Positions 1 to 28,768 of a DNA stretch of 28,768 nt are shown in pieces. Position 1 is the stretch's first letter; the number at the start of each line of letters is the position of its first letter. The position numbers were made by a program, and so were the translations under genes. The stretch comes from Clostridia bacterium (GTDB lineage: Bacteria > Bacillota > Clostridia > TANB77 > RGIG9151). The notes beneath the pieces were generated by a model. The model made no database searches. It was given only the letters and a program-made list of their open reading frames with translations, and was not told where the DNA came from. The DNA is taken from assembly GCA_016287855.1 (NCBI GenBank), contig JAEEXS010000007.1:1-28768 (forward strand). Reading direction: 5' to 3'.

Positions 1-304
1 GATCACCTAAATTATCTACTGGATTTCCAAGTACATTAAATACTCGACCTAAAACCTCTTTTCCAACAGGAACTTTAATAGGTGCCCCCGTATCTATTGC
101 TTTCATTCCTCTTTGTAGGCCTTCTGTTGCAGACATAGCAACACAACGTACGGTATCATTTCCTAAGTGTTGCATAACCTCAGCAACAACATACGAATCT
201 TGATACGGAATATGAATTGCGTTATACAGAGCTGGTAATTCCTCCTTTTCAAACCGTATATCCAGTACCGCTCCAATTATTTGAGTTAATTTACCTTCAC
301 CCAT
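1..304 (-). CDS. atpD: F1 ATP synthase beta subunit, N-terminal part (runs off the window edge)
   Basis: My own minus-strand translation from ATG 304-302 gives [31 protein letters not shown]...[28 protein letters not shown], typical of the beta-subunit N-terminal barrel. AGGAGGA Shine-Dalgarno (SD) at 310-316. It follows atpG in canonical operon order. Confidence 0.9.
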
Positions 305-385
305 TTTTTATCCTCCTATCAATTTACCTATCTATTTTAATTATAGACTTTTTACATTTTTTTAGGTCGCATAAAAAGCGACATT

Positions 386-1252
386 TTAAACACTAGCAGC
401 CCCACCAACAATCTCAGAGATTTCCTGAGTAATTGCTGCCTGACGAGCCCTATTGTAGTTTAACGTTAATTTGTTAACTATCTTCTCTGCATTGCTTGTA
501 GCATTATCCATAGCATTCATACGAGCAGAATGTTCACTAACGTATGCTTCAATAAATCCAGAATATAAAATTCCTTTTACAAACTTACTAGCAAGAACGT
601 CAAACACCTCTTCTGGTGTTGGCTCTAAAGATAATTTCATAAATCTATCTATTTCTTTTTCTGGATTTATAACATCAGTCTTTTCTAGTGGAAGTAACTT
701 CATAATACGTGGTTTTAAAGAAATTGCAGATTCCATCTCTGTAAATATTAAATATAATTCATCAATCTCACCAGCTTTAAACAAATCAATAAGATGATCA
801 GCAACAGATTGAGCAACCGCTATATCATTAATCTCTCCGTCATATCCAAAATCAGTTACAGTATTATACCCTTGTTTTATCATTTGGTTTAGTACAACAT
901 TTCCAACCGGAAATACCACAGAATTCTCTTTCTTTATAACACTATTAGCAAGTTTTATTATATTATGGTTGTATCCACCATTTAAACCTTTATCTGAGGC
1001 CACAACTATATATCCGCTCTTTTTATCTAGTTTATCCTCTGCTTTTCTAAAATAAACAGACTCAATATCTGGTAAATGAGCCAATATATCTGTCATAATA
1101 TCTTGAACGCGCCTAAAGAAAGGCATAGTTGCTTCATGCATCTGTTTTGCTTTCTTTAACTTAGAAGCAGATATTAACTTCATAGCTTTTGTTATCTTTT
1201 TAGTTTCATTTATACCCTTAATTCTAAGCTTTATCTCTCTAGCATTAGACAT
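386..1252 (-). CDS. atpG: F1 ATP synthase gamma subunit
   Basis: 288 aa. N-terminal IKLRIKGINETKKITKAMKLISASKL and C-terminal NRARQAAITQEISEIVGGA are gamma-subunit signatures. GGGGGGAG SD upstream of ATG 1252. Confidence 0.95.
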   Translation of the reverse strand: MSNAREIKLRIKGINETKKITKAMKLISASKLKKAKQMHEATMPFFRRVQDIMTDILAHLPDIESVYFRKAEDKLDKKSGYIVVASDKGLNGGYNHNIIKLANSVIKKENSVVFPVGNVVLNQMIKQGYNTVTDFGYDGEINDIAVAQSVADHLIDLFKAGEIDELYLIFTEMESAISLKPRIMKLLPLEKTDVINPEKEIDRFMKLSLEPTPEEVFDVLASKFVKGILYSGFIEAYVSEHSARMNAMDNATSNAEKIVNKLTLNYNRARQAAITQEISEIVGGAASV

Positions 1253-1305
1253 ATTCTCCCCCCTTTATATTGGGAATTAATGCTACCCATACAAATTACT
1301 TTTTA

Positions 1306-1662
1306 TTAATAGAAATGTTTAAAAAACTCTCTTATTTCATTTAATATATACTCTCCTAAATACAGCACACCCTTGCCTAAATAAGTAGTCGCAATAAATA
1401 ATTGCCATATAAAAACAATAAGTATGCACACAATGATTATATTACATATCCTTTTCGCAACATTAACCTTTTTACGGGTATCCTCTGACATTTTCTCATT
1501 TACGCTGTTAGCTATCTTATCCCTAATTTTTAGATAACCAACTGCTACTGCCAAAAGTAATACAAAAATTCCAATACCAATTGCCTTATCTTTAAATGTT
1601 AAACTGGACAAAATTCCACTAATAAGGAGTATTATAGTATAACAGCCACAACCAAATTCCAT
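1306..1662 (-). CDS. Hypothetical small membrane protein (about 3 predicted TM helices) embedded in the atp operon
   Basis: 118-aa ORF with three hydrophobic stretches (YTIILLISGILSSLTF, AIGIGIFVLLLAVAVGYL, ICNIIIVCILIVFIWQLFIATTYL). GGGTGA SD-like sequence lies 4-5 nt before the ATG. Gaps are 39 nt after atpA and 53 nt before atpG, with no terminator seen. Composition matches the host. Confidence 0.6.
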   Translation of the reverse strand: MEFGCGCYTIILLISGILSSLTFKDKAIGIGIFVLLLAVAVGYLKIRDKIANSVNEKMSEDTRKKVNVAKRICNIIIVCILIVFIWQLFIATTYLGKGVLYLGEYILNEIREFFKHFY

Positions 1663-1701
1663 ATTTTCACCCGCTGACTATAATTAAATAAAAACTTCAA
1701 A

Positions 1702-3216
1702 TTATACCTTGAACCAAGCTTTAAAATCATCAATAGCCTTAAGTAATTTTTCTTCTAGGTCTGGTTTTATTTCTTTAGTTTCTTTTATAGTTGTTAAAAT
1801 TTCAGGACATTTGGTTTCAATATGTTTTATTAGCCCCGCATTAAATTCAGCAACATCTTTTACTTCTACATCAGATAAATGACCATTAACAACTGCATAT
1901 AATATAACTACCTGTTTTTCAACAGCTAATGTATTATATTGTGGTTGTTTTAATGTTTCTAGAGTTCTTTGCCCTTGTTTTAATTTATCTAATGTAAATT
2001 TATCCAAGTCTGAACCGAACTGAGCAAAAGCAGCAAGTTCTCTATATTGAGCAAGGTCAATTCTTATACGACCTGCTAACTTTTTCATAGCCTTAATTTG
2101 AGCAGCACCACCAACACGAGATACTGAAAGTCCAGCATTAACAGCAGGTCTTTGACCAGAGAAGAATAACTCACTCTCTAAGTAAATTTGACCATCAGTA
2201 ATTGAAATAACGTTTGTAGGTATATATGCCGAAACGTCTCCTGCCAATGTTTCAATTATAGGAAGAGCTGTAATTGAACCGCCTCCATGTTCCTTATCCA
2301 TCTTAGCAGCACGCTCGAGTAGTCTTGAATGGAGATAGAATACGTCTCCAGGATAAGCCTCACGTCCAGGTGGTCTTTTTAGTAGCAAAGACATTGCACG
2401 ATAAGCCTGTGCATGCTTAGATAAATCATCATAAACAATTAATACATCTCTATGTTTTTCATACATAAAATACTCAGCAATAGCGCAACCAGCATAAGGA
2501 GCAATATATTGTGCAGGTGCAAGATCACTTGCTGTAGCAGATACAACAATAGTATAATCCATAGCGCCATGACGTTTTAATGTTTCAACGACACCAGCTA
2601 CAGAAGAACCTTTTTGACCAATTGCTACATATATACAAATTACATCTTCACCTTTTTGATTTATAATTGTATCAACTGCAATAGCAGTTTTACCAGTTTG
2701 TCTATCTCCTATTATTAATTCACGTTGACCACGTCCAATAGGTGTCATTGAATCGATAGCTAAGATACCAGTTTGAAGAGGTTTATTAACCGATTCACGA
2801 GTGGTAACACCAGGTGCTAAGAATTCAACATCGCGGTAACTTTCTACCTTAAAATCACCCTTACCGTCTATTGGTCTTCCAACAGCATCTATTACTCTTC
2901 CTATTATTTCTTCTCCAACTGGCACACTAACAGAACGCCCAGTTCTCTTAGCTTCAGTTCCTTCTTTAACAACTTTTTCTCCACCTAGTAAAACGCATCC
3001 TACGTTATCCTCTTCTAAGTTCATTGCCATTCCTAGAACGTTATCTCCAAAATCAATAAGCTCTCCGCATATACAATCATCAAGCCCATAAACCTTAGCT
3101 ATACCATCTCCGGCTTGAATAACGTATCCAACCTCATTGGTAATTACCTTTGATTCGTAATCCTCTATTCGTTTTCTTAGGATTTCACTGACTTCTTCTG
3201 GTTTTATTGTCACCAA
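1702..3216 (-). CDS. atpA: F1 ATP synthase alpha subunit
   Basis: 504 aa with Walker A GDRQTGKT and full-length alpha-subunit character. The track start at 3216 is TTG. The GTG at 3213 sits 6 nt after a GGGGGAG SD and is the likelier start ([12 protein letters not shown]...). Confidence 0.95.
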
Positions 3217-3230
3217 AATCTCCCCCTTAA

Positions 3231-3746
3231 TTAAAAGATATTTCTAAGCTGAGTTTTTAAGCTCCCATCATAAACTTTATTTCCTACAACTACTTTAACT
3301 CCACCAAGTAAACTTTCATCTATTGTCAAATCATACTTAACGGTAGTTGCATTATAAAGTTTTTTATATTTATCGGATATACCGTTAATTTCATCATCAT
3401 CAAGCGAACTAGCGCTGATTATATTTATAAATAATTCATTATTCATAATCTTTGTTAACTCGCTATACTCTTTAGCGATTCCGTCTATGTATTTAATTCT
3501 ATTTCTGTCAATTAACAAGCTAATAAAACTAATAAACAAAGGATTAGTTTCTGAAAAAATTTCTTTTACCACCCCAGTCTTAACACTCGAGCTAATTCTA
3601 GGATCTAATAAAGCTTTTTTAAATTGACCGTTACTATTAAATAACTCAGAAATTTCGTCTAATTCATGACTCGCCTTAATTTTGGCATCTTTATCTTTAA
3701 TAGCATCCATTAAGGCTTGTGCATAGCGTCTTTCAATCGCAGACAT
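3231..3746 (-). CDS. atpH: F1 ATP synthase delta (OSCP) subunit
   Basis: 171 aa. It sits between atpF and atpA. RYAQALMD start and C-terminal [20 protein letters not shown] are typical of delta. AGGAGTG SD. Confidence 0.9.
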
Positions 3747-3759
3747 TAAAAATCACTCC

Positions 3760-4254
3760 TTACGCTACTCCGGAATCTTCAAGGAAATCAGAAATAAGTT
3801 TCTTATTAGTTTCTGAATCCATATTTTTCTTAATAACTTTCTCACTTGCAGAAATAACAAGTCCTCCAACTTCTTTCTTTAAAGAAGCTAGAGCTTTTTC
3901 TTTTTCAACTTCAATTTCTTTTCTAGCGCTGTCAATAATTGTCTTTGCATCATTTTTAGCTGTATTTAAGGTATCATTATATTCAGCAATTGCCATAGCA
4001 CGTTGCTCTTCTATAATCTTTTTACCTTCTTCTCCGGCACCTTTTAATTTTTCAGCATATTCTAATTTCATATTTTCTACTTCTTCTTTTAAAGAATTTG
4101 CAGAATTAATAGCCTCTTCTATTTTATTATTACGATTATCAATAAACTTTGTAACCGGCTTAAATAAAAGTAATTTCAACACAATAAATAACACCAGTAA
4201 ATTTACTACTGTAAGTCCAAATGTTGACCAAAATGTTTCATCAAAAGCAAACAT
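3760..4254 (-). CDS. atpF: Fo ATP synthase subunit b
   Basis: 164 aa with a single N-terminal TM helix followed by a long charged coiled coil. GGAGG SD. Operon position fits. Confidence 0.9.
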   Translation of the reverse strand: MFAFDETFWSTFGLTVVNLLVLFIVLKLLLFKPVTKFIDNRNNKIEEAINSANSLKEEVENMKLEYAEKLKGAGEEGKKIIEEQRAMAIAEYNDTLNTAKNDAKTIIDSARKEIEVEKEKALASLKKEVGGLVISASEKVIKKNMDSETNKKLISDFLEDSGVA

Positions 4255-4317
4255 AATTTACCTCCAAAAATTTCTTTTTAGGGCAAGAAAAAATCTTGCC
4301 CATCTTCACATAAATTA

Positions 4318-4524
4318 CTAAAGCATAAGCGCAATAACCAAGCCATAAATAGCTGTAGCTTCTGCTAATGCAGCACCTAATAATAAAACTGTTTGAATCT
4401 TTCCACTTGCTTCTGGTTGTCTTGAAACAGCTTCAACAGCCTTACCTGTGGCAATACCTATACCAATTCCGGCACCAACACCAGTAAAAACAGCAATAGC
4501 TTTTGCAATAACTGCTAATTCCAT
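4318..4524 (-). CDS. atpE: Fo ATP synthase subunit c
   Basis: Two-helix hairpin proteolipid with an RQPE loop and the carboxylate in [14 protein letters not shown]. The track ORF starts at GTG 4536, but AAAGGTGGTG (near-perfect anti-16S match) lies 6 nt upstream of ATG 4524. I therefore call MELAVIAK... as the start. Confidence 0.9.
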
Positions 4525-4546
4525 TCCTTTCACCACCTTTCAATAA

Positions 4547-5233
4547 CTACTCTTCAACCTCAATTGCTTCGGATATGTAAAGTGTAGTTAAAAGACAAAA
4601 TACAAATGCTTGAAGTCCGCCATCAAATAAATCAAAATACAAGCTTGCAAACGACGGAGCAATTGGGAAATGAACTAGCATTTCCATTAAAATATAAGCT
4701 CCAAATATATTACCAAAAAGTCGCATGCATAGTGATAACGGCTTTATAGCATACTCAAGTAAATTGAATGGGAACATGATTGGTGTAGGCGCAAATAATC
4801 CTTTTACCCAGCCTTTAAGTCCCTTATATCTAATACCTGCACCCAAAACAATAACGATTGTCATTATCGCCAAAGCAACAGGAACTGCAAACGTCCTCGT
4901 AGGAGGTTTTGCAAAGAAAGTAGCACCTAAAATATTTGAGAATAGCAAATAAAGGCCTAGCGTGCCGATATACGGTGCAAAAGCCTTATAATGTTTTTCT
5001 CCCATTATTCCTTTAACAAAATTATTTATAAGTTCAACAACAACCTCCGCCGAATTTTGTAAACCCGTCGGAACTGCCTTCATTTTTCTAGTAGCTAAAA
5101 ACGCCCATAATATAAGTAGCGCCATAATAACCCAAGAAGTAACTATTATTTCAGTAATTACAATATTAAAAGAAATACTTGTAAAAGGTATCGTTACAGG
5201 GATCTTCGCAAGAACTGCAATTTCTTCCTCCAT
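4547..5233 (-). CDS. atpB: Fo ATP synthase subunit a
   Basis: 228 aa polytopic membrane protein carrying the conserved Arg region (LSLCMRLFGNIFGAY). GAGGAG SD. First gene of the operon; no atpI is present upstream. Confidence 0.93.
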   Translation of the reverse strand: MEEEIAVLAKIPVTIPFTSISFNIVITEIIVTSWVIMALLILWAFLATRKMKAVPTGLQNSAEVVVELINNFVKGIMGEKHYKAFAPYIGTLGLYLLFSNILGATFFAKPPTRTFAVPVALAIMTIVIVLGAGIRYKGLKGWVKGLFAPTPIMFPFNLLEYAIKPLSLCMRLFGNIFGAYILMEMLVHFPIAPSFASLYFDLFDGGLQAFVFCLLTTLYISEAIEVEE

Positions 5234-5361
5234 ATAAAACTCCTCACTTTTTCTAATGTAAAATATATAATGTATAGTTTAAATAAGTTAAACTACTCTT
5301 TGACATTACAATAAAATATCGTCAAAATTTACAAAAAACTTATAATTTATAAAAAATATTT

Positions 5362-5841
5362 TTACTTTATTAATTTATTCAAAACATCAAATGCTGGATT
5401 AGTTTTTTCAATATTCGAACAATTGCATTTTTCGACATTTAAATTCTTACCACATTTAGTGCATATTCCCTTACAATCATCTTTGCATAAAATTTTTACA
5501 GGCAAATTTAGTCTGAAATTTTCTAATATCATATCATCAAAATCTATTTCATCTCCAACTAACGGATATTCTTCTTCTCCCGGTTCTCTTCTATAAGTTT
5601 CAAAAATTTCAAACTCTAATTCTTTTTCTGTTTTTTCTCCACATAAGTGACAATTAGTAGTAAATTTTGAAATAACTTTACCAGATATCTCTACAAAATC
5701 CATACCTTTTTTTAGCGTTCCAATAAATTTCATAGGTTCTATAAAATCTATTTCATCGCCGTTATTTATAAGGTTATCACATTCAATACTACCTTCATAA
5801 TTCATTAAATTTTCAGTTATATTTTTTAATAGTATTTTCAT
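5362..5841 (-). CDS. DUF177/YceD-family protein (23S rRNA accumulation protein YceD-like)
   Basis: Cysteine motifs CHLCGE and CKGICTKCGKNLN..CNC plus an acidic C-terminal half are typical of DUF177. The track start at 5856 is TTG. ATG 5841 (MKILLKNITE) lies 6 nt after a GAGGAG SD and is preferred. Confidence 0.8.
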   Translation of the reverse strand: MKILLKNITENLMNYEGSIECDNLINNGDEIDFIEPMKFIGTLKKGMDFVEISGKVISKFTTNCHLCGEKTEKELEFEIFETYRREPGEEEYPLVGDEIDFDDMILENFRLNLPVKILCKDDCKGICTKCGKNLNVEKCNCSNIEKTNPAFDVLNKLIK

Positions 5842-5914
5842 AATCTTACTCCTCAAAAAAAGTCTAACATTTTTTTATTTTATATGCAAGTATCTTTTTG
5901 TTTAAAAAGAAAAA

Positions 5915-5936
5915 GACCTCGAAATCAATCGAGGTC
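5915..5936 (-). terminator. Rho-independent terminator downstream of hup
   Basis: GACCTCGA / TCGAGGTC 8-bp stem with a 6-nt loop. The minus-strand transcript continues into UUUUUCUUUUU (plus-strand aaaaagaaaaa at 5904-5914). A T run also follows on the plus strand, so it could act in both directions. Confidence 0.75.
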
Positions 5937-5949
5937 GTATTTTTATGTA

Positions 5950-6222
5950 TTATTTGCAAGAATCTTTTAAAGATTTACCAGCTTTGAATACTGGAGCCTT
6001 TGTTGCAGGAATCTTGATAGCTTGTTTTGTTCTAGGGTTAACACCTGTTCTTGCAGCTCTCTTACGAACTTCAAATGTACCAAATCCAACTAATTGGATC
6101 TTTTCACCTTTCTTAAGTGCAGCTTGTACTGTTTCAACAAATGCGTTTAATGCACTTTCAGAATCTTTCTTTGTTAGATTGCTTTTTGCAGCGATCATAG
6201 AAACTAAATCTGCTTTGTTCAT
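5950..6222 (-). CDS. hup: Histone-like DNA-binding protein HU
   Basis: 90 aa: MNKADLVSMIA...GFGTFEVRKRAARTGVNPRTKQAIKIPATKAPVFKAGK, a textbook HU/IHF fold sequence. AGGAGG SD. Confidence 0.97.
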   Translation of the reverse strand: MNKADLVSMIAAKSNLTKKDSESALNAFVETVQAALKKGEKIQLVGFGTFEVRKRAARTGVNPRTKQAIKIPATKAPVFKAGKSLKDSCK

Positions 6223-6329
6223 TTTTCATTCCTCCTATAAAATTTTCTTGAACCGGTAACATTTTCCGGTACTTTCATGGATATATTTCTCCATATTTCA
6301 CTAATATCCTTCTTTTTTTTGAAAAAATG

Positions 6330-7199
6330 TTAATTTTCCGTGCTTTTAGCATTATTCCAATATTCCAGGAACATTTTACTTGGCATATTTTCAATATTTT
6401 TTTCATTTTTCAATGAAATTTCCTCAATTTTTTCTATTCTATTTAAAATTTTCTTAAAATTTTTGTTCAATGCGATCTCAGAATCTACTTTCATTGTATG
6501 TCCCAAAGAAACTACTGTACTTAAAACATCTCCTAATTCTTCTTCAAAATTATCTTGATCTTTTTGGCTATATGATTTCTCTAATTTATCTAATTCTTCT
6601 CTTGCCTTATTTATATAATCACTAAATTTGCCTGAAAAAACTTCTGGTTGCATTTTTTCAAGGTGAGAATACATTTTATAACTCTTCATAAGCGCTGGTA
6701 AATCTTCGGTCACGTGCCCCATAGCTTGAGATTTACTTTTTAATGATTTTTCTTTATTTTTGCTTTGAATAAAAAGTTTTAATGCATCTTCAGCATTTTG
6801 GGCCTTTTCTTCACCAAATACATGAGGATGCCTATTAATCATCTTTTTAGCAATTCCAGTTATAACATCATTTATATCAAACATTCCCTCATCTTTCGCA
6901 ATTTGTGCATGTAATAAAACTTGAAGTAAAACATCTCCTAATTCTTCACACATTCCCTCTTTTGAATTTGTATCTACTTCATGTATAAATTCATAAGACT
7001 CTTCAATTAAATTTTTTCTAAGACTTTCATGGGTTTGCTCTCTATCCCAAGGGCAACCATTTTCCGAACGCAACGTGCTTATTATTTCTACAAAATCATC
7101 AAACGTATATCTATTTTTATTTGTATCCAAAGTTTCAGCCTCCTTTAAAAATAATTTAATTTCTTTCATTGTTTTATCATATTTTTGGGAAATTTGCAA
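6330..7199 (-). CDS. mazG: MazG-family nucleoside triphosphate pyrophosphohydrolase (tandem MazG domains)
   Basis: GCPWDREQTHESLRKNLIEESYEFIHEV and EELGDVLLQVLLHAQIA are MazG motifs, and a second EELGDVL motif occurs in the C-terminal half. The start is uncertain: 7199 is TTG, ATG 7169 (MKEIKLF) is the alternative, and neither has a strong SD. Confidence 0.88.
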   Translation of the reverse strand: MQISQKYDKTMKEIKLFLKEAETLDTNKNRYTFDDFVEIISTLRSENGCPWDREQTHESLRKNLIEESYEFIHEVDTNSKEGMCEELGDVLLQVLLHAQIAKDEGMFDINDVITGIAKKMINRHPHVFGEEKAQNAEDALKLFIQSKNKEKSLKSKSQAMGHVTEDLPALMKSYKMYSHLEKMQPEVFSGKFSDYINKAREELDKLEKSYSQKDQDNFEEELGDVLSTVVSLGHTMKVDSEIALNKNFKKILNRIEKIEEISLKNEKNIENMPSKMFLEYWNNAKSTEN

Positions 7200-7273
7200 A
7201 TACTACTTACTATGTTAAAACAAGAAATATAAGTAATTAAAACTTATAATAAAGAAAGGAATGAGGTATAAAT

Positions 7274-7570
7274 ATGAATAACAGAAACTGGATTGCTGTA
7301 TTTTTAGGACTAGCTGGTTTGGTTCTTTTAGTAAGTGTAATGGGGGCCTCGAATAATTGGATGAATAATGGTACTAATAATAGCGGTACTGTTCCTCAAC
7401 AGATTAATCAAACTGTAAGAGGTATGGATTCTACTAATAAAGATAATTTGCCAACTAAAATAGATGGTAATGAGATGTTAGATAATATGTCTAATGGCAT
7501 AAATAACTTAACTAACACTCCTTCCACTACTCCTTCGCCAAGTCCTACAACTTCGCAAATGATGCAATAA
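7274..7570 (+). CDS. Hypothetical small secreted or membrane-anchored protein, low-complexity Asn/Ser/Thr/Pro-rich
   Basis: 98 aa with an N-terminal hydrophobic segment (WIAVFLGLAGLVLLVSVMGA). The rest is N/T/S/P-rich and ends in TPSTTPSPSPTTSQMMQ. AGGAATGAGG SD 7 nt upstream. One of only three plus-strand genes in the window. Confidence 0.55.
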   Translation: MNNRNWIAVFLGLAGLVLLVSVMGASNNWMNNGTNNSGTVPQQINQTVRGMDSTNKDNLPTKIDGNEMLDNMSNGINNLTNTPSTTPSPSPTTSQMMQ

Positions 7571-7590
7571 AAAAGTGGCTTCGCCACCTT

Positions 7591-7612
7591 GTGCAACTTC
7601 GTTGCACTTATT
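7591..7612 (+). terminator. Putative terminator hairpin after the small plus-strand ORF (second of two tandem TTC-loop hairpins)
   Basis: GTGCAAC-TTC-GTTGCAC (7591-7607) followed by TTATT. It is preceded by GTGGC-TTC-GCCAC (7575-7587). The U tract is short. Confidence 0.4.
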
Positions 7613-7690
7613 AAGGTAACTTTTTGATATAGGAAATACCTTTTTTATGCTCATTTCATTCGCATTTTTAGAGGAATTTCCTATTACATA

Positions 7691-7716
7691 AAAAAGGGGG
7701 ATTACCCCCTTTTTTC
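7691..7716 (-). terminator. Rho-independent terminator of the ribF-like gene; the stop codon lies in the loop
   Basis: The minus-strand RNA reads AAAAAAGGGGG-UAAU-CCCCCUUUUUU. The TAA stop (7702-7704) is in the loop, and the flanking A and U tracts make it potentially bidirectional. Confidence 0.8.
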
Positions 7717-8214
7717 TCGTAATTTAGTACTGCTAATAATTTCCCCGTTTTCTTTTAATAACTCTACAACAAAAACTTGAAAGCCGTATTTTTTACCTAA
7801 CTCTTTCATTAATTTTGCGGTTCCACTTCTGTCTTTCCCGAAAGTCGAATTTTCTCCAATAATAACCGCTTTGACATTTAACTTTTTGACCAAAATATCT
7901 CTCACAAATTCTTCTGGTAATAAATTAGCGAAGTTTTCATTAAAATTTTCATAAACTAAATAATCTATATTAAACTTTTCTAATGCTTTACTCTTCTCAT
8001 CGTTAGTCATAAGTGGAGTAAATTTTTCATGATTTAATACTAATTTAGGATTTTTATCAAAAGTATAAACTACATTTTTTAAATTCATGTTTCTTGAAAC
8101 TTCACTTAAAGTTTGGATTATTTTTTTATGTCCTAAATGAATTCCATCAAATTTTCCTATTGCAACCGCTGTTTCAGAATCAATATTAAAATTTGGCCCA
8201 TATAATATTTCCAT
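7702..8214 (-). CDS. FAD synthetase (FMN adenylyltransferase) domain protein, lacking the riboflavin kinase domain
   Basis: 170 aa. AIGKFDGIHLGHKKII is the nucleotidyltransferase (H/T)xGH motif of the RibF N-terminal domain. There is no C-terminal kinase module. AGGAGG SD. Confidence 0.8.
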   Translation of the reverse strand: MEILYGPNFNIDSETAVAIGKFDGIHLGHKKIIQTLSEVSRNMNLKNVVYTFDKNPKLVLNHEKFTPLMTNDEKSKALEKFNIDYLVYENFNENFANLLPEEFVRDILVKKLNVKAVIIGENSTFGKDRSGTAKLMKELGKKYGFQVFVVELLKENGEIISSTKLREKRG

Positions 8215-8224
8215 ATCTTTCCTC

Positions 8225-10216
8225 CTAAAACAACGTCGTTAAAACTCCGTCATTTTCAAATCCATCACTTGAATATTTAGATTCAAAAGTAATAAATTTT
8301 TCATTACATCTTTTTATTAAAGCTCTTAATACTATTGCTACATTTTTCTTTTGATTTTCTTCTTCAATCTCCTCTGTATATATATCCCCTACATTCCATG
8401 TTGGAGACAAAACATAAGGATTACTTATTTCTTTAGCACATCTTGGTATCCAATGAGGGCTTGATATTCCTATCATCAAGATTGCTTTATGAGATAATGA
8501 ATTCGAAAGATATGTCATTGGAGTACATAAAACTATTTCATTTTCTCCACCACGCTCTTCCATATCAAAAATACTTTCAGCCGACTTAACTCCATTCTTA
8601 ACCATCGTTAAAAAGCCTTTATTAATATCAAGCGTATTAAATCTTGAAATAGTTTCTTTAAAGTTATGACTACTATCGATAAGCCTTTTTATATCGATAA
8701 TATCTTGTTCTTCTGCTCCACAAACAAGTAAAATTTCAGTAAATACCCTTTGGAAGAAAATATCTATATCTATCGGTTCGCCTTTTCTATACTCATTTAT
8801 CCAGTCACGAATAAAATTATATCTTTTTACATTGCTATATCCTATCCTATCAATTATATCTTCGCTTTCAACAGGTGGAAATTCCGCAAAAGGATTTTGA
8901 CTACATACAATATTCGCCAAAATTGAACTTCTTATAGAATCTATATTAAGTAACATCCCAACCAAAGCTCTAACATCATCTTTAGTCGGAATTATATTCT
9001 CATCTGGATGGCACAAATAAGCAAACGTAATCAATGCATAAACAAATTTATTATCTATAAACCTACTCTTTCTAGCAATATTAGTAAGTTTTACATTATA
9101 TTTTTTTAATTTTGACTCAATCACATATTCTGTTACAACATCTGCAAAAGTCGATACTAATGCTATATCTTGCGGATTATATCCGTTCCCTAATAAATTA
9201 ATAACAGTTTCGCTTACTTGCTCTAACATATCTGAACGCAAAACTGCCTCAGGTGTACGAATTATAGAAGTTCCATCAACACTAAGCCTACTGGCTTTAT
9301 TTGGTTCTGTTATTGCATCAAAAAGCATGTCAGAAAACTCTACCATTTCTTTTTTGCATGTAAAAGGCTTCTCTTCTATATTTTCTATCTTGCATTTTTT
9401 TAAGACTACATTTTCCACATATTCTTTATTACCACCAAAAATACTGCCGTATCCGCCATCTTTATTATAAGAGATATATGCACCTTCTACTATATCTAAA
9501 AACATAGAAATAAAGTCAGCTTGAACTGGCACCACTTCCTCGAGATTATCTACAATTAAGTATTTATATCTTTTCTTTAAAGAACTAATATATTCTTCAT
9601 CTTTAAGCAAAATAGAATTATAGAAATCAATAGCCATAGCAAAATCCATAACTCCACATTCTAAACATCTTTTTCTATAATCTTCAATTATCTTATCTAC
9701 CTCAGCAAAAATAGCCTTTTTTTCATCATTTTGAATTTCTAACGCACTATAAAGCCTTGCACCAATATCTTTATAAGATAGTGAAGCTGCTACAGCCTTT
9801 ACAAAATCTGATGAAATATCTATTGCTATCTTACTATCTCTATCTGAAATAGAATCGAGACCACTACTAAGATTTCTTCTAGAACTTACAAGCATCGACA
9901 AAAGATATTGAGATGATTCAAAAGTTAAAAACACAGGTTTAACGGTCTTCTCTTTTATTTCTGGTGAGTTTTTTAAAATAATAGGATAAAATGTAGTGAT
10001 TTCATTTTGAACGAAGCCAAAAAAAGACGTACGAACAAGCTTACCAGAAATATTAAAAGTACTTTTTTCTCTCCAACTAAGAGACTGATTCCTATTCATG
10101 AGTAATACAAGAATCTCTTCACTTTTAACTCCGCTATCTATAAGCTTTTTATATTCATTTATAAGTCTGGTAGTCTTTCCAACTCCAGTTCCGCCACTAA
10201 TTATTATTTTATCCAT
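8225..10216 (-). CDS. UvrD/Rep-like P-loop NTPase with degenerate helicase motifs
   Basis: 663 aa. It has Walker A GGTGVGKT at residues 8-15 and a motif Ia-like ILVLLMNRNQ. Motif II reads YLIVDNLEEV instead of DExx(Q)D. A motif V/VI-like IVLCTPMTYLSNSLSHKAILMIGISSPHW lies near the C terminus. Confidence 0.6.
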   Translation of the reverse strand: MDKIIISGGTGVGKTTRLINEYKKLIDSGVKSEEILVLLMNRNQSLSWREKSTFNISGKLVRTSFFGFVQNEITTFYPIILKNSPEIKEKTVKPVFLTFESSQYLLSMLVSSRRNLSSGLDSISDRDSKIAIDISSDFVKAVAASLSYKDIGARLYSALEIQNDEKKAIFAEVDKIIEDYRKRCLECGVMDFAMAIDFYNSILLKDEEYISSLKKRYKYLIVDNLEEVVPVQADFISMFLDIVEGAYISYNKDGGYGSIFGGNKEYVENVVLKKCKIENIEEKPFTCKKEMVEFSDMLFDAITEPNKASRLSVDGTSIIRTPEAVLRSDMLEQVSETVINLLGNGYNPQDIALVSTFADVVTEYVIESKLKKYNVKLTNIARKSRFIDNKFVYALITFAYLCHPDENIIPTKDDVRALVGMLLNIDSIRSSILANIVCSQNPFAEFPPVESEDIIDRIGYSNVKRYNFIRDWINEYRKGEPIDIDIFFQRVFTEILLVCGAEEQDIIDIKRLIDSSHNFKETISRFNTLDINKGFLTMVKNGVKSAESIFDMEERGGENEIVLCTPMTYLSNSLSHKAILMIGISSPHWIPRCAKEISNPYVLSPTWNVGDIYTEEIEEENQKKNVAIVLRALIKRCNEKFITFESKYSSDGFENDGVLTTLF

Positions 10217-10230
10217 TTTTAAATCCCTTT

Positions 10231-11955
10231 TTAAATTTTATATATTTTCTTAAATAATTTCCCTACAACTGGCAATCTTACTATTTCTTCATCTGAAAAA
10301 GCGTGAATTAGTAACACCATAAGTCCATAAACAACTCCAGCCACACATATTGCTAATAACGTAGTACCCAAATTAGCATATTTAATAGCTCTTGCTATTC
10401 CAACAATATGTCTTAAAGTATAATTTGCAAACACAAGATAGAATCCTCTATATGTCAAATACGCAACTAATCCCATTACTGCCGAACAAATCGCTGGTTT
10501 TACAAAACATTTTATATAATTTAAATTTAATTTTATTTTTCTATTAAGTATTGTAAAACTGATTAAAAATGTAACGAAATAACATGCTATTGTGCTATAT
10601 GCAGCACCCATTACATTCATTTCCATTTGGAAACCAAAAATGTTTATTTTATCTTGTGCCACCAAGAAATAGTTTAGTATATATTTTAATGTTGCGCCTG
10701 TAAATAAAGCTATTGCAGGCACAGCTACCTTACCCATTCCTTGTAATGCACCAGCTAAAGTTTGAGCTAATGCAATAAAAATAACCGCATATGCACTAAC
10801 CCTAATATAGAAGCCACCTAAAGGTGCTGTTGGGAATAACATTTTTATTATAGGATCTGCTAATACCGAAATACCAACAGCAGCTGGCAAAGTAATTAAC
10901 ACAGTAGAAAACAAAGAAAAATTAATCTTATTAGCCGCGTCTTTATAATCTTTTAACGCAAATGCTTTGGATATATTAGGTACTAAACTCGTTGCATAAA
11001 CTACATTAAGAGCAAGTGGTAAATTAAGAAGTGTATCACTCTTACCTGTAATCATTCCATATAGAATTTTAGCTTCTTCTGCAGTTTTTCCCGCAACCAA
11101 AAGTCTTGGCATAACGGTAAACACATTAACTAACCCTGCAATAGAAGTTATAACCGACCCAAGCATAATAGGAAGAGATAATGAAAGTAATTTTAAAGAT
11201 ATTAACTTCCTACTTTCATTAGAAAGTACTTCTGCAGTATTTACATTGTTTTTAATATCCTTTTGTCTTCTCTTATAATAAATATATAGGTAAGTAACAC
11301 TAATAATTGTACCAATTGTAGAACCAAATGTAGCAGCTGCTGCCATAAGTTGTGCTCTTACATCTTCGTTTAATGTAAGTCCAAAAACAGCTGCAAATTC
11401 GACTATATGTTGGCCGGCAAACCATGCAAGCCAAATCGTAAAGAAGCATTTTGCAAGTTGATCTAGTATTTGAGAATTTGCTTGAGGCTTCATATCGCAA
11501 TAACCTTGGAAATAGCCTCTTATTATCGAAGCAATAGCTACAAAGAATATTGAAAATGATAATGATTTTAGTGAATATGCCACTCCTGGATTTTCAATCC
11601 ATCCTGCCATAATATCTGCACCAAAGTACATAATACAGGTTCCAAATACACCTATAGTAATAAACAATAGTAATGCAGTTCTAAAAATTTTATGAGCACC
11701 TTTATAGTCTTTTAAAGCAACTTTTTCTGAAACAAGTTTAGCAACCGCAGATGGAATACCAACGGTAGATATAGCAAGGATTGCTGTATAGAATTGGAAA
11801 GCTGCTCCGTAATAACTATTTCCTATATCTCCAAAACCATCCATTCCAGTTATAATTACTCTATAAACGAACCCTAAAAGCTTTATGACTATTTGAGAAA
11901 AAAACAATACAATAATACCCTTTGAAAAGGTTTGACTTTTAACAGTTTTCCCCAT
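10231..11955 (-). CDS. MOP-superfamily flippase (MurJ/SpoVB-type polysaccharide biosynthesis protein)
   Basis: 574 aa with about 14 hydrophobic segments. The N terminus (KGIIVLFFSQIVIKLLGFVYRVIITGMDGFGDIGNSYYGAAFQFY) is typical of SpoVB/MurJ-like proteins. GAGGAG SD. Confidence 0.85.
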   Translation of the reverse strand: MGKTVKSQTFSKGIIVLFFSQIVIKLLGFVYRVIITGMDGFGDIGNSYYGAAFQFYTAILAISTVGIPSAVAKLVSEKVALKDYKGAHKIFRTALLLFITIGVFGTCIMYFGADIMAGWIENPGVAYSLKSLSFSIFFVAIASIIRGYFQGYCDMKPQANSQILDQLAKCFFTIWLAWFAGQHIVEFAAVFGLTLNEDVRAQLMAAAATFGSTIGTIISVTYLYIYYKRRQKDIKNNVNTAEVLSNESRKLISLKLLSLSLPIMLGSVITSIAGLVNVFTVMPRLLVAGKTAEEAKILYGMITGKSDTLLNLPLALNVVYATSLVPNISKAFALKDYKDAANKINFSLFSTVLITLPAAVGISVLADPIIKMLFPTAPLGGFYIRVSAYAVIFIALAQTLAGALQGMGKVAVPAIALFTGATLKYILNYFLVAQDKINIFGFQMEMNVMGAAYSTIACYFVTFLISFTILNRKIKLNLNYIKCFVKPAICSAVMGLVAYLTYRGFYLVFANYTLRHIVGIARAIKYANLGTTLLAICVAGVVYGLMVLLIHAFSDEEIVRLPVVGKLFKKIYKI

Positions 11956-11967
11956 TTGATTCTCCTC

Positions 11968-12366
11968 TTAACTATTTTTTTCTAATGTGATTTTTATAAT
12001 TTCCTCTAACCTTTTAATATCATTTTTTAAAAATAAATACCCAATTAAAGCCTCAAAAGCAGTTGCTTTTTTGTAATCTGCTATTGATGCATTTTTAGGT
12101 ATTGTATTTGAATGAGCATTTCTTCCACGTCTTACTATATTTAATTCTTCCTCAGTTAAACTATCCTCTATTTCTTCTAAAATATCTGATTGAGCATGTG
12201 CAGAGACAAAAGAAATTGAGGCTTTATGAAGTGTATTGGTTTTTATTTCCCCTTTTTTAGCAATATATACTCTTACATAAACCTCGTAAACTGCATCTCC
12301 AATATATGCAAGCACAAGTGGATTCAAAAGCTCTGGTTTTTCAATTTTATTAAACTCTTCAAACAT
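11968..12366 (-). CDS. mrnC: Mini-ribonuclease III
   Basis: 132 aa. LAYIGDAVYEVYVR and AFEALIGYLFL are RNase III-domain signatures at Mini-III size. Confidence 0.9.
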   Translation of the reverse strand: MFEEFNKIEKPELLNPLVLAYIGDAVYEVYVRVYIAKKGEIKTNTLHKASISFVSAHAQSDILEEIEDSLTEEELNIVRRGRNAHSNTIPKNASIADYKKATAFEALIGYLFLKNDIKRLEEIIKITLEKNS

Positions 12367-12807
12367 CTACTTACTTACCTTTATTTCCTCTCTATTTTTA
12401 TTTAATAATAAATATGTATCTTTTAAATTATCTTGTAATTTAGCTAAAATTTCATCTGCATAATCTAATGAACCGGCTCTTATTTCACGAGCGGTCTTTT
12501 GTGCATTTATAATCGTCTCGTTTGCTTGGTCATAAGCTTTACGCGTAATTTCGTTTTCGTCAACCATAGAAGCGATTCTATTTTCAGTTTCTTTTACAAT
12601 AGTTTCACTCTCTTTTTGGGCCTCTAATAAAATTCTTTGACGTTCTTCTTTTATCCATTTAGCTTGTTTTACTTCATCAGGAAGTTTTACTCTTATTTCT
12701 TTTAATAATTCTAGCATCTCACTTTTATTAATAACTGAAATGCCAAAAACACTCCAACCCTTTTCGATTAAATCCTCAGCTTTTTCTAACGCATTAAGAA
12801 CCTCCAT
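12367..12807 (-). CDS. Coiled-coil protein of unknown function (often annotated ATPase or V-ATPase subunit H-like)
   Basis: 146 aa, highly charged with heptad-like sequence (KQAKWIKEERQRILLEAQKESETIVKETENRI...). Its TAG abuts the mrnC ATG directly, and its own ATG lies 1 nt after the rsmD stop, so the three are tightly coupled. Confidence 0.6.
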   Translation of the reverse strand: MEVLNALEKAEDLIEKGWSVFGISVINKSEMLELLKEIRVKLPDEVKQAKWIKEERQRILLEAQKESETIVKETENRIASMVDENEITRKAYDQANETIINAQKTAREIRAGSLDYADEILAKLQDNLKDTYLLLNKNREEIKVSK

Positions 12808-12808
12808 A

Positions 12809-13354
12809 TTACAAAACCGCCTTCCTATAAAACGAAATAATTACTCTACCATACTTTCTAGAATCATATCTTTCAAAACAATCAATAGTATCAGGAACAA
12901 TATCTATAGAATCTGTTTCTAAAACTATTATAACATCATCCTTTACCACCCTTTTTAACTTACTTATAGCTTGTACACCAAGATCTTTTCCATAAGGTGG
13001 ATCTAAAAAAACTAAATCAAAAATATTATCTTTAAACTTTTCTAATGCTATTTCAAAATTATTATTTAATATCTCTGATTTATCTTCTACTCTACATTTA
13101 GCTACATTTTTCTTTATAATATCTATTGCTTCTTTAGAAGAATCTACAAAATAACAAAACTTTGCACCTCGGCTTAATGACTCTAATCCAAGAGCACCAC
13201 TTCCAGCAAATAAATCTAAAACTATTAAATCGTCTAACTTATTTCCAAGTATATTAAAAACTGATTCTTTTACTCTGTCTAATGTAGGTCTAGTATTATC
13301 GCCCTTTAACGTGCTCAAATTCAAGCCCCTACACTTTCCCGAAATTATTCTCAT
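12809..13354 (-). CDS. rsmD: 16S rRNA (guanine966-N2)-methyltransferase
   Basis: 181 aa. RIISGKCRG...TRPTLDRVKESVFNIL, the SAM motif LDLFAGSGALGLESLSRGA, and the catalytic DPPY. AGGAG SD. A TTGCAC-17-TAAAAT promoter candidate lies in 13385-13415. Confidence 0.93.
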   Translation of the reverse strand: MRIISGKCRGLNLSTLKGDNTRPTLDRVKESVFNILGNKLDDLIVLDLFAGSGALGLESLSRGAKFCYFVDSSKEAIDIIKKNVAKCRVEDKSEILNNNFEIALEKFKDNIFDLVFLDPPYGKDLGVQAISKLKRVVKDDVIIVLETDSIDIVPDTIDCFERYDSRKYGRVIISFYRKAVL

Positions 13355-13430
13355 AAATATCTCCTAAAATTAGTTATAATAACCATCACTATTTTATAAT
13401 ATTTATACAAAAAGTGCAATAACAAAACTA

Positions 13431-13470
13431 AAAAAATGGTCCGGAACAATTTTTTGTTCCGAACCATTTT
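13431..13470 (-). terminator. Rho-independent terminator of the GC-rich orphan gene
   Basis: The minus-strand RNA forms GGUUCGGAACA / UGUUCCGGACC, an 11-bp core containing one G-U wobble. On the plus strand the same position would be an A-C mismatch. The loop is 6 nt, AU pairs extend the stem, and a U run follows. The stem starts 2 nt after the TAA at 13473-13475. Confidence 0.8.
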
Positions 13471-13472
13471 AA

Positions 13473-13997
13473 TTAGTCAATTCCTTTCAGCACCTCCACC
13501 TTGGCGGTGTCAGGGCATGTTGCCCCATCCTGCTTGGTCTTCATCAGAACAAGCAAGATCTTCATCGCCGTGGAATAAGACAAATGGAAGTTGTCTTCCA
13601 TAATCTCGCCTGTATCCTCAATGGTAACAGGCAGAAGGACCCTACTCGTCTTTCCTACCAATACCGGAGAGAAACGCAAATCGACCTCTTGGTCACGCTG
13701 GATAGAGTAATCCCTAAGCTTTCCGAACTCTTCCCACTGTCCGGCCTTCATACGGTTGAGAAGATAAACCGCTCCAGCTGCCACATCTGCCCAAGTCGGG
13801 CGACGGCAGAATATCTTATCCTTCGCACTGGAGAGCCGCCTACTACTATAGCAGTAATAAAAACCTTCTCGCTTGGAAAAGCGAGCTGCAAACCTACTTA
13901 TTTCATATCCCCTTTTGTTCTTTACAGAAAAGATAGCATATTGCTTTCCCTGATATTTGCTCGGTCTTACTTCCTGCTTTTTTTCCACTTCTTCCAT
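13473..13997 (-). CDS. Orphan hypothetical protein (174 aa) of foreign base composition
   Basis: The frame is uninterrupted. AAGGA lies 6 nt before ATG 13997, and ATG 14027 is an alternative without an SD. The track start at 14093 is the TTG of the -35 box and is not credible. G+C is about 50 % against roughly 25 % in the flanks. The sequence looks globular, with alternating beta-like and helical segments. I recognise no family. Confidence 0.7.
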   Translation of the reverse strand: MEEVEKKQEVRPSKYQGKQYAIFSVKNKRGYEISRFAARFSKREGFYYCYSSRRLSSAKDKIFCRRPTWADVAAGAVYLLNRMKAGQWEEFGKLRDYSIQRDQEVDLRFSPVLVGKTSRVLLPVTIEDTGEIMEDNFHLSYSTAMKILLVLMKTKQDGATCPDTAKVEVLKGID

Positions 13998-14064
13998 TTT
14001 TCTTCCTTTCTTCACGTCCGCACCCATTATACTAGGTGCTATATTCCTTAAACCTAACAAATGT

Positions 14065-14093
14065 ATTATAATATTTTTATGTAAACTTGTCAA
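14065..14093 (-). promoter_or_regulatory. Exact sigma-70/SigA consensus promoter driving the GC-rich orphan gene
   Basis: The minus strand reads TTGACA-agtttacataaaaatat-TATAAT, with exactly 17 nt of spacer. The predicted transcription start is near 14058. Confidence 0.7.
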
Positions 14094-14110
14094 GGGAAAT
14101 CACTCCCTTG
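14091..14110 (-). terminator. Weak hairpin after the hexokinase-like gene, overlapping the -35 box above
   Basis: CAAGGGA-6 nt-TCCCTTG, a 7-bp stem lying 20 nt after the TAA at 14130. The following tract (ACAAGUUUAC) is a poor U run, so termination is doubtful. Confidence 0.3.
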
Positions 14111-14129
14111 TATTACCTAAACATCAAAT

Positions 14130-15332
14130 TTAAACACTCGCTTCAACTATTACTGGGCCAATAATTGAAGCATCTTTTATTAATTTATGACTTATCTTAG
14201 AAGCATTTTCTCCAAACACTTCATTTATTTCTCTACTTATCTCTTCCTTAAAGAAATCACATTTTTCATAAACAGAGCCATCAAAAATTATAGTATGTTC
14301 ATTTACTAAATCTTTGTCTATATACTTAATAATTGCACAAATTTCTGCCACAATAAGCTTTGCAGCACGAGTAAATAATAATTCTCCAACCGTTTTTATA
14401 ACTTCTCTTTGCTCTTCTGGTAATAAAAAGTCTTTATCTTCATTAACGCAAGATACCAAAACCTTTGTATTTATTTCTACGCACTTATTTAATAACTTTC
14501 TCTTTATTAAATCTTTAATTATCTCATCAGCAATTTTCCCTATATATTTTCCGCCTATAAGAACTTCAAATAGCTTATTTGCTTCACCAGATATTTTTTC
14601 TAAATATTTATTATCAAAAGTAGTAAGCGGAATATTTTTGTTAAAATTAGCACTTTCAATATTAATTACTTCTTTTTCATTATTTATAAACGAAGCATTA
14701 TGACCAGTTCCTACTATTAAAGCAATATCTGCGGTTTTATCATAAAATCTACCTGTAACTAATGTCGCAACACAATCATTTATAATAGCCATAGGTACTA
14801 TATTTAGCTTAGCAGAAAATATCGCTTGCATTAATATTTCATATATATTTCTATTTATAGTTTCTTTTAATTTAAAACCTTTCGATAGTTCAACTATATT
14901 CGCTTCTGTTTTGCTCTTTGAATCAATCCCAAAAGACACAGTAACAGCTAAAAAATACATCTTACTCCTACTTATATAAGGTTTCATCTTTTTTAATGCC
15001 TTTATAATTAAATCTTTAAGCGAATACTTGTTAGAAGTATAATTCCTAAACCTAGTTCTTAGTGGAAATTTAATTATCTTCTTAAAAATCACATCATTTT
15101 CTTCAATACTAAACTTTGCTATTCGTATATTACTCCCGCCTATATCTATTGCCAAATACTCGTTTGGAATAAGTTTTTCATCGCTTACAGTAATATAACT
15201 TTTAAGCATTTTTAACATTGTTTTTTCATTCATGTCTTTATAAAAAGCATCAGAAATTTGCGACAAGTTTTCTCTGGAAATAGTAAACTCCTCGCAAATT
15301 TTATTTAGTTCTGCTTTTAATTCAGGTTTCAT
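14130..15332 (-). CDS. Hexokinase-family sugar kinase (eukaryote-type hexokinase fold)
   Basis: 400 aa. Its motifs are collinear with hexokinases: LAIDIGGSNIRIA (phosphate-1), AIINDCVATLV, LIVGTGHNASF, INIESANF, FEVLIGGKYIGKI and IIFDGSVYEK. GGAGGG SD. Confidence 0.8.
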   Translation of the reverse strand: MKPELKAELNKICEEFTISRENLSQISDAFYKDMNEKTMLKMLKSYITVSDEKLIPNEYLAIDIGGSNIRIAKFSIEENDVIFKKIIKFPLRTRFRNYTSNKYSLKDLIIKALKKMKPYISRSKMYFLAVTVSFGIDSKSKTEANIVELSKGFKLKETINRNIYEILMQAIFSAKLNIVPMAIINDCVATLVTGRFYDKTADIALIVGTGHNASFINNEKEVINIESANFNKNIPLTTFDNKYLEKISGEANKLFEVLIGGKYIGKIADEIIKDLIKRKLLNKCVEINTKVLVSCVNEDKDFLLPEEQREVIKTVGELLFTRAAKLIVAEICAIIKYIDKDLVNEHTIIFDGSVYEKCDFFKEEISREINEVFGENASKISHKLIKDASIIGPVIVEASV

Positions 15333-15345
15333 TTTAACCCTCCAA

Positions 15346-16335
15346 TTAATCTTTAATAGATAACTTTATTTCATCTTTATTGCACTCTAATTTAGCTGTC
15401 CCACCTATTGGGAAAGTAAATATAGGTGTAGTATGACCAAAATCAGCATCACAAATAACAGGAATATTTTCAAGTTCCTTTTTATTCTTTATCAGCATTT
15501 CCCATTTTTCATGACTCATATCACTAGCTTTTTCTGCTCTGCCTAGTACAATTCCTTTAACATTTGAGAAATTCTTTTGATGAATTAAAGCTTGTAACAT
15601 TCTGTCAAACTCAGCTAAGTAAGCCGCACCAGTTACTAGCCCATCATCCTCAATAAACAAAATAGTGTTTTTATCAAACTTAGGCATATACTCAGTTCCA
15701 GTAAGTAAAGATAATGTCGAAAGATTTCCACCTATAATCTTACCTTGCGCCTTTCCTTCGTTTATACAATGCATCTTTTTATTCTTAAAGAATTCACGTT
15801 TTTCTTGATCAGCAAACCAAGGATCATTACTCCAAACTTCAGAAGAAGTTATTTCGATTTCTTCAGATTCTAAGAACATTTTCTTAAAATAATCTAAAGT
15901 ATATTCAAACCCATATTTCATGCCAAAACTTGAATAATGTGGGCCAGAATAAGTAACTAAGCCAGTCTTTGCAAAAATAGCATTAGATAAGGCTGTTATA
16001 TCTGAAAAGCCACAAAAAATCTTAGGATTTTCTTTTATTAAATCATAGTCTATATGCGTTAATAGCTGATTAGAATTAAATCCACCAATTACAGTAAGTA
16101 TCGCCTTTACTTTTTTATCTGAAAAAGCCTCGTGTAAATCTTCTATTCTACTTTCTATAGAACTTGAAGTAAAATTATCACATTCTTCAACGTGCTTTCC
16201 AAAAGTAACTTTGAAACCTAAATCTTCTAACCTTTTATTAGCAATTTCTCTAGTTTCATTATTTATTATTTTCATACTTCTTGCTGGTGCAATTACTCTA
16301 ATTTCATCACCTTTTTTTAGTTTTTCAGCTACCAT
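15346..16335 (-). CDS. S66-family LD-carboxypeptidase (LdcA/MccF-like)
   Basis: 329 aa. KGDEIRVIAPARS start, GFSDITAL nucleophile motif and ADFGHTTP His motif. AGGAGG SD. Confidence 0.85.
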   Translation of the reverse strand: MVAEKLKKGDEIRVIAPARSMKIINNETREIANKRLEDLGFKVTFGKHVEECDNFTSSSIESRIEDLHEAFSDKKVKAILTVIGGFNSNQLLTHIDYDLIKENPKIFCGFSDITALSNAIFAKTGLVTYSGPHYSSFGMKYGFEYTLDYFKKMFLESEEIEITSSEVWSNDPWFADQEKREFFKNKKMHCINEGKAQGKIIGGNLSTLSLLTGTEYMPKFDKNTILFIEDDGLVTGAAYLAEFDRMLQALIHQKNFSNVKGIVLGRAEKASDMSHEKWEMLIKNKKELENIPVICDADFGHTTPIFTFPIGGTAKLECNKDEIKLSIKD

Positions 16336-16358
16336 AATAATTCCTCCTTAGAATATTT

Positions 16359-17276
16359 TTATCTTAAGAAACCATTTATAATCTCTTCTTCAGCTTCTTT
16401 TTCAGAAAGTCCTAAAGTCATAAGTTTAATAACTTGATCTCCCGCAATTTTTCCAATTGCCGCTTCATGAATTAAATTCGCATCTACCGAACTAGCGGTT
16501 ATTTCAGGCGTAGATGTAACTCTAGCATTATCTTTAATAATTGCATCACATTCAACATGAGAAAAGCATTTATTATTTCCATATACTTTTGAAACAAACT
16601 CTTGTCTTGAACTCTCTGTAGCAACAGCACGAGATGTAAGATGAGAAGAAGAATTCTCTCCATCTAAAGTTAATTCAAATAAACTTTTAGCATATTGACT
16701 TCCATGAGTAAGTAATTTTTCATTTATAGTTAAATTTGTATTATCTAATAACGTAGCCTTTGTAATTCTCTCAGTAGAATCTACACCCTTTATTTGAATT
16801 GTTTCCATTTTCATTTCTGAACCATTTTTTAATGTAACTTCAGTAACAGGATTTAAAATCCTTTTTCCATCACCTTTTCCTTCACCATAATGCTTTTCAA
16901 CATAAGTAACCTTTGCTCCTTCTTCAAGGAAGAACCTATGAACTCCATTATGTTCAGAATCAGCATGTTCATCGTTATGAATCCCACAACCGGCAATTAT
17001 ATAAACTGTTGCATTTTTACCTATATAAAAATCATTATATACAACATCTTTTAATCCGCTTTCTGTCACAATTACAGGAATATGCACTATTTCAAACTTA
17101 GTATTTTCTTTAACAAAAATGTCTATACCAGAAACGTCAGTTTTAGTAACTATATTAACATTTTCCGTAACCTTACGTTCTATTCCCTTACCATTTTTCC
17201 GTATATTATATGCTCCTTCTAAATCTCCATCTATATCTGCTATTGTTTTTAATAAATCTTTGTCTATATCATTCAT
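16359..17276 (-). CDS. SufB/SufD-family Fe-S cluster assembly protein
   Basis: 305 aa with beta-helix-like repeats and a C-terminal HEAAIGKIAGDQVIKLMTLGLSEKEAEEEIINGF typical of SufB/D. It overlaps sufC by 8 nt (ATGAATGA). Confidence 0.8.
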   Translation of the reverse strand: MNDIDKDLLKTIADIDGDLEGAYNIRKNGKGIERKVTENVNIVTKTDVSGIDIFVKENTKFEIVHIPVIVTESGLKDVVYNDFYIGKNATVYIIAGCGIHNDEHADSEHNGVHRFFLEEGAKVTYVEKHYGEGKGDGKRILNPVTEVTLKNGSEMKMETIQIKGVDSTERITKATLLDNTNLTINEKLLTHGSQYAKSLFELTLDGENSSSHLTSRAVATESSRQEFVSKVYGNNKCFSHVECDAIIKDNARVTSTPEITASSVDANLIHEAAIGKIAGDQVIKLMTLGLSEKEAEEEIINGFLR

Positions 17277-17985
17277 CTAAAGCACCCCCTAGTTTACAGC
17301 AGCCATGAACAGGTGGTACTTCCTTAAATAATTCACTTTTACTACCTATTTTTTCAATCTTACCAGCATTTAATAAAATAACTTTATCTGCAATATTTAG
17401 TATTCTCTCTTGGTGAGAAATTATAAGAGTAGTTCCATCAACAAGATTTCTCATGTTTTCAAAAACCTTTATAAGGCTATTAAAACTCCATAAATCAATT
17501 CCTGCCTCAGGCTCATCAAAAATAGTAAGAACAGAATTTCTAACACAAACAGTAGCAATCTCTATTCTTTTCAATTCTCCACCAGATAAAGAGGAATTAA
17601 CTTCCCTATCTATATATTCTTTAGCACATAAACCTACTTTAGATAAAATTTCACAAGCTTCTTTTTTGTTTATATCTTTCCCAGAAGATAACTTTATAAG
17701 ATCATAAACTGTAATTCCCTTAAACTTAACTGGTTGCTGGAAAGCAAAACCAATACCAAGCTTTGCTCTCTCATCAATAGATAATTTCGTAATATCTTTT
17801 CCGTTAAATATAACTTGTCCAGAATCCGGTTTATAAATACCCATAATAATCTTAGCTAAGGTAGACTTTCCCGAGCCATTTGGACCAGTAATAGCTATAA
17901 ACTTATCTCCTGTTATTTCTAAATTTACATCGTCAAGGATTTTCTTATCATCCCTTGTAAAACATATATTTTTTAATTCTAACAT
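17269..17985 (-). CDS. sufC: SufC-like ABC ATPase
   Basis: 238 aa with Walker A GPNGSGKST, signature LSGGELKR and Walker B LTIFDEPEAGID. It has an unusual Cys-rich tail, VHGCCKLGG. Confidence 0.85.
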   Translation of the reverse strand: MLELKNICFTRDDKKILDDVNLEITGDKFIAITGPNGSGKSTLAKIIMGIYKPDSGQVIFNGKDITKLSIDERAKLGIGFAFQQPVKFKGITVYDLIKLSSGKDINKKEACEILSKVGLCAKEYIDREVNSSLSGGELKRIEIATVCVRNSVLTIFDEPEAGIDLWSFNSLIKVFENMRNLVDGTTLIISHQERILNIADKVILLNAGKIEKIGSKSELFKEVPPVHGCCKLGGALDE

Positions 17986-18017
17986 CTATTTTTCTAAACC
18001 TCTCCTATCTAAATATT

Positions 18018-20042
<2,025 letters not shown>

Positions 20043-20051
20043 CTAGGAAAC

Positions 20052-20080
20052 ATTTTATATCATTTTAGGTTCAAAGTCAA
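20052..20080 (-). promoter_or_regulatory. Candidate metG promoter
   Basis: The minus strand reads TTGACT-17 nt-TAAAAT, giving a leader of about 117 nt. It lies back-to-back with the plus-strand promoter below. Confidence 0.4.
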
Positions 20081-20090
20081 TTAATTTTTC

Positions 20091-20119
20091 TTGTGTTTCA
20101 CATATCAAGATGATATAAT
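20091..20119 (+). promoter_or_regulatory. Candidate extended -10 promoter for the plus-strand orphan
   Basis: TTGTGT-17 nt-TATAAT, with TG one base upstream of the -10 (tgaTATAAT). Confidence 0.45.
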
Positions 20120-20198
20120 ATCAGCGTAGAAGTGCAATATGTTTAGAACATGGTAATTACCTGGTTTCAGTCGTTAAAATAATGGAGGTGTATAAAAA

Positions 20199-20696
20199 AT
20201 GGATGGTTTCTTTAGCCATGTCCTTACTGCCATATTGTTATTTTTTGTAGGTGTTGTAGGTATATTAGTCTTGTTCTCGCTTATTCCCAGCTTGTGTCTC
20301 GCAAATTCCACTCGAAAGGACAATGAAAAGAAACTTCTCGAAGAGTTAAACAACCAAAACTGCTTTATAAGACTTTTTCTTCCGCAACTGACCGTATTGA
20401 AAACCGTTGCCCTAAAACTCTTTGGACCGTTTACCCTTGGGGCAAATTGCAAGTTAAAAGTTTTCATATCTCATTCTGGTAAACCTAATGAGTGGGATTA
20501 TTTCGGAGCTTCAACCTATGGGATCATAAACTTACTAAACCGTAGCGACTATTTATCCCTTACCATTGATTCCCAACTAAATAACTCCAAGTCATATATA
20601 GTTACTTATCTCTATGCCCCCACCAATTTAATAGAAGCTAGAGAAATGAAGCAACTAGAGCAACAGCAAGTATATAACCCAATTAATAAAGAGTAG
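20199..20696 (+). CDS. Hypothetical membrane-anchored protein (N-terminal TM helix plus a domain of about 120 aa)
   Basis: 165 aa. GGAGGTG SD 10 nt upstream. TM segment HVLTAILLFFVGVVGILVLFSLIPSL. The rest looks beta-rich (FTLGANCKLKVFISHSG...SYIVTYLYAP). It has its own promoter and terminator. I recognise no family. Confidence 0.6.
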   Translation: MDGFFSHVLTAILLFFVGVVGILVLFSLIPSLCLANSTRKDNEKKLLEELNNQNCFIRLFLPQLTVLKTVALKLFGPFTLGANCKLKVFISHSGKPNEWDYFGASTYGIINLLNRSDYLSLTIDSQLNNSKSYIVTYLYAPTNLIEAREMKQLEQQQVYNPINKE

Positions 20697-20720
20697 AAAA
20701 TCTTTTTAGAATTTTCTACT
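20690..20720. terminator. Bidirectional terminator between the convergent orphan ORF and the Lon-like gene
   Basis: GAGTAGAAAAT / ATTTTCTACTC, a perfect 11-bp stem with a 9-nt loop. It overlaps the TAG of the plus-strand ORF, and T-rich tracts follow on both strands. Confidence 0.7.
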
Positions 20721-20733
20721 CTTTCTCTTAATC

Positions 20734-23157
20734 TTAATATTTTGTTACTCCAGCTTCTTCTTTTCCAAAATTAACAACTGTTAAAGCATATTGTCTTAAT
20801 TTATCATAAGCCATAGCATTAATTGTTCCTTTCGGATAAGTCCCATCTTTCTTCTTCTTTCCAGCAGGAATACCCGTTAAAATTTCAATTCCTTCATCTA
20901 TAGTTTTTACAGGCCAAATGTGGAATTTACCAGCTTTTACAGCTTCAATAACTTCATCTTTCAAATGTAGATTCTTAACGTTTTGGATAGGAATGATAAC
21001 TCCTTGCTCTCCAGTTAATTTTCTAGCTTTACAAACATCAAAGAATCCTTCAATTTTATGAGTTGCACCGCCTATTGGTTGAATTTCACCTTTTTGGTTA
21101 ACGGAACCTGTAACTGCAATTCCTTGATTTATAGGTGCTCCAGATAAGCTAGATAAAATAGCATATATTTCTGTACTAGAAGCACTATCTCCATCTACTC
21201 CACCATATAATTGTTCAAAACATAAACTTGCTGTAAGAGCTAAAGGTAAATCTTGAGCATATTTTTCACCAATATAAGCACTTAAAATTAGGACACCTTT
21301 TGTATGGGTCGTACCACTCATATCTGCTTCACGCTCAATATTTACAATCCCAGATTTTCCAATAAAAGTGTTAGCAGTAATTTTAGATGGTTTCCCAAAC
21401 ATGCAATCTCCAAGATCAAGAACTGATAATCCATTTATTTGTCCAACCGCCTTTCCTGTAGTATCTACCATTATAGTATTATCTAGTATCATTTCTTGCA
21501 TTCTCTTATCATAGTTATTTACTCGATTTAATTTTTCAATCATTGCTTTTTTTACATGGCAAGCAGAAACTTTTTCGGCTTTGTCTTGCATTGCCCATGT
21601 GGCAGACTCGGTTAAAATTTGAATCAAATCAGTAAACTTAGTAGATAATTTCTTTTGATCATCTGCAATTTGTGAAGCACACTCGGCAATCGCGGCAACT
21701 CCACTCGGATCAAACGGTAAGGTCTTATCTTTTTCACAAAATGCACTAACGAATGCTGCTAGCCTTTTCAAATTCGCTACCGTATTATCCATTTCCTCTT
21801 CAAATTCTACTTTAACCTTAAATAATTTTGTAAAATCATCATCTGCTTCCCAAAGTAAATGGTAAATATCAGGCGTACCAACAAGTATTACTTTAATATT
21901 AAGCGGTATTGCTTCAGGTTTTAATCCAGAAACAGGAACAACTGTAAGTTGATCTTTCATATTTTCAATAAGGATTTCTCCAGTTCTTAAACAACGCTTT
22001 AATGCTTCCCAAGACATTGGATTTAATAAAACATCTTTTACTTGTAAAATCAAATATCCGCCGTTAGCTTTATGAAGTAATCCAGATTTAATCTTTGTAA
22101 AATCAGTTGTCATCGCACCAAATTCATTATCATATTCAGTTTTTCCTACTAAATTATGGAATGTAGGATTGTAATCTACAACTATTGGCGCACCTTTTGT
22201 TTTAGAGTTATCTACGAATAAATTTACTTTATAATTCTTAACTGGAGAATCATTCTCTTTTTTTAGTACATTTTGAAGAAACATTTGAGCTTCTTCTGGG
22301 ATATCTTCTTCTTCAAACTTATCTATATTCGCCAAAATATCGTTTTGAACTTCATATAAATAGTTAACTATCTTAGGGTATTCTTTGTATTTAATCATTA
22401 AATCATCTATATGAACTCCTACTGCAAATAATGCTGTTTGATTTTCCCACTCTTCTATACTATCTTCAGTTTCTTTTTCTAGTTCTTTTATCTTACGGAT
22501 AGTTTCCATTGTTTTAAGTTGGACTTTTCCAGATTTAGCCATAATCTTGTTTTTTACTTGATCATCTAAATCGTTAAACTCTTCTTCAGTTAAAGCTTGA
22601 CCATTTATTATAGGTAAGAAATATATTCCGTTTGGTGTGGTTTTAACCTTAAAACCTTGCTTTTCAGCTATAATATTAAGTTTCTCAACTAATTCCGTTC
22701 TTTGATCTTGAAACTCTTGTAAAATTCTATTCTTTTCATTTTCATAATCGCTATTATCAAAAGCTTTAGGAAGTTCAGCAGAAATATCTTTTACGAACTC
22801 ATCCATATCCGCTGCGAATTCTTTTCCTTTCCCAGCAGGAAGCGATATTGCAAGAGGTTGATTTGGATCATCAAAGTTATATACATAAACCCAATCATTT
22901 GGAGCTTCTTTCTTCTTTGCATATTTTTTCACGAATTCTTTAGCAAAACTCGTCTTCCCAGTTCCTGTTGAACCTGAAAGATATATGTGATATCCTTTTG
23001 CGTCGATATTAAGTCCAAATTCAAAAGCTTTAGCCGTCTTACCTTGACCAATTATTTCTCTTGATGGTGAAACCTCCCTTGTATCTTTAAACTTAAAAAT
23101 TTTCTCATCGCAAAAAAATTTCAGCTCATCATAATTTAGTTCTTTCAAAACTCTCAT
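20734..23157 (-). CDS. Lon-like ATP-dependent protease (COG1067/LonB-type: AAA+ domain plus C-terminal Lon S16 protease domain)
   Basis: Walker A GSTGTGKTS and the Lon protease region GVDGDSASSTEIYAILSSL...VTGSVNQKGEIQPIGG. The start is taken as ATG 23157 (MRVLKELNYDEL), which overlaps the rimI TGA as ATGA. The GTG at 23184 in the track has no SD. Confidence 0.85.
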   Translation of the reverse strand: MRVLKELNYDELKFFCDEKIFKFKDTREVSPSREIIGQGKTAKAFEFGLNIDAKGYHIYLSGSTGTGKTSFAKEFVKKYAKKKEAPNDWVYVYNFDDPNQPLAISLPAGKGKEFAADMDEFVKDISAELPKAFDNSDYENEKNRILQEFQDQRTELVEKLNIIAEKQGFKVKTTPNGIYFLPIINGQALTEEEFNDLDDQVKNKIMAKSGKVQLKTMETIRKIKELEKETEDSIEEWENQTALFAVGVHIDDLMIKYKEYPKIVNYLYEVQNDILANIDKFEEEDIPEEAQMFLQNVLKKENDSPVKNYKVNLFVDNSKTKGAPIVVDYNPTFHNLVGKTEYDNEFGAMTTDFTKIKSGLLHKANGGYLILQVKDVLLNPMSWEALKRCLRTGEILIENMKDQLTVVPVSGLKPEAIPLNIKVILVGTPDIYHLLWEADDDFTKLFKVKVEFEEEMDNTVANLKRLAAFVSAFCEKDKTLPFDPSGVAAIAECASQIADDQKKLSTKFTDLIQILTESATWAMQDKAEKVSACHVKKAMIEKLNRVNNYDKRMQEMILDNTIMVDTTGKAVGQINGLSVLDLGDCMFGKPSKITANTFIGKSGIVNIEREADMSGTTHTKGVLILSAYIGEKYAQDLPLALTASLCFEQLYGGVDGDSASSTEIYAILSSLSGAPINQGIAVTGSVNQKGEIQPIGGATHKIEGFFDVCKARKLTGEQGVIIPIQNVKNLHLKDEVIEAVKAGKFHIWPVKTIDEGIEILTGIPAGKKKKDGTYPKGTINAMAYDKLRQYALTVVNFGKEEAGVTKY

Positions 23158-23615
23158 CCTCCATCTTTTGTTTCCATTCGCCACATTATAATAGCATCTT
23201 CATTTGTATCTGCATAATATCCTTTTCTAGTACCACATTCTGCAAATTGGAACTTCTTATATAAATTTTGTGCAATAACATTGCTACGCCTTACTTCTAA
23301 AGTAAATGCGTTAATTCCCTCCTCGCTACACAAAGAAAGCAGTTCGGAAACTAACATACTACCAATTCCCTGACCTCTATAATCAGGATGAACTGCAATA
23401 TTAGTTATATGTCCTTCGTTTTGAATCCTCCAGACACCTATATATCCGACTGCTACGTTTTCAACTTTTGCTACTAAATATAAAGCTATTTCATTTTCAG
23501 TTAATTCTCTAATAAAGGAGTTTTTAGACCACGGGATAGAAAAGCATTCATTTTCTACCACTACTACATTCTCTATATCGTCAATTGTCATTCTTTCTAT
23601 AACAATTTTTTGCAT
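23154..23615 (-). CDS. rimI: Ribosomal-protein-alanine N-acetyltransferase (GNAT)
   Basis: 153 aa. The GNAT motif A is VHPDYRGQGIGSML, and it sits immediately after tsaB. Confidence 0.85.
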   Translation of the reverse strand: MQKIVIERMTIDDIENVVVVENECFSIPWSKNSFIRELTENEIALYLVAKVENVAVGYIGVWRIQNEGHITNIAVHPDYRGQGIGSMLVSELLSLCSEEGINAFTLEVRRSNVIAQNLYKKFQFAECGTRKGYYADTNEDAIIMWRMETKDGG

Positions 23616-23621
23616 ATTTTT

Positions 23622-24281
23622 TTAAACCTCGCGTTCTGGTTGAGCTTTTCTTAGATAAATTGGCAAAATTTCATGTGGAATTTTTGCAACATTTTCATCT
23701 TTGAAATACCTATTTAATGCATATTTTCCAATATCAGAACTCAACTCTATTTTTTTCTCAAAAATTTCACAATTTATTTTTTCTTTTAATAAATCACAAA
23801 ATTCCTCTGTTGCATCCCCCACTATGATAAATTTTTCTCCAATTTCTTTTAATTTGTCTATTACCTCATTAATTTCATAACAATCTGCATCCAACAGCTC
23901 TCCATTATGCTTTATTTGGGCATAAACATTCCCATGTCTTGCATTAATTATAGCGCAAACATTATTGCTATCTGCCATTTGAATTAAGCCTTCTAAAGAA
24001 GTAACCGGTATTACCTTTTTATTTAATGCCTGGGCCATACCTTTTACTGTTGCTACTCCTATTCGTATTCCTGTAAAAGAACCCGGACCTACGGACACCA
24101 CAAACATATCTATATTGTCTATAGATATGTTTTCTCCTTTTAACAATTCATCTAGCATAGGCAAAAGCTTTTCAGAATGAGTCTTTTCTTCATCTGAAAT
24201 CTTTTCTTTTATAAGTTCTCTATCTTCAAAAATAGAAACAGATGCTACTTTATTTGATGTATCAATAGCTAATGTCTTCAT
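23622..24281 (-). CDS. tsaB: tRNA threonylcarbamoyladenosine (t6A) biosynthesis protein TsaB
   Basis: 219 aa. MKTLAIDTSN..., then VSVGPGSFTGIRIGVATVKGMA, the YeaZ/TsaB signature. Confidence 0.9.
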   Translation of the reverse strand: MKTLAIDTSNKVASVSIFEDRELIKEKISDEEKTHSEKLLPMLDELLKGENISIDNIDMFVVSVGPGSFTGIRIGVATVKGMAQALNKKVIPVTSLEGLIQMADSNNVCAIINARHGNVYAQIKHNGELLDADCYEINEVIDKLKEIGEKFIIVGDATEEFCDLLKEKINCEIFEKKIELSSDIGKYALNRYFKDENVAKIPHEILPIYLRKAQPEREV

Positions 24282-24302
24282 AATAATTCCCTTTCAATCA
24301 TT

Positions 24303-26078
24303 TTAATTAGAAATTCTAAGTCTTATTCTAACTTCTGTACCCTTTCCTACATCACTATCTATTTTAATTGTACCACCATTTGCGTCAATCATAGTTTTTG
24401 CAATAGATAATCCAAGACCAGTTCCACCCATCTCTCTGCTTCTCGCTTTATCTACTCTGTAAAATCTCTCAAATATCCTTGGCAAGTCCTCTTTAGGAAT
24501 TCCAATACCATTATCTTTGACTAGTATTTCAACATTGTCTCCAATTTGCTCGACTTTAACAGCAATTTTTCCCTTTTCAGGAGTGTATTTTATAGCATTA
24601 GAAATTATATTTAGTAATACCTGGTCAATATCTGATTCGTTTGCATAAGCAAATATTTCTTCGTCATCATTAAATAAAACTAATTCTTGCTGCTTCTTTT
24701 CAGCTTCAATAATTATTTTATCTATACAATTTGATGCCATTTTTACCACATTAAAGGAAGCTCGATTAACAACATTATTTTGGAAATCCATCTTAGAAAG
24801 TTTAAGTAAGTCGCTAACTAATCTTGCCATTCTCTCAGCTTCTTTATTTATAACCTCTAAGAACTTAGACGATGTTTCTTTATCTATTTCCTTATCTTCA
24901 AGTAATGTTTCAGAATATCCTCTAATAGATGTTATTGGTGTTTTTAACTCATGAGAAACGTTTGCAACAAATTCCTTTCTCATTTTTTCTAGGTTTTCTT
25001 GTTCTGTTACATCCTGGATAACAACTATTATACCCGTAATACTATCATTATTACCACCAAAAACTCTCGCAAACAATAAATTTAAGAATTTATCATTAAC
25101 TTCAAATTTCTGACTAATAGAACTTCCTTGATTTGCATGCATAATGTCTTCAAAAGAAACATTTATGCCAATATTAGAGAAAATCTCGTTAAATTTCATT
25201 GTTTCGCCGGAAATACTTAAAAATTCTTGGCCTGACGGGTTCGCATGGATTAACTCGCCATTTTCGTCAAACGCAATAACTCCATCGCTCATATTTTGAA
25301 GTAATGCCTCAAGCTTTCCTTTTTCTTGAGATATTTCATTTAACGTAGTTTTTAGCCTTCCGCCCATGTAATTGAACTTACTTGCAAGAAGTGAAATTTC
25401 ATCTCCAGATTTAGGCTCTTTTATTAAAGAAAAGTCTCCGTTTGCCATTTTTTCAGCACTTTTGGTAAGTTTATCTACAGGTATTGTTATTGCTTTTGCC
25501 AAAATGAAACTAACAAACATCGAAACAAGCAAAGCTACTACAACAACATAGACTATACTTTTCTTTAGTGAAGCAATAATCTCGTTTATTGTATCTTTTC
25601 CTTGCTTTAAATAACAAATATATTTCACTTCGCCTTTTATTATAACAGGCTTAGCATAATCAAAATAATCCTTATCTATTGTACTATTATTTCCAATATT
25701 CCCACTCATCGCCAAAATAATATTGTCTGTTATTTCAATTGGTTCAGATAATAAACTCTTATTTTCTGGAAGTATTATATCTCCAACTGGAGATAATAAA
25801 TAACCTTTTTTGGTTGTATCATCTATTTGGAAATACATCTTAAATACTCTAAATAATTGATTTGCATATTCAGTTTCATCATCAATAAGTATATCATCAG
25901 ATATAATATCTGATTTTACCAAATCATTCTCGAATTGTTGCATATCTGCAGCAAAACCATTTGAATATGTATCTTCTATTGTTGAAATCAAAATAGTTCC
26001 AACCATTATCATAAGGCAGATAATAAATAAAAACATAACTGCCATGAGTCGCCATTGAAGTCTTCTAAAGAATTTCAA
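24303..26078 (-). CDS. Sensor histidine kinase (2 TM, HAMP, PAS, HisKA, HATPase_c; WalK/PhoR-like)
   Basis: 591 aa with H-box FVANVSHELKTPITSI, N-box LLNIISNAIKYTP and G-boxes DNGIGIP and GGTGLGLSI. TTG start 5 nt after a GGAGGTG SD. Confidence 0.9.
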   Translation of the reverse strand: MKFFRRLQWRLMAVMFLFIICLMIMVGTILISTIEDTYSNGFAADMQQFENDLVKSDIISDDILIDDETEYANQLFRVFKMYFQIDDTTKKGYLLSPVGDIILPENKSLLSEPIEITDNIILAMSGNIGNNSTIDKDYFDYAKPVIIKGEVKYICYLKQGKDTINEIIASLKKSIVYVVVVALLVSMFVSFILAKAITIPVDKLTKSAEKMANGDFSLIKEPKSGDEISLLASKFNYMGGRLKTTLNEISQEKGKLEALLQNMSDGVIAFDENGELIHANPSGQEFLSISGETMKFNEIFSNIGINVSFEDIMHANQGSSISQKFEVNDKFLNLLFARVFGGNNDSITGIIVVIQDVTEQENLEKMRKEFVANVSHELKTPITSIRGYSETLLEDKEIDKETSSKFLEVINKEAERMARLVSDLLKLSKMDFQNNVVNRASFNVVKMASNCIDKIIIEAEKKQQELVLFNDDEEIFAYANESDIDQVLLNIISNAIKYTPEKGKIAVKVEQIGDNVEILVKDNGIGIPKEDLPRIFERFYRVDKARSREMGGTGLGLSIAKTMIDANGGTIKIDSDVGKGTEVRIRLRISN

Positions 26079-26096
26079 AGTGCCACCTCCGTGAAT

Positions 26097-26798
26097 TTAT
26101 TTTTTAAAGTAATAACCAACACCACGTTTTGTTAAAATATATTCCGGTTCAGCTGCATTATTTTCTATTTTTTCTCTAAGTCTTCTTATTGTAACGTCTA
26201 CTGTTCTCATATCACCGTAATATTCATATCCCCAAACTTTTTCAAGCAAAGCTTCTCTCGAAAAAACTTGTCCTGAATAATTTGCTAAAAACTTTAATAA
26301 TTCAAACTCTCTTAGAGTAAGATCTATTACTTGATTATTCTTAGATACTTCATATCTTGTAAAGTTTATCGCTAAATCTCCTATCTTCATTTCATCTTGT
26401 GCTTCTTGGGTATCTGCTTGAGTTTCAGTTATCTCGCTTCTTCTTAAGTTAGCTTTAACTCTAGCAAGTAACTCTCTTATTCCAAAAGGTTTTGTCATAT
26501 AATCATCTGCACCAAGCTCTAAGCCTAGGACCTTATCTACCTCTTCTTCTTTTGCTGTTATCATTATTATAGGTGTAGAAATTTTTTCACGTAACTTTCT
26601 ACATACAGTAAACCCATCCATCTTAGGAAGCATAACATCTAACAAAATAACATCTGGTTTTTCACTTAAAGCCATATTATATGCTGTTTCTCCGTCATAA
26701 GCCTCAATAACTTCATGGCCTTCTTTTTTTAAGTTAAAACTAATTAAATCTACAATTGGCTTCTCATCATCAACAACCAAAATCTTTCTTGCCATCAC
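26097..26798 (-). CDS. OmpR-family response regulator
   Basis: 233 aa. Receiver domain (ILVVDDE...DVILLDVMLP...KPF) plus a winged-helix output domain (LTLREFELLKFL...TVDVTIRRLREKIE...ILTKRGVGY). The start is GTG 26798 or ATG 26795, downstream of an AGGAG SD. Confidence 0.92.
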   Translation of the reverse strand: MMARKILVVDDEKPIVDLISFNLKKEGHEVIEAYDGETAYNMALSEKPDVILLDVMLPKMDGFTVCRKLREKISTPIIMITAKEEEVDKVLGLELGADDYMTKPFGIRELLARVKANLRRSEITETQADTQEAQDEMKIGDLAINFTRYEVSKNNQVIDLTLREFELLKFLANYSGQVFSREALLEKVWGYEYYGDMRTVDVTIRRLREKIENNAAEPEYILTKRGVGYYFKK

Positions 26799-26817
26799 TA
26801 TACACTCCTTTCTTAAC

Positions 26818-28068
26818 TTATTTTAACATATCGCTAACTGCTTTCATAATACCAATTTTACCAGACTCAAAAGTAAGTCCACCTTGCATATATACAATAT
26901 ATGGTTCTCGTATAGGTGCATCCGCACTAAGTTCTATCGAAGAGCCTTGATTAAAAGTACCAGCAGCCATTATAACTTCGTCTTTGTACCCTGGCATAGC
27001 CCATGGTACCGGAACTACATACGAATCTATAGGTGAAGCACTTTGTAGTCCTTGACAGAATTTTATTAATTTATCTTTATCCCCTATTTTTACTGATTGA
27101 ATAATATCATGACGTATCTCATTTGAAGCTGGTTCTGCTGTAAAACCATATTCCTCTAATAACCCCGCACAAAAGATAGATGTTTTTAATGCTTGAGCCA
27201 CTACATGCGGTGCCAAAAATAGTCCTTGTAAAACTAATTTATTAAACCCTAAAGTTGCTCCACACTCTTTTCCAATTCCAGGACAAGTTAATCTTTGAGC
27301 AACTAAATCAACATACTTAGTCTTTCCTACAACATACGCCCCATTAGGAGCGATTCCGGCGCCTAAGTTCTTTATGAGTGAACCTGCAATTAAATCAGCT
27401 TCATATGGTTCTACTTCATCAACAAACTCTCCATAGCAATTATCTACAAAACAAACCACATCTGGGAAGCTACTATGTATTTCTTTAATTACGGAATTTA
27501 TATATTCCGCGGAAAAAGTTTTTCTCCATCCATAACCTTTAGAGCGTTGTATTTCTATCATCTTTACATTATTTTTAGATATATAATCTAATACTTCATC
27601 TAATTTAATATTAAACTCTTCATCTAAATCTATTGCTTTATAATTAACTCCGAAATCTTTAAGCGAACCCATTCCTTCGCCTCTTATAGTATTACCCAAT
27701 GTATCGTATGGCTCGCCAGATATTGCCAGTAAAGTATCTCCAGGTCTTAATATACCAAAAAGGCAAGTAGAAATAGCATGAGTTCCAGAAACAAATTGAA
27801 CTCTTACTAAAGCGTCTTCTACGCCAAAAATATCTGCATAAACCTTTTCAATAGCCTCTCTGCCCAAGTCGTTATATCCATAACCAGTAGTACCATAAAA
27901 ATGAGCCTCAGCTATTTTATTTTTTCTAAAAGCAGATAATACCTTTAATTGATTATACTCTGCCATTTTTTCTATATGTTCAAATTGATCTTTTATTTTA
28001 TTTAATACAATATTTGAAGTATTTATAACATCTTCACTAATTTCAAATTCTTTATACATAGTTTTCAT
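26818..28068 (-). CDS. YnbB/aluminium-resistance-family PLP-dependent protein (methionine gamma-lyase-like)
   Basis: 416 aa. HFYGTTGYGYNDLGREAIEKVYADIFGVEDALVR and FVSGTHAI are typical of this family. A TTGACA-17-TAGAAT promoter candidate lies at about 28092-28120 on the minus strand. Confidence 0.8.
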   Translation of the reverse strand: MKTMYKEFEISEDVINTSNIVLNKIKDQFEHIEKMAEYNQLKVLSAFRKNKIAEAHFYGTTGYGYNDLGREAIEKVYADIFGVEDALVRVQFVSGTHAISTCLFGILRPGDTLLAISGEPYDTLGNTIRGEGMGSLKDFGVNYKAIDLDEEFNIKLDEVLDYISKNNVKMIEIQRSKGYGWRKTFSAEYINSVIKEIHSSFPDVVCFVDNCYGEFVDEVEPYEADLIAGSLIKNLGAGIAPNGAYVVGKTKYVDLVAQRLTCPGIGKECGATLGFNKLVLQGLFLAPHVVAQALKTSIFCAGLLEEYGFTAEPASNEIRHDIIQSVKIGDKDKLIKFCQGLQSASPIDSYVVPVPWAMPGYKDEVIMAAGTFNQGSSIELSADAPIREPYIVYMQGGLTFESGKIGIMKAVSDMLK

Positions 28069-28189
28069 TCCTTCGCAAAATTTTCCAAGCTAATTCTACT
28101 ACTTTCTCCAAATACTGTCAACTTTTACTAGCACCATATTGTCTTATATTTCATATATTGAATTAGGAGAATATGAAAGAAGGATTGTT

Positions 28190-28768
28190 ATGAAATTAAA
28201 TGGCAAAAAAATAGGGCTTGGAATAACAGGTTCCTTCTGTAACTTTCCAAAACTGCCTAATATAATAAAAGAAATTAAAAGTGAGGGCGCGGAAATATTA
28301 CCAATATTTACTTCTACCGCCCAAACATATGATACAAGATTTAATAATTCTGAAGAGTTTATAAAAAATATAACTGAATTAACAGGTAATAAGCCTATTC
28401 TTAATATAGTTGAAGCCGAGCCAATCGGTCCAAACAATATGATTGATATAATGCTAATTCTCCCTTGTACTGGAAATACTATTGCCAAGCTTGCTTATGC
28501 AATAACAGATAATGCAGTACTGATGGCAACAAAATCACATTTAAGAAATGGAAAGCCTGTAGTTATTGCCCTATCTACTAATGATGCTCTCGGTATGAGT
28601 GCGAAAAATATAGGGTATCTACTTGCTTCGAAGAATTTTTATTTTGTACCATTTAATCAAGATGCACCAGATAAAAAGCCTAATTCACTAAGTTTTAATT
28701 CTGAAAAAGTTGTTGAAACTTTAGAAAAGGCACTAGATGGCATACAAATTCAACCAGTTATTGATTAA
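28190..28768 (+). CDS. dpaB: Dipicolinate synthase subunit B-like flavoprotein (SpoVFB/DpaB family)
   Basis: MKLNGKKIGLGITGSFC... and PCTGNTIAKLAYAITDN are flavoprotein-family (PF02441-type) motifs that match DpaB. I prefer ATG 28190, 6 nt after an AAGGA SD, over the track start at 28139. The stop TAA falls at 28766-28768. Confidence 0.75.
   Translation: MKLNGKKIGLGITGSFCNFPKLPNIIKEIKSEGAEILPIFTSTAQTYDTRFNNSEEFIKNITELTGNKPILNIVEAEPIGPNNMIDIMLILPCTGNTIAKLAYAITDNAVLMATKSHLRNGKPVVIALSTNDALGMSAKNIGYLLASKNFYFVPFNQDAPDKKPNSLSFNSEKVVETLEKALDGIQIQPVID

Follow-up and report, generated by a model that had tools for sequence, protein, structure and literature searches.

Atypical G+C content and codon usage are routinely taken as a sign of recent horizontal transfer, and in the concept of Lawrence & Ochman horizontally acquired genomic islets start out with such atypical values and subsequently ameliorate. 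In AT-rich genomes, a GC-rich island that has a promoter and a terminator of its own is classically an RNA gene, and screens for ncRNAs make use of this difference in G+C content. Loci of the comQXP(A) type are characterized by deep allele classes between conserved flanks, with an allele phylogeny that is decoupled from that of the genome and alleles that are shuffled by recombination in the flanks. In Bacillus the comQXP(A) pherotype loci are polymorphic at a fixed chromosomal position (PMC4408185, PMC4008528), and frequency-dependent selection is regarded as the cause of their diversity. Polymorphic-toxin systems include orphan immunity genes, such as those in the rAID clusters of gut Bacteroidales (PMC12247911). 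In bacterial genes that recombine, GC-ending, non-optimal codons are over-represented, which is ascribed to GC-biased gene conversion (gBGC) (Lassalle et al. 2015, PMC4450053).

Here we analyse gene X, located between a hexokinase-like gene and rsmD in the window, i.e., the whole stretch of 28,768 nucleotides under study. Like the comQXP(A) loci, X is polymorphic at a fixed position, and frequency-dependent selection is proposed for it as well. However, comQXP(A) encodes a secreted peptide, a modifying enzyme and a receptor kinase, whereas X encodes a single soluble protein without signal peptide, partner gene or homology to these components, and the anomaly in G+C content is particular to X. 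With the orphan immunity proteins X shares a small size and predicted cytoplasmic location, fast divergence from strain to strain, and a position in a variable hotspot of gut bacteria, and in one related locus a genuine AHH-toxin/Imm11 pair occurs in the X slot. Unlike these proteins, X is not recognized by any Imm, SUKH or PADLOC model; it is a single-copy gene at a position that is fixed across the lineage, with no array, associated recombinase or cognate effector. A literature search found neither X nor a comparable case described. In the reading that we prefer, and to which we assign a probability of roughly 55%, X is an autonomous, lineage-resident gene with deep, mosaic, cassette-swapped alleles and a stationary G+C content, subject to balancing selection and possibly involved in conflict.

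Architecture and composition of the X transcription unit

Gene X forms a monocistronic, autonomous unit comprising promoter, leader, ORF and its own terminator. Its features, all on the minus strand, are:

14094..14129 (-), variable spacer between the stop codon of the hexokinase-like gene (14130-14132) and the -35 box of X
14065..14093 (-), sigma-70/sigma-A consensus promoter, TTGACA-17 nt-TATAAT, with 12/12 consensus matches
14076-14087 (-), conserved promoter spacer element AGTTTACATAAA, inside the X promoter
13998..14058 (-), 5' leader of ~60 nt, from the inferred transcription start
14039-14020 (-), small leader stem-loop GCACC...GGUGC, identified by pairing and compensatory changes
14021-14015 (-), conserved motif (U)GCGGAYG in the leader
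14013-14002 (-), long, purine-rich Shine-Dalgarno region GAAGAAAGGAAG in the leader
13473..13997 (-), protein-coding gene X, 174 aa (174 codons), stop codon 13475-13473, identified by codon-periodic substitution, low dN/dS and homologs
13426..13470 (-), intrinsic terminator with a 17-bp stem (13470-13433), a 4-nt loop and a U run

The initial annotation had described a self-contained unit with an exact consensus promoter, the sequence AAGGA 6 nt upstream of the ATG at 13997, an open frame of 174 codons and a hairpin shortly after the stop codon, and each of these elements is indeed present. The promoter is the sole perfect site found in a promoter scan. The sequence TTGACAnnTTTACATAAA is kept at the X promoter in near and distant loci alike, and among the fetched loci the exact form of the promoter motif occurs only upstream of X. 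Use of the motif as a regulon marker was rejected, as the fetched loci carry it at X only and the second match in the window is at chance level and not significant. The leader hairpin is paired in 87.5% of the cells, versus 25-53% when the partners are slid, and shows compensatory changes at three pairs; within the X transcript, covariation is limited to this hairpin of 7-8 bp and the terminator. Distant loci retain GCGGAYG and the AAGAAAGGA ribosome-binding site (RBS), but their upstream hairpin differs. The terminator stem begins 2 nt past the TAA of X and is followed by a T run. Its folding energy is -23.1 kcal/mol for the minus-strand RNA and -20.5 kcal/mol for the plus strand, and the stem core TCGGAA...TTCCGA is kept, with covariation, in all loci. 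The design of promoter, leader and terminator is alike in all X homologs, across deep divergence. Judged from these sequence signals, the X unit appears to be built for high, stable and constitutive expression.

The G+C values that had been counted by hand are all exact on recount, being 180/360 (50%) over 13501-13860 and 58.3% over 13741-13800, with 21.7% (14041-14100), 25% (14161-14220) and 36.7% (13261-13320) in the flanks. Among 500-nt segments across the whole window, X is the top outlier in G+C content (0.466 versus roughly 0.26-0.40 elsewhere). The uncommon codons noticed by eye in the initial annotation are reflected in the computed profile: GC3 of X is 0.52 versus 0.20 ± 0.047 for the 28 other ORFs of the window (z = 6.8), and a CAI-like index with host genes as reference is 0.363 for X versus 0.715 ± 0.036 (z = -9.8). 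None of the 13 Leu codons in X is TTA, versus 55% in the host, whose genome has ~31% G+C and a GC3 near 0.2.

The composition of X is stationary and confined to the ORF. Despite saturated synonymous divergence, GC3 is 0.38-0.59 in every X allele; the four-fold sites of all alleles are close to uniform, S→W changes are about as many as W→S changes, and no drift towards the host composition (amelioration) is seen across the alleles. The non-coding parts of the cassette that are exchanged together with the ORF have a G+C content of just 0.22-0.39, and the genes adjoining X, although recombining too, have a GC3 of 0.12-0.22. Since X is both resident in its lineage (see below) and compositionally stationary, some gene-specific force has to hold it, with its host-rare codons, about 30 GC3 points above the genome. 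The high G+C content of the coding sequence might reflect selection on the mRNA or on the codons (stability or tuning of translation) rather than ancestry. The z-scores for folding of the ORF alone are inconsistent among alleles, ranging from +1.2 to -3.3, which weighs against taking selection on mRNA structure as established. X provides a clean natural test case for mRNA/codon selection versus biased gene conversion.

Protein X and its family

ORF X is a genuine protein gene and not an RNA gene. Differences between X alleles are concentrated at third codon positions (in one example 0.27/0.19/0.60 for the first, second and third position), dN/dS (ω) is 0.04-0.17 in unsaturated segments, indels between alleles are in-frame with invariant motifs, and the reading frame and RBS are kept down to 24% identity. 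The homologs, 13 close and ~13 distant, form a family of predicted soluble α+β proteins of ~145-195 aa with a pI of 5.8 to 9.6. Conserved motifs in the family are (E)PxWxDV, DxRFxP(I/V)L, LPxT(I/V)(D/E), (I/V)(L/M)E(H/D) and A(V/M)K, and the residues D71, D106, R108, D128, E134 and K146 are invariant or near-invariant. The conserved D/E/R/K/Y/W residues point to a defined site for binding or catalysis.

In line with the initial annotation, which recognized no family, X and its relatives have no match in Pfam, PHROGs, PADLOC or NCBIfam, nor in a sequence-profile search of the PDB. The sole hit in PADLOC-DB v2 is a weak one to HEC-02B, with E = 0.03, in 2 of the 20 members of the diverse alignment A2, and it is absent from 10 distant members that were rescanned singly. 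Two giant proteins that match the X profile were discarded as spurious, since the match runs via a low-information stretch of ~24 residues. An AlphaFold2 model based on alignment A2 is usable (pLDDT 76, pTM 0.71), whereas the model obtained from the close alleles alone is poor (pLDDT 47). Foldseek searches with the X model against the PDB and BFVD reveal no significant structural neighbour. The top matches are weak and include the Pur-alpha/Whirly-like entries 3k44, 8cht and 5fgp, with E-values of at least 0.19, TM-scores of at most 0.23 and an rmsd of about 16 Å. The predicted order of elements in X, β-β-β-α ... β-β-β-β-α, resembles two PUR repeats, but X has no significant structural match, no Pfam PUR match and no internal repeat detectable with hhalign; the Pur-alpha-like topology of the predicted model is a lead only. 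As far as these searches reach, the X family appears to be previously undescribed.

Chromosomal slot and cassette exchange

X immediately follows the hexokinase-like gene in 11/11 distinct alleles with readable context, down to 24-38% identity, and rsmD is found downstream of X wherever the contig extends that far. The slot is also kept in genomes in which the neighbouring proteins are only 55-88% identical, and no other genomic context for X was found. An outgroup with a 40%-identical hexokinase does not contain X. Among the sampled members of the lineage X is apparently always present, which is equally in keeping with a core function and with a role in conflict; the loci were sampled through X itself, so that empty hexokinase/rsmD slots would be missed. 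All members of the family come from a single uncultured, AT-rich lineage that is Firmicutes-like and known from ruminant and gut metagenomes. None was found outside this lineage among 1.84 billion representatives, and collections of phage and plasmid DNA contain no match to X. Peptides from close X alleles and from the hexokinase gave no match in the species-representative genomes of GTDB; these patterns are specific for close relatives and say little on distant ones. In agreement with the initial annotation, there is no integrase or transposase among the neighbouring ORFs and no terminal inverted repeat or target duplication at X. Flanking repeats are likewise absent, and the short repeats present are at chance level only; ARAGORN detects no tRNA or tmRNA. 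The slot can contain other genes in relatives, i.e., an AHH nuclease toxin with Imm11 in locus L023, and an extra GC-elevated membrane gene in L018/L019. X is a resident gene of the lineage and not a recent foreign insertion.

Among near relatives the genes flanking X are 86-100% identical at the amino acid level, with dS of 0.04-0.9, versus 57-85% identity for X. Synonymous sites in X are saturated (pS 0.72-0.88), with the exception of the closest pair, the window and L016 (0.55). Clustering at 90% divides the X proteins into 13 clusters, versus one each for RsmD and SpoVB/MurJ from the same genomes. The variable spacer at 14094..14129(-) marks the upstream limit of the segment that is hyper-divergent and exchanged, the multi-locus DNA alignment becoming unalignable straight after the stop codon of the hexokinase-like gene, and the terminator marks the downstream limit. 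Between L005 and L011 the identity is 92-100% in the flanks and only 24-74% in the cassette, with the hexokinase stop and the X terminator as its edges, and from the terminator onwards the identity returns to 94-100%. The flanks of this pair have dS of 0.04-0.19 while X is 60% identical, whereas L005 and L012 have flanks with dS of 0.42-0.86 and an X that is 73% identical; it is evident that the divergence of X is decoupled from that of its flanks. Contigs with the same allele show no differences over a cassette of 643-793 bp, with all synonymous sites and ~200 non-coding ones included, although 0.1-3.8% of the positions in their flanks differ. For example, the cassettes of L001 and L003 are identical while the upstream flank is 3.1% different; here the recombination tract runs at least 1.25 kb past the cassette, as in ordinary recombination. 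In addition, the X alleles are mosaics of one another.

Whole cassettes have thus been replaced between the hexokinase stop and the X terminator. Among the hallmarks of balanced polymorphisms of the comQXP/agr type, allele divergence far in excess of flank divergence, decoupling, exchange and mosaicism are observed. The X locus is a compact case of cassette-wise allele exchange, involving ~650 bp between conserved anchors, in uncultured gut and rumen bacteria.

Possible conflict role and alternative explanations

The X alleles coalesce far deeper than the surrounding genome while being under strong purifying selection, and whole cassettes are exchanged through homologous recombination, for which the conserved flanks serve as anchors. 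In the preferred reading the allelic diversity would be kept by balancing (frequency-dependent) selection. X may then act as an allele-specific partner in inter-strain or phage conflict, e.g., as an orphan-immunity-like protein or a defence or escape factor. We infer that a role as conflict partner is the most plausible reason for the diversity of the alleles; an immunity or anti-phage role is speculation. The deep alleles, mosaics, cassette swapping and the toxin/immunity pair in the L023 slot are compatible with immunity, whereas the positive selection of a classic arms race is not visible in X, dN/dS being low wherever measured. The Imm, SUKH, PADLOC and PHROG models give no match to X, and in an hhalign comparison X is unrelated to the Imm11 of L023 (probability 0.3%). 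No cognate toxin or partner gene is linked to X; no toxin at all lies next to it in the window or in most loci, and the L023 toxin is accompanied by its own Imm11. In type III toxin-antitoxin systems a toxin gene of ~170 aa is preceded by short RNA-antitoxin repeats in tandem; a system of this kind (ToxIN/AbiQ-like) was rejected, as there are no tandem repeats in 13200-14300 and no PADLOC or Pfam match.

Tentatively, and with clearly less confidence, X can be considered as the representative of a new class of single-gene 'allelic cassettes'. Such a gene would be fixed in its lineage and very strongly expressed, with ancient alleles that are under frequency-dependent selection and traded across strains and species through recombination in the flanks. 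It would serve as an allele-specific determinant of immunity, incompatibility or phage escape with a new fold, and its ~50% G+C with host-rare codons would be held by mRNA selection, e.g., for resistance to AU-targeting RNases or toxins, or for tuned translation. Should this apply, the composition of X would be a gene-specific equilibrium and not a relic of transfer. If X turns out to be a specificity factor in immunity or defence, it represents a new system made up of a single protein; otherwise it is still a caution against calling islands on composition.

Several other explanations have to be weighed against balancing selection. Unsampled sister species could instead be the source of the deep alleles, through repeated introgression into a junction that is prone to recombination, with X as a housekeeping or accessory gene without a role in conflict and its G+C content as a neutral by-product of gBGC at a hotspot. 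We regard this as possible though not probable. Purifying selection on X is like that on its neighbours, no sampled genome of the lineage is without the gene, the locus demonstrably recombines, and X shows, qualitatively, the GC-ending, non-optimal codons of recombining bacterial genes. However, the shift is restricted to the ORF and does not extend over the whole exchanged tract, the recombining neighbours are unaffected, and no donor lineages with diverged flanks are seen. Moreover, at about +0.3 (0.52 versus 0.20) the shift in GC3 looks far larger than gBGC effects in the literature. The initial annotation had proposed that X is an alien cassette, which would make it a recent acquisition that has not yet ameliorated. 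This is extremely unlikely and already contradicted. X does resemble horizontally acquired islets in its extreme GC3 and codon usage, its own promoter and terminator and its orphan protein, and other accessory genes have been inserted at the slot in relatives. Yet the slot after the hexokinase-like gene is kept in every recovered relative and, together with the regulatory design, down to 24-38% identity; the family occurs nowhere else among the representatives searched, with no phage or plasmid match and an empty GTDB scan, and mobility genes and repeats are absent. Nor is the atypical G+C content a fading mark of transfer, being stationary and ORF-restricted in all alleles despite saturated synonymous sites. 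The initial annotation had named close relatives carrying the gene at host-like composition as evidence against its proposal, and of this one half is found: the relatives do carry X, but never at host-like composition. Its description of the unit, the composition and the absence of a recognizable family is upheld, whereas the foreign origin is not.

The remaining explanations are less probable than introgression. X might be a selfish, free-standing gene of the homing type, whose product, e.g., a nuclease with conserved acidic residues, converts rival alleles. This would explain the whole-cassette replacement, the sharp edges and the sequence escape, and it fits the conserved flanks, the identical cassettes of L001 and L003, the six conserved charged residues and the intergenic position between conserved genes. 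It is nevertheless improbable, as X resembles no homing-endonuclease or nuclease family or fold, a perfect consensus promoter with a strong RBS is atypical for a potentially genotoxic enzyme, fixation in the lineage leaves no empty target, and the tract in L001 versus L003 extends beyond the cassette as in ordinary recombination. It is even less probable that the GC-rich island is a structured ncRNA or dual-function RNA gene with an incidental or secondary ORF. As in GC-rich RNA genes, X stands out as a discrete island in an AT-rich genome and has both a consensus promoter and a strong terminator; the leader hairpin covaries, folding of the whole transcript has z = -4.6, and for the ORF alone five of the six near-group alleles have z-scores of -1.8 to -3.3. 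In contrast to such genes, X has protein-coding signatures (codon-periodic substitutions, low ω, in-frame indels, and an ORF and RBS kept down to 24% identity), and the window and nine related loci give no Rfam match at gathering or permissive thresholds. There is also no consistent excess in ORF folding energy: L012, L018, L020 and L022 have z-scores close to 0 or above it, the ORF values overlap with those of ordinary neighbouring genes, and the terminator hairpin contributes part of the value of -4.6. Finally, local hypermutation of the cassette, transcription-associated or targeted, could generate the excess divergence in place, in line with a divergence that is raised at each of the codon positions and stops sharply at the limits of the transcription unit, and with a predicted very strong promoter. 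This is excluded because same-allele contigs show no differences in the cassette, where a rate elevated at least 10-fold would predict roughly 10 or more, and it is further contradicted by the decoupling of X from its flanks (L005 versus L011 and L012) and by the mosaic alleles. Like recent acquisition, hypermutation therefore has a negligible probability.

A conserved gene on the strand opposite X was also considered and rejected. The antisense frame is fully open in just 3/11 alleles, and it is open there as a side effect of the lack of TTA, CTA and TCA codons.

Composition and expression signals of gene X

The GC-rich gene between the hexokinase-like gene and rsmD, here called X, and the features of the window discussed with it are:

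13473-13997, minus strand: gene X, 174 codons
14093-14065, minus strand: promoter of X
14130-15332, minus strand: hexokinase-like gene, the upstream neighbour of X
12367-12807, minus strand: gene for a 146-aa protein, between rsmD and mini-RNase III
13481-13497 and 14003-14019: imperfect 17-nt direct repeat (14/17)
20199-20696, plus strand: ORF of 165 aa

The atypical composition described in the initial annotation is reproduced in every number. On recount, 13501-13860 contains exactly 180 G+C in 360 nt, the peak at 13741-13800 is 58%, and the flanks have the reported values of 22%, 25% and 37%. The 500-nt window of the ORF is the top GC outlier across the 28.8 kb (0.466 versus ∼0.26-0.40), the GC3 of X is 0.52 versus 0.20 ± 0.047 for the 28 other ORFs of the window (z = 6.8), and its host-referenced codon-adaptation index is 0.363 versus 0.715 ± 0.036 (z = -9.8). 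TTA, which has 55% usage in the host, accounts for none of the 13 leucine codons. Among the related loci fetched for comparison, every X allele has a GC3 of 0.38-0.59, versus 0.12-0.29 for all neighbours. Four-fold sites are nearly uniform in all X alleles, with each base at 0.14-0.36; in the host, C occupies 0.02-0.10 and G 0.07-0.15 of these sites. Polarised S→W and W→S changes in X are about equally frequent, parsimony polarisation being imperfect at such divergence. The composition of X is stationary, and the ORF is at its own compositional equilibrium. The GC excess is limited to the ORF (0.38-0.49, versus 0.22-0.39 in the co-exchanged non-coding parts).

The annotated expression signals are likewise present. 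The promoter is an exact TTGACA-17-TATAAT and the sole 12/12 site in the scan, AAGGA stands 6 nt 5′ of ATG 13997 at the head of the 174 codons, and a 17-bp terminator stem starts 2 nt past the TAA, folding better in the minus-strand RNA (-23.1 versus -20.5 kcal/mol). Integrase, transposase and terminal repeat are absent around the unit, as had been stated, and no tRNA or tandem repeat accompanies it. In both near and distant loci, the latter with X alleles 24-38% identical to that of the window, this regulatory design is kept to the same depth as the gene itself. The conserved promoter motif is TTGACAnnTTTACATAAA-N5/6-TATAAT, the exact form of which occurs nowhere in the fetched loci except at X. 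The leader consists of a small hairpin, a (U)GCGGAYG motif and a long purine-rich RBS, in that order; in the near group 87.5% of the hairpin cells are paired versus 25-53% when slid, with three compensatory pairs. The X terminators retain a TCGGAA...TTCCGA stem core. Judged from these elements (a perfect promoter, a stem-loop at the 5′ end, an extended SD and a strong terminator), expression of X would be high, stable and constitutive; just as well, a repressor could use the conserved promoter spacer as its operator. The leader/RBS sequence GGACGTGAAGAAAGGAA of the minus strand reappears as GGAGGTGCTGAAAGGAA near the 3′ end of the ORF, a repeat that is probably due to chance because other alleles do not keep it.

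Coding capacity and predicted fold

Islands of high GC in AT-rich genomes that have a strong promoter and terminator of their own look like structured RNA genes, and therefore this reading was examined first. Rfam searches are empty at gathering as well as permissive thresholds. The whole transcript folds at z = -4.6, partly owing to the terminator, and the z-scores of the ORF alone, which vary between alleles (+1.2 to -3.3), overlap the range seen in ordinary genes nearby (+0.2 to -2.3). X encodes a protein. It has 13 close homologs (57-100% identity) and about a dozen distant ones of 145-195 aa (∼25-33% over the alignment), the indels are in-frame, and the differences are codon-periodic (e.g. 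0.27/0.19/0.60 at positions 1/2/3), with dN/dS of 0.04-0.17 in unsaturated segments. Conserved blocks comprise (E)PxWxDV, DxRFxP(I/V)L, LPxT(I/V)(D/E), (I/V)(L/M)E(H/D) and A(V/M)K. AlphaFold2, provided with a diverse alignment, yields a confident α+β model (pLDDT 76, pTM 0.71). The in-phase antisense frame (plus strand, 13473-13997) is fully open in three of 11 alleles (window, L001 and the distant relative L017), because these alleles are without TTA, CTA and TCA codons; it is broken in the other eight, and a conserved antisense gene is rejected.

The family matches nothing in Pfam, PHROGs, PADLOC, NCBIfam or PDB sequences, and the model has no significant Foldseek neighbour (best E = 0.19, TM ≤ 0.23). 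Repeated weak matches to Pur-alpha agree with the β-β-β-α/β-β-β-β-α order of elements; these are below significance and are not counted as evidence for a Pur-alpha-like protein, and an internal repeat is undetectable. The variable pI of the family (5.8 to 9.6) argues against a generic nucleic-acid coat. Invariant or near-invariant polar residues (Y48, W69, D71, Y97, D106, R108, T125, D128, E134, K146 and K166) suggest a defined binding or catalytic site. A lineage-specific insertion in the near group, ∼11 residues long at about positions 53-63, has low pLDDT.

A resident gene with exchanged alleles

Genomic context was recovered for 11 distinct alleles, and in all 11 X directly follows the same eukaryote-type hexokinase-like gene; the comparison loci are metagenome contigs sampled via X itself, so that empty slots would escape. 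Where the contig is long enough, rsmD, the 146-aa protein and mini-RNase III lie downstream. The same slot is occupied in genomes in which the neighbour proteins are 55-88% and X 24-38% identical to those of the window. An outgroup with a 40% identical hexokinase keeps the LD-carboxypeptidase-hexokinase pair, with neither an X-like ORF nor rsmD downstream. When 1.84 billion representative proteins were searched exhaustively with a profile, only the small X family was returned, no match occurs in phage or plasmid DNA, and a scan of GTDB species-representative genomes with close-allele peptides found nothing. X is a resident, lineage-restricted gene: the initial annotation was accurate in its observations and is supported in part in its interpretation, but its foreign cassette, an alien gene in need of an acquisition story, is not borne out by the constant slot and the kept regulatory design.

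The upstream neighbour matches Pfam Hexokinase_1 and Hexokinase_2, a eukaryote-type enzyme considered unusual in bacteria. It is the fastest-evolving of the neighbours of X. Among 5.8 billion proteins it has only 43 clusters, almost all of which come from this lineage; the sole source-named match is bird hexokinase-2 (23% identity). The 146-aa protein is extremely conserved (100% identity in loci L001 and L016, 79-83% in distant genomes) and has no Pfam match. In L017, a T-box leader precedes metG (1671-1904, 111.9 bits); in the window no T-box reaches the gathering score, including upstream of metG (18018-19928).

Among near relatives, the seven genes neighbouring X show protein identities of 86-100%, dS of 0.04-0.9 and ω of 0.0-0.3. 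The X proteins are 57-85% identical, with saturated pS (0.72-0.88) except in the closest pair, the window and L016 (0.55). At 90% clustering, the same genomes give 13 clusters for X, and one each for RsmD and SpoVB/MurJ. The divergence of X is decoupled from its background. L005 and L011 have flanks of 92-100% identity in 50-nt windows (dS 0.04-0.19), drop to 24-74% from the hexokinase stop to the X stop codon, and return to 94-100% from the terminator on; L005 and L012 have more diverged flanks, yet their X alleles are more alike than those of L005 and L011. Local hypermutation is rejected by allele-sharing contigs, which have 0 differences over the 643-793 bp cassette, a count that takes in ∼200 non-coding positions and all synonymous sites, and flanks differing by 0.1-3.8%; in one such pair, L001 and L003, differences persist until ∼250 nt ahead of the start codon and are absent from there on. 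The alleles are mosaics that recombine with one another: L010 and L001 are 66-78% identical in the 5′ half and 91-96% around nt 330-420, L016 and the window 63-75% at the 5′ end but 90-92% further 3′, and in L009 the promoter, leader and N-terminus resemble those of the window and the C-terminus and terminator those of L001. X is thus a hyper-polymorphic orphan gene that has a GC equilibrium of its own; its alleles coalesce far deeper than the surrounding genome, are under ordinary purifying selection and are swapped as ∼650-bp cassettes via conserved flanks.

L011 has a direct duplication of ∼18 nt (AATAAATATTATAATGGC, twice, ∼1007-1050) right after the X stop codon and just before the terminator common to L011 and L005, which may be the footprint of a recombination junction. 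In L016 (1-1300), the hexokinase gene upstream of X can be aligned over its final ∼200 nt only, and in place of the rest stand an opposite-strand Hydrolase_4 gene and a further ORF; either the hexokinase gene contains a rearrangement breakpoint or the assembly is chimeric.

Maintenance of the alleles and the hexokinase-rsmD hotspot

A fixed locus with deep allele classes that recombine would bear the signature of balancing or frequency-dependent selection, as do pherotype loci (PMC4408185) and genes engaged in conflict, orphan immunity genes (PMC12247911) among them. An allele-specific role in inter-strain or phage conflict is favoured with moderate-to-low confidence; the low ω, the lack of a linked partner gene, the absence of a match to any immunity or defence model and the apparent fixation of X in the lineage call for caution. 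The strongest competing reading is a lineage-specific protein outside any conflict, with alleles brought in by introgression and GC raised by biased gene conversion, in line with the gain of GC-ending non-optimal codons by recombining bacterial genes (Lassalle et al., PMC4450053). However, the shift amounts to approximately +0.3 GC3 and is restricted to the ORF, and the adjacent genes, which also recombine, are of normal composition. Selection at the mRNA or codon level is therefore favoured as the cause of the GC content of X.

The hexokinase-rsmD junction is a hotspot that also receives conflict genes. In the distant relative L023 (2044-5672), two genes are inserted between X and rsmD, encoding a 1026-aa polymorphic toxin (Cu_amine_oxidN1, PG_binding_1 and a C-terminal AHH nuclease domain) and an Imm11 immunity protein. 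L018 (1100-1630) and L019 (1283-1813) contain an extra gene between hexokinase and X, with a GC3 of 0.40 and an apparent terminator hairpin of its own; its 176-aa, two-TM product has N- and C-terminal hydrophobic segments and only a sub-threshold DUF202 match in Pfam. Elsewhere in the window, the hydrophobic 165-aa ORF at 20199-20696, on the opposite strand to almost all its neighbours and without a Pfam match, is a second compositional outlier (GC3 0.39 and CAI-like index 0.416, versus 0.20 and 0.715 in the host), and may represent one more small gene of non-host character, akin to X or to the 176-aa gene of L018.
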